From Octopus sinensis (Eukaryota), in assembly GCF_006345805.1 (NCBI RefSeq), contig NC_043015.1:9300001-9364000 (forward strand): a DNA stretch of 64,000 nucleotides. Reading direction: 5' to 3'. The position numbers were made by a program, and so were the translations under genes. The notes under the pieces were generated by a model. That model saw only the letters and a program-made list of their open reading frames with translations. It was not told where the DNA came from and did not search any database. Positions 1 to 64,000 of this stretch are shown in pieces (positions within the stretch are counted from its first letter, which is position 1; each line of letters starts with the position of its first letter).

Positions 1-187
1 AAATCATCACCAATGACCTAGTTGGAGTATCAGCATTCCGAGTTATTTTACACGGCTTAGAAAATCTGAAAAAATGTTGCAATTCATATATGAATCTAAA
101 GAGTATGTGTTGAATAAAATCATAATTAACTAATTTTCCTGTATTTACTTTTACAGAAAGCCAGAAACTTTTCAGTACCCCCTCGTA
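1..187 (+). mobile_element. Tc1/mariner transposon 3' end (decayed transposase C-terminus plus right TIR)
   Basis: Frame from nt 3 reads IITNDLVGVSAFRVILHGLENLKKCCNSYMNLK, then a frameshift to EYVE*, matching the mariner terminal 'G.YVE*' motif. It is followed by aaagccagaaacttttcagtaccccctcg|TA, a mariner-type TIR (reverse complement cgagggggtactgaaaagtttc) with a TA target site. Confidence 0.75.
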
Positions 188-3100
188 ACTCACTTAATAT
201 TTAACTCACTTAATATTTATCCGTATTTCCACATACTAAGTATATATTTGATAGCCTTCAAAATATCGGGAACTTTGTACATTGCATCCTTAAAATTAAT
301 GATTTCATTTTCAGTTGTTGTTACTAAAATGTTTCAAGTGACGAATAGGTAATCATAATCTGTATTCATTCGGTTATCTTAGAGAGAAGAGATTTCCTTT
401 GGTACAGATCTAAATGCCAATTTCATTTTTCGAATAGCCATTAAATGATGTTTCTTCTCAGAATTTATTGACTATGAAATGGTTTGACTAAGGTTTCATG
501 CGAAATGATTTGACTCCAGAATCGTCCATTTTCTTTGTAAATTTCATATTTACATTCTCGTCTGCGTAAGTATCATAAACACTCTTTAACATATGTTTAC
601 AGTCCTTGATTAATATTACAAACTATTTTGGCTCTAACACCAATCAAGTATTCACCTTTTACACATTTACAAAACTGTGAGAGCTTGTTACTTTTGTCAA
701 TATTTATTTAAATTGAAGTTAAATAAATGTGTATTTTTATTTAAAGCCAAAACAAAAAACGAGATTTTAGCATCATATATTGTTTCGATAATCACTTATT
801 TTTTGCATGCTGAGATAATCAAATTTGTTCATTCCAGTTTGTTTGTTCGATTACATTTGTCTGGAAAGCCTGAACAAAATAAACAAAATCTGAGCAAGGT
901 GAGGTTTAAGCATTGGTTTTAAAACATTTCTTAATTCAACTTTAATGGATTGCAAAAGAAACGCCGCAGTGCGCACTACATAGGCTGTAACGTTAATTAA
1001 CGTGTGAGAAAAAATCCATAGTTTCTTAAGTGTGAGCCACGGGTAACCGCCTTATCTACTGAAGCTTATATGAATAATTTTGGAATAATTTTATCTCTAA
1101 ATTCTTTATATGATGAAGATAAGAAGCGTAGTTGTGTCCATGGTTTTTGCCCTTTATTTTCAATTTTTGATTTCTTCCTAATTTCAATGATTGTTTGCCC
1201 CCATAAAATTTACTGTACTAATTAGGTTTTACTAAAATAGCATTTCGATAACTCTTGCGAAATGTAGTGCGGATTTACCAACAATAACAAAACAAATACC
1301 TGAATGCGCTTTTCGGGCCACCAATATGTTCGTAAAAGGGATACTAAGATTAACGACTGATAATAAGCTCTCTGATAAATACACTCATGATTTAAACTTT
1401 CAGGGCAGTTCATACAAATTTCTGATTCAGCTATTAGCTTATCTGAAGCCATCGATAGCCTACGATTATGTGCTTAGCTGTAAAATTTCTCGTAATAAAA
1501 ACGACGGCAACGATAACAGTTTCCGATGTATCAATGTTACAGGATAACACTTTTCCAAGATTCGTGAATTAAATAACTGATATTTTTCATTCAGAAAATA
1601 TGCCAGCAGGTGATACAAAGGGAATACTTTGTTTACCCTCAACTTGAGGGTAAACAATTAATTGTTAGACAGATCGTAGAAAATGGTCAATGTTTTTACA
1701 CATACACACAAGAGCAGGGTATTAAGTGATTAAAACTGATGATATCCTGTGAAAATCTAACTTCATACTTGCCAATACTGTACATTCCACAACGCCAATT
1801 CCTATTTCCAGAAAAAATGACATATACTATGAATGTTTATAGCCAGGTCTGTGAGTATACGGTTGGTATCAAACTTTTATTTGCATTTCTAGTATTTGCT
1901 TAAGGTAGTTTATAAATAGACAAGATTGCTATGGGGAAGGAACGCCAAGCTATCTTGATTCCTGCTTGTATCTACCTGCCGATTTCGATGTTTATTCTTG
2001 ACTGATTTAACGAATTCAGCAAATCTTTGATTAATAATTTAGGAGATGAGACCTTCCGTAATGTCACCAATTCCTTACACGGTTGATGAATTATGAGTTA
2101 TGTTCAGGAAATGAAAGCGAATTTCTCTCGCTTTTGCTTTCAGGCACGTATAAGGAAACTAATATTGATAGCTATCCGAAGCTTCAGAACCTGGAAGAAA
2201 ATTAATGAATATCAGTTATTCACAAAGAGTCTCACTACAAGAGCATGAACTAATGACGACATCCAAGCAGAAAACACACTACGTTAGTATTGCCCCCATA
2301 TTAGAACAACCACGTATTTAAATAAATACGGTAAAAAATAAGTCAATGATATGATAATTGTTTAGAAGTTTATATCATATTTTAGCAAATAATTATACAT
2401 CTAGAGCTCGATTTCATTCGAATGTTATACGTCTCCACCTCTAACATATTTATAGTTGGATAGATAATCAATTATACTCTCCTGTAGCTGTAGGTCGCAC
2501 AAAAAAAGGGAGAGTAAATGTAGCACGTCTCAGGCTGGAGTTAAGCGTAAAGGTGGACAAAGTTGTTCGTTTCATTAGACACCTTTTTTTCAGTAATTGC
2601 GTGTTATATAGTATTAGAAAATTCAAACAATTTTAAAAAGGTGCTCAGATATGGGAGTAACAGATATGAAAAAGAGAGACATTGCTTGGTTAGTACTTTA
2701 TGTAATCGAACATCTGGGCAAAATGCGACGGTGTTTTCATAGGATATAAAATGGGGTCGGTAGAGAAAGGAAGTATATACTGGAGACAATTTTATCCGAA
2801 GATTTAAAAGTAAGCTCCGGACAGCAATCTTCTAAGTTGCATAAATTATATATGTCCATCTAACATTATATGAAAGGAATATGAAATAATGACAGCAGAA
2901 GTGGACATGGTAATCCGCAGTCAAATATATCTTGAAGTGTGTTTTGAAGTATGTAAGTATTAAGAATACAGGGATAATATGATCATTTTGTGCAGAGAAG
3001 TGTACGTTAGAATGCTCTTACAGATGAATCTATCTTTCAAAATCTTTTACTGGCTTAATCTCTATTGTAATCAGTGTGACTTCTTCAGAAATTCTATTGT

Positions 3101-5878
3101 GAAATTACCTTACATTCGCTATTCCGTACGCATTCGTCACACCTTTATCTAAGAATGTGTTTTAAATCGCATTTGGAAGACTTAGTATATTTCAACTTTA
3201 CATTTAGAGGCGATTTAAGATGACGTTTTCATTTTATGATGGGGGTCCTATTAGCATTCTTCCTATATAACTCTATAGAGTATTGTTGCCTGGAGAAATA
3301 GCTTTTCTCCGATAACCACACAAAACTGAAGGAATATTCCTCTTCAGTTATTATATTTGATTACTACAAAGCCATTTAATTAAAATATCTCACTCTGAGA
3401 TTTCAAATATTGTGTGATAGTTAGATTCGATATCAACGGCTCTGCAGGGAAATCTGCGAGGCAAATGAACATGTTAAGTGGCTAGAAGCAACAACCACAT
3501 TTACTTCAACGTGAGATTGAACGAAAATGTAAGTAATCGAATATCTAATAGTAAAAATTGAAACTCAATCAATGAAAAGACTTCATACGTATTAGATTGT
3601 GATGTGGAATTGCATCGCCATTATTGCTGTTTCATAGAACGAGCTATTCTGTAAGATTTCCTATTGTAAATATTCTTGAACTCTATATATATCTACGCTA
3701 GTATTAAGATGAATCATATCACTTGATTTTATATGTGAAGAAAACACTCCACGATATTTTTAGTCCATCATTGACATAAATTTGCTGTTCAATCACTTTT
3801 GTCTGGAATGGTAAAATATAAGATATTTTGAAGAATATTACTAATAAAGTAGTTTATACATTACTGTGTATTATAATATCGCCAAGTTGGAAAACATTTG
3901 TTATACTAATTCGATTAAAATGCGCACTGACGACAATAAAATATGTTGAAAATGTCAAAGGATTATATCATTCTTGTGTGAATATGTTTTGATAGTCAGC
4001 GTATGTGATGACATATAATAAATATTACTAACTTTAAGAAAAAAATTCAAGGCAACAAAAAACACAGTTTGATCATTCTGATGAATATTTCGTTTTCTCT
4101 CTTGAGGGTGCAATAGAGTGAATACTAAAATTACCATAGGAAAAGTGATAACGTTCCATTTTTATAGAAGGAATTTTAATTAAATTTTTCAGCAATAAGA
4201 TCGAAAAAATTCCGATAAAAAATAAAGTAAAATATAAGACATAAATTCGACAACAGTGTATAGAAATTTCGTATGTCGTTGATATGGCTAGGGGCAAATA
4301 AATTGTATTTCTACATATGAACCTTTATTCTGAAGGATATATCGAGGTATTGCACAGTTGTCTTTAGCTCACCAATATATCTCACCAATATTTCGCCTTG
4401 CTAGACTAGAAACACAGCGAGTTGATTTCATATGAAATTGGTATAATAGTGAGTTTTTTCTTCTTTTCAGAATTAAACATACTATAAGCTAAAATTTCGA
4501 TATAATGCCTCGGGATAGTAAGAATCTTGAAGTAAAAAAATGGGAGCAAATGGTGGTCACATTATCAAAAACAGTTATTTACAGTCCACATTATTTTCCA
4601 TTCTCAACACGATTTGATTGAGAAAAAGATTCGTTTCCGCCTGTCTTCAAAACAGACATTTGATCGTAAAAGAGCACAGCTTTAGCTGTATAATCAAGAA
4701 ATAATTCAGTGTGCTACTTAGTTAAAAAATAGAAACAATCCTGCTTCAAAAGAAATCTTTTTAGTATTATGCGCATTCCTATAGGGCAATTGAGAATTTA
4801 GTCTAACTCATTTAATTACCTACTCTTCTTGGAAATGCAATCCTAATTTGCGCTATCCGAATGTAGCACGTAGTTCTTTATTTCTCACTAGAGAAAGCAG
4901 TTTATCGCTGCAAGCATTCACACAATTCCTACTTCATATACGGATTGACATATAATGATACAAACAACAGTTGGAGAAATCGAATAACTGCGGTTGTATT
5001 TCATAGGCAGTACAATGCTGTTTATTCGATTTAAGCTAACAAAATACTAATATTACAATGAATTACAACTATATCTAAATATCACATACAGTGGAACATG
5101 TGCAATGCATGTAAAAATTCATGTACTAACAAGCGCAAATTAAATCAATAATATTATGAAATATACTATTAATCTAGCCAAAGGTATCTACGCCTTCATC
5201 TTAATCATTTACCGCAATAAATGTAACAGCTATCGAGAGCGACAGAAAGAGATGGGAAAGAGAGAGAGAGAGTAATATACGAAAGAAAACAGAATGATTG
5301 AATACATACATATATTAACGAAGAGAGAAGCAATGAGCTGAAGAATAATTTGACTAAATGTTAGCAGAAAAGAAAGTTACAGACAGAAATAACATAACAC
5401 AGATTCCATATATGTTAAGAAAGTTAAAACGAAAATATACTTGAAAACAGGGGTGAAGACGATAAAGAAATATTCGTGATCTAAATATACTTGCGGAGAT
5501 GCAATGGCCCAGTGTGTGTGTATAATTCGCATGCATTAGTACAGTTGATTAGTAACAGAATTCATTACCAAAAAATGATGGGACAACCTTTGGTTTAATC
5601 TGGAAGGAGAAGTTGTCCTCATGATTTTTCCGGGCATGTATTGGGCTTAAAGTACATCATTAAAAGAAGTGAGCTTCTGATAATAGCGGGAGCCTAAGAA
5701 ACAATAATTCCTAAAAACATGTAGATAGATGAAGCGAAATAATAACAATGAGAAAATTTGTGAAATGAAAATAAGATTGTGACCCTTTATCAAATTAAAT
5801 GAAGGAAGTAATAAATGAACTAGGGATCATGCCAAAGTTATGATTTCTGCTTCACTCGGTCATACATTAAGACATTGT

Positions 5879-6190
5879 GGAGGCACAATGGCCCAGTGGT
5901 TAGGGCAGATGACTCCCGGTCGGAGCATCGCGGTTTCGATTCCCAGGCCGGGCGTTGTGTGTGTATATGGAGCGAAAACACGTAAAGCTCCACGAGGCTC
6001 CGGCAGTAGGGATTGATCCCTGTTCTACTCTTCCGCCCCAAATTTCTCGCACTCTCACTTCCTTTTTCTTGAGTAACGTTGCAATGAACTGGCGTCCCGT
6101 TCAGCTGGGAGGAACACATACGCCACAGAAACCGGGAAACCGGGCCCATGAGCCTGGCAAGGCTTGTAAAGTGTGCATAAAGTAAATAAA
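5879..6190 (+). mobile_element. tRNA-derived SINE, head type B, tail X
   Basis: A-box tggcccagtggttagg and B-box ggtttcgattccc. The first ~185 bp are shared with the copies at 14290 and 57717. Distinct 3' module (gaactggcgtcccgttcag...cagaaaccgggaaacc) and A-rich end. Confidence 0.85.
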
Positions 6191-6450
6191 AAGAATACTT
6201 GAACTACTGTTGGTCAATATATTAACTTCCAGCTTTAAATGATATGCTTTTATAGTTTCACTTGCTTTCTATATGTACCACTAGGAAAGTATGTAAGTGC
6301 GCATGTATATATTTATGGAAACATACGTAATGCTGTGTTTTATATATTGAAAGAGAAAAGAAAAACTCTGTTATAATGAGGAAGAAACTTTTGAATGATC
6401 ATCTATAAGATTATTGTCTATCTAGATAATCTATAAGACTATTGTCTTAT

Positions 6451-6873
6451 AGGCGCAGGGGTACCTGTGTGGTAAGTAGCTTGCTTACGAACCACATGGT
6501 TCCGGCTTCAGTCCCACTTCGTGGCACCTTGGGCAGGTGTCTTCTACTATAGCCTCGGGTCGAACAAAACCTTGTGAATGCATTTGGTAGACAGAAACTG
6601 AAAAAAGCCCGTCGTATATATGTATATAGTTTATGTGTTTGCAAATTTTTGTGTCTGTGTTTGTTTGCCACCCCAACCCCGCAACGTCGCTTGACAACCG
6701 ATGCTGGTGTGCTTACGCTTCCGTAACTTAGTGGTTCGGCAAAAGAGACCGATAGAATAAATACTAGGTTTACAAAGAATAAGTTCTGTGGTCGATGTGC
6801 TCGACTAAAGGCGGTGCTCCAGCATGGCCGCAGTAAAATGACTGAAACAAGTAAAAGAGTAAAAGAGTAAAAG
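6451..6873 (+). mobile_element. tRNA-derived CORE-like SINE family A (internal TA/TG tract, gtaaaaga tail)
   Basis: tRNA-like head (tgtgtggtaag...ggcttcagtccc), CORE-like ccttgggcaggtgtcttct, and tail ggcggtgctccagcatggcc...gactgaaacaa(gtaaaaga)n. Six copies in the window. Confidence 0.9.
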
Positions 6874-8135
6874 ATTATATAATCTTACCCGCAGAATCAG
6901 CATGTACCAATGAATGATACATATGCGGGTATTGTTGATACTTATTTCTGCATTCTACATTTTGTTGTTACCCTATCATTTTTTTTTTTTTTGGTTTTCT
7001 TCTGTTTTATGTCAGACACTCTGCAGACATTGAGCAAGGACATGAATGTAATCGAATCAGTATGCATAGACTGAATTGATTGAAAGAAGAAACGTTATTT
7101 ATATGCATTTGCTATTGTATATAGGCAAGGGCTGTACACATGGCTTCAACAGATACATCCAAAACGGTGAGATAACAACGACTGCGTGGAAGACTGGGGT
7201 GTGTTATCTCGATAACACAGTTTAATTATTCCTGTTTCACTTTCATTGTTAACATGTATGGCTATCGTTTAGCCAAATTGTCAATGAGAATAATACCTAC
7301 TTCTTTCTATATTTCTTCCTTTCTTTCGTCATATGTATGTATGAGTCTGTATCCCTGTGTATATCTAAATATATATATATACATCTAAATATATATATAT
7401 ATATATGCGTGTGTGTGGTTGTGTGTACGTGTGAGTGTGTATATATGTATGTATTTGTGTGTGCGTCTATATGTGTGTGTGTATTCCACGAACGATCAAA
7501 TGAATGCGGAATCTGAAAGAAATATAAAAAAAATTATCTCTGCAGTGGTTGGAAACCTGACTCCTGTTTTCCTAATGATAAATGTAAAACTAAAAATGTT
7601 ATATATATATGTAAAGTAACATCTGAGAGAACTGAATATTTTTACATCGGTGTGAATGCTCTAATGGTCAAAAACTGCCTGACTAATCAAATTCATTTAG
7701 AGATAAAAATAAAGAATTCCAAACAAGTATAAATAGGTTGATCTGAAACAAAAAAAAATACTTTCAACTGGAAATTAATTAGTACTGCGAAACCATAGAG
7801 ACAAGGCGCTAATCAAAGTGAACTTCGTATGAAATAATTTTATCAATTGTATTTTTTATTTTACATCAGGAAAATATTGTCATTTCTAAGCAAAAACAAG
7901 CCGTATGACGCTTTCATATGAGAAACTTAATCTATGCACAATATGAATGGGTTACACATATTTAAACAACAAAATGTTCTAAAATTACTTACTATAAGAA
8001 ATAAACGATTGATTATTCAATGAATAATTGGAATTGAAAACAATTCGCGTCTAAAATAACGTAAAACAATTTCATTAAACGAAAAGAAAATCATAATAAT
8101 AGTTTAACCAATTAAATCTCAAAGGATATTATAGT

Positions 8136-8225
8136 AAAGAGCCGGAAGAAACTGCATTGCTGTTATAGTATAGTTGCAATTCCAACATTTACGAACAGAT
8201 GCAGTCGAAACATATGTAGGTTTGT
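8136..8225 (+). ncRNA. Degenerate type I hammerhead ribozyme relic (core U4>G)
   Basis: CGGAAGA (8143-8149), A, stem II ACTGCAT (8151-8157)/ATGCAGT (8199-8205) with 7 perfect bp, C, GAAAC, ATAT, GTA (8216-8218). Stem I is only partly paired. Confidence 0.55.
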
Positions 8226-8301
8226 TTAACGCTGTATTTATACTTAAAAATGAATTAAAAGTAATGATTATGCTACTTTGTCATAATGCTTATTATTATT
8301 C

Positions 8302-8511
8302 AGTGAGAGAGCAGTGCATGCCACGAAACCTACAATTAGGTAAAATATACGAAGCCAGTATACTCATCATGATTACACGTCTTATAAGGGTACACCAGGC
8401 ACATGCATCACAACCATATGTGTGCAGCATGGTGATCTCATATCAAGATAAACAGCACATGAACTTGCAGGTGGGTCAAAGTTAGAATTTTCATCAGGTC
8501 AGGTAGCCCAT
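8302..8511 (-). mobile_element. Older partial copy of the (TAA)n-associated non-coding element
   Basis: Diverged match to 8571-8790, bounded by TTA repeats. Confidence 0.8.
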
Positions 8512-8535
8512 CTATTATTATTAAAATTATCATTA

Positions 8536-8570
<35 letters not shown>

Positions 8571-9076
8571 GAGTGAGAGAGCAGTTCATGCCATCAAAGT
8601 GACACTGGGGTGAAATATACGAAGCCCAATATACCCATCATGACTACCCGTCTGATAATGGTACACCAGGCACATGCATCACAACCATATGTGCGCGACA
8701 TGGTGATCTCATATCAAGATAAACAGCACATGACCTTGCAGTTGGGGCCCAGTTAGAATTTTCTTCAGGTTGAGTTGCCCATCCCGCTCAAAAGGTCCCT
8801 GAATAAGGGTTGTTTAAGGATGTTGAAAGAACCACCCATGTTTTCAGAGGTGAATTATTCAAACTCCAAAGAATCCCTCTCAACACATGGCTATGATGCT
8901 CCCCCACTACTTCTGCTTGTGATCAGAGATGCACACATCGTCAGCCACTAAGGGACATGCTCAACTGGTTAAAGTCAAACAACTGACAAGCAAATCTGTG
9001 GTATTGAGCAGAATATTTGTTGTAGCCCATCTTTTATACCAAGACAAAACAATGTACATGATAACACTTCCAATCA

Positions 9077-9080
<4 letters not shown>
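8571..9080 (-). mobile_element. (TAA)n-associated ~550 bp non-coding interspersed element (unclassified)
   Basis: Reverse complement of 51995-52499 at high identity. Flanked on both sides by (TTA)n. No tRNA boxes and no convincing ORF. Confidence 0.85.
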
Positions 9081-9123
<43 letters not shown>

Positions 9124-9128
9124 TATTA

Positions 9129-9175
<47 letters not shown>

Positions 9176-9178
<3 letters not shown>

Positions 9179-9410
9179 TAGTTTTATTTTTATAGCGTGC
9201 TTTCACTTCACTACCGAGCGCAGCTCTGTGTGCCTTGGGTATGTGCTGTGATTTGTTGTGATGCTCTGATTGTTATTGTATTTAAAGTGTTCTGCGTAGG
9301 ATGTGTGCAGTGCCTAGTAGTGCAATTTTCTGTATGTTATATGTGTTTGTAAGTCCTGGTGTTTTTGTTATGTATTTGTCTGAATATTTTTTATCATGCC
9401 TAATGCACCT
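9176..9410 (-). mobile_element. R4/Dong-type LINE 3' end (235 bp), copy 1
   Basis: Encodes ...KYITKTPGLTNTYNIQKIALLGTAHILRRTL* plus a 3' UTR nearly identical to 54560-54779. Lies in (TTA)n. Confidence 0.9.
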
Positions 9411-9429
9411 ATTATTATTATTATTATTA

Positions 9430-9476
<47 letters not shown>

Positions 9477-9495
9477 TATTATTATTATTATTATT

Positions 9496-9729
9496 CAGTA
9501 GTTTTATTTTTATAGCGTGCTTTCACTTCACTACCGAGCGCAGCTGTGTGTGCCTTGGGTATGTGCTGTGATTTGTTGTGATGCTCTGATTGTTATTGTA
9601 TTTAAAGTGTTCTGCGTAGGATGTGTGCAGTGCCTAGTAGTGCAATTTTCTGTATGTTATATGTGTTTGTAAGTCCTGGTGTTTTTGTTATGTATTTGTC
9701 TGAATATTTTTTATCATGCCTAATGCACC

Positions 9730-9730
<1 letters not shown>
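9496..9730 (-). mobile_element. R4/Dong-type LINE 3' end (235 bp), copy 2
   Basis: Same ends as 9176-9410, with one substitution seen (cagctctgtg vs cagctgtgtg). Confidence 0.9.
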
Positions 9731-9793
<63 letters not shown>

Positions 9794-10571
9794 ATTGTTG
9801 TTGTTGTTATTGTTGTTGTTCTTACATACAGACATGTATGTGTCTGTCTGCATGTGTTTGTACGTGTATTAATTTTTGTGTGCGTGCGTGTGTGTGTGTC
9901 TGTATGTGACTTACTTCAGTTTCTGCTGTCTTAGTGCCGGATGGGGGTTGCCTATTACTTCCATTTGAGATATCAGTAAACACAATTACAACAATTGTTT
10001 TCAAATTTTCTTAATATCTCACATTTTTGTGTGGAGAAGGGATATTTCTGTTACCAGAAGGCATAATTCTGTTTGCAGGTTTCGTTTTCCCTCCTAATTA
10101 TTCAATTTTTATCTGTTCAGGAATATTCCCAAAAGGATTGGATTATATTTGTTTCGACAATGCTATCACATCCAACGCTTTCATTACATCGCATGCATAT
10201 GCATGCTTGCGTTGCTTCAAAATTCTATTCAAGAATTTTGCTTATCTATAGCAGTTTCTGATTGATCCTTGCAAGGAGCCTTAAAATCATGAGGGTCATT
10301 TCCAGAAATATTTGGACTCCATACTACACACAACTAAATGGAACGCCTGTTTCTGAACAGGATTTTTCATAGGTAAGTGGATATGTTTTGTGTGTAGACG
10401 CATATATATATATATATATAAATTTTATACCATGTATATATATATATACATAGTATAACATTTTTGAATTTGTACATTTTTCTATATGCTAGGCTACTGG
10501 TTTTATATTTATGTTAGTTAAATAATTTTCAAATTATTGCCCTCTATATATATATATATATATCTATATAT

Positions 10572-10610
<39 letters not shown>

Positions 10611-10613
<3 letters not shown>

Positions 10614-11060
10614 GTGACATCCTCAGTAATTCCCGGAAAAGCTGGGCTTATCCCCTGTTTCGTTTTTCATACATGTTTCGATAATCCAATAATATTAATA
10701 CAAGATATGTATCCCTTAAAATGTTTTTTGTGCATTTACAGAGAATACCGAAAATAGGATCCTGTTTTTTGGAAATCCCAATAACTTATAAATACCGAAA
10801 CTGTGAAGTCATTTACGTAATAGCATGAAATTAGTTACCCAGTAGTAAAAATTGAAATAAAATATCTCCGAAAAGAATTTAATGCTTTCCCAGAGTAGAC
10901 AGACTTTAGAAGGAAATATCAATAAGTTATGTATAACAGAATCTGAAGCATGTTACGCAATAACAGGCTAATCGGATATGAGATAATCGCAATTCAAAGT
11001 AAATATCGGAATAGGGCTTTTGTGCGTTCCCAGAGGATGTAACCATAGGGCTGCTAGTTT
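10611..11060 (-). mobile_element. Probable Helitron 3' non-coding end
   Basis: Diverged homologue of 23568-24000. Lies directly downstream of the minus-strand RepHel relic and abuts (TA)n. Confidence 0.45.
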
Positions 11061-11193
11061 TGAAATAGATTTACAATGAATGAGGCAACAGAGTGACATT
11101 TGGTTTTACAGTAGATATACAAATAAATTTGCATTTTTATTTTAACATAAAAGAACACGTAAATTATCAATACATTTACAGCACTTACAAATA

Positions 11194-13100
11194 TTACCTC
11201 CTGATTTTGTGAATCTTATTAAGCTTGCAGAGTTTCGTAATAAACAATGTTTTTGGTCTCTCCCTGTGGGGCATAAAGAAACAAATGAGTTGGATTGAGC
11301 ATCGTCCATAAAGTTGGTCACGAGAGAAAACTGTTACCGCAAGGTGCAGAACAACCACATCGAAGGACTGCACTTGGAGCCTGTTAATGCTAACTGCAAA
11401 GCTCAGTTTCAACGCGAATTGCTGGTGCTTGCACTGGAAAGGCACATCCGAGGGAATAAGTGGAATTCTAGAAAAGAATACAAATCACCGCTTGTTTTTC
11501 CAGTCAGAATTGTTCTCTCCAAACTGTTAGAATCATCTTTATTATAAGTCGTGTGCCATTCCAAAGTTTGGTGGATCGAGGTTTCGAAGAAGCATAACTG
11601 GTGCCCCAATATTGAGGTGGGATGCTGGGTGGCGTTAGACGATCCAAGAATTCAACTGAATAATTCACAGCTTCATCGATGTTGAATACAGAGTTTGTGG
11701 AATTGTACAGGTGACGCTCACCTGGCAAATGTATCAGAGTTTTGATGTTCAAATCATCAACTGTCACATTATTTCGAGTTCAAACGAGACGGGTTTTCAA
11801 CCAGTTGTGGCCTGTGAACTGATTCCTCCGGTTAGAAAACATCTTATTCATTAGATCCTTTAAATCATATACCATATGTCCAAAAGGCGAGCTTACCGAC
11901 CATCTTTCTCGCTAACTGAAGTGCGATTACCGACGTCCAAAGAGATTTTGAAACAGGAATGTGCGGCCACCACTTAGAAGGTATTCCACCTGGGGCCACT
12001 GATATGGTAATGTGTGCAAATGGGTTTAATTTGGCCCAGATTAGCCAGAAGAATATTGATGACAAATGTCTTGCCCGTTCCACCTGGTGCATCCCGAAAG
12101 AAAAGACCTCCACTTTCACTTTCAATGCTCGAAATAATGGTCTTATAAACACTCAGTTGATCCTCCATCAGTTTGTGCTCGTTATAAGCTGCATTCACCG
12201 TCGTTTTTCCGGTATCGTAGCCGATTGCCCGCAAGTACTGAATGGCGAGATTGTTTACTTCTTGCTCCCGTTGAGGTAGACCAAATGTGGCAATTTCTTT
12301 GTCTCCATAGCTTTCATTCGGGTTTCCATGTCAGGCAATGCTTCCTTATAAAGGGCGTTATTGAACCTGGTAATTTTTGTTGAGGTTTGCCTTTGAATCC
12401 TTTGTAGGGTATCTTCTGTCATGCTGGTTTTGTGGGTCGCCTTTGGCGAAGTCTTCTCTGTAGTGTGTTTTCCATGGTTTGACCTTGTGCGGCATTTGAC
12501 GCAGAAAGAAGCAATCCTGCTGATTAGAGTGTACGCCCACCCGATGGCACCATTTCAGGTGGCAACACGGTTTTCTTAGCCCTTGCGTCTGTTCCATTTA
12601 TTGTGTGCCCAAGTATAGTACATGAGAATCTAAAAATATAAGCGTTCGAGCAAACGTAACGCATTCGCATAATTTGAAGAAAGCTGTCAAAATGGTTTCT
12701 GATGCATTCAGTACAACGTTTCGAGCATTTTCTTCTGTGAAATAAACACACTGAATATTTTCAAGAAATACAAATATATTCAACAGTGCTGGATGCTGCT
12801 CGTGGATTTCGAAGCCATTGTTAGAGGAGCTATAACTGCTCAACTTATATTCCTGAATTTCATCTGCCTTCCTGACCTCCTGTTCAAGTCCAAAACCCAC
12901 CATATCTTAGCACTTATTGCTCTTATTAATATTTTTGCGAACTTATTTAATATTTTTATTGCGTTGAATAGCTCAACATTAGCATGGGTCTGCAAAATTT
13001 TAGACAGCCATTGGTTCTAGGGCACGATCCACCTATTTTCAATTTCCATCCCTTCACCATTAACTTTGAGCTTGGTAGTTTTTAGGATGATCAAAGGAAA
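11194..13100 (-). mobile_element. Helitron Rep/PIF1-helicase pseudogene
   Basis: Fragments in the expected order: ENRWIVP*NQWLSKILQTHANVE, FEIHEQHP..VYFTEENARNVVLNASETILTAFFKLC, Walker A FFRDAPGGTGKTFVINILLA, SVEFLDRLTPPSIPP, QFALKLSFAVSINRLQVQSF. Many stops and frameshifts. Confidence 0.9.
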
Positions 13101-13401
13101 AAAAGTAAATGAGTTAATTCCCTTGGCTAGGAATATAAACGGGTTATTTCCCTTGGCTGTTAACTTAAAATACATTGGTTACATATGTGGACCCCTTCTA
13201 AGGGATATAGACATCCAATTATAGATTTTTTTTTCTTAACATGAATGAGCCTAGAAACAAATTGGACGTTATTTGAATATGTTTGATGAGTTTCACAAAA
13301 TTCGTTAACGAGTGTAGACGGTAACTTGACAAAAACAGATATCCAAACAGGCAACTTGCGTTTATACATGTATAGATGTATTGGTGTAGATGTAGATAAA
13401 C

Positions 13402-13402
13402 T

Positions 13403-13458
<56 letters not shown>

Positions 13459-13464
13459 CATAAA

Positions 13465-13499
<35 letters not shown>

Positions 13500-13547
13500 G
13501 TAGACAGACAGATAGATATATAGATGGATAGATAGATAGATATATAG

Positions 13548-13581
<34 letters not shown>

Positions 13582-13651
13582 ATAAATAGACATATAGATA
13601 GATAGATAGATAGGTAGATAGATAGATAGACAGACAGACAGAGAGAGGGAG

Positions 13652-13702
<51 letters not shown>

Positions 13703-13739
13703 AAGAAAGAGAGATAGATAGATAGATAGATAGATAGAT

Positions 13740-13805
<66 letters not shown>

Positions 13806-13806
13806 A
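13402..13806. repeat. (GATA)n/(GACA)n microsatellite
   Basis: Directly visible. Source of the LSIY-repeat ORFs. Confidence 0.97.
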
Positions 13807-14289
13807 AGATGCATACATACATAGACAGAGTGAATGTTACGAAGCGGGTATCATTTAAGCATGATATTTTAATCCTTGTTATGTTTTATGTTTAATAGTA
13901 GGGAACAGCCACGGACTATTCAAATTAAAATAATTCAAACGTATTTCATGCGATCGACAAATCCTGGTTTCTTTGCTTTGGTTTAAGAAAACATTACAAA
14001 ATGCATGTAGCGTATATGAAACACAACGAATAAGGTGAATTATGCACAATAAATAAGGATAATTACACACATCGATTCAGGATAATTATATATGTACAAA
14101 TTTTAGGTTTTTTAGTCAATTATACGGAATATTTAATCTAAAGAGAAATCTCGCATTATGGTTAAATATGCATCCATTTTGTTTATCTCGTTAAGAAACT
14201 ATGCAACGTTGTACACGGTGTTGCACGTTGTACGTGGTGTGAGCATAAAGGAACGATTTGTTTGTTTATGTTGTATTAGATTTGATGTT

Positions 14290-14671
14290 GGAGGCGCAAT
14301 GGCCCGGTGGTTAGGGCAGCGGACTCGCGGTCATAGGATCGCGGTTTCGATTCCCAGACCGGGCATTGTGTGTGTTTATTGAGCGAAAACACCTAAAGCT
14401 CCACGAGGCTCCGGCAGGGGATGGTGGTGATCCCTGCTGTACACTTTCACCACATCTTTCTCTCACTCTTACTTCCTGTTTCTGTTGTACCTGTATTTCA
14501 AAGGGCCGGCCTTGTCACTCTCTGTGTCACGCTGAATATCCCCGAGAACTACGTTAAGGGTACACGTGTCTGTGAAGTGCTCAGCCACTTACAGGTTAAT
14601 TTCTCGAGCAGGCTGTTCCGTTGATTCGTATCAACTGGAACCCTCGTTGTCGTAACCGCCGGAGTGCTTCC
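14290..14671 (+). mobile_element. tRNA-derived SINE, head type B joined to tail Y
   Basis: Head matches 5879-6062. From ~14485 (ttgtacctgtatttcaaaggg) it matches the tail of the CORE SINE at 35363-35547. Confidence 0.9.
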
Positions 14672-14756
14672 ATCCATCAGATTTGGTAGAGTATGCTTTT
14701 GAATGAAAGGAATTAGAGAGAGACATTTAGAAACCTGAAAGGGCTATACATTAGGT

Positions 14757-14813
<57 letters not shown>

Positions 14814-14895
14814 ATGTGTGTTTGTATATAAGACCGTATTAAATAAAATGAGACAACAGATATATATGAGAAAACAATATATCAGGCTATATAAG

Positions 14896-15312
14896 AGGCG
14901 CAGGAGTGGCTGTGTGGTAAGTAGCTTGCTAACCAACCACATGGTTCCGGGTTCAGTCCCACTGCGTGGCATCTTGGGCAAGTGTCTTCTGCTATTGCCC
15001 CGGGCCGACAAATGCCTTGTGAGTGGATTTGGTAGACGGAAACTGAAAGAAGCCTGTCGTATATATGTATATATATATATGTGTATGTGTGTGTATATGT
15101 GTGTGTGTCTGTGTTTGTCCCCCTAGCATTGCTTGACAACCGTTGCTGGTGTGTTTACGTCCCCGTCACTTAGCGGTTCGGCAAAAGAGACCGATAGAAT
15201 AAGTACTGGGCTTACAAAGAATAAGTCCGGGGTTGATTTGCTCGACTAAAGCCGGTGCTCCACCATGGCCGCAGTCAAATGACTGAAACAAGTAAAAGAG
15301 TAAAGAGAGAGA
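14896..15312 (+). mobile_element. SINE family A
   Basis: Full-length match to 6451-6873. Confidence 0.9.
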
Positions 15313-15547
15313 GTATATTTAAAGAAAATGTCAGTCTTACAGGTGTGTCAGGTATATTAGGAATATTCCACCATCAGGGACGATGCGAGATGGTTAAGGA
15401 GCCGGAAATAGAAGAGTTCAATACAAAGAGTTATTTTTGAAAAGGAAAGTAATAAGGGAATAAAAGCGCATAAAAATTTAAAATATGTATATATAAAAAT
15501 TAAAAATTGTATAATACAGAAGCATTTTCGAACTTCATTTTCTACAA

Positions 15548-15582
<35 letters not shown>

Positions 15583-15622
15583 ATACATTTATATATACAT
15601 AAATATATATACATCTGTACAT

Positions 15623-15663
<41 letters not shown>

Positions 15664-15991
15664 GAGAGAGAGAGACAGTGAGTGAGAGAAATACAACAGT
15701 AGCAGGACAATTGGATATCGAACTAAAAAACATATATGTGACCATGCTAAATATATTTTCTCCAATGTTGGCCATAAATTACCCCACTTAGACACTTGCT
15801 TGTACACCAGTTTTTAGAATGTAGGACAGAAAATACAAGATACTCAAACAAATCTATTAATGGGAGATGCATTAGATACACCTCATAGACATACACACAT
15901 AATCACAGAAACACACAGTCACACATATGTATAGATATACACATCCACAGATTGAGAGACTATGAGAGAGAAAAAGCGAGAAACTGATAGA

Positions 15992-16006
15992 ATGATAGAT
16001 AGATAA

Positions 16007-16088
<82 letters not shown>

Positions 16089-16098
16089 GATAGATGAA
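15992..16098. repeat. (GATA)n microsatellite
   Basis: Directly visible. Confidence 0.95.
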
Positions 16099-16832
16099 TT
16101 CATTACGTTATTTCTTTATAAGAGTTTCTCGAGAGGGAAACGAAAAAAACATTTATTTTTCTTTAAACTAATGGCTATTTGTAAGTACGGCACGGGTAAT
16201 GGATACTGAGAGTAAAAGTTGGATTTGATTTTATTCTAGGTGTGTTTCATTTGACGAGATTTGGCATTCAATTAGCACAGTTCCTGTGGCCTTTATAGCT
16301 TTTACTTTCTGCTGGGTTTTGACAATTTAATTCTTAAGAGCACTTCATTGTTCTATATAGTCTGCGAGTGATTTCAACTTACTAAGCATTATCTTGTTCA
16401 TTTAACCGTGTTGTGGCGAATAATCACGAATCTATGTTTAACACTTTAGCTGTTTTTCACACAAGTAACATAATTCTAATATTATCCGAAGTTGATTCCG
16501 GCAGCAGACTATATCAGCTTAGTTGTGGTCAACTGCCAAGACCACTATATGCCATTCTTGTAATATTCGATGAAGTAAACTTTAATCTAATTCTGATTAT
16601 GATGGCTAGATGGACTCTGAAAGAAAATTGCCGAAGAATGTGTATATGAACTTAACCGCAAGAGTGCATTAACGTATAAGAGTCATATCTCTATACAAGT
16701 CAAGTTACCTATGTATGCTAAAGTCAAGAAAACTTATTTTCAACTACGCATAGGCACACATACATACACACATGTTACTATATAAGGCGGTGCTGCAGCT
16801 TGGTCACAGTCACATGACTTAAACAAGTAAAA

Positions 16833-16835
<3 letters not shown>

Positions 16836-16875
<40 letters not shown>

Positions 16876-16931
16876 TGTATATATATATATATATATATGT
16901 CTGTATATATATATATATATATATAGGTATA

Positions 16932-16965
<34 letters not shown>

Positions 16966-16975
16966 AGTATATATA

Positions 16976-17006
<31 letters not shown>

Positions 17007-17026
17007 CATTTATATATATATATATG

Positions 17027-17064
<38 letters not shown>

Positions 17065-17150
17065 TTTATATGTTTATGTATATGTTTATGCGTATATATA
17101 TATATAGGTATATATATGTATATGTATATGTATATATATATGTATATGTA
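16836..17150. repeat. (TA)n/(TATG)n tract, left flank of the ribozyme array
   Basis: Directly visible. Confidence 0.95.
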
Positions 17151-17343
17151 GTAATACTAAGCAATTAAGGGTTTAGCAACGAATTGCCTCACCACACACC
17201 GAATTTAGAAATAGCAGTCAAAGAGTTATAGCTATTCTTTCTACTAAAAGGGAGATCTCAGTAAAAACACAGCACTTGAATGGCAAACACAGACAGGTAA
17301 GAGAGAATGAAATGACGGCAATCTATCATACAATTTTAAGTCA

Positions 17344-17434
17344 CCTACGGACGTACGTTTCGAAATTAAGTTTTAGGAAAGCATAAGAATTAGATAATTA
17401 TATCTTACCCAACTTCTTTTCTCATCAGCGTAGG
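17344..17434 (-). ncRNA. Type I hammerhead ribozyme, intact core
   Basis: Minus strand reads CCTACG-CTGATGA-G[58 nt]C-GAAAC-GTAC-GTC^CGTAGG. Stem I is 6 perfect bp. Stem II starts GAAA/TTTC then AAGTT/AACTT. Stem III lies within the palindrome ACGTACGT. GUC cleavage is predicted between 17350 and 17349. Confidence 0.92.
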
Positions 17435-17927
17435 ACACTACAATTATGAATAATTGTATATTAAATTTCGCGATACTAGAAGGCATCATCTCAACTCAGT
17501 ATCAGAGCGAGCTAAAAGCCGTTACCAGTATCACCAAATTCAAAGTGTGAATGAAAGTTTGTGTCACCAGCCCCCTCCCACCCGCGTGTAGCCAAGACAA
17601 GATGCTGCGGTCATTTACTGGGATGAAATATGGTTATCAGTAACAATATAGGGTGAAATTAATTAATTTGGAATAATTATTACTTACACCAAGTAGATTT
17701 CGGCATGTAAAAGCCTCATGCGAGGAAAAGTTAAGTAATACTAAGCAATTAAGGGTTTAGCAACGAATTGCCTCACCACACACCGAATTTAGAAATAGCA
17801 GTCAAAGAGTTATAGCTATTCTTTCTACTAAAAGGGAGATCTCAGTAAAAACACAGCACTTGAATGGCAAACACAGACAGGTAAGAGAGAATGAAATGAC
17901 GGCAATCTATCATACAATTTTAAGTCA

Positions 17928-18018
17928 CCTACGGACGTACGTTTCGAAATTAAGTTTTAGGAAAGCATAAGAATTAGATAATTATATCTTACCCAACTTC
18001 TTTTCTCATCAGCGTAGG
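17928..18018 (-). ncRNA. Type I hammerhead ribozyme, intact core (second unit)
   Basis: Identical to 17344-17434. Predicted cleavage between 17934 and 17933. Confidence 0.92.
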
Positions 18019-18524
18019 ACACTACAATTATGAATAATTGTATATTAAATTTCGCGATACTAGAAGGCATCATCTCAACTCAGTATCAGAGCGAGCTAAA
18101 AGCCGTTACCAGTATCACCAAATTCAAAGTGTGAATGAAAGTTTGTGTCACCAGCCCCCTCCCACCCGCGTGTAGCCAAGACAAGATGCTGCGGTCATTT
18201 ACTGGGATGAAATATGGTTATCAGTAACAATATAGGGTGAAATTAATTATTTGGAATAATTATTACTTACACCAAGTAGATTTCGGCATGTAAAAGCCTC
18301 ATGCGAGGAAAAGTTAAGTAATACTAAGCAATTAAGGGTTTAGCAACGAATTGCCTCACCACACACCGAATTTAGAAATAGCAGTCAAAGAGTTATAGCT
18401 ATTCTTTCTACTAAAAGGGAGATCTCAGTAAAAACACAGCACTTGAATGGCAAACACAGACAGGTAAGAGAGAATTAAATGACGGCAATCTATCATACAA
18501 GTTTAAGTCACCTACGGACGTACG

Positions 18525-18526
<2 letters not shown>

Positions 18527-18619
<93 letters not shown>

Positions 18620-18680
18620 TATATATATATAATATATATATATATATGTATGTATGTGTGTGTGTGTGTTTGTGTGTGTG
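18527..18680. repeat. (TA)n then (TG)n tract, right flank of the array
   Basis: Directly visible. Confidence 0.95.
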
Positions 18681-19199
18681 TATACCTATATTCTATTGTG
18701 AGTGTATTTTGTTAGGCAACCATAATATACTGCAAAGTATATTAATCTTTTTTTTAATTAATACTTTGCTCTACTTTGTCACCAGTGTTTATTATGTCGC
18801 GTGTTGCATTCATGTCTATCGCGTTTGAAAATGATTTCTATTGAAATTACACCCACCACAAAATTTCTTATATTACGTAGTCGATACGTAAACTACAATA
18901 ATGAGATATAAACAATGAGATGTAGCCTAATGTAAACAACAATAATGAGATGAGAGATGAACAAAGGCGATGAGTATATGTTACAGAGAGACCAAAAAAA
19001 TATTGTGTAAATTTTGCGGTAAAAAAAAAATTCGGGGTGAAAAACAAATGTCTGACCGTGTGCCGCGTACACACATTTCCTCTACAGTTTCCATGGGAGG
19101 TAAAAATCTTTGAAATATCGTTTCTACGAAATATGGTTTCGCCAGTTTTGATCGGAAATTTCTCTAACGTATTATGATTAATCTGCAATATCAATTTCT

Positions 19200-19760
19200 G
19201 AGATTACTGATACACTGAAAACTGTAGCCAAGGAAATTCAACAGAAATGCACGCGAGTTTGTGGAAAAGTTCAACACAAAGCGTCCACTGTAATGACACT
19301 ATCTCTCATCTTAGACAAATATCTTTATTGTGTACGTCGTCATCTGGCACCACTAAAATAGCGTCTGCCATGACTTCCCAAATTCTGCTAATCTTGCTAG
19401 CATAAACATCCTATCCAGGCGTCATTGCCTAGCATAGAGAAAATTGTGAAGTTTTAGGTTCAATATTCAAATTTTATTCCTGACGTGGTTAAAGATTTCA
19501 TGCTTACCTTATGGTGACCATCACTGATGATATCCACACTCTTTGCATATATGCAGCTTCAGTGCACATCATATCTTCGGCCTGCCTCACCATCTGTGTA
19601 TCGGAAGTTAGCTAAATACATTCAACACCCTTACGCACCTCATAATCTCTAAAACTATAATTAGTCTGCAAAGTTCCAAGGAGAGTGAACACACTCTCTC
19701 CCGCACCACTATATATTCTCCGGGCCTAATCCAACTTTGTTTATTTCTCTTTCAAGTAAG
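19200..19760 (-). pseudogene. Possible highly decayed MULE-type transposase fragment
   Basis: Across frameshifts: SVDIISDGHHKV ... IFSMLGNDAWIGC ... KMRDSVITVDALC*TFPQTRVHFC*ISLA. This is reminiscent of the MULE D...D...FP...C..H arrangement, but the catalytic motifs are incomplete. Confidence 0.3.
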
Positions 19761-20977
19761 AGTGAAGCACTAGTGCTATTCTACAAAAGTGTACTGACGG
19801 ACAACTTTTAATTTTTAGGACATACATTTCATAAAAAATGTTCGACTCAGCCACGTTTCTTTTATACACTACAGGGATTTGCAGAGAATTGAAGAGATGG
19901 GTCTATTCCGTCGCTCGTACCTATAGATTTGCATTGTAACTGCCTTGCTATATTTTATCCCCTGTGAATCACACTTCCTATCGTTCCATTAACATTTTAT
20001 ATGTCTGCCCGCCGTAATATGTATGATCATCCCCTACCTTAGCATGTGTAGTTTCATGTAGATGGTGACAGTTCGTCATTGCCCGTGACTATGTTTACGT
20101 GCGGTACGGAGGCTGGCAAAATCGCTACGAATGTGTAGAAATTAAAATTTCAACTATGTTTACGACTTTAGAAAATTCAACGTGAAAGACACAATATGAT
20201 TTTTTTGCGCTAGTGTGCAGACTAAAGGGTATGTATGAGGCAACAGAATGTAGTTTAATTGATTTAATCACCGACATTTTATTTCACTAAAAATAATTGC
20301 TCCCACCACCACCTTCCATAGGTCTGTCTAAAAGTAATCCACCCTCACGTCACCTTGAAGTTGCCTGCAATCAATAAATTTATTGTCACCACTCATATCT
20401 ATGAATGGAGATTTTAACTTCTCTCCTAATTTTTAGTGATTTTTCAACTGGCAGATAAGCAAAGTTGTTTAAGTAGTCGAGAAATGCTTTTTTGTCATAT
20501 TGTACTGCTGAATATTCCTTTATTTGAAAGTTCTCGAATTCGAGTCCGCATTCCATTTCATTGTATTCTCAGTCTAGGCTCTTAGGATCATTAGAGCAAT
20601 ATACATGAAATATTAGTCATCGTAGCTGCATTGTAAATTCATTCAATCCAATCGTTTGCGTTATTAGTAGATGTAAATGCTACTGATCCGATCCTTGCTT
20701 TTAATAACGATCATTCAATTGAGATCATTTTCCTGCAAGCATCGGGTTAACATGTAGCTGTAATCTAGCACTTTTTAAGAGTTCAACAACGCTAGGCCTT
20801 TTTAAGAGGTCATCGTCAAACAATAATTATGCATCATTTTCAAGATATACAGAATTATCTTATTATAGAAAAAAGGAGGCAATTAAGGAAGAATTAAAAT
20901 ATTTGGTATGAAAGATATTTTTATTAAATCTACACAGATAAGGAAATTATTTTCTTCTCAAGCGCAGGATGATGATG

Positions 20978-21017
<40 letters not shown>

Positions 21018-21077
21018 TAATAATATAGCATGAACAAAATAAATTATGTATATTTTGCAGGAAAAAAAAACTGTCGG

Positions 21078-21152
21078 CGGACAGCAAATAGATTCGAACC
21101 CACGTCCCCGTGTTTACACGTCAAGTACTTTACATTAAACCAAACTGCTCAG
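21078..21152 (-). pseudogene. Degenerate tRNA-like sequence (Thr-TGT-like), pseudo-tRNA or SINE head
   Basis: Minus strand: gagcagtttggtttaatgtaaagtacttgacgTGTaaacacggggacgtgggttcgaatctatttgct. A-box-like and B-box (gggttcgaatc) motifs are present, but the T-stem is broken. Confidence 0.4.
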
Positions 21153-21269
21153 CAACAAATTTTAGGAGATATTAATCTAGGTTTATAAGACGCTATAGTA
21201 CGTTAAATTTAACCTACGTCAAAAGTCAACAAAGTTTGCTTTCGAAGCGTTGAAGTGTATTGGAAGATA

Positions 21270-21604
21270 AAAGACTCCCTTCGGTCATCAATGACCATGG
21301 GATTGCACCTAGAAAGTTACCCTCCTAGACACAAGTCCGGGCAAGGTTGTTTATGGAAGGCCAGCAGTCGCACATGCATACCAGCCTCCCCTCTCCACGC
21401 CACCAGTGTTATCCAAGGGAAAGACAAAGGTCGATACAGCTTGGTACCAGGGACGTCGCAACTCATTTCTACAGCTGAGTGAACTGGAGCAACGTGAAAT
21501 AAAGTGCCTTGCTCGAGAACACAACACGCAGCCCGGTCCGGGATTCGAGCTCACAACCTCACGATCGTAAGCTCGATGCTCTAACCACTGAGCCATGCGC
21601 CTTC
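21270..21604 (-). mobile_element. tRNA-derived CORE SINE, tail W, with 11-bp TSD
   Basis: Head and CORE (gagcaaggcactttatttcacgttgctccagttcactcagctg) as in 35225, but a different tail. TSD attggaagata at 21259-21269 and 21605-21615. Confidence 0.92.
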
Positions 21605-22532
21605 ATTGGAAGATACAGATAAGGAAATAATTTTATTCTCAATGCTAATAATATAGCATGAACAGAGTAAACTATCCATATTTTGCAGAAAAAAATATGT
21701 CGGCGGCCGAGCATCAGACACGAACTCACTCGTCATTGTATTAAATATTTTCGCATATTATGAAAAAATTTACTACGTTAGGAAAAAATCATATCTTAAT
21801 GTTATTAAACATGCAGGAGGTTTTGTTTATTTCCCAATTTATTTCCCTGGAAAATATTCTAAGATATAATTTAATACAGTGAGTAATCTTAATTGTATAT
21901 GGATTGGATATATGTTAGATGTTTTTTGTGCGTAGCCTTAAATTATATTTTCTAGAGAGTTTTGTTTTCTGATATTCGCGGAATTTTATAGCGATATTTA
22001 AAAAAATCATAATGAATTCAGCTTATATAACAGAAATATATCGTAAATATTTACTTCTTTCGATATTCATGAAAATATATTTTCTTCAATGGTAATATAG
22101 TTAAATTTTTCTATCTGTTCTTTAATTCACTGATTCCAAAATGAATTATCACAGTGCAATAGGTTATCTTTATTTCTGATTTTCTAATTAATCTTATATA
22201 TCCCGGAAGAATAAAACAGGGTTATGCTCTTTAGTCTATCAATATTGATACAATGCTTCCAAAATATAAAATAATCACTTGATTATTTTTAACTGCAATG
22301 TTTCTATTATATTACGTTGCAATTGTTTAAGCATTTCAGTGTCATACTAATGTAAATGGTACTAATTATTATTTTCTGATTTATCACTTTGTGATGAAAT
22401 ATTGTTTCGTGATTATATTAACCTTCCATGAGAGTATTATAGTTAACTATAATAAACATCGAGAAAATAAATCGAACACTGCATAGTTTCTTCGGCAAAG
22501 TGGTATATCATACGTACACATATAATTACATA

Positions 22533-22760
22533 CAGACGAGCTGACAGAAACGTTAGCCCGCCGGGCGAAATGCGTAACCGTATTTCATCTGCCGTTACGT
22601 TCTGAGTTCAAACTCCGCCGAGGTCGACTTTGCCTTTCATCCTTTCGGGGTCGATAAATTAAGTACCTGTTACGCACTGGAGTCGATATAATCGACTTAA
22701 TCCGTTTGTCTGTCCTTGTTTGTCCCATCTGTGTTTAGCCCCTTGTGGGTAGTAATGCAA
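22533..22760 (+). mobile_element. SINE with Deu/Nin-like domain
   Basis: gccgaggtcgactttgcctttcatcctttcggggtcgataaattaagtacc resembles the conserved Deu/Nin SINE domain (recognised from memory). Related copies at 29010, 36055 and 37160. Confidence 0.75.
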
Positions 22761-22820
22761 TATATATACTTATACTTATATATCTGTGTGTATGTGTACG
22801 CATATATATATAAATATATA

Positions 22821-23552
22821 TAAGAAATATTGAATTTCTAAATCTCTCGTAGAGACATGTACGGTGGTGGGGCGATAGAATGGTTGTATACTGTCAATCT
22901 AACAAGAACGTGACAGTAGGGGGTACACCACCGTTGTATAGCTCTAGGAGGCATCGAACGCCTCCTGACAGCTCCGACACATTTTTTCCCTGTGTCCTTA
23001 TATACATATACGAAGGGGAGACAAACACCCCTGGTCGTCGGAACTGCATCTAGGGACACCGTGTTTCAGGATCATTGTCCTTCAGGGAAAAAATGTGTCG
23101 AAGCTGTCAGGAGGCGTTCGATGCCTCCTAGGGCTATACAACGGTGGTGTACCCCCTACTGTCACGTTCTTGTTAGATTGACAGTATACAACCATTCTAT
23201 CGCCCCACCACCGTACATGTCTCTACGAGAGATTTAGAATTTCAATATTTCTTATTGAATAAACTTCACTGAGTTTACATATATACAGATACGAAGTCTA
23301 GGCAAATATCAACAGCCGACCGGTGTCTGCTACTTTAGGCCGATGAAGGACAATGATCCCGAAAAACGGTGTCCCTAGATGCAGTTCCGACGGCCGGGGG
23401 TGTTTGTCTCCCCTTCGTATATGTATATAAGGACACAGGAAAAAATGTGTCGAAGCTGTCAGGAGGCGTTCGATGCCTCCTAGGGCTATACAACGGTGGT
23501 GTACCCCCTACTGTCACGTTCTTGTTAGATTGACAGTATACAACCATTCTAT
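22821..23552. repeat. Compound inverted duplication A-B-A'-C-B'-A'' (Penelope pLTR-like)
   Basis: A 22821-22991 and A' 23084-23254 are 171-bp inverted arms with 3 mismatches seen. B 22992-23083 is inverted at about 23345-23436, followed by a partial A' to 23552. Confidence 0.92.
23336..23377 (+). ncRNA. Minimal type I hammerhead motif with U4>C core change
   Basis: TAGG-CCGATGA-AGGA-CAATGA-TCCC-GAAA-AACGGT-GTC^CCTA. The inverted sister copy (23051-23083) reads GAAGGA-CAATGA-TCCT-GAAAC-ACGGT-GTC-CCTA but is cut inside the core. Confidence 0.7.
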
Positions 23553-23567
23553 ATATATATATATACT

Positions 23568-24000
23568 TGCTAACGTAACCGGTAATTCCCGGGAAAGCAG
23601 GGCTTATCCGTTGGTTCCATTCTCATAAATGTTTCGCTAATCCAGCAACAAAAATACAAATAGTTTTGTGCATTTACAGAGAATACTGAACTTTCTTACA
23701 CAGGACCGTGTTTTTAGGAAAACCCAGTAAGTTATGAATACCCACGTTGTGAAGTCACTTATTTAATAACATGTAATAATTACCCGATAGTAAGAGCTCA
23801 AGTAAAGTACCTCCAGAAAGGGGCTTTAGTGCGTTCTCAGAGTATATAGAACTTAGGGGAATGTTAATAAGATGCATATAATAAATTCGTAAATCAAGTA
23901 ACGTAATAACAGGCTAATCAGTTATGAGGTAATGACAAGTCAAATGAAATAACTCTGAAAAGGGCTTTTGTGCGTTCCAAGAGAATATGAACTTCAGCGG
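23568..24000 (-). mobile_element. Probable Helitron 3'-terminal fragment
   Basis: Starts acttgc...accggtaattcccggg, a degenerate reverse complement of CTAG plus hairpin. Homologous to 10611-11060. Confidence 0.45.
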
Positions 24001-24326
24001 TGCCGGTGCTCGTATGATCGTGAGTAAATCAGTAACCGAAATAAGTGGATCTATTGTTTAGGAAAATATTGTTTACTTGTTGAAGCGTTGTACGGGACAG
24101 ATTACGAAAATAACTCTAACAGTGTAAATACTAAGAAATAAAGATACTCAATTCAATCTATACGAAATACTTTTGCCTTGGCTATTTTAAGGAGCCTTCT
24201 AGGAGCGAATGGGTTATAAGCTTTGGGTGTTTAAAATGAAATATGTTACGTATATGTCGTAGATATAAGGATACCTTCAAGGGGCCATATTAGCGACGTT
24301 TTCAACAAACTAAGTAAGTCACTAGG

Positions 24327-24386
24327 TTTCCAGACATGAGTTTCCAGGCATGATTTTCCAGGCATGATTTTCCAGACATGAGTTTC
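24327..24386. repeat. 14-bp minisatellite x4 (tttccag[a/g]catga[g/t]) in ABBA order
   Basis: Directly visible. Confidence 0.85.
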
Positions 24387-25438
24387 ATAAAATGCTAACC
24401 CACGAAGAGACACACCCACAGAGAATTTTCAACATATGTAGTAGATATGTGTATATACATACATATATATATATATACATATGTGCGTGTGTGTGTAAAC
24501 GTGCCTATAATTTTCGTGTTGTTCACGGAAATATATCCTATGTTCCATTGAAAATGCTTGTCCAATTATTATTCCATGTTATTATGTACTTGATTGTCAT
24601 AAGGAAAACAACTAACAGAGGGAAGAACATTGAAAAAGGACAAATTGGATATTTAGCGTGACAAATTTGATTTCAAAGCCTTGAAACAACTAAAATATCT
24701 AACGTAAATTAGTAACTACATAGATTAAGCTTCAAGTTAAAATGATATTTGTTCTTCATGGGCCTTGATAGTTATAACAGTTTGGATGCTGGGAAAGTGA
24801 AGTTTATGTTTTTTGCGACACTAATGGAAAATAATACATCATCGATCAGACTAACATGCATTTTATTGCTGTATTTGTTTATCTCTGATCTGCCTTTAGT
24901 GACCGATATAAATACATTATGGTGGTCTTGATCATTAAATAACTTCTTAAGTCATATCATAACTAGAATTGAAATAACTAATTACGTTTTCCAAAAAAGA
25001 TCAAAAGATCCAAGGTGGATTTCATTGTTATTTGTCCGAGGTTTGCCCAAAATGTAGCACCTTCCCTGCTAATTTGTCTGAGATAAATCACTGACAAGAC
25101 AGGCATATATTAATGATGTCGCCAGTATGAACATTTCAGACGTTAAGAAATTGGAACGTCGTTCATATTAACTAGATTTGCCTGCCAGTTACTATAAACT
25201 GAAATTCAATAACCAAAGTGTCGGTACTATCTATAATTGAGATGTATTCTGAATAAATCATTAGTACTTCACTCGTAATTTACTTATGATCCAAGTATTG
25301 CAAATAATGTAGATGTATTCTTTCTATGAAACTTAAAAAATGGTCCCAGAAGATGGTAATGTTAAAATCAGATATCCGAAGTCGTGGTCCTCCATTATTT
25401 TCACCAATGCTAATGCAAAAGACAATCATTTATATGTA

Positions 25439-26262
25439 TCAGGTCATCCCATAAGTAACGACTGAACTCCTATGTTTTCAGTTTGTAAACACTTTAACAT
25501 TGTTTCATAATGTGTGATGATATCAACTTCTATTTATATATATTTAGAGATATTTAAAATAAATTTATTTCATTCTGCAGGATAATCTAACCGAAAATTC
25601 TCTAATTATATCTCTTTAATCATGGAAGTAACTAAGGAACATTTGAGGCCCATAAGGATTTATGTTTTTTTAAAAAGGAACTCTACGGCTGAAACGACCC
25701 GAAATATTCACTCAGCTTATGGAGAAGAGAGCCTGCATGAACGAATTTTCAGAAGATCGTTTGTAAAATTCAGAAGTGGAGAGTTCAGTCCTGAAGATGA
25801 GGCCGCACTGGAAGTGCAAAAGTGTCTGACAGAACTTGAAAAAGATCATGCATTTTCAGTTGAAAAGTTGATAAGAAAGCTTCGTTAAAGGCATACAACA
25901 GCTCACCTCAAACTGCACCACTTAGAAAAGATCAAAAACTCAGCGAATATCTGATTCCTGATTTATATAAGTCAACCGCAAATCTCGAGTGGCCATCTGA
26001 ACTTCTCTTCATTCTCATGAAATCATCTCGCACTCTTGTGACAGACTGATGACTGGCGATGAAAAATCAGCCTCTTATCAAAATGCTAAGCATCGTAAAC
26101 ATTCGTTTCATGAAGAGGAGAAGGTGCAAAAACAATTGAAAATGTAATTCCATGCGAAGAATGTTCTTCTCACTGTTTGGTGAGATTGCAAAGGAGTTAT
26201 GCACTTTGATTACTACCAACTAATGCAACAATCAACGATCAAATCAACTATCAGCAATTAGT
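25439..26262 (+). mobile_element. Mariner transposon, 5' half, pseudogenised
   Basis: TA|tcaggtcatcccataag putative TIR. ORF 25622 reads MEVTKEHLR...KFRSGEFSPEDE (mariner HTH region), then LMTGDEK (first catalytic D) and FHAKNVLLTVW*DCKGV. Truncated before DD34D is complete. Confidence 0.9.
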
Positions 26263-26979
26263 TTTTCAAAGCTGCTTGATAAACATTATATTTTAATGAT
26301 AATAATGGTAAGAGGTATGATGATGTCTTCTTTGATAACAATAATGGCAATGGTGGAGGTGGGACAGTTTGCAGCTGGAGTGGGAAGTTTAGTTGATGAC
26401 AGCCACTCGGGCACATGACATTACATTATTCTAACACTAGCAAAGGAATAAAACCCTAAAATCCAATAGAATTCGAATTAATAACGCGAAAAAAATAAAA
26501 CACGTACAGCTACACATTTTATTCGGCTCACAAATAAACTTCCACGAACAATAATTTAAAACGCATATTCAAGTGCAGAAAGTCACATGAAAGAATAATT
26601 GATTCTCTTTCGGCCTGAGTACTAGACTGGTATTTTAATTTAGTAGTTGTGTACGATGAAAGATGAAATGAACCCAGATGCTTTTATAAATACGGATGTA
26701 AAGAGCCAGAATCAATACAGCAAGGCAATTTGTTCAATACGCGACCCACTCTGTCAGTCGACTAGTCTAAACAACCGAAATAATGACAATAAAGTGACTG
26801 ATAATTTTCGAGGTAAAAATAATATTAAGATTCTAAGGATACTTAAGTGCGAAACTTAAGAATAAATCAATACATTTTAATTAGTTTGAATGATTATGAG
26901 AAAATAAAGGGTAGCCAATTACGGATTAGTAAAGAGCTTCTAAGTGGATGTTGTGTCGGCATATAAAAAAGACGATACT

Positions 26980-27068
<89 letters not shown>

Positions 27069-27198
27069 TTTATATACATATATAAATGTTTATATATATA
27101 TGTATATATATATACATACATATATGTATATGTATATATTTTATACACACACACACACATATATATATATATGCATGCAGATATATGCATATATATAC

Positions 27199-27243
<45 letters not shown>

Positions 27244-27307
27244 AAACATACATACAAACATAGTCACGCATATTTGTTCCTTTATACTTGTGTATTTGTA
27301 TGTATGA

Positions 27308-27339
<32 letters not shown>

Positions 27340-28127
27340 TATGTGTGTATGTTTGTGTGTGCGTGGATGTGTGTGTGTCTGTATGCTTGGATGCTTGGGC
27401 TTGTATGTCTAGAGATTAGTAAACAAAACAATTTGGATGTCTATGAGTATTTTTAATTGAGTCGGTATGTGTGTACAGGCATATTTTAAATGGTTTAAAT
27501 ATAGTCAATTGATTTAGGATATGTTCATCTGTAAGACGTTAATTGGTCGTTCGATATCTCTGCATGACAAAGCGAAATAATGCCAAGTTCAGCACCTTCA
27601 GGCAGGGCCGAAACATGTCCATATAAATAATTAATTTTTCCCTATTTCTGGTGTAGTCTATTTATTGCATGAAGCACCAAATTTTGTCATAAATTGTACA
27701 TTTTATATCCGTTGATATTGCGCTTCAGCAACATCGATGCATATAAAGCGCTTTCGAAACTTGCTCCTCATAACTCATATACTTTAATTACTGTTGCCTC
27801 ATGAAGATATATATTAATACAGTTTTCTCTAGTTTCGATCAGTCCTCTTTTGTACAATGAACGGTATAACAAATACCACATATTCATCCGTAGCTAAAAC
27901 ATTCAACATTTAATATCAGTCTATTTAATTCCAGTTATCTACAAAAAGACATATTGTATTTTACTAGCATTTCGCCTCTTGAATGGTCGTAATATTCTGA
28001 ATCGACGTTAAGTACTTATATATATAACAGCAGCTTAAATTTCGGGAAGAATCAATACAGTACGATATGAAAATTTTCCACATTACAATTACAAAGAAGT
28101 TTCAACGATTAATGATAGAAATATAGG

Positions 28128-28558
28128 ATCTTTTCTGTTTGTACGGCAGTTTCTAACATAATTTCTCGGTAACTAATCAATTTTAAACTTCGTATACTGG
28201 TAGAGTGTGTTTATAAAACATGTTTTTCTCTTGGCTTTATTAAGAACATTCTTTAGTTTGTAAGAAATTTGTTTCTTTTCCTTCAATTTCTGCAATTTCA
28301 ACCAATCACTGACGTCTATTGAGTTAAAAAGCATTCTGTGCTGTATGGATCTGTCCCTCGTTTAAAAAAACAGATTGGGCTCATTTACATTTGTGAAGAC
28401 AAAAGATACCCTTCCCCCACCACCAACCCTAGCACTAACCCTAACTAACCCTAACCCTAAAAGAGATTGAAATGCAATACATCGAATCTAGGTTCATAAT
28501 TATGGGAGACAATTTCATATGACACCGCTAGAAAAACTGCCGTTCAAACAGAAAAGAT
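28128..28558. mobile_element. MITE-like element with ~30-bp imperfect TIRs
   Basis: Left atcttttctgtttgtacggcagtttctaac; right reverse complement atcttttctgtttgaacggcagtttttctagc. Internal short ccctaa repeats. Possible AT TSD. Confidence 0.8.
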
Positions 28559-29009
28559 GCGGGTCGAATCATTCATACTTATGAGGTAGCGTTCAATCTA
28601 CTGAATCGTGAGAAAATGAGGGACAATTTGACATATGCAAGTATTTGAAATCGTTATAGTGGAACGTAACCCACATGAAATTCGATAGAACTTAAGCCAC
28701 ATGAAATTCTATGTTACTATTGACTATATATCTGAAGTGCAATATTGATGAAGTTGGGTATATGTAAAACGAAACGATAGCTGGCATTTTGCTTTTAGAG
28801 CTGCAGATGTTGATCGTAAGAATATAAGGTTTCATTCTTCTCTTTGCATACTGCATATTATAGCGCGCCTTCAGCTTCTGTATTGTAATTTTCAATACAC
28901 GAAAAACAATTTTTTAATAATAACAAAATTCAAGAGAAGAGACTTTTGAAAAATATTTGTATTATTGGATATAGTTCACATATTTGTATTGTTAGATACA
29001 CATCCTATT

Positions 29010-29180
29010 AAAGTGGCGAACTGGCAGAACCGTTAACACTCTGGACAAAGCGATTAGCAGTATTTTGTCCGACTTTACGTTCTGAGTTCAAATTCTACCG
29101 AGGTTGACTTACCTTTCGGCTTCGATAAAATGAGAACCAGTTGAGCACTCGGGTCGATGTCGTTGGCTACTCCAGCCAAA
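29010..29180 (+). mobile_element. Deu/Nin-like SINE, decayed
   Basis: Matches 22533-22700. Confidence 0.7.
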
Positions 29181-29191
29181 AGAATTCTTAT

Positions 29192-29378
29192 AGGCGCAGG
29201 AGTAAATGTATGGTAAGTAGCTTGCTTACTAACCACATGGTTCCGGGTTCAGTCCCACTGCATGGCACCTTGGGCAAGTGTATTCTGCTATAGCCTTCGT
29301 CCGACCAAATCCTTGTGAGTTGATTTGGTAGACGGAAACTGAACGAAGCTCGTCAAATATATGTATGTGTATATATAA

Positions 29379-29444
<66 letters not shown>

Positions 29445-29568
29445 GTGTTTGTTTGTGTGTGTGTGTGTGTGTTTGTGTGTGTTTGCGTGTCTGTGTTTGT
29501 CCCGCCCACTATCGCTTGACAACCGATACTGGTGTGCTTACGTCCCTGTAATTTAGCGGTTCCGCAGA
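29192..29568 (+). mobile_element. SINE family A, 3'-truncated, expanded internal (TA)n
   Basis: Head and body match 6451; the tail is missing. Confidence 0.88.
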
Positions 29569-30068
29569 AGGTCGAAATACAGCAACCACAGGGATAGGCT
29601 GAGAAAACTGCTTCTTTTCTCCCTGAACTGAAGGCGCGACATATATTTAATAATCTAGATACGGAAAACTTTAGAAGTGCTAGTATTTAATTTCTTCATT
29701 GAGTGTTATACGTATCCCAAAACTAGGGGCCTTTGCATTGTACCAATGCTACCATCCACACGCCCCCCGCAAATCTCAAATTTTATTTAATTTGGTGTGC
29801 GTGAACGACTATTTTGATGAAGACGCATCAAGTCCTAAACGTTCGAGATGCGGAGTAGAGAAAACAGGGTACGACTAATGAAGGGATTGTGCTTTTTGTT
29901 GCCTGTCTTCTTTCCCTATTTGTTTCTTTCGTTGTTCGAAGTAAACTGCATTTTCCCTGTTTTTGTTTTTCCTTGATCTCGTTTTTGTCCCCGTTTTCTT
30001 TACAGTCCTGCACCCGAATATGCATGTGTATATACATATATATGTAGGTATGTACATGTATGTATGTA

Positions 30069-30129
<61 letters not shown>

Positions 30130-31350
30130 TATATATACATACATACATACATACATATATACATACATATTTACACACACACATACACACACATATATAT
30201 ATAAAATATTTTTCATTATATCAAACACAAGCAAGTCTTTTCACTCAGTTCTTTTTAAAACGTGCTATTTAATCAAAATTATACTTTCAAATATAATGCA
30301 AATGTACTGAGTAGGTCTTGCGTATTTCCTTCCTTTTAATTTTAACACATATGGTGTGCATTATAACTTAAGGGAATAAAAGATGAATTAAAATGATAAA
30401 ACTCTCCTCTAGTTTAATGATGCGGAGCTGCAACCGATAATTTGCGAGCCGGGGAGCAAACTGCTACAACCTTCTGGCGACAGGAACAGCAGACCAGCCC
30501 AAGAAGCAAAACTTCTAGTGCTAAAATCTCTCTAAGAGATCAATGTAGTAGTTGTATTACTGTAACATTCGTAGCCACTTCAACATGTCGGTCTCTTAAG
30601 ACTGACAGTCAGCGATTATTTAACCCCAAGCGGACATATCCTCTTGCTGGAATATTACTTTCGTTTTTTTTTATATAATATAGTTATTTACTTGTAATAT
30701 CATATATAAGTGGAAAATGTATATATTATTTATTTGGATACCTCATATGTTGCCGTATATCTTTAAAACATCTCAAATATATACTGCCGGCAGCTACAAA
30801 GATATTTTCTCGCTATTATTTGCTGATATTGAATTGTTCCTATAATATAAAAGAACAAAACGCTACACATAATTTAACTATATACGGTTTAGCAAGAGTA
30901 CTTCCACATGTCCTATTCCCATCTGTTGCAATTCTACAATTATTGTTTTATTTTCCCTGCTTCTGTAATCATGACAATCATAGACATAGATTAAATTAAC
31001 CGCTAACTCTGAAGAAATGCATAAGGAAATTAGAGCGGAAAATAGAAATTCTGCGAATTATTTGTCTGATGCTATAACGTTTCTTTCAAACAGACAAAAG
31101 CTTTTGGAATGCGTTTCTTTGGGCTCGGTGCCAAAACTCTTTCTCTTGACAATAAATTCTCTTTCTATTGACAATAAATTTGATAATAGAGGGGATGAAA
31201 TACTATTTTGATATCACTATAGAATAGGACAAAGCACATATTTCCGAATACCAAGCATAGTGGTCAATAATAATATTGACTTAGTAGTTCATGTGTCTTC
31301 CAAACTATTTGTTCAAATGATAGATGTATATATATATATATATTATATAT

Positions 31351-31402
<52 letters not shown>

Positions 31403-31472
31403 ATATATATATACATAAGTAAACGCATATATATGTGTATGCATATATGTATTTACACACATGCAAGTATAT

Positions 31473-31553
<81 letters not shown>

Positions 31554-32318
31554 CATACATACATACACAAATACATACATACATACATACCTATATGAAA
31601 GGAAGAAAAGAAAGAAAGAAAAAACAAAACGAAAAAAGAAAAACCTAATATATAAATAAGGGAAGAGTACCAGTTAGTGGTCAGTGGAGATAATTTGAAA
31701 GTAGGTGTGGGGAGATATATGGTGATAGCGAGAGAAAGGTATTAGAGTGTAAAAAGATAGAAGGAACGGAGGATGTAATAAAAGGTAAAGGAGTCACAAA
31801 TGTGTAGCGATAGAGTCTAAGTGATGGGGCAGAGAGAGTGTTGCTAGTAAAGAATAAAGAATTTAGGTATTTAGATGATTTCGTAGGTCAGTGCTTCGTA
31901 ATATAAGAAAATATATTTGTGAAGATGTATACATATGTATATATTAGACATGTATATATATTTATACATATGTTTATACATATCCAATATCAACACATAC
32001 AACACTTACTCGTATGTATATTCACAATTGCGCTCCCAACCATACGTGCATCTGTATGTATTATCGCCACTGTATACGCAGGTATATATACCTAGCATAC
32101 ATACATTCACACATACACACATGCCTACATAAACGCATACACACATTCTTACATATACAGGCACATATTGATGGATACACATACACACGAATATAATTAG
32201 ATGGTTGTAATATTCGAGTATCTGTGAGGAATTAGATAGGGATTATGAGTTAAAGTGTAGTTTTATAATGTTATTGGGATTACCTAAGGGTTATTGTGGA
32301 AATGTACTGTATGGTCGT

Positions 32319-32700
32319 TTAGGCATTTGGATTTGTGGTAGAATTTGAATGTGGGAAAAAGCGGTGGTTGCATGTGCTTAGTACCTCATTATGTTTATTT
32401 AGCAGTGATCGAGAATTGTGCTTTGATATGTGAAGTACCTCCTTCAGGCAAGGTTTGCAGGTTAAGATATATTCCGAGATATTACAATCCTCCGTACCCA
32501 TTTGCTTTATAGTGGTTAGATGAAGGAGTTGAACACCAGTGCTATCCACTTTCCTATTCTACTGCATTTCCAAAATGGTGCATTTGACAAAGGCGAAGGC
32601 AATTCTGATGTCCCGTGAGAAAATTCCGATAGTTACGTTAAGGATTGCAATTTGTCTTCAGTGGTATCATAGAATTTAATATTATCAATAAAAAGTAAGT
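32319..32700 (-). mobile_element. Penelope-like element, GIY-YIG endonuclease C-terminal relic
   Basis: ORF 32319-32549 contains CKPCLKEVLHISKHNSRSLLNKHNEVLSTCNHR, matching the PLE terminal pattern C..CL.EK..I.....LLNKR.E..S.CRH. Confidence 0.75.
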
Positions 32701-33339
32701 GATCTTCGGCTAGCTTATAACCTGTGTTCTTTTCCCTCAGGTTCAAGGTCAGTGTTCTCCTGACAAACAGAAATGGGCACACAGTATTATCCTGAAATAT
32801 AACACCTCTTAGTCGCTAATTCCCCTGATATTGAAATGGTTCTCCAGCGTCTCATGCTGGAGAACTTATTAGGAAGTGATACGTTGTTAGGCGCAACATT
32901 AATCATATCTATACTCATCAGCATCCATGAACGTGCGCCACGGGATAGTCTAATCAAGCAGTGGATATGTTTGTTATTCGCTTCTTGCAATTCTTCATCA
33001 TTTATTTTCATTATTGTTATTAAGAATTTCTTTCTTATTTCGATTTTGTTTCAGTTTCTTGCCGAACGTCTTCTCGAATCATGTGGCAAAGAAAGTCACT
33101 AAATGCATCAATATGAAATTAAACTAAGCACGTCAGATGTTTCTTCCTCACAATGAAAAGAAGTTATGTGAAAAAAATGTGCGGTGATCGTTGTCACATC
33201 GGCCATACCCTTTTTAATACAAGTATCATACCAGTTAAAACAATATTTTCCGCTGCTTGCAGGTATTGTATGCGAGGGATCATTCACAAAGAATTTGCAG
33301 TTTCTTGTATTCATTCTTAGTGATACTATAACCATATTA

Positions 33340-34000
33340 ATTTAACGCGTTTTTATGTTTTAATGAACTAACCTTTATATTTTCCGAACTTTTCAATTCA
33401 TTTTCACCTGATAATTTGGTCACCAGAAATACTCATGTCGATTAATAAACAAACTGTGTTCTTTGGTCTTTCAAAAAACAATTCTGCACATTTGCTTTCA
33501 TTGTTTGGTCTCTATCAAATTGAACGTCTCAAAAGACGATACATTTTCATCCTAAATTACAACGACAGGGATGTGATTATGCCACTTGTCGGCAATTTGG
33601 AATTTATAATGCCGATATATTAACCACTGTAGATATCGGTAAACAATATGAAGTTTGGATCTACATTCCTCCGATTCTAAAATTTCACATCCAGAGATTA
33701 GGTGACCCACTCTTTTGGATCTACTGCATTTTTCACCATTTTTTCTTAGTAGTTCCAGCCAATGTATTTCGACTTTGAGAAGATAAGATAAAAACTTCGC
33801 TATCTGCCTTTATCCATGATCACCTTAGCTTCTGAGGGGTATGCTTCTGGTCCATATGAACATTTTTATTATGGGTCTTATATCTAGCACGAAGTGGTTT
33901 TTGCCTGATCTATCAACCAACGCTCATAATCATACTTCGCCATGAACTTGCTCTTCTTTGCAACAACAATTGCCTTAACTCAGGTTATCATACACCAGAT
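33340..34000 (-). mobile_element. R4/Dong-type RLE LINE relic
   Basis: KCSRSKRVGHLISGCEILESEEC...YLQWLIYRHYKFQIADKWHNHIP corresponds to the CCHC knuckle and RLE lead-in. Adjacent to (TTA)n at 34020. Confidence 0.75.
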
Positions 34001-34271
34001 CAATAGCAAAATAATTGCTATTATTATTATAATTATTATTATTACAGATAGAACGCTAAAGTGGCAGATCCAAGAGAGCGTCGAAAACATTACTTTGTGT
34101 TACTAGTCCAGGTTATTATACATGCCTTTTTTTTTTCATCCTACCAATGTATCGTTCACAGGAGGAGGACTAACAATATGAGAGCACATATTTCTGTATT
34201 TGGATATTTTTATGTTTGATTACAATTTTGTCAAATTCAATGTTCGTGTGTCTCATTAGAGTAACAGGTGT

Positions 34272-34370
34272 CTTGAGCAGCAGCAACGGCAGCAGCAGCA
34301 ACAGCAGCAGCAGCAGTAGTAGTAGTAGTAGTAGTAGTAGTATAGTAGTAGTAGTAGTAGTAGTAGTAAT
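34272..34370. repeat. (CAG)n(TAG)n compound microsatellite
   Basis: Directly visible. Confidence 0.9.
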
Positions 34371-35224
34371 AAATGAAGAAAAAATATGAACAACAATGTT
34401 ACTTTTGAGATAAATCTATGTGCGTGTGTGTTTTCGTTTGTGTGTTTGTGTGTGTTAAACGTGTAATAAATCTTTTGAAAGTAGAACTTTTTTTAAGCAC
34501 GTCAACGTAGCGTCAAATTTGTATCACATTTTATCTCACCTACTTTTTCAGAGTTAGATTTGTGTCATATTTAACATTATTCTCTGAAAAACAAATACAT
34601 ATGCTTTTAAATTTTGCTGCAAATCCTTTAAGAAGTGTTTTATAGTTTCTAAGAATAGTTTGCTCTGCATTAAATTATACCTGTTTTCATAAACATGAAT
34701 ATGATGTTCGTGTATATTTATATGGGAAGGTGTCTGCACAGATTCATTTATTATATTTGTCTCGCAGCAAGACTTGGATTTTTCGACTGTCTACATTTAT
34801 ATTATTGTATTTCTCAAAAATGTTTATTCGGTACAATAATATATTGTTTTTGCTTTTGGTCTTATATGAGAAATAATGTAAGAGGCGACATCGAGACGTT
34901 AATTTAATTTAAATACGCAAATCGTGTGAAAGATTGAAGGATTGATATTCTTGTTTAAATATAGAAAATCTTGTATTAATGATATATGAATTGCCGTGCT
35001 TATTATTTTTTTTTTGCAAAAGAAGCAAGTAAGTCATGTATAACACTGCAATTATTTCCTAATTAGACGTTTCTCAATATATTTGATAAATTATAGAATA
35101 TCCGCTTCTAAGATTTCCAAACGATGAATTCTATTAATTAGTCTTTCCAGCAATTTCTTCCTCAAGTGAGAAATATTTTTGTCTTCTTTTCATTACTGTC
35201 AGTGTAGATTTATATTTCTTACGT

Positions 35225-35547
35225 GAGGGCGCGTGGCTTAGTGGTTAGGGCATTCGGCTCATGATCGTAAGGTTGTGAGTTCGATTCCCGGCGACGCGTT
35301 GTGTCCTTGAGCAAGACACTTTATTTCACGTTGCTCCAGTCCACTCAGCTGGCAAAAATGAGTTGTACTTGTATTTCAAAGGGTCAGCCTTGTCACTCTC
35401 TGTGTCACGCTGATTATCCCCGAGAACTACGTTAAGGGTACACGTGTCTGTGGAATGCTCAGCCATTTGCACGTTAATTTCACGAGCAAGCTGTTCCGTT
35501 GATCGTATCACCTGGGACCTTCGTCGTCGTAACCGGCGGAGTCTTTT
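35225..35547 (+). mobile_element. tRNA-derived CORE SINE, tail Y
   Basis: A and B boxes, CORE-like gtccttgagcaagacactttatttcacgttgctccag, then tail Y. Confidence 0.92.
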
Positions 35548-35641
35548 GATATTTCTTTCATTCATAAATTTTCTTCAGAAATATTTTATTGTAACACGTG
35601 AATATTCCAATTATTTTAGTGACTTTCTTTTGTAAATGTAT

Positions 35642-35970
35642 AAAAGGAACACTCCGTCGGTTGCGACGACGAGGGCCCCAGCTGATACGATCAGCGGAAA
35701 CAGCTTGCTCGTGAAATGGACGTGTAAGTGGCTGAGCACTCCAAAACACGCGCGCCCTTAACGTAGTTCTCGGGAAGATTCAGTGTAACGCAGTGTTTCA
35801 CAAGGCTGGCCCTTTGAAATACAGGTACTACTCATTTTTGCAACCTAATTGAACTGGAGCAACGTGAAATAAAGTGTCTTTCTCGAGGATAAAACGCGCC
35901 GCCGGGAATTGAATTCACGAACTTGCGATCAATTGCCGAATGCTCTTAACCACTCAGCCACGCGCCTTCA
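35642..35970 (-). mobile_element. tRNA-derived CORE SINE, tail Y, inverted partner of 35225
   Basis: Full-length reverse-complement match, roughly 80% identical by eye. Confidence 0.9.
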
Positions 35971-36054
35971 CTTTGTGAAATGTATGCATAAGTAGCACAT
36001 TTTTCAGAACTACATCATCAGCTTATGCAAACATTTATATTTTCAATAACTGAA

Positions 36055-36250
36055 ATGATAATGGTTTCAAATTTGGCGCAGGGCCAGCAAATTCGCGGAA
36101 GTGTATCAGTTGATTAAATCGATCTTAGTATTCGGTTATCATTTACTGATCCCGAAAGGATGACAGGCAAACTCAGCCTCTCCGGAACGTGGACGTAATG
36201 ACGGACGAAGTGCCGCTAAGTATTTTATGCCATGTGCTAAAAACTCTGCT
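36055..36250 (-). mobile_element. Deu/Nin-like SINE, decayed
   Basis: atcccgaaaggatgacaggcaaactc is the reverse complement of the domain. Confidence 0.6.
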
Positions 36251-36701
36251 AGATGACCGAGTTAGTAAATGAAAGAATAATCACGCGGATTTGCAGTAGG
36301 TCCAAAGACACACACATATCCACATTTATGTAAACAGAAATACAATCAAACCTTCCGGTAAGAAATAATAAGCAAACAAGTCTAAAAATATAGGCACATA
36401 GCATATGATTCATATAACTACACACTTGGTGTTGAATGTAGTTCACTGTATTCGATCATATTCATGAAAATTTTATGGACAAAGATATCCGATATCTAAC
36501 ACTTTCCTTTATAACAATATCCTTAAGGTTTCTGCAATAATTTCCCATGTCAACTGACTTGCAGAGTAAATTGACAACATACCATACTGACAGTACGTCA
36601 TAGGGAGTGTTGTGCTGTTCTTTCTTTGTCCAATATACTGTCCAACGTTCCTTTATTAGTATTATTCTAATCCTGATAATAACATAGCTGAATATATAAA
36701 T

Positions 36702-36722
36702 AGTTTGCAGACTATGATTTAG

Positions 36723-36765
<43 letters not shown>

Positions 36766-36804
36766 ATATATATATACACTTTGCTAAATCATAGTCTGCA
36801 AACT
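36702..36804. repeat. Perfect 24-bp inverted repeat around a (TA)n tract
   Basis: agtttgcagactatgatttagcaa (36702-36725) and ttgctaaatcatagtctgcaaact (36781-36804). Confidence 0.95.
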
Positions 36805-37159
36805 TAATCACACACACTTTTATGGATTATTGATATTGAATGTAATTGAATATGGTATGTTTAATATGTATAATTTGGGTGAAAAAGAAAGAGAAATAGA
36901 ATGCGCGGAATTTTAGTTAACAATTCATAATACTCTTAAGAGAAAATCGCTTTCTTGAAAAAAACTATTCACACTCGAGATGAGAAAAACATGAAACTGC
37001 GCAAATCTTAGAATATTACAAAGAGTTATATACCGGCGATCAGCTGACCTTTCTCTTTTCAATTCTCGAAGATTATATGCTATTTGTATATCACTTTACT
37101 CTGAAATATAATAAGCCCACCAGCACGCATTTTATGTGCCGTGAAGAGCACATTCTTTT

Positions 37160-37300
37160 CTACTCTAGGCACAAGACCCCGAAGTTTTGCAGGAGAGGGC
37201 CAGTCGATTATATCGTTTCCAGTAAGCAACTGGTACTTAATTTATCGACCCCTAAGGGGTGAAAGGCAAAATCAACCTCGTCGGAATTTGAACTCCGTAA
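37160..37300 (-). mobile_element. Deu/Nin-like SINE fragment
   Basis: ggtacttaatttatcgacccctaaggggtgaaaggcaaaatcaacctcg. Confidence 0.7.
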
Positions 37301-37849
37301 AACCACACTGAGTAAGCTGTGAATGGATTTACTTTCAAACGTTATCACGGACTTCCAAATGTAGAAGTATGAAATCATCCAAAGTTACTGAATGTTGTTT
37401 TAATAATTATCTCAGTTTATTCAATGCAGTCGTTCAGTGATGATGGCAATTATAAGAAAGAAAATACTCAATGAAATGTTAATGATTAATAATTTACTGA
37501 AGGAAATTTTAGTAATTATATTTTGAAACACTGAGTGTGTGTACAATGCGTAAATTATTACGAAAATTATCCAAGCCCAATTGCATAGGTCCAAAGTACG
37601 GGTGGAAGTAACACTAATAGAGTGTTCGAGAATTCCTCGATGTATCCATGCGTTTATAGTTTTAAAAAAAATAACAGCATATTGCTTCTCGAAAATAATA
37701 AAACAGATTTTCACTATTTAGTGTCAGTTTCAGAAATCCTGGATCAATTTTTAGCGAAATGTTCATATGATATTGCAAATTCAGAGTTACTCTCTGTTAC
37801 ATATCCGTATATATATATATGTTTGTGCATTTGTATGGAGGTAATATTG

Positions 37850-38600
37850 ACAGCAAGACAGGAAGCAGTTGGATAAGCTCTTGAATCAGTGTATCAAAGA
37901 GAAAAAAATTGTATATCATAAAACATATATTGAAAAAGGTCCAGTATTGAAAGCAATTAAAAATAAGTGCCAAATGTTAGTGTCTACTGATACGCAGGTG
38001 AACCGCTGGCAGATAGTGCTGCGCACTAGTGAAGTAACACAGTATACTACTTTACCTCTAGCTGTTAGAAGTTAATACAACTCCTGAATGGACAACCCGC
38101 CCAATGAGAAATTGAATCAAAGGGATTGAGATGACCGATATGAATGTTTGGTCTCAACTGGATTGAAAAAAAAGCATGGTAGAACATTAGTAGTTTCTAC
38201 TGAGTAGAATGATAAATTATCATACCTATAATATGATGAATGATGCCATGACAGAACACAAAGAGGGGTGTTCGACTGGACCGGATATGTCGCAAGGTGC
38301 ATAAGCAAAGAAATGACTTGAACAGTTGCAGATTGGTATACAACATATAGGAAAATGCCCACTCAGATGAGTTTGAAGATGAAGGGTAGGCATTGCAGTT
38401 ATAAGATATAGAACATTGGAATAAAGAAAGAACTGGAAAAGCATCGTAATCAGAAGTGTATAGCAATATCTGACAGTTTATTCGGTACAGTTTTATAGTG
38501 ACGGTAGCAATAAGATCTGAGGAAATATATGGGACCATAGGACAATCGGCATTATCAAAATTACTAATCAGAATAGCACCAGAGAAAATAAATTTCTTAC
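37850..38600 (+). mobile_element. Very decayed R4/Dong-like LINE relic
   Basis: Scattered fragments only (TEHKE...VARCI...TVADWY...QSAL). Confidence 0.3.
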
Positions 38601-38720
38601 GTGCAGGAAGAGTTTAAGCCCCACCAAGGGTACTCTTGATTACGATAGTCTGTTATATCCTTAAAATAATATTACTCAAATTTAATTCAACGCAATGGTT
38701 TAGGATTCATGTTAGACAAT

Positions 38721-38886
38721 AGGCGCAGGAGTGGGTGTGTGGTAAGTAGCTTGCTAACCAACCACATGGTTCTCGGTTCAGTCACAACGCGTGGCAACTT
38801 GGGCAAGTGTCTTCTGCTATAACCTCGGGCCGACCAAAGCTTTGTGAGTGGATTTGGTAGACGGAAACTGAAAGAAGTCCGTCGTA

Positions 38887-38935
<49 letters not shown>

Positions 38936-39198
38936 ATTGTCCTATATATATGTATATATATATATATGTATGTGTGTGTGTTTGTGTGTCTGTGTTTGTC
39001 CCCCTAGCATTGCTTGACAACCGATGCTGGTGTGTTTATGTCCCCGTCACCTAGCGGTTCGGCAAAAAGAGACCGATAGAATAAGTACTGGGCTTACAAA
39101 GAATAAATCCCGGGGTCGAATTGCTCGATTAAAGGTGGTGCTCCAGTATGGCGGCAGTCAAATGACTGAAACAAGTAAAAGAGTAAAGGAGTAAAGAG
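38721..39198 (+). mobile_element. SINE family A
   Basis: Full-length match to 6451 and 14896. Confidence 0.9.
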
Positions 39199-40505
39199 TA
39201 ATTGCAATATGCTTGCTTTTCTGGTATTACAAACGTAGTGTCTTGGTGCACTAACTTTCATTTATTCTTTTCAATTGTCAAGCTACTTTCTAAGAATTCC
39301 TCTAACAGTATTTTCATTTATTCCATTTCCTTACACCCCATGTTTTAAAGAGAAAGAATAAATGGAATAAAATACGTTAATACTTTATAGTATTATAAGA
39401 CTTAATAATTTATATATTTATATGGTTCTACAATCCTACAGAGGTGGTTACACATAGTGCTGATTAGGAATTCCGTTAAAATGTTCAGTCAGATGCGTTG
39501 ATATCGGTAAGTGAGATAGTGACGTTAATTTCCCCTTTCGCTGTTATGGGCGCCGGCGATTGAAATGTTGTCCATTAATCATAGATAATGTTTCAATATA
39601 GCTGATCTGATTTGCATGTATTTGTATTATAAGAACACAAGAACTTATCTTTATGCGATATTTGAAGGTAAACCGTGCAGCCTGGTTGGAAGATGTCGCT
39701 CTATGACGGCTTTTGTACATGTTAGACATGTTCCTGGTTGTCTGATGCTATCGTTTCAGTGAAGAGTTACATTGATCACCAATTTAGGCATAAATATTGA
39801 CACTAGAAAAATAATTTAAGAAGTCAAGGAGTAATATCTATCTGGGAAGTTGTTGGTTGCAGTGTTCTTGATCGAGCTAATTTCTAAGCGATCCCGTGCT
39901 AAATGATTTTAAAAAAAAGAGAATGAAATGAAGATGGCATAAGTTGACGTTGTTCACCAATAATCAAACGTCTTTGTTGAAACTTACTTAAGGTATGCTA
40001 AACTATATTTTGGTTGAAATATATCTCACTCTTTTTCAATATAAGTATAATCGAAATCAAGTGTACAAAAGAGGCTCTGCGTTACCACTTCGAATCAGGT
40101 CGCAAGAAGTCTTGAATAAGTGATAACACTGATACATAGAGTTATCTGTACATGCTATATAGATACAAGAACAGAGCTGACGTATCCATTAATATAAAAG
40201 TGATATTAATAAATTCACATATTTACTATCATTTAAGAAAAAAATTCTATATTCTACATCTCTATTTCTAAATTTCTATTTTCAGACATTTTTATATTAT
40301 GCTATATTTTTCACTATATTTTCTCTTTTTTCTTTCACTGCCATTAATTTTCTTAGAAACTTTCCAGGAAAGTTTCTATTCAGACGTTAGTAAGTTAACA
40401 ATCAATCATTCATATACCTGCACAGAAAGTTTAATATGATGGGAAATAAAATGAAGGTTGCAACCCCCATCTATACGTTATACACATTTTCAAAAAATGT
40501 ATACG

Positions 40506-40618
<113 letters not shown>

Positions 40619-40682
40619 ATATGTGTATATACATATATATATGCATGCTGGTGCGTATACACACACACGTATGTATACATAC

Positions 40683-40725
<43 letters not shown>

Positions 40726-41612
40726 ATACATATATATATACACACACACACATATATATATACATATATATATGTATGTATAATAGAGAGATCGAGAGAG
40801 AGACAGGCAGACAGATATATAGATATGGATATATATATTCACACAATGTTCGTATATATATTCATATATACCCGCAAGCATATGCGTTTGTATATAAACA
40901 TAAAAGTAGCTGCTTATATATTTCTATTGATAAATATAATGACAGTTAAATCTTAATGAAATAGCGGTAACCTATGTGAATTAAAAATACATATGTATTT
41001 ATGATATATATTTTAGTGTAGCTCACATGTTTTATAGAAATGTAACTATACTTCAAACATTGTATTGGTCGATATATATATAGAGACATCTCTATGTTTT
41101 AGAATACATGGACGAATTGTGTGTACAAATGTTTCTGGAAAGAAATATATACCAACTTACTGTGAATCTACCTATCTACATTCTCCATTATATAAATAAA
41201 AAAAAAAAACTTTTCTTTCGTTTTTAAGCAATTTTAGGAGAGGTATTTAGAAAACACTCAACTAATATCCTGTGTTGTCTAGTATTTCTCTAAGAATGCC
41301 AACCGTGAAGAATTTTCCTACAGTTAATTCATTTTTCTTTTCCAAATTTAAAATATGATAAAGAAAGAGCTTCTTAATCAATGCCATATGTAGATATAGA
41401 GGTAAATATATTAACGCTGTATTAATGAATATATTTTCCCTGGATTTTACTGGAAGTTAAATGTAATACGTACAAGTTGGAGATACAGAAAAAAACACCA
41501 TGGAAAACATATTTAAATATAAGGGGAGGGGAAATAACAACATACATTTAGAGAAACAATAATAAGAGGATTTGAAATGGTTAAAGATATATACATACAT
41601 ACATACACACAC

Positions 41613-41658
<46 letters not shown>

Positions 41659-41710
41659 CAAGCATACATACATAGATTCATATATGCGTGTATATGTAAG
41701 TATATATGTA

Positions 41711-41767
<57 letters not shown>

Positions 41768-42209
41768 GTAGGAGTGAAATTGGATTACAGAAGTGCAAAG
41801 GATTATGTTTGAAATTCCAAGATTTTCTTCCAAATCCATACTACTTACATGTATTTCAGTTCTGTTGGAACCATAGACATACATATTAAGACATATGACG
41901 TCAATCTTTATTTTTAAATGCACAAAAATAATTAATGCGTTTCAATATCTACAGATTACTTTGTCACGGAACTGAATATGTATCGCGTCTTAATTTAATT
42001 AAAGAAAACAAAAAAAGACAATTACGCACTCATAAAACACAGGCAGATACGTATTAGTGTGCTTCCAGCTTTATAAGTTTCGTCATGTATGACTCTCTTT
42101 CTTTCTCTCTCTCTCTCTCGCTCTCTCACTATATATATATAATAGTGGTTTTGTCTCTAATTTAATATAACATATATATATATATATATAAAATCATAAA
42201 ATACACATG

Positions 42210-42255
<46 letters not shown>

Positions 42256-42617
42256 GCATGTACATATGTATATGTATGTATTATACATATATATATATAT
42301 ACATATATATATGTATATATTTCTTCTGTATAAATTTATGTATATAACTATATATATATATGTCTGTGTGTGTGTTTATTTGTGTTTGTATATGCGCGCA
42401 GACACAGAGAAGTATGCATTATTATGATTATTTGATGTCGTGAGAAATAAAGACTATATGACATTAACTTTATAGATTAATCAATATATTTTAGTACGAT
42501 ATGTAAATAGTTAATATTAACACTGAAAGCTCTGTGACTACGAACTCTGGTCTCTGCTTGCGCACCTTACGGAAAAGTACCTCTAGTTTTGTACACATTA
42601 GGCAGATATAGTCCTCG

Positions 42618-42672
<55 letters not shown>

Positions 42673-44040
42673 CTTACTTTATTATTATTTTTATTAACTT
42701 CTTATAATTATCTCATAATAATGACCTTTATGACTCGTATTACTACCTCAGTCAATCTAAATGTATATATTTGTCACTACCTGTCATAAATAGCCTTTTT
42801 CTATGTGCAATATGCATTTTCGTTGTATTTTATATTTTCTTTTCGTAACATATTTCTTCTATATATATATATATATAGACGTATGAAATGCAGTATGTTA
42901 TTGAAACAGCAACGCATGTATGCATGTATCATATTAAGTGCAAACGTTTTGCAAAATACAAATTTACTGCGTCATTCGTATGTACATATATATGTGTGTG
43001 TGTGTGTGTGTGTATGTGTGTGTGTATGTATGTGTGTGTGTGTGTGTGTATGTGTGTGTGTATGTGCGTGCGTGTATCTAGCAATGCACCAAAGTTGCTT
43101 ATAGCCGTCAGGCGAAAACAAAATCTCTCATATGCAAGAGAAGGTGCATTACATTGAAATTGTTTTCTCTGTTCCGTACATTCTATAAATAGCGAATAGC
43201 ATCTATACTGCGTGCTGCACTCGGTGTATTTCTTGTAGGTGCTTTATGTTCAATCGCTCACGCACACAACCACACACACACATATACACACACCACTCCA
43301 CGCACAAATACACACACAAACACATAGACACGCAACACACGCACGTACACACACATACACACATGTATCTGCTTGTTTGTGTGTATGCATAAACCCTCAA
43401 TTCTGAGACCCACAAATTGTCAGCATATGCTTAAGTATGTCCTACCAAAGGCTTACGTGTGTCCTAACAACTTGACAAAATATCATGGCCTATATCTTAT
43501 TTACCGTATAATAATTCTTTCACAACGAATCAAAGCTACCGGTCTCCACATTGCGAACGATACTATGATAATCTATTACTTTGACAATGATGAAATATAA
43601 AAGATATAAATCTAATTTAATTACCCGTTTGTAGAGTCTCGCAATGAAGGGGAACAGGGGTTCTTGTTGAATTACTCTTTAGAAAAATCTTACAAGGAAA
43701 TAACTCGGCATCTCAGTATGAGAGCAAAGATAGGATAACATATCCAGAAACAAACAATTCCCGTGCATTTAAGTCGGAATATATTTTGCCAAGCAGGACA
43801 CCTTTCTATAGAAAACTACAAGCATATCAGTCTTTTCGGTTATATAAAGATTTATAGAGACGTTCCTTTATCATGAAACAGATGAATTTTTAATCGAGAT
43901 CGTACGATGGTAGAACATTTTAAAGCAAATAACACTTCAAATGTTTACGTGTTTGCGCAGGTACTATTAATATGTTGCATATGTGTATATTTATACTTGC
44001 ATTGTGTGTTTGCGTTTGAGTGTATATGTTTGTATTGAAA

Positions 44041-44800
44041 CCTGGGCACCAAGCCGTTAATCCGTTTAACGTTAATTAGTTATGTTAATATTTTCGTTAC
44101 GATTAAGCTTTTAAGTTAACTTTGGAAATCATTATCGGGTTAATTAATTTCTGTTCCATTTAACTTCCATTAACTCAAGTTGCTCCGACGATCTTTAGAC
44201 TGAAGGACTTGGAGGTCCATACTGAAGGTCCATACTGCAACCCTTTGATCGACGCAATTTTAGCAGGCATCGACAAAAAGTTTAGGAACCCGCTGAATGA
44301 TGAGAAATGCCATCTGGCTGCTACCTTCCACTCCAGGTCGCCTCCGCTTCTTGGTTAAGTGTAACAACGCCAATGTCGCCAAGGTGAGGGGAAGCATGTA
44401 GTGTAAGATCGAGGAGGCCATGAAGCACCTGGCTAAAGAAGTGAACTACAACAGAGGAGACAATAACATCGAAGAGGACGATGACTTCTTCAGCGGTGGC
44501 ATCCAGCTAAAAAAGAGTAGCATGCGTCACATATCACTCAAGGACAAGGCCCGGAATTTCGTCAAGACCTGGTTGGAGATCAACTCCAAAGACTTCTTGA
44601 CAGACGCTGCCTTCTTAGGTGAGCAAATGTTGGTGGACTTGTTTCTCAAGTTCAGCCAGCCATCCCCACCAGTGCTGCAGTGGAACGTTTGTTCTCTATG
44701 GAAAGGACATCTTCAGGGCCAAGAGATCATTCCTATCTGTTGAAAACATTGAAACAGTAATTTTCGTGAAGGGCAACATGCATCTCATGAAGAAAATCAA
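44041..44800 (+). mobile_element. hAT transposase C-terminal fragment (probable internal-deletion derivative)
   Basis: YCNPLIDAILAGIDKKF...CHLAATFH, then PTSAAVERLFS/GKDIFRAKRSFLSVENIETVIFVKGN, the hAT dimerisation domain. GC content is markedly above the flanks. Confidence 0.8.
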
Positions 44801-45102
44801 GAAGGATAAGAAAAGAAAAAGTTGAATTATATATATATATATATTCTCTACATAAATTCCACACGCTAGGAGGGTCTCTTAAATTCAAAACTACCAAAAT
44901 AAATAAGCACATAGTACCGAGGGGATGCAACTCTCAAAGCGAGCCTGTTAAAAACAGAATTAAGCAGCATATCATTTGATTCCATAATTAGTGCACAAAT
45001 GCACTTCTTAACCTCAGTGCAGGCATAATTCAAGATTTAGAAAAATGTTAGTAAGACACTCGACAAGAAAAGGTAAGAGAATTGAAAGATGATGGTAATG
45101 AA

Positions 45103-45183
<81 letters not shown>

Positions 45184-45194
45184 CAACAACAACA

Positions 45195-48100
45195 AAAATA
45201 AACCTGCTACGCATGCAAGACTCCACGACCTCCAGCAAAACCTGTGATAAAGAGAAGACAATAAGAATGATAATAATTTTTGGAATTACTGAGCAGAGAT
45301 CATGTGACGAAGGAAGAGCGTTACGAACCAATTTGTGGATAACAGAATTAGACCCAGAAGAGTTTAACTAAAGGATATCGTGTAATACTGGGCATACAAT
45401 ATACTAAATTTGTATACTGGAAGATATGGAGCAATTGCTCAGAGGAATATACTAACGTGAATTGTGAGAGTATCGAGATCAATGACTACCAAAAGAATTA
45501 ATAATACACATGATTTAGGATATATTAAATGCGGAAGGCACATAATTTTTGTGCAGCTTTAGGAAGGCTAACCAATGGAAACTAAATCAGAAAAGAAGTA
45601 AAGTCAATAATGTATTGAGACACATTGAAAGAAAGAACATAACATAAACATATAATGTCAACAATGTTGCAAGTAGGATTACAGAAGAAAGAATGGGATT
45701 GAGATCTACTGAGAACAGAACATTGAGGGGTAGAAGAGGAAATAAACAATCTTGGTGGATAGGGTGAAATTCAGAAAATATGAACTCACTGAACAATGCC
45801 GTGTCAATATTTGTCCGGAAAAGAAAAAGAAAACTGATGAATGATCGTAAATTCGAAAAAGGGAGAAACAAGTATGTCGGAGATACAAAAGGCCTGCAAA
45901 TTGTTATGGAAGATCCGAAGTATTTCATATTTACAAAAAAACAAAAGTAACAAGGTGTGAACAATGGATTATGTAATACCGTCAAAACACATTGTTTAGG
46001 ACAGAACAAAAATATTTGATCAAGAGATTAATGATGATAAAGAACGTGAAAGATTAACTGATGATAGAGCATCTGAATGGCCCTGCAGCCTACAGCAAAC
46101 ACCTTCTGATGCCCAGCAGGAGAGCATCCACTCCACAGAACACTATCAGAAATATGAGTAAAAGTATAAGCGATTGGGATGCAGCAGGTCCTGACGGTGT
46201 ACAGGGATTTTGGATGAAAATGTGCAGAAGATACCAGCAATTGATCGCAGAGCAACATAATGCATTGATCGATGGAGAATAAATCTCGTGCTGATTGGAA
46301 AAAGGACGAACGGTGTTTTGGCTGAAGGATGCATCAAAAGGAAATGCTGCTGACGATTACTGGCCAGTTTCTTGAATCCTAACGTGGAGGTTACTGTTAA
46401 GAGGAAGTGTAGAACTACGTATTTCTTGATGAGAACGATATGTTTGCAACGGAACAAAACGTTTGTAGAAGGAAATGCAGAGGTACCAAAGATGAATTAT
46501 TGATAAAGAAACAGGCAATGCAAGATTGTAAACGAAGGAGAACTAATTTGGAAATGGTCTGGATTGAATATTGCAAAGCTTGTGATATGATTTCACATTT
46601 GTGGATAATTGAGTGTCTAGGTGTTTGGAATTGCAAGGAATGTAACGTATTCCCTTGAGGGAAGTAATGTGGGATGTAAAACGGAGTTGATAACCTACGG
46701 TAAAAGTGTTTTGCACCCTGGGCATCACAAGAGAGAGTTTCGAGAGTGATAGTATATCACCATTACTTTTTGTTCTCTGCATGATCCCTCTGATGTTGGT
46801 GCTTAGAAAAATGAACATGGAATACCATTTATAGGGCAACTCTCAATCAATCAACCCCCTCATCTTCGTGGATGGTTTGAAGCTGTATGGCAAAGATGAG
46901 GCACGAGTGAGTTACTTGGTCAACAGGGTCCACTGTTTTAGTGCTGATATTAGAATTGAATTTGGACTCAAGAGGTGTGGAATACTGTACCAGAAAAGAC
47001 GCATGGTACAGTTCCTAGCAGGGATAGAACTGACCAATAGAGAATTGATTAAACAAACAGAAACATAAGGCTACACATACCTTCAACAAGATAATAGAGA
47101 AGGAAATGAAAGAGCGACTGACATGGGAACATTTTCGAAAACTAAGTTGCTACATGGGTGATAGCATCACTTCGGTATGGAGCTAAAATAATAAACTGGC
47201 AAATGAAATAACTGCTTAACTTGGATACGAAGAGAGGGAAAATGCTGACAGCACACGAAACATTCCTAACAGTGACACCGATAGGCTGGACTTGTCCTGA
47301 AGTGAAGGTGGGAGATGTTTAATCAGTTTCCGGATTCTATCGTAGGAGGGGGATACAATTTAGAGTGGTATGTACAAAATGCGGTGGAACCACTGTTGAA
47401 ACATGTGACGAAGACCGGCGTCATTAAAACTGATAATTGTGTAAAGCAACATTAAACAAAAAGAAATGGCATGGAAGGAAAAATATAACGCAGGGTCAGT
47501 TTGCAAGAGACTTGATCGCCAAGACTGATATGGAAGTCCGGTGGCTATGAATGAGGAGGAATGACCAGAAGATAGAGAGAGAATCACTTATATTCACATC
47601 TCGAGACAATCAATAACGACTATGTGATATACAAAATCAACAACACTACTGACAGCGACGAATGAATAATGTGTGGTGAGAGGGGTGAAACAGTATGCCA
47701 CATCGTTAGCGAATACCTGAAATAGACACATCGCGAATACAAAAGACGACGTGAAAATGTGACAAGAATGATCCACAGGAAGCTCTGTGAAAATCACGGC
47801 CTAGAAATAAATTTTAAAAAAGGCGTGCTATGAGCGAGCACCAGAAGGAGTCAACGAAAAGGAAGATTGCAAAATCATGTAGGATGCAATGTTTCAGTGC
47901 GATCAACTATCCAGACATCGGAAACGGGTCATTGTTGTGGTGAATAAAGATGAAAGAACATGCATGATAATCGACATAGCATGTCATGGTGAAAAGAGGA
48001 TCAAAAAGAGAGAAGAAAAACAGAACTACGGCGATTTGAGGTGGGAAATACGAAATGTATGATCAATGAGGAGAGTAGACTCGGTACCAATAGTAATTGG

Positions 48101-48330
48101 AGCACTTGGAAATATCAGCAGTCAACTAACATCGTGGATCAAAACTATTGCTACAAATGGGAAGGTAGATCACATTTTTAAAAAATCAGCATTGCTTGGA
48201 AACGCAAGGATACGTACTTCGCAGTGTTCTTCAAGCTTCGCCAGTTAGGAAGTAAAATCTTAGTCCGCTGGCTGTGGACAGCTGAAACTTTCCATCGTAT
48301 TCGGCAAAATAAGCTGTGAGATTTCATTAA
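45195..48330 (+). mobile_element. R4/Dong-type RLE non-LTR retrotransposon, long decayed copy
   Basis: [54 protein letters not shown] (RT), then CCHC/RH region, IIDIAC, VPIVIGALG, KSALLGNARI. Flanked by (AAT)n. Confidence 0.9.
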
Positions 48331-48595
48331 ATATTATAATAATAATGATGATTATGATGATGGTTTTGGTGATGATGGCAGTAATAAAACAAGTAAAGGA
48401 GTAATAATAATGGTAATGGCGACAATAATAACAGTAAGAATATAAACAATAATTTTCAAAAACACGTCTCCAAAAACCTGGTTATAACGAAATATTTTGG
48501 TATAATGCTTCTGGCGCGATTAATGTGATTATGTAAATTGCAAAGAAATATATTAAAGCATTAGACCGTCATTTTCCTTCTAGTAAATATAGTAA

Positions 48596-48995
48596 TCTTT
48601 ATATATAAAAGTCAAGTTGTGTGTCTGTCTCCTACGATTTAGATTCCTAACTACTCCCACATTTTGCGGTGCAGTTTAACCAAAACTGGGTATCTTATAG
48701 TCGTGATTCATATCGAGCCCTTCTGGGTATTAGCGCGGGTCTACGATGAGTCTACGATTTAAAAAATAATTTACCACCAATTTTTTTCCTTTTTAATGCA
48801 TTTTTTCGCTATTATATAAGGGAAGTAACTCTCTAAATATGTCTACGATGAGTCAACGATTTTTAAAAAAAAATTTACCATCATTTTTTTCCCATTTTTA
48901 ATGCATTTTTTTGCTATTTTTTGGCTATAACTCTCTAAAAATGCTTTATAGTTATTTCCCTTATAAACCCGAGCAACGCCGGGCGATACTGCTAG
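48596..48995 (+). mobile_element. Complete non-autonomous Helitron (400 bp)
   Basis: A|TCtttatatataaaag 5' end, subterminal hairpin cccgagcaacgccggg (48968-48983), and CTAG|T 3' end. Inserted between A and T with no TSD. Confidence 0.92.
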
Positions 48996-49224
48996 TATAT
49001 TTATAAAAAAAAAACATGTAAACACTCTACCACGCCTGTTTTAGTAGATGATGTGACTGTTATTAATTTTAATGCCATTTAATAAGTATTTTCTTAGTAA
49101 AAACAACATCGATTCAAGGACGAGTTTACCCAAAACGCATTCTTATTCCTTACTCAACTCGTCAACACTCGACCGAGCCTGATTTCACCAATATTCCCAA
49201 TACACCGAAGTCTTGCAGTAGAGG

Positions 49225-49232
49225 TACTACTG

Positions 49233-49280
<48 letters not shown>

Positions 49281-49301
49281 ATAATAATAATAATAATAAT
49301 G

Positions 49302-49369
<68 letters not shown>
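49225..49369. repeat. (CTA)n(ATA)n compound microsatellite
   Basis: Directly visible. Confidence 0.95.
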
Positions 49370-49547
49370 CTGCTGTGTCTGGGGAGAGTCATATTTTGTG
49401 CCCTATAAAGTTATACGCTAATCAGTAAAATGTCCACTTATTGCTTATTTTAGGAAAATAAAAATAAGAAATAAGTGGAAATTTTACCGGTGAGTAATTT
49501 TACCGGTGAGTAAGGCACAAAAAAATGACTCTCGCTAGACACAACAG
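49370..49547. mobile_element. 178-bp MITE with 33-34 bp imperfect TIRs
   Basis: ctgctgtgtctggggagagtcatattttgtgcc vs right-end reverse complement ctgttgtgtctagcgagagtcatttttttgtgcc. Possible AAT TSD. Internal 16-bp tandem duplication. Confidence 0.85.
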
Positions 49548-50664
49548 AATATGCGTCAACACACGATCTCATATCCAAATCCAAAAAGGAATAATAATAA
49601 TAATAATATTGAATTTATTCTTCACTAAGTTAAGGTAAGAAGACGAGCGCGACTGTGATTGGTAATAAGCAGAGTTTGACGCTGTTTTTTAAAATGAAAA
49701 TGAAACGAGTGAACAATATTTCGACACTCCGTGTGTCTTTTACGAGTTCAAAATATAAAATGAAATTAAATTCAAAGATAGGAAACGCTGAGCCAGTTGA
49801 AATTAAACGGGAATAACTGCATTTATTTTCAAGTAAAACTACGTCAACAGTTTTCGATCTTTCACAAAAGATGGTTGAGGGAAGAAAAGAAAAAAACAAA
49901 ACAAAAAGAAAGAACAAATTTGGGAAAAACAATTATTCAGTCAAAACGTTTGGCATTAAAATGATGGAATTCACCTGCTGTTTTAATAATTCCCCAGGTT
50001 GAACTGTCAGCAGTTCACAAATATATCTATGCTCATGGGTTTTAAGGACTGAAAGTGCAGTGGAGTGATGAGGGTATTTTTTGAGAATGTCCACCTTCAA
50101 GTTTTCCTGAAATTTATATCTCTTTGATGTGAACTGCTCCGCCAGTTCCGTGGAAACACTGTTATTTTGCCTGACGTCGTACCTGTGTCCGTTAAATCAT
50201 TTTTTTGTAATCGTTCTGTTGTGTAACCAGCATAAATCATTTTGTGTTTGGTGCATCCCGCTGCATACTTCAAATGGGAATACTTACAGGCCCCTCCTGT
50301 GTAAATCATGACATTTCTATTATATTTTTGATATAATTTTACAGACTCATATTACTGCACTACGAGCAGGGCTTACCTCTCTTATGGGTGCTTTTGGGGT
50401 GCAGCGTTCAGAAACTCTAATAGAGTTTTAATTAGATCTTCTGATCAATATTTCTCTAATGCGGTCATTTTTCTGAAATATCCTGGTAACTGCCATGCAT
50501 CACTTTTGAAATGTTAGAGAAACTTCGATCCCAGTTAATCATTAAAGTAATTCGGCCTTAAGCTCTTTTCTGACTGCTAAAATTAGGCATGAATGTTTGA
50601 TTGTCACTAAACTTTCAGCTATGTCCTTCGCTATTTTCTTTATCCTTGAATAATAACCATGCTT

Positions 50665-51795
50665 CACGCAATGACAATGTATGGTGCCATCCACGCTAAG
50701 GCAAATGTAAACAGGCTCTACGTGAAGAGTGTAAAAGTGTATGTGGGTTGATTAGCGTACGGGAGTACATCACCAGTGAAAGAAAAAACATGGCAGAATA
50801 TTGGGCAAACAGCAAACATGAGCTGCTGCAGTAGGCTGCTAATGCAGAAGGCATTATCATAAATGGACGTGACAACGCTCGTGAATTCCGATCAAGAACA
50901 TGCAACGAGAGAGAATAAACTCTATTCCGCGTGAAATTACCTGGTCATTTCCACCGTGAAACCAACAAATTAAAAGAACAGGAAGCATCACCAAGGTGCT
51001 TTAACAAGGGTGGCCTAAAAAAGAATATTGAAAGGATAATCATCGCTGCCCAGGACATGGCATTGAATACCAGCAGAGTGTAAAAAAGGACTTATACCAC
51101 ATAAATGCAACGGACCTCTGAAGAATATGTATGAAGAGAGTTGAAAGCATGACTCACATTGTTAGTAATTGTGAAAGTCTTGCGCAGAAAGAGTACAAGC
51201 GTATCACGACAAGGTAGCCCCAAACCTCCACTGGTTGCAATGCCGTAAGTATGGAGATATGAGGTTACAGGTGCTTGTTACCAACATAGAGCAGAAAAGG
51301 TAATGGGCGAAAATGGGAAGGCAAAAACCTCTGGGACCTTGACATCTCGACAGACAAGAGATTAGAGCCCCGAAGGAATGATATAATAACCTTTAGCAGA
51401 GACAAACAAGAGTGCCTAATAATTGACGTGGCAGCGGCAGGAGATCAAAATATCATCATGAAAGAAATATAAGCGATTGATAAATATTGGAGACCTGAGA
51501 ATTGAGATCGTTAAAATATGAGAGCTACGAGTGTCAAATATAAAGTTTATCCCTATTGTTATCGTTGCATTGGGTTCAATACCACCTAACCTGAAAAAGA
51601 GGAACAACTGAAAACATTAAAATTACCATACAGTCTAGATATATTGCAAAAATCGGCATTACTTGGAACTGCATGCATATTGCGTAAAGTACTGTGTGTC
51701 TGAGGTACTTGTGATTTGACACACAGTACAAACATTAGTAGACACAGTATCTTCGATAAACAAATTCACGACAGTGTATAATGTGCGACATCTAT
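50665..51795 (+). mobile_element. R4/Dong-type LINE, 5'-truncated decayed copy (distinct 3' UTR)
   Basis: MTMYGAIHAKANVNRLYVK, THIVSNCESLAQKEYKR, CLIIDVA, FIPIVIVALG, QKSALLGTACILRKVL. Followed by (AAT)n. Confidence 0.88.
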
Positions 51796-51824
51796 AATAA
51801 TAATGAAATAATAATAATAATATA

Positions 51825-51869
<45 letters not shown>

Positions 51870-51920
51870 CAATAATAATAATAATAATATAATAATAATA
51901 ATAATATAATAATAATAATA

Positions 51921-51954
<34 letters not shown>

Positions 51955-52499
51955 GCCCTGATGCAGTACCAGCAGTGGCTCTCATGGCTTCTGATCATAA
52001 CTGATTGGAAGTGTTATCATGTACATTGTTTTGTCTTGGTAAAAGATGGGCTACAGCAAATATTCTGTTCAATACCACAGATTTGCTTGTCAGTTGTTTG
52101 ACCTTAACCAGTTGAGCATGTCCCTTAGTGGCTGACGATATGTGCATCTCTGATCACGAGCAGAAGTAGTGGGGGAGCATCATAGCCATGTGTTGAGAGG
52201 GATTCTTGGGGTTTGAATAGTTCACCTCTGGAAACATGGGTGGTTCTTTCAACATCCTTAAACAACCCTTATTCAGGGACCGTTTGAGCGGGATAGGCTA
52301 CTCAACCTGAAGAAAATTCTAACTGGGCCCCACTGCAAGGTCATGTGCTGTTATCTTGATATGAGATCACATGTCGCGCACATATGGTGTGATGCATGTG
52401 CCTGGTGTACCTTTATCAGACGGGTAGTCATGATGGGTATATGGGCTTCGTATATTTTACCCCAGTGTCACTTTGATGGCATGAACTGCTCTCTCACTC
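51955..52499 (+). mobile_element. (TAA)n-associated non-coding element, longest copy
   Basis: Same family as 8571-9080, with ~40 extra 5' nt. (AAT)n on both sides. Confidence 0.85.
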
Positions 52500-52590
52500 A
52501 ATAATAATAATAATAATAATATAATAATAATAATAATAATAATATAATAGATAATAATAATAATAATAATAATAAAATAATAATAATAAT

Positions 52591-53711
52591 ACGGCTGTAA
52601 AGATCAACTAATGATCAATAAAGCCATAACTGAAGACAGCCACAAAAAGAAGAAAGGCCTCAGTATGACATGGATCGACTACAGATCCATGCCATCCATG
52701 CCATGTGTGGAGGATGCGTTTTATAGCATCCTCCACACATGGATCCGTGAAACACTAGCCATGAACAAAGTAGCACCAACAATTATAAAATACATAGGAC
52801 ACTATGAATAAATGGCAAACAGTGCTACAGCTCCAAACAAAAGAGGGACTCATGAAAACCAAAGCCATCCCCATTAGAAGAGGAATATTCCAGGGAGACA
52901 CACTCTCTTCACTCCTTTTCTGCTTGGCATTGTCACCTCTATCTGATATGCTAAATAGAACTGGATGCGGATATAAATGTTACGGCAAAATGATCAGCCA
53001 CCTTTTATATATGGATGACCTAAAACTATACGCTGCGAATGACAAACAGCTGGAAATACTACTAAAGGCAGTTCATAGATTTACCAAAGAAATTGTTATG
53101 AAATTTGGATTTAAAAAATGCGCCAAAGTAACCATGAAAAGAGGAAAACTATTTAAGAGTAACAACATCACACTAGATAAAACCAATGGAATAAAAGATT
53201 TAGACGAAAGCCAAACTTAAAAATACTTAGGATTCCGTGAACTAGATAAGACACAACACACACAAATGAAAGAGAACATAAAAAAAGAATATTATAGAGG
53301 AGTTAGATCAATACTAAAAACAGAGCTCAAAGTTAAAAACAAGATGATAGGTATTAACACTATAGTCGTCCCAGTTATAAGTTACAGCTACAATATCCTT
53401 AAGTGGACACTAAATGAACTGACCAAAATAGATAGGAAAACAAGAAAAATAACGACAGGATCTAGGATGCATCACCCCAAATCTGACATAGAAAGACTAT
53501 ATATACAACGTATAGAAGGTGGTATAGGCCTTATACAGCTGGAAAACTACTATAAAATAACCACCATAGGACTGCAAAAATATATACTTCAGAAGAAAGG
53601 AAAACTGATACAAATAGCGGCAAAACACGAGCAAAGAAAAAAAAACTGTTCTCAGTATTTAAGGAAGCTGACAAATACAAACAAGAAATCATACCACCTA
53701 ACAAATATGAA

Positions 53712-53746
<35 letters not shown>

Positions 53747-54779
53747 AGAAGAAGAAGAAGAAGAAGAAGAAGAAGAAGAAGATGAAGAAGAAGAAGAAAC
53801 AACAAAAGCTATAAAACAAATGAAATCCAAACTTAATCTAGAACAGCAACAATCCATGATAAAACGATGGCAAGAAAAGCCCCTTCATGGCAAATACTGG
53901 ACTAAACTAAATGCAACGGTTGCGACGCTGAGGACTCAAAGCAGAGGCAGCACAAGACCAAAGCCTCCCCACCAGAAATTACCAAAGACATGTAATGAAA
54001 AGAAATATAACTAGTAACTGCAGAATATGTGGAGATGGACAAGAAACAATAAATCATATTATCTCTGGCTTCCCAGTCCTGGCTAAGAAGGAATATATTC
54101 ACAGACACGACAGAGGTGGGATCTATATACACTGGAAGCCATGCCAACATTATGGAATAACAACAGAAAAAAGATGCTATATTCACACACCAGCAAAGGT
54201 CACAGAAAACAAGAAAGCAACAATACTCTGGGATATGCCGATACACACAGATAGAGAAATTAAGGCCAACAGACCAGATATAGTTGTCAGAGATCATGAA
54301 GAAAAACATGCTTTCTAATTGACGTATCAATACCAGCAGATGACAACGTGTCTCTAAAAGAAATGGAAAAACTTTCAAAATACAAAGACCTGGAAATAGA
54401 GGTAGCCAGAGTGTTGAATCTAAAAACAGAAACAATTTCTATCATGAAACCAAATGAAATCCAAACTTAATCTAGAACAGCAACAAACCATGATAAAACG
54501 ATGGCAAGAAAAGCAAATACTGGACTAAACTAAATGCAAAAGAAATACTCAAAGTCATGATAAAAAATATTCAGACAAATACATAACACAAACACCAGGA
54601 CTTACAAACACATATAACATACAGAAAATTGCTATACTAGGCACGGCACACATCCTACGCTGAAGACTTTCCATACAATAACCATCAGAGCATCACAACA
54701 AATCACGTCACATACCCAAGGCACACAGAGCTGCGCTCGGTAGTGAAGTGTAAGCACGCTATAAAAATAAAACTAGAGA
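52591..54779 (+). mobile_element. R4/Dong-type LINE, 5'-truncated, best-preserved copy
   Basis: RRGIFQGDTLSSLLFCLAL and HLLYMDDLKLY (RT), HHPKSDIERLY, WQEKPLHGKYW, CRICGDGQETINHIISG..HRHDR, KANRPDIVVRD (RLE), ALLGTAHIL. Flanked by (AAT)n. Confidence 0.95.
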
Positions 54780-54788
54780 ATAATGATG

Positions 54789-54837
<49 letters not shown>

Positions 54838-54897
54838 CAACAATAATAATAATAATAATAAAAATAATAATAATGATAATGATAATATTGTTAATAT

Positions 54898-54930
<33 letters not shown>

Positions 54931-55119
54931 ATTGTTAATATTAATAATAATAATAATAATCATAATCATAATAATAATAATAATAATGTTGTTGACGACG
55001 ATGATTATAATAATGATAATATTAATATATTAACAGCACTTACTTTGTGAAACTGTGTAAGTATGAGATCATGTAGAATTACACTGCATTTGAAAGAAGC
55101 TTAAATTATCTCTCAATGC

Positions 55120-55705
55120 TGAAGATCTAAGAATTTGATGTGGGATTTTCTATGGTGACGCAGAGTCTCCATTCCTCTTTTGTGTAGCCTTAATACATCT
55201 CACGAAATTGCTCGATGATGTACGGTATGACTACAATGTTTCATAAAAAATATTAACTACCCCTTTTATATGGATGGTTTAAAACTCTTTGCAAAAAATG
55301 AGCAACATTTACACGGCTTACTAGTAATTGCTAAACAGTTCAGTGATGACATCAGGGTGAAACTTGGCCTTGATAAATGTGCAAAATCTACAACTATCAG
55401 AGGAAAAATGATAGAAATAGCCAGCTTTAACCTTGAGCAGCAGAATGTCATAAAGGATTTAGAACAAGCTGAGACCTAGAAACACCTAGGGCTATTTGAA
55501 GGATATGGATTCATACATTCAATGATGAGGGAAAGGATCAGAGAAGAATGTTATCGCGCGGTAAAGGCAATATTCAAGACAGAACTCATTTCAAGATATA
55601 GGATCGAAGCGATCAATAATTTAGCCATATCGACCGTGACATACACTTTCAATATCATTAACTTGACAGAAAAATACGACGGCTATTGACAATGTATAGA
55701 ATATA
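55120..55705 (+). mobile_element. R4/Dong-type RT fragment
   Basis: GIFYGDAESPFLFCVAL and FYMDGLKLFAKNEQHL. Confidence 0.85.
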
Positions 55706-55711
55706 CCAACA

Positions 55712-55757
<46 letters not shown>

Positions 55758-55808
55758 TATTTTTATCTAGTTTCAGCTCACAATCTGTGGCCATCCTGGG
55801 GCACCACC

Positions 55809-55840
<32 letters not shown>

Positions 55841-55841
55841 G

Positions 55842-55869
<28 letters not shown>

Positions 55870-55873
<4 letters not shown>

Positions 55874-56700
55874 CAACAACGTGAGAACGTAGTACATGCA
55901 GAGTATTAGTAGACAGCTCAGGGAAGGAAAGAAAGGTAGTTTTAAGTTTCAAGCAATGTTCTTCTTCAATAACAGGGGACAGAGGGAAGTCCAAGAGAAA
56001 AGGAAAACGGACGAATAAAATCGCCAGCGATCCACATGTAGTTATATATTGAAATGGTCAGAAGGGAATGGAGGAGAAAAAATTATTTCTAAGAGAGGAG
56101 AGTGTAAGAGAGGGAGATATCTGTGTGTGTGTGTAATAACATGTGTGTGTATGGTGTGTGTATGGTGTTTTTGTAGTGTTGGCTGTTTATATGTTATGTG
56201 TGAGTGACCTTGTGTCTGTTAACGCTGTAGGAGGAATTCAGCAGTATGTTAACAGGAGTGGTGCACTTTTGTGCAGTTGTGCCTCTTCACATGTGCATAG
56301 AGGAATGGTCAGTAGAAAGGTGTTTGACTGGCAGTTTGAAGTATGTGTACCTGTGCGTATGTACGCGTGTGTGTGTGCGCTGTGCATATGTATATATGTG
56401 TATATGTCTCTTTCTCTATACCTACATATTTCCATACATATATACATAGGTACATTTATGCATATGTAAATCTATATGTATATATAGGGAGAATTCACGA
56501 AGAAAGCAAAAGACGAAAACTGGTGATGTAGAAAACAAACATGTATTAGTATAACGCTCAGGAATTGAAAAAGTATTTTACGTTTCGAGCCTACGCGATT
56601 CTACAGAAAGGAACAAGTAAAGAAACAAGTAAAGAAACAAGTAAAGAAACAAGGAGAGAAAAATGTGTGTAGTGGCTACCGATTTATCGTTGTAACTCAT
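55870..56700 (-). mobile_element. Two Penelope-pLTR-like fragments with hammerhead-like relics
   Basis: Minus strand TTGAAGAAGAACATTGCTTGAAAC (~55946-55969) and CTGTAGAATCGCGTAGGCTCGAAACGTA (~56579-56606). Cores are mutated. Confidence 0.35.
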
Positions 56701-56796
56701 ATATATCTATATATATAATAAATATTAGGGAATAAATCCAAATTTACAGGGAAAAAAATCAGATTTAGGATTAAATCCAATTTTATAGTAAAATAT

Positions 56797-57119
56797 TATA
56801 TAATATTAATTAGAGACAAAACCACTATTTTGCAAAACAAACAAGGAAAGACTTAATCAATACATAAAATTTTAATAAAAAGTAAAAAAAGTAAAAAATA
56901 AAAAGTAAAAAATAAAAAACAAAAAGTAAAAATAAAAAGTAAAAAAAAGTAAAAAATAAAAAAAGTAAAAAATAAAAAATAAAAAGTAAAAAAAAAGTAA
57001 AAAAAAAAGTAAAAAATAAAAAATAAAAAATACTTTTTATTAAAATTTTATGTATTGATTAAGTCTTTCCTTGTTTGTTTTGCAAAATAGTGGTTTTGTC
57101 TGTAATTAATATTATATAT
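56797..57119. repeat. ~88-bp near-perfect inverted repeat around an A-rich (aaaagt/aaaaat)n spacer
   Basis: Arms 56797-56884 and 57031-57119, one mismatch seen (gagac/cagac). Confidence 0.92.
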
Positions 57120-57424
57120 ATCCTGCCCTATTTAACATTGTCCCGAGGGAGATCAAAGAGGAAAAGGATCCCATCAACTTCAAACAGAGTCTGGATAGAT
57201 TCCTTCAAAGAATACCAGATAAGCCACCCATAATTGGATACAACTCACCCATCAAGAACTCACTATTTGAACAAAACTGGATACAACTCATCCAACAAGA
57301 ACTCACTACTTGAACAAAACTTGACTTAAACAGGATTCGAATAATCCTATCAGGTGGTGCTGTTAAGTTAGACATGGCCTAGACCAATCTCTGGTCGAAA
57401 CATATCTAAGTTTTATCTAAGTTT
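57120..57424 (+). mobile_element. CR1/L2-group LINE 3' end
   Basis: PALFNIVPREIKEEKDPINFKQSLDRFLQRIPDKPPIIGYNSPIKNSLFE, a typical ORF2 C-terminus. Then a ~44-bp tandem duplication and a stem-loop tail gacc-aatctct-ggtc-gaaac. Confidence 0.75.
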
Positions 57425-57440
57425 ATATATATATATATAT

Positions 57441-57717
57441 CTTCTTCTTCTTCCGACCAGACAATCAGATGGTGTTACACATCGCTGGTCACAATGCGTT
57501 CGCATTGTTTTAGCCTTCGAATGACAGGCCAACAGAAGAAAGAGTGGGAGAAAGAGTGGTGAAAGAGTACAGCAGGGATCACCACCCCCTGCCGGAGCCT
57601 CGTGGAGCTTTTAGGTGTTTTCGCTCAATAAACACTCACAACGCCCGGTCTGGGATTCGAAACCGCGATCCTGCGACCGCGAGTCCGCTGCCCTAACCAC
57701 TAGGCCATTGCACCTCC
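57441..57717 (-). mobile_element. tRNA-derived SINE, head type B, tail Z
   Basis: Head matches 14290; the 3' part is unrelated to tails X and Y. Confidence 0.85.
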
Positions 57718-57735
57718 ACACCCACACACACACAC

Positions 57736-57835
<100 letters not shown>

Positions 57836-57844
57836 ATATATATA

Positions 57845-57905
<61 letters not shown>

Positions 57906-58885
57906 TATGTATGTATATATATATATATTTTTTTTCCATACATAAACATATATAAGCGTAAATGCACTTTTATATTCCGTTTATATTAGATTGTAGATTT
58001 ATATAGAAATTTATATTCACTGGATCATCTGTCGATTACGGCTTTGTAAATGTAGCTTGTATTTGGTTTTTAATTTGTTGAAACCATTTCCCTTAAACCT
58101 AGCTTTATCATTTCCTGCTGACTTTTTCATGAATTTTTATAAGAGCTAGTGCACTGTATTTTTTCACATGCTTGTATTGTCATCCAGTTTTATGGATCTT
58201 CATCTGTCAGTTACTTGCAAGCGTGTTGCTATCTCAGATGCCACAAATTTTAGTTATTTAAATTTTTTTCTTACTTCATCTCGAATTACTTATGACGCTG
58301 CATTAGGAATTCATGCTTTCTTTATTAAGTTTTGTATTCCTGCCTCTTGCGTTTTGTAGATAGAAAAAGAAAAAAAAAAACGTTCCCTGATGTGGGGACG
58401 ATATTACTTTTTATAATGTGACATTGCTTCATTTTTGTAATCGTGCATTCTCCTTTCTCCATACGCTCTTTTCCCGTTATGTTCTCGGTATCTGATTATT
58501 TGTATTTCATGCTTTCACTTACCCTTTAATTTTTTCAGTTTTTTTCTTCGCATCTCTCTACCATTCTGTGTGGGTTTCTCCCTCTCTTTCTCTCCTTCTC
58601 TCTCTGCCTCACCAACTCACACACCCAATCGCTATCTAATGACCATCGTAATTCACATATACATTTTCAAGTATAGAAATTTAGAACAGGAAATTTTTTT
58701 TTTTAATCCTGGAGATTTTACGATTATATTTCTTTATTGTTCATTCCATATAACAATTGAAACATTGAAACACATACACAATCTATATATATATGCGTAG
58801 TCCATCAAAAGTGACAGCATATTAAAATACCTATAAAGGTTAAAATTATAAAAGTGTTTATAATGTTTATAATTGTTTATATATA

Positions 58886-59002
<117 letters not shown>

Positions 59003-59291
59003 TATAGATATATATACGTTATGTCAGGTATTTTGTTATGTCATGATTTGTATTAATACATAGACTATAAATGATGTCCAATCGATGTTCTTGTTAATCT
59101 CTGGTTTTCTCCATTTTCTAAATATTTGTAATGGTTCCATACAAATTCTTGTTCATACTGTTATTATACGCGCTCTACGTGCATGGTGTGCCTGCACACC
59201 AATGCCCGGGGATAGTACAGGTAACGGATCCCGAGAGTATATACAAATATTTCATCCTTTAGTAGGTTACTATAACAGCTGTGTTTACACC

Positions 59292-59330
<39 letters not shown>

Positions 59331-59378
59331 ACACACATATACACGCACACACGCACACACACACGAACACACACACAC

Positions 59379-59419
<41 letters not shown>

Positions 59420-59483
59420 TATAAAAATTATATATAACGAAACAAGAACGTGAAATACACAAAGGGATGAACACAGAAAACAG

Positions 59484-59915
59484 ACGGGTCATTCGAAGCC
59501 TGTAATCTTCAGTCAGAAACCGGATCATCATAGCAAATTTCGTCTGATTAATTCTGATATTTGCTCCGACGTGGCCAGCCCCAAGAAAAACTAAGCTGTG
59601 AGCATTAGATTTCTTGGAAAAAGGAACGAATGTAAACGCAACAAGGACAGAAAAACTTAACTTATATATAATTAAATACAAAATGGGACAACAACGCAAA
59701 ACATCTGGACGACCAGGTGATACACAAGAGACAACAAAATATCCAGATAGATGACACAAAAAAGACTAGGACGGGTCATTCTCAGTCAAGAACCGGATCT
59801 CTCTCGCAATTTCGGTGAATAATCTTCAGATTGCTACAATCTGGCCAGTTCCAAGGAAAAACTAAGCTAAGGGCATTAGATTCCTTGGAAAAAAGCATCG
59901 AATGTATACAAAAGA
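59484..59915. repeat. Diverged direct repeat of a ~150-bp unit (59484-59640 and 59770-59915), unclassified
   Basis: Shared gacgggtcattc...accggatc...tggccag..ccaag.aaaaactaagct...gcattagatt..ttggaaaaa. Confidence 0.75.
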
Positions 59916-60720
59916 CGCCTGTTGTTATGTCCTGTTATTATTATTATTATTTTTATTGTATTTTTGTATTTATATTCATGTAGCATCGTCCGTTTTTCCG
60001 TCCTTGAGATCTACAATACCAGGATTTTGTTTTATGCAGACATGACGTTCCTTAGGCATTAAATTATATTGAAACATGTTGTTTTCTATTTTCCTATATA
60101 TAGACAAATTTCAGCAATCTTAATGCATTGGTTATCAAATTTGTGCCTCATTTGTTAACTGTCAATGGAGTATTATGAAATTATTCAGAAACACACAAAG
60201 CTACAAGGAACTGGATATCACTGATATGGCAAAATGCCAAATTTGTTAACGTGCGGTTGGCATCCAAACAGAGAGAACAAGAAGTGTCTCGGAAGAGAAA
60301 TAATTCAAATATATATAGGCATAGCGAAGCAAGGTGTAGAGTTCCAGAACAACAGATATCGGATCACATTTTCAAAGGCAACATATTGGTGGGAAAAAAT
60401 CTGAAGTTACTCTAAAATTGTCGAAAAGTCTCCTGTACGTTTTCCCAAATTAAAACTATGAAGAGATGTTGGTAAAATCATTGGAACAATAATCTCCAGC
60501 CATGTTCTTATCAGAATCATCGTGACTCATGAGCTGTCATAACTTGTATGGTAGCATTAGATTCATAAGTAAATATAATCTGCAAGCAATATATTTACAA
60601 TCATAAATACTCATTGAAGACAACAGCATACCCGATCCATTATAAGATTAAATACAGGCGCGCGTAGACACAACACACACAAACAAACATATGTATATAC
60701 GTATACATATATATATATTA

Positions 60721-61211
60721 TTTGTTTCAGCCATGCTGGAGCACCGCCTTTAGTCGAGCAAGTCGACCCTAGGATTTGTTCTTTGTAAGCCTAGTATATA
60801 TTATATTCGTCTCTCTTGCCGAACTGCAAATTGACGGATCGCCGCCTTTTTAGTTGTCTACATCGACCCCAGGATTTATTTTTTATAAGCTTAGTACTTA
60901 TACTATCGGTCTCTTTAGCCAAACCACTATGTTACGGGGACGTAAACACACCAGCATCGGTTGTCAAGCGATATTGAGTGGGTGCGTGGACAAACACAGG
61001 CATACAAACATATACATGAACACGCATATATATGTATATATATATATACATATATATACGGCAGGCTTCTTTCAGGTTCCGTCTACCAATCCCCTCACAA
61101 GGCTTTGGTCGGCCCCAGGGTATAATAGAAGATAATGCGCAAGGTAGCACACAGTGGGACTGAACCCGGAACCATGTCGTTGGTAAGCAAGCTACTTACC
61201 GCACAGCCACT
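60721..61211 (-). mobile_element. SINE family A with an extra stacked 3' tail
   Basis: The tail module occurs twice (60721-60820 and 60841-60930). Confidence 0.88.
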
Positions 61212-61251
61212 CTGTGTGCGCGTGTGTGTATATACGTGTTTCTGAGTGTAC

Positions 61252-61282
<31 letters not shown>

Positions 61283-61646
61283 CAAGGAGCACTACGTCGG
61301 TTCCAGCTGATACAATGAAATGAACAGCCTGCTTGTGAGATTAAGTTCTTTACCAAGAGTTCATAACGAAACAAGGGAATGCCCCTTGTATTTGAATATT
61401 ATGCAATTATTCTATTAAAAGACTTTTCATGTAATGTTTCCAAAACTTAATTGTTTTCCATACTTTGAGTTGAAAAAAGTCTCAATGAGAGAAACCGGTA
61501 TTAAAATACTTTTCTATGATAAAATTATTTTAGCATTTTTGTACCTTGACCGATTTTCCTTATATATATCAACTCGTGTGTTACGTTTCCATCTTCTAAA
61601 CACACACACACACACGCACAGACTCACACGCGTGTATATGAATCTT

Positions 61647-61681
<35 letters not shown>

Positions 61682-61927
61682 AAAACGTAAAGGTACGAGA
61701 TGCTAAGATGATTTTACAAGACACATTTCGGCACCGGTTTCACGCATATAGTCTTTTTCAACTGTAAGTATGGAAAACAATTGAATTTTGGAATAATTAT
61801 ACGAAAATCATTTTAAAAGAATATGTTTATACTATTTAAATACAATGGGCATTTTCCTTTTTTCTGACTGTCTCTGCCTCTCTTGTTCACTGATGTGGCT
61901 TCGAGGTCATTGTGAATATTTGGCAGG

Positions 61928-62062
61928 GAAGAAGAAAAAGAAGTAGAAGAAGAAGAAGAAGAAGAAGAAGAACAACAACAACAACAACAACAAAAAGAAG
62001 GAAAAGAAGAAGAGGAAGAGGAAGAAGGGGAAGAGGAAAAGGAGGTGAAGGAGGAGAAGAAG
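61928..62062. repeat. (GAA)n/(CAA)n purine-rich tract
   Basis: Directly visible. Confidence 0.9.
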
Positions 62063-62395
62063 AATGAGAGGTGCCATGATAGTAGAAATGTGTTAGATCG
62101 TCAAGTGCCCTGAAAATAACTTGTTGTGGATGGTAGTAGTGATTGAATACTTGAGACATCCCTTTTGAATGCATTGTTTAAAAAATGTGCGTAAGTGTTA
62201 TCCTAAACTGCAATAGTGGTAAAGTTTGGAAGTAGGTGGCGGAGAGGATGAAGACGAAGAAGAAGGAGAAACAGAAAGTAGAATAAGAAAGGAATGTAGG
62301 TGGTATGATCGCAGTAGAATTTTAATTGGTTAAGTGACCTACAAGTGATTTGTTATGGATTATATATATATGATTGTGTGTGTGTATGGACCTAT

Positions 62396-62792
62396 ACTCT
62401 TTTACTCTTTTAATAGTTTAAGTCATATGAGTGTGGCCTTGCTGGATCACTGCCGTTTTAGTCGTGTACATCGACCCCAGGATTTATTTTTTATAAGCCT
62501 AGTACTTATTCTATCGGTCTCTTTATTCGAACCGCTATGTTACACCAGCATCGGTTGTCAAGCGATCTTGGTGGGACGAACACAGACACACAAACGTATA
62601 TGCACACACATATACATATACATATACACAGCGGGCTTCTTTCAGTTTTCGTCTACCAAATCCACTCACGAGGCTTTGGTGGGTCCATAGCTATATTAGA
62701 AGACATTTGTCCAAGGTGACACGCAGTGGGACTGAACCTAGAACCATGTGGTTTCTAAGCAAGCTACTTACCACACAGCCACTGCTGCGCCT
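62396..62792 (-). mobile_element. SINE family A, diverged
   Basis: Reverse-complement match to 6451. Confidence 0.85.
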
Positions 62793-63560
62793 ATACGTAT
62801 ATATGTATGCATATATGCAATTAATATCAGAATGATTTATGAGGACTATGGCATCAGAATTCTTTGTTAGTTATGCAATGTCATTTCAGATGAATACTAA
62901 AAAGCACAGCGATGTCCTTATTTGGATGATTACTGATCTAGACTGTCTAATCCTAATTTCAAATATGATGATTCAAATTTCGGGATTCAAATTGCAGGAG
63001 ACCTAATGTTACTGTTGATATTTTATAATAATTGAAGCATTATAGTTGCCTATCTATCATTTGGATTCCAGGTACATGAATCCTGCAGCATCAGAATACT
63101 AAGTTTCAGTTTGGGCCATACATTTAATTCTATTCTCTTACTAACACCATGATTATGTTGAGAAATTATATAAATATCTCCAAGTAGCATTAAGTCTAAA
63201 TCATATTTATCGTTTCTGAAACGAATGTACATTAAGAGAAACAGCAGGGGAATGCAAATCTAGCATCGAGAAAATTGTATCAAGTAGCTATAATGGTGAT
63301 ATGATAGAAAAACAGCAGAAAATATGTCGGTCATTATGAGATTTGTAAATTAACTTTAACGCTAATTGTAATCATATTAAGTGATATTAAAAATAATCTC
63401 ACAAATAGCTCCAATAATATACACAATATACACATACTCTCACACACACACATATATATATATATATATACATATAAATAAGTACATTAAGTATATATAT
63501 TTGTGATTATATATATATATATACACATTAAGATATCTATAGATATATATTTATGATTTT

Positions 63561-63642
<82 letters not shown>

Positions 63643-63765
63643 TTGAGTGTAGAAATTCGGGGTGAGTACTTGATATTTAAGAACCTGTGTATACCGTTTG
63701 GTGGTGTAGGTGGTGGAGTAAATGATCAAAATAAAAATAAAAATAAAAACATGAGGCGAAGGATT

Positions 63766-63846
63766 CAGCGGTACATATGTTTCGGGCCTTTATTAGACAG
63801 ATTCATAACAAATCATAATGTATGTCTGTGGCCTTCTTCAGCGCGC
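63766..63846 (-). ncRNA. Type I hammerhead motif, core intact, long stem II
   Basis: GCG(C)G-CTGAAGA-A-GGCC-[~41 nt]-GGCC-C-GAAAC-ATAT-GTA^CCGC. Palindromic ACATATGT stem III, A10.1.C11.1 mismatch, and a 4-bp stem I with one bulge. Confidence 0.7.
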
Positions 63847-63903
63847 ACAACAGCTTCCACAAGGACAGGTGTTACTTCCGAAATTCTTGGTTGGGGATGC
63901 AAA

Positions 63904-64000
63904 TCTTCTCGTTCCCGTACGACATAATGCGGCAGCAGCATCGAATTGAATCGAATGAATTCGATGCTGCTGCACATTATGTCGTACGGGAACGAGAAGA
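63904..64000. repeat. 43/44-bp hairpin running off the window end
   Basis: Left arm 63904-63947, loop gaatcgaatg, right arm 63958-64000. One small internal difference (atgcggcag vs atgtgcag). Confidence 0.95.

Follow-up and report, generated by a model that had tools for sequence, protein, structure and literature searches.

A tandem hammerhead ribozyme array in an octopus (TA)n microsatellite, probably an insertion of a non-LTR retrozyme

The window, i.e. the whole 64-kb stretch of DNA analysed (all positions are window coordinates), contains at 17150–18526 a tandem array of 2.36 head-to-tail copies of a 583/584-nt unit. It comprises the following features.

17150–18526, minus strand: whole insertion, 2.36 non-coding units; the minus strand is the ribozyme sense
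17934–18516, minus strand: unit A, 583 nt, from cleavage site to cleavage site (5′ CGUAGG ... GUC 3′)
17350–17933, minus strand: unit B, 584-nt monomer between two complete hammerheads
17150–17349, minus strand: partial unit C, the initial 200 nt of the unit, identical to unit B
17928–18018, minus strand: complete type I hammerhead 1, 91 nt; helix I CCUACG/CGUAGG, CUGAUGA, helix II, GAA, helix III ACGUACGU, C17 at 17934
17344–17434, minus strand: second complete type I hammerhead (hammerhead 2), the same 91 nt as in hammerhead 1, with C17 at 17350
18517–18526, minus strand: third hammerhead remnant at the insertion 5′ end, AACGTACGTC ending in C17 (18517)
17946–18005, minus strand: helix II segment of hammerhead 1, same as that of hammerhead 2
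17362–17421, minus strand: helix II of hammerhead 2, 60 nt; 4 bp GAAA/UUUC, 2×2 internal loop, imperfect A/U-rich hairpin
16836–17149, no strand: left part of the (TA)n microsatellite, split by the insertion
18527–18655, no strand: right part of the split (TA)n microsatellite
17144–17149, no strand: possible TSD, left copy, ATATGT
18527–18532, no strand: possible TSD, right copy, ATATGT; the only ATATGT within the first 117 nt of the right flank

The direct repeats start at 17150, 17734 and 18317, in steps of 584 and 583 nt. One unit aligned by BLAST against the window matches 17933–17350 (100%), 18516–17934 (99.5%) and 17349–17150 (200 nt, 100%), and no further copy of the 584-nt unit is found in the 64 kb. 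Both results agree with a first-pass annotation made from this DNA, which had described a tandem array of about 2.36 near-identical units of about 584 bp with cleavage sites 584 and 583 nt apart; the measured spacings are 583 and 584 nt. TRF makes no call on the array, only because the longest period that it reports is 500. Units A and B are distinguished by two substitutions and one single-base indel, and all three differences are located in unit A.

The two ends of the insertion fall at different points of the unit. The 5′ end lies 8–10 nt upstream of a cleavage site, and the 3′ end is at unit position 200, i.e. 200 nt downstream of the last cleavage site. As annotated earlier, the array sits inside (TA)n, with the repeat called at 16836–17147 on one side and at 18526–18655 on the other. 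The hexamer ATATGT adjoins both array ends and could be extended to 8 bp through ambiguous terminal bases (the first pass had proposed a possible TSD of 7–8 bp). A 6-nt match at random positions of the two flanks has a probability of P = 0.22, which makes a duplication of 6–8 bp plausible, though not proven. No tRNA or SINE head was found in a search around the array, and BLAST of the unit against the window shows no 30–40-bp ‘tail’ or inverted partial copy.

The ribozyme motif CCTACG-CTGATGA-G...C-GAAAC-GTAC-GTC^CGTAGG occurs exactly twice, on the minus strand at 17344–17434 and 17928–18018. The minus-strand motif with all core bases and a 6-bp stem I, claimed earlier, is thus exact in both full copies. 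The core was judged by C3 U4 G5 A6 N7 G8 A9, G12 A13 A14, an A15.1–U16.1 pair and H17 at the cleavage site, and in both full copies it is complete (CUGAUGA ... GAA-A...U-C), with the G10.1–C11.1 pair and the GUC triplet. The layout is that of a type I hammerhead: helix I (6 bp) is open and closes the rest of the unit, while helices II and III are closed. Helix III consists of only 2 bp and a GUAC loop and is formed by the palindrome ACGUACGU. Helix II has 4 bp followed by a 52-nt extension. Of the truncated third copy, AACGTACGTC^CGTAGG is all that is left; the helix III palindrome and the C of the cleavage site are still present in it, and CUGAUGA and helix II are absent. With C17 at 18517, 17934 and 17350, the predicted 3′ cleavage products start at 18516, 17933 and 17349, the same 5′ ends as those given in the first pass. 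Shuffled sequences are expected to contain 0 matches to the gapped motif pattern. Within the 64 kb, a hammerhead descriptor picks out these two sites and no others, and in 100 Markov-1 random windows it gives a mean of 0.03 relaxed matches and none of equal quality. The two complete copies are one duplicated motif and not independent events. An Rfam scan of 17000–18700 and the descriptor detect no plus-strand ribozyme.

Covariance models do not see these sites. The first-pass annotation had looked to an Rfam hammerhead search, and this leaves both sites unscored. Over the whole window, cmscan with Rfam gathering thresholds reports no ribozyme; on 17000–18700, with the cut-off relaxed to E up to 10, it yields nothing beyond low-complexity, miRNA-like matches to the (TA)n flanks that score far under the threshold. 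Neither site is detected at E up to 10 by a custom covariance model made from four hammerheads of published retrozymes (coral, mussel and two axolotl) and searched with filters off. We attribute the blindness of both searches to the 52-nt extension of helix II, which is the likely cause. The top match of the custom model, 23055–23084 (E 0.15), was rejected for its non-canonical core CUGAAGG.

The units are non-coding, as had been claimed. The longest open frame in six frames of the circularised unit is 69 aa, and the concatenated open frames of the unit have no homologue at E up to 0.01 among 5.8 billion proteins. The GC content is 37%. The sense RNA of unit B is predicted to be very stable, with an MFE of −163.8 kcal/mol, a z of −5.75 and 0 of 100 shuffles equally stable, while the antisense RNA reaches only −120.9 (z −1.66). 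Folded as a circle, the unit has an MFE of −159.4 (z −4.9) and 63% of its bases are paired. In the unconstrained MFE of the full monomer, helices I and II are formed and the catalytic core is unpaired; helix I encloses a branched domain of 493 nt in this predicted fold. The isolated 91-nt motif has an MFE of −17.4 kcal/mol when folded freely and −13.8 in the catalytic fold, i.e. a non-catalytic fold is favoured by 3.6 kcal/mol. The stability of the helix II hairpin is unremarkable (z −1.08).

The folding energies of helix III bear on how the ribozyme would act. As a hairpin, helix III has +2.4 kcal/mol, while the self-duplex of ACGUACGU has −9.8 kcal/mol. Helix III is therefore unstable alone and stable as a dimer, suggesting that the element probably works as a double hammerhead. 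In this modelled topology, the truncated third copy is predicted to provide a complete substrate strand still. Because the third cleavage site has no catalytic core of its own, cutting there would require the dimeric (double-hammerhead) mode.

We interpret the locus as probably a single inserted non-LTR retrozyme of the animal type; such retroelements are small, non-coding and non-autonomous, and a type I hammerhead is present in their RNA. Examples of this kind are Mg353 of Mytilus galloprovincialis, Amil224 of Acropora and Ax330/Ax353 of axolotl (Cervera & de la Pena 2020, PMC7229834). Like these, the array is built of non-coding units in tandem with a type I hammerhead in each, is low in GC and has no LTR. 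A highly self-paired monomer RNA is also common to animal non-LTR retrozymes and, by prediction, to the 584-nt unit. Published descriptions of animal retrozymes list less than 50% GC, no LTR/PBS/PPT, TSDs of more than 4 bp and highly self-paired RNA; of such features the locus shows 37% GC, a non-coding sequence, simple head-to-tail units without LTRs and a self-paired monomer. Li et al. 2026 define an active non-LTR retrozyme operationally as a tandem repeat with at least two consecutive complete hammerheads and an MFE below −5 kcal/mol, and the array has two consecutive complete hammerheads 584 nt apart with an MFE of −17.4 or −13.8 kcal/mol (free and catalytic fold). The plan of the ribozyme is shared as well: helix I has 6 bp, helix II has 4 bp and the weak palindromic helix III favours dimers. 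Published retrozyme ribozymes have a 6-bp helix I, a 4-bp helix II and an 8–10-nt palindromic helix III, and the mussel retrozyme construct GAAACGCGCGTC^ is similar to GAAACGTACGTC^ of the octopus-window element.

The element differs from known animal retrozymes in several aspects. Their helix II ends in a 5-nt loop after 4 bp, whereas here an internal loop and the 52-nt extension follow. The unit is 584 nt compared with 170–400 nt in PMC7229834. A 2026 preprint gives retrozyme consensus lengths of 51–972 bp, and the earlier view that 584 nt exceeds the described unit sizes does not hold, since it falls inside this later range. There is no sequence similarity to animal retrozymes outside the ribozyme core. 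[quoted passage not shown] The original reading stands in its core: a retrozyme-like element, non-coding and in tandem, with type I hammerheads, longer than one unit and lying in (TA)n. Its statements on a Penelope relic and on size are not borne out. The locus is real and well preserved, and the kind of element, animal retrozymes, is already known.

Other repeats and RNAs with hammerheads resemble the array less completely. Newt satellite 2 and Schistosoma Sm-alpha are short tandem or dispersed repeats with self-processing type I hammerheads, and in the newt the active form of the ribozyme is a double hammerhead. They are high-copy satellite or SINE-like sequences with units of about 330 nt, whereas a single array of 2.36 units is known here. 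Plant retrozyme circles have a similar size (about 600 nt) and are likewise a hammerhead-bounded non-coding RNA, which here would be expected to circularise. However, plant LTR retrozymes have type III ribozymes inside LTRs, a PBS/PPT and 4-bp TSDs, while the ribozyme here is of type I. Viroid-like RNAs have ribozymes in both polarities and are not genome-encoded, in contrast to the one polarity found here.

Penelope-like elements (PLEs; Cervera & de la Pena 2014, PMC4209133; Craig et al. 2021, PMC8557442; Frangieh et al. 2024, PMC11167929) offer another assignment. The 584-nt unit would be the pLTR/UTR of a heavily 5′-truncated or ORF-less partial-tandem PLE insertion, which we consider unlikely. 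PLEs carry hammerheads in their pLTRs and have in common with the array a type I hammerhead that is probably dimeric, partial-tandem insertions and a (TA)n or AT-rich target. In both, the 3′ end of the insertion is downstream of the ribozyme and not at the ribozyme: reverse transcription of the Anolis PLE begins at an internal RNA position, about 90 nt downstream of the hammerhead cut site, compared with 200 nt for the 3′ end here. Xenopus retrozyme consensus sequences are, in addition, homologous to PLE pLTRs. However, PLEs have an RT/GIY-YIG ORF of about 3 kb between their hammerhead repeats, whereas the ribozymes here are 584 non-coding nt apart with no RT/EN remnant between or beside them. 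Open frames of at least 45 aa in about 8.7–22 kb contain no RT/RVT or GIY-YIG remnant, and no PLE is found in these frames, in the three minus-strand frames of 31.9–34 kb or in ten long ORFs. The ribozyme proportions also differ. The minimal hammerhead of PLEs has a helix I of 4–5 bp, a helix II of 7–8 bp and an extra base, while the array has the canonical retrozyme proportions, with 6 bp in helix I, 4 bp in proximal helix II and no unpaired base before helix II.

Three further explanations concern copy number, activity and assembly. It is distinctly unlikely that the array is a local minisatellite, in which 1 or 1.36 copies were inserted or arose on the spot and were then duplicated by unequal crossing-over or replication slippage. 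A 1.36-unit insertion already has a 200-bp direct repeat that is able to misalign, the location of all three differences in A with B equal to C fits a recent duplication of the B/C type, and a satellite-birth model has been discussed for retrozymes. If this were true, the tandem form would be uninformative on a circular or multimeric RNA template. Nevertheless, three differences do not allow a distinction (by chance, all of them would be located in unit A with a probability of about 0.08), retrozymes and PLEs normally insert as fractional arrays, and the explanation concerns only the origin of the copy number and not the identity of the element. We regard it as very improbable that the motif is inactive or fortuitous, with no cleavage, and belongs to a repeat of ordinary satellite or SINE-like type. 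The lack of a covariance-model score, the long, A/U-rich and not significantly stable helix II, the unstable monomeric helix III and the more stable alternative fold of the isolated motif would all fit this. The invariant core, G10.1–C11.1, GUC, a helix I of six perfect pairs and the helix III palindrome are nevertheless combined in one motif, at a quality that no descriptor match reaches in the 100 random windows, and the fold of the whole unit independently forms helices I and II and leaves the core unpaired, on this strand only. An assembly artefact, in which the array or its copy number comes from a repeat misassembled in the microsatellite, is extremely improbable. Repeats within long (TA)n tracts are difficult to assemble, but the units differ by the two substitutions and the indel, and the flank junctions are clean and lie at different phases of the unit.

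Returning to the retrozyme, the DNA also bears on the RNA that was copied. The GUC|CGUAGG junctions are intact in the DNA at three of three positions. Together with the 5′ end lying upstream of a cleavage site, this indicates that the copied RNA was continuous across cleavage sites, and points to a religated circle or an uncut multimer as the template, not a cleaved linear monomer. For such an element we infer cleavage, circularisation and rolling-circle reverse transcription, as well as the copy number of the family. A tandem copy would be transcribed from the minus strand, probably not by Pol III since the sense strand has five runs of 4–5 T per unit. Neighbouring ribozymes would pair through their ACGUACGU palindromes, forming a double hammerhead with a helix III of 8 bp, and would cleave after C17; the monomer would be circularised by a host tRNA-type RNA ligase. 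A helper RT/endonuclease would then nick AT-rich or (TA)n DNA and copy the circle or uncut multimer by target priming for more than one turn. Such copying would leave a fractional number of tandem units, with the 3′ end fixed at unit position 200 and the 5′ end variable and truncated. In vitro, cleavage by PLE hammerheads is poor and PLE insertion does not require it, so by analogy the circle step may be dispensable.

The most likely helper would be a Penelope-like element with a GIY-YIG nuclease. Co-occurrence with autonomous PLEs is a trait of animal retrozymes, and PLEs have been reported in cephalopod genomes. A Penelope relic that the first-pass annotation had placed at 32319 has no Pfam match and aligns to LINE-type RT proteins, which have RVT_1 with or without zf-RVT and no GIY-YIG. 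The Penelope assignment is not supported, and the sequence is a LINE-type RT relic instead. For the LINE RT, the best matches are 40–60% identical, with corals, fish and insects among the sources; the closest is P0016 (60%) on a 2.2-kb contig of GCA_024449705.1. All RT relics found in the screened parts of the window are LINE-type.

The insertion is clean and very young, with both junctions preserved. If it is confirmed as a family, it would represent an additional animal retrozyme lineage, which the first-pass annotation took to be a cephalopod one. Insertion into (TA)n and a 3′ end located 200 nt downstream of the ribozyme fit the data on a Penelope-like RT and bear on who mobilises retrozymes and how. 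Exact-pattern scans of JGI metagenomes, GTDB genomes and IMG/VR find no other copies; one 18-mer match on a phage contig is a chance match with no CUGAUGA upstream. We tentatively suggest, as a possibility that is rather doubtful at present, a young and still-mobile retrozyme family whose 60-nt helix II hides the hammerhead from Rfam and from models of known retrozymes. Standard covariance models miss this ribozyme, probably because of its long helix II, so that hammerheads and retrozymes may be undercounted in animals. If such a family exists, retrozymes with a long helix II and circular RNAs of about 0.6 kb have been systematically overlooked in animal genomes. The overlooked class could include those of cephalopods, where only Rfam Hammerhead_1 matches have been counted; the one record of cephalopod hammerheads in the searchable literature is a count of 235 such matches in giant squid. 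The helix II extension itself might be a functional module, e.g. a binding site for the helper RT or for the ligase.

The element at 17150-18526 is a 583/584-nt unit repeated head-to-tail, with the minus strand as the ribozyme sense. The first-pass annotation's tandem array of units of about 584 nt was recovered by a direct-repeat search (copies starting at 17150, 17734 and 18317) and by BLAST of one unit, which found no further copies in the whole 64 kb besides three array segments.

Segments of the array and its flanks
16836-17147, (TA)n, left flank
17349-17150, minus strand, partial unit, 200 nt, 100% identity
17933-17350, minus strand, full unit, 584 nt, 100% identity
18516-17934, minus strand, full unit, 583 nt, 99.5% identity
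18526-18655, (TA)n, right flank

The array goes unreported by TRF only because the period limit was 500. The full units are 2 substitutions and one 1-nt indel apart; no difference separates the partial unit from its full neighbour. GC content is 37% in the array and 34% in the window. ATATGT adjoins the array at both ends; the right flank has no other ATATGT in its first 117 nt. Since a 6-nt match at a random position in these flanks has P = 0.22, a target-site duplication of 6-8 bp is plausible but not established. Microsatellites are dense near the array (15548-15661, 15986-16095, 16836-17147, 18526-18655 and 18640-18680) and comprise (AT)n, (GATA)n, long (TA)n with TG interruptions and (TG)n. 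Sub-threshold Rfam matches to mir-297/mir-1277 in the (TA)n flanks are low-complexity artefacts.

Each full unit carries on its minus strand CCUACG-CUGAUGA-(60-nt helix II)-GAA-ACGUACGU-C^CGUAGG, where ^ marks the cut. All invariant hammerhead positions are there: C3-A9, G12-A14, the A15.1-U16.1 pair, the cleavage-site residue C17 in a GUC triplet, and the G10.1-C11.1 pair. Helix I pairs perfectly over 6 bp; the conserved core and 6-bp stem I first read on this strand are confirmed. Helix II starts with 4 bp (GAAA/UUUC), followed by a 2x2 internal loop and an imperfect A/U-rich hairpin. Helix III has 2 bp and a GUAC loop, which makes the whole ACGUACGU element palindromic. C17 lies at 18517, 17934 and 17350, and the spacing of 583 and 584 nt agrees with that first proposed. 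The 5'-most copy is interrupted by the flank, and only AACGUACGUC^CGUAGG is left of its hammerhead. A custom hammerhead descriptor run on both window strands matches only the two full sites, which count as a single event because they are copies of one motif; 100 first-order random windows gave a mean of 0.03 relaxed matches and 0 of equal quality.

The Rfam hammerhead search proposed by the first-pass annotation returned no match at the gathering threshold, nor when E values up to 10 were allowed. Our own covariance model, trained on four experimentally used retrozyme ribozymes (coral, mussel and two axolotl; supplement of Cervera & de la Pena 2020), missed both hammerhead sites. The training ribozymes have a helix II of 4 bp with a cap loop of 5-6 nt (Cervera & de la Pena 2020); the array ribozyme has 52 additional nt in place of this loop, and we take this extension as the reason for the failure. 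Covariance-model recognition, a feature of membership, is absent here and is weighed against the presence of all defining core and helix features. The long helix II, missed by standard models, is the single unusual feature of an otherwise known element class. One model match at 23055-23084 (E 0.15) has a non-canonical core, CUGAAGG, and was judged fortuitous. It falls in a region at 22820-23552 where inverted and direct repeats cluster (inverted arms of 173 nt, 98% complementary; direct copies of 115 nt, 352 nt from one another). A single copy of the 18-mer GAAACGTACGTCCGTAGG is present in the GC-rich viral contig IMGVR_UViG_3300001201_000022 (2121-2138), a chance match with no CUGAUGA upstream.

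The unit has no coding capacity: across the six frames of its circularised form, open frames reach at most 69 aa, and a search of 5.8 billion proteins with the concatenated frames gave no homologue at E up to 0.01. The ribozyme-sense monomer folds at -163.8 kcal/mol (z = -5.75; 0 of 100 dinucleotide shuffles equally stable) and, as a circle, at -159.4 kcal/mol (z = -4.9, 63% paired); the complementary strand reaches -120.9 kcal/mol (z = -1.66). In the unconstrained minimum-energy monomer, the 5' CGUAGG pairs with CCUACG at 500-505, which closes off a branched domain of 493 nt; helix II adopts the pairing described above, and CUGAUGA and GAAACGUACGUC are unpaired. This predicted fold is exactly the hammerhead scaffold. 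Helix II alone has unremarkable stability (z = -1.08), and in the isolated 91-nt motif a non-catalytic fold is favoured by 3.6 kcal/mol. The helix III hairpin is calculated at +2.4 kcal/mol, compared with -9.8 kcal/mol for the ACGUACGU palindrome pair. Metazoan type I hammerheads with weak palindromic helix III are published to act as double hammerheads in tandem transcripts; in such a dimer, the core of one copy would act on the partner's C17 and helix I 3' strand. At the 5' end, the truncated copy lacks a core and keeps a complete substrate strand. Because it still offers this strand to the next copy, the third 5' end first placed at 18516 is possible, only in the dimeric mode.

All three GUC|CGUAGG junctions are preserved in the DNA, and on its 5' side the array begins 8-10 nt before a cleavage site. 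The sequence itself thus shows that the template RNA ran uninterrupted through the cleavage sites. It was no cleaved linear monomer but either a circle formed by religation and read for 2.36 turns, or a multimer left uncut. The sense strand of each unit has five T4-5 runs and no AATAAA, evidence against multimers being made by Pol III. The insertion is young: 3 of about 783 compared positions differ. On its 3' side the array ends 200 nt downstream of the final cleavage site. For the one Penelope-like element (PLE) that has been reconstituted in vitro, reverse transcription begins within the RNA, about 90 nt 3' of the hammerhead cut, AT-rich DNA is preferred by the nuclease and insertion does not need ribozyme cleavage; PLE clades with a (TA)n target preference are also reported. 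The locus, with its 3' end downstream of the cut and its (TA)n site, fits this insertion pattern.

The array shares with animal non-LTR retrozymes a tandem arrangement with a type I hammerhead in each repeat, the lack of LTRs, a GC content <50% and highly self-paired RNA. Those elements also have no PBS/PPT and have target-site duplications >4 bp, for which the 6-8 bp candidate stands here. With two complete consecutive hammerheads the array falls under the working definition that Li et al. 2026 give (at least two). The core reading of the first-pass annotation, a retrozyme-type tandem element, is supported at this one locus. The ribozyme proportions are those of a canonical retrozyme, the closest being mussel (GAAACGCGCGTC^, compared with GAAACGTACGTC^ here), whereas minimal PLE hammerheads have a helix I of 4-5 bp, a helix II of 7-8 bp and an extra unpaired base. 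The unit had been thought longer than most described ones; it exceeds the 170-400 nt of Cervera & de la Pena 2020 but lies inside the 51-972 bp of a 2026 preprint. Because that preprint argues that PLE pseudo-LTRs are the source of retrozymes, reading the array as a retrozyme or as PLE-derived means choosing opposite ends of a single continuum. The two are told apart here by the lack of any RT/EN coding remnant in the array or beside it (unit frames; open frames of at least 45 aa, about 8.7-22 kb). PLEs are reported in cephalopods, and the giant squid has 235 Rfam Hammerhead_1 matches; no cephalopod retrozyme was found in the searchable literature. The insertion is real and well preserved, and its design is very probably functional. 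A hammerhead retrozyme insertion is the reading we favour, with fair though not strong confidence, the main uncertainty being its single locus.

The supposed Penelope relic at 32319, offered as a candidate helper class, gave no Pfam match in three frames and is of LINE type. When translated it shows weak similarity to the C-terminal end of the RT element at 52.6-54.7 kb, and tblastn with 30 homologues of the latter matched 32484-32827 and 33206-33906 (E down to 1e-16). The assignment to LINE type follows from these homologues, which lack GIY-YIG and have RVT_1, in some cases together with zf-RVT. The screened parts of the window (three minus-strand frames at 31.9-34 kb, frames of at least 45 aa at about 8.7-22 kb, and ten long ORFs) yielded no PLE.

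LINE-type relics of one family
52590-54678, plus strand, best copy, RVT_1 E 8e-12, C-terminal Cys/His module
45935-48212, 50937-51700 and 55060-55700, plus strand, other relics
9276-9727 and 32484-33906, minus strand, other relics, the latter being the supposed Penelope relic

Homologues of this family in corals, fish, insects and crustaceans show 40-60% identity. An open frame at 11977-12330 on the minus strand matches a PIF1-like helicase (PF05970, E 4e-6; Walker A DAPGGTGKTF) and is possibly a Helitron-type relic. Long poly-lysine/poly-asparagine frames at 53650-53820 and 54700-55030 are (AAG)n/(AAA)n and (AAT)n repeats in and beside the LINE copy.
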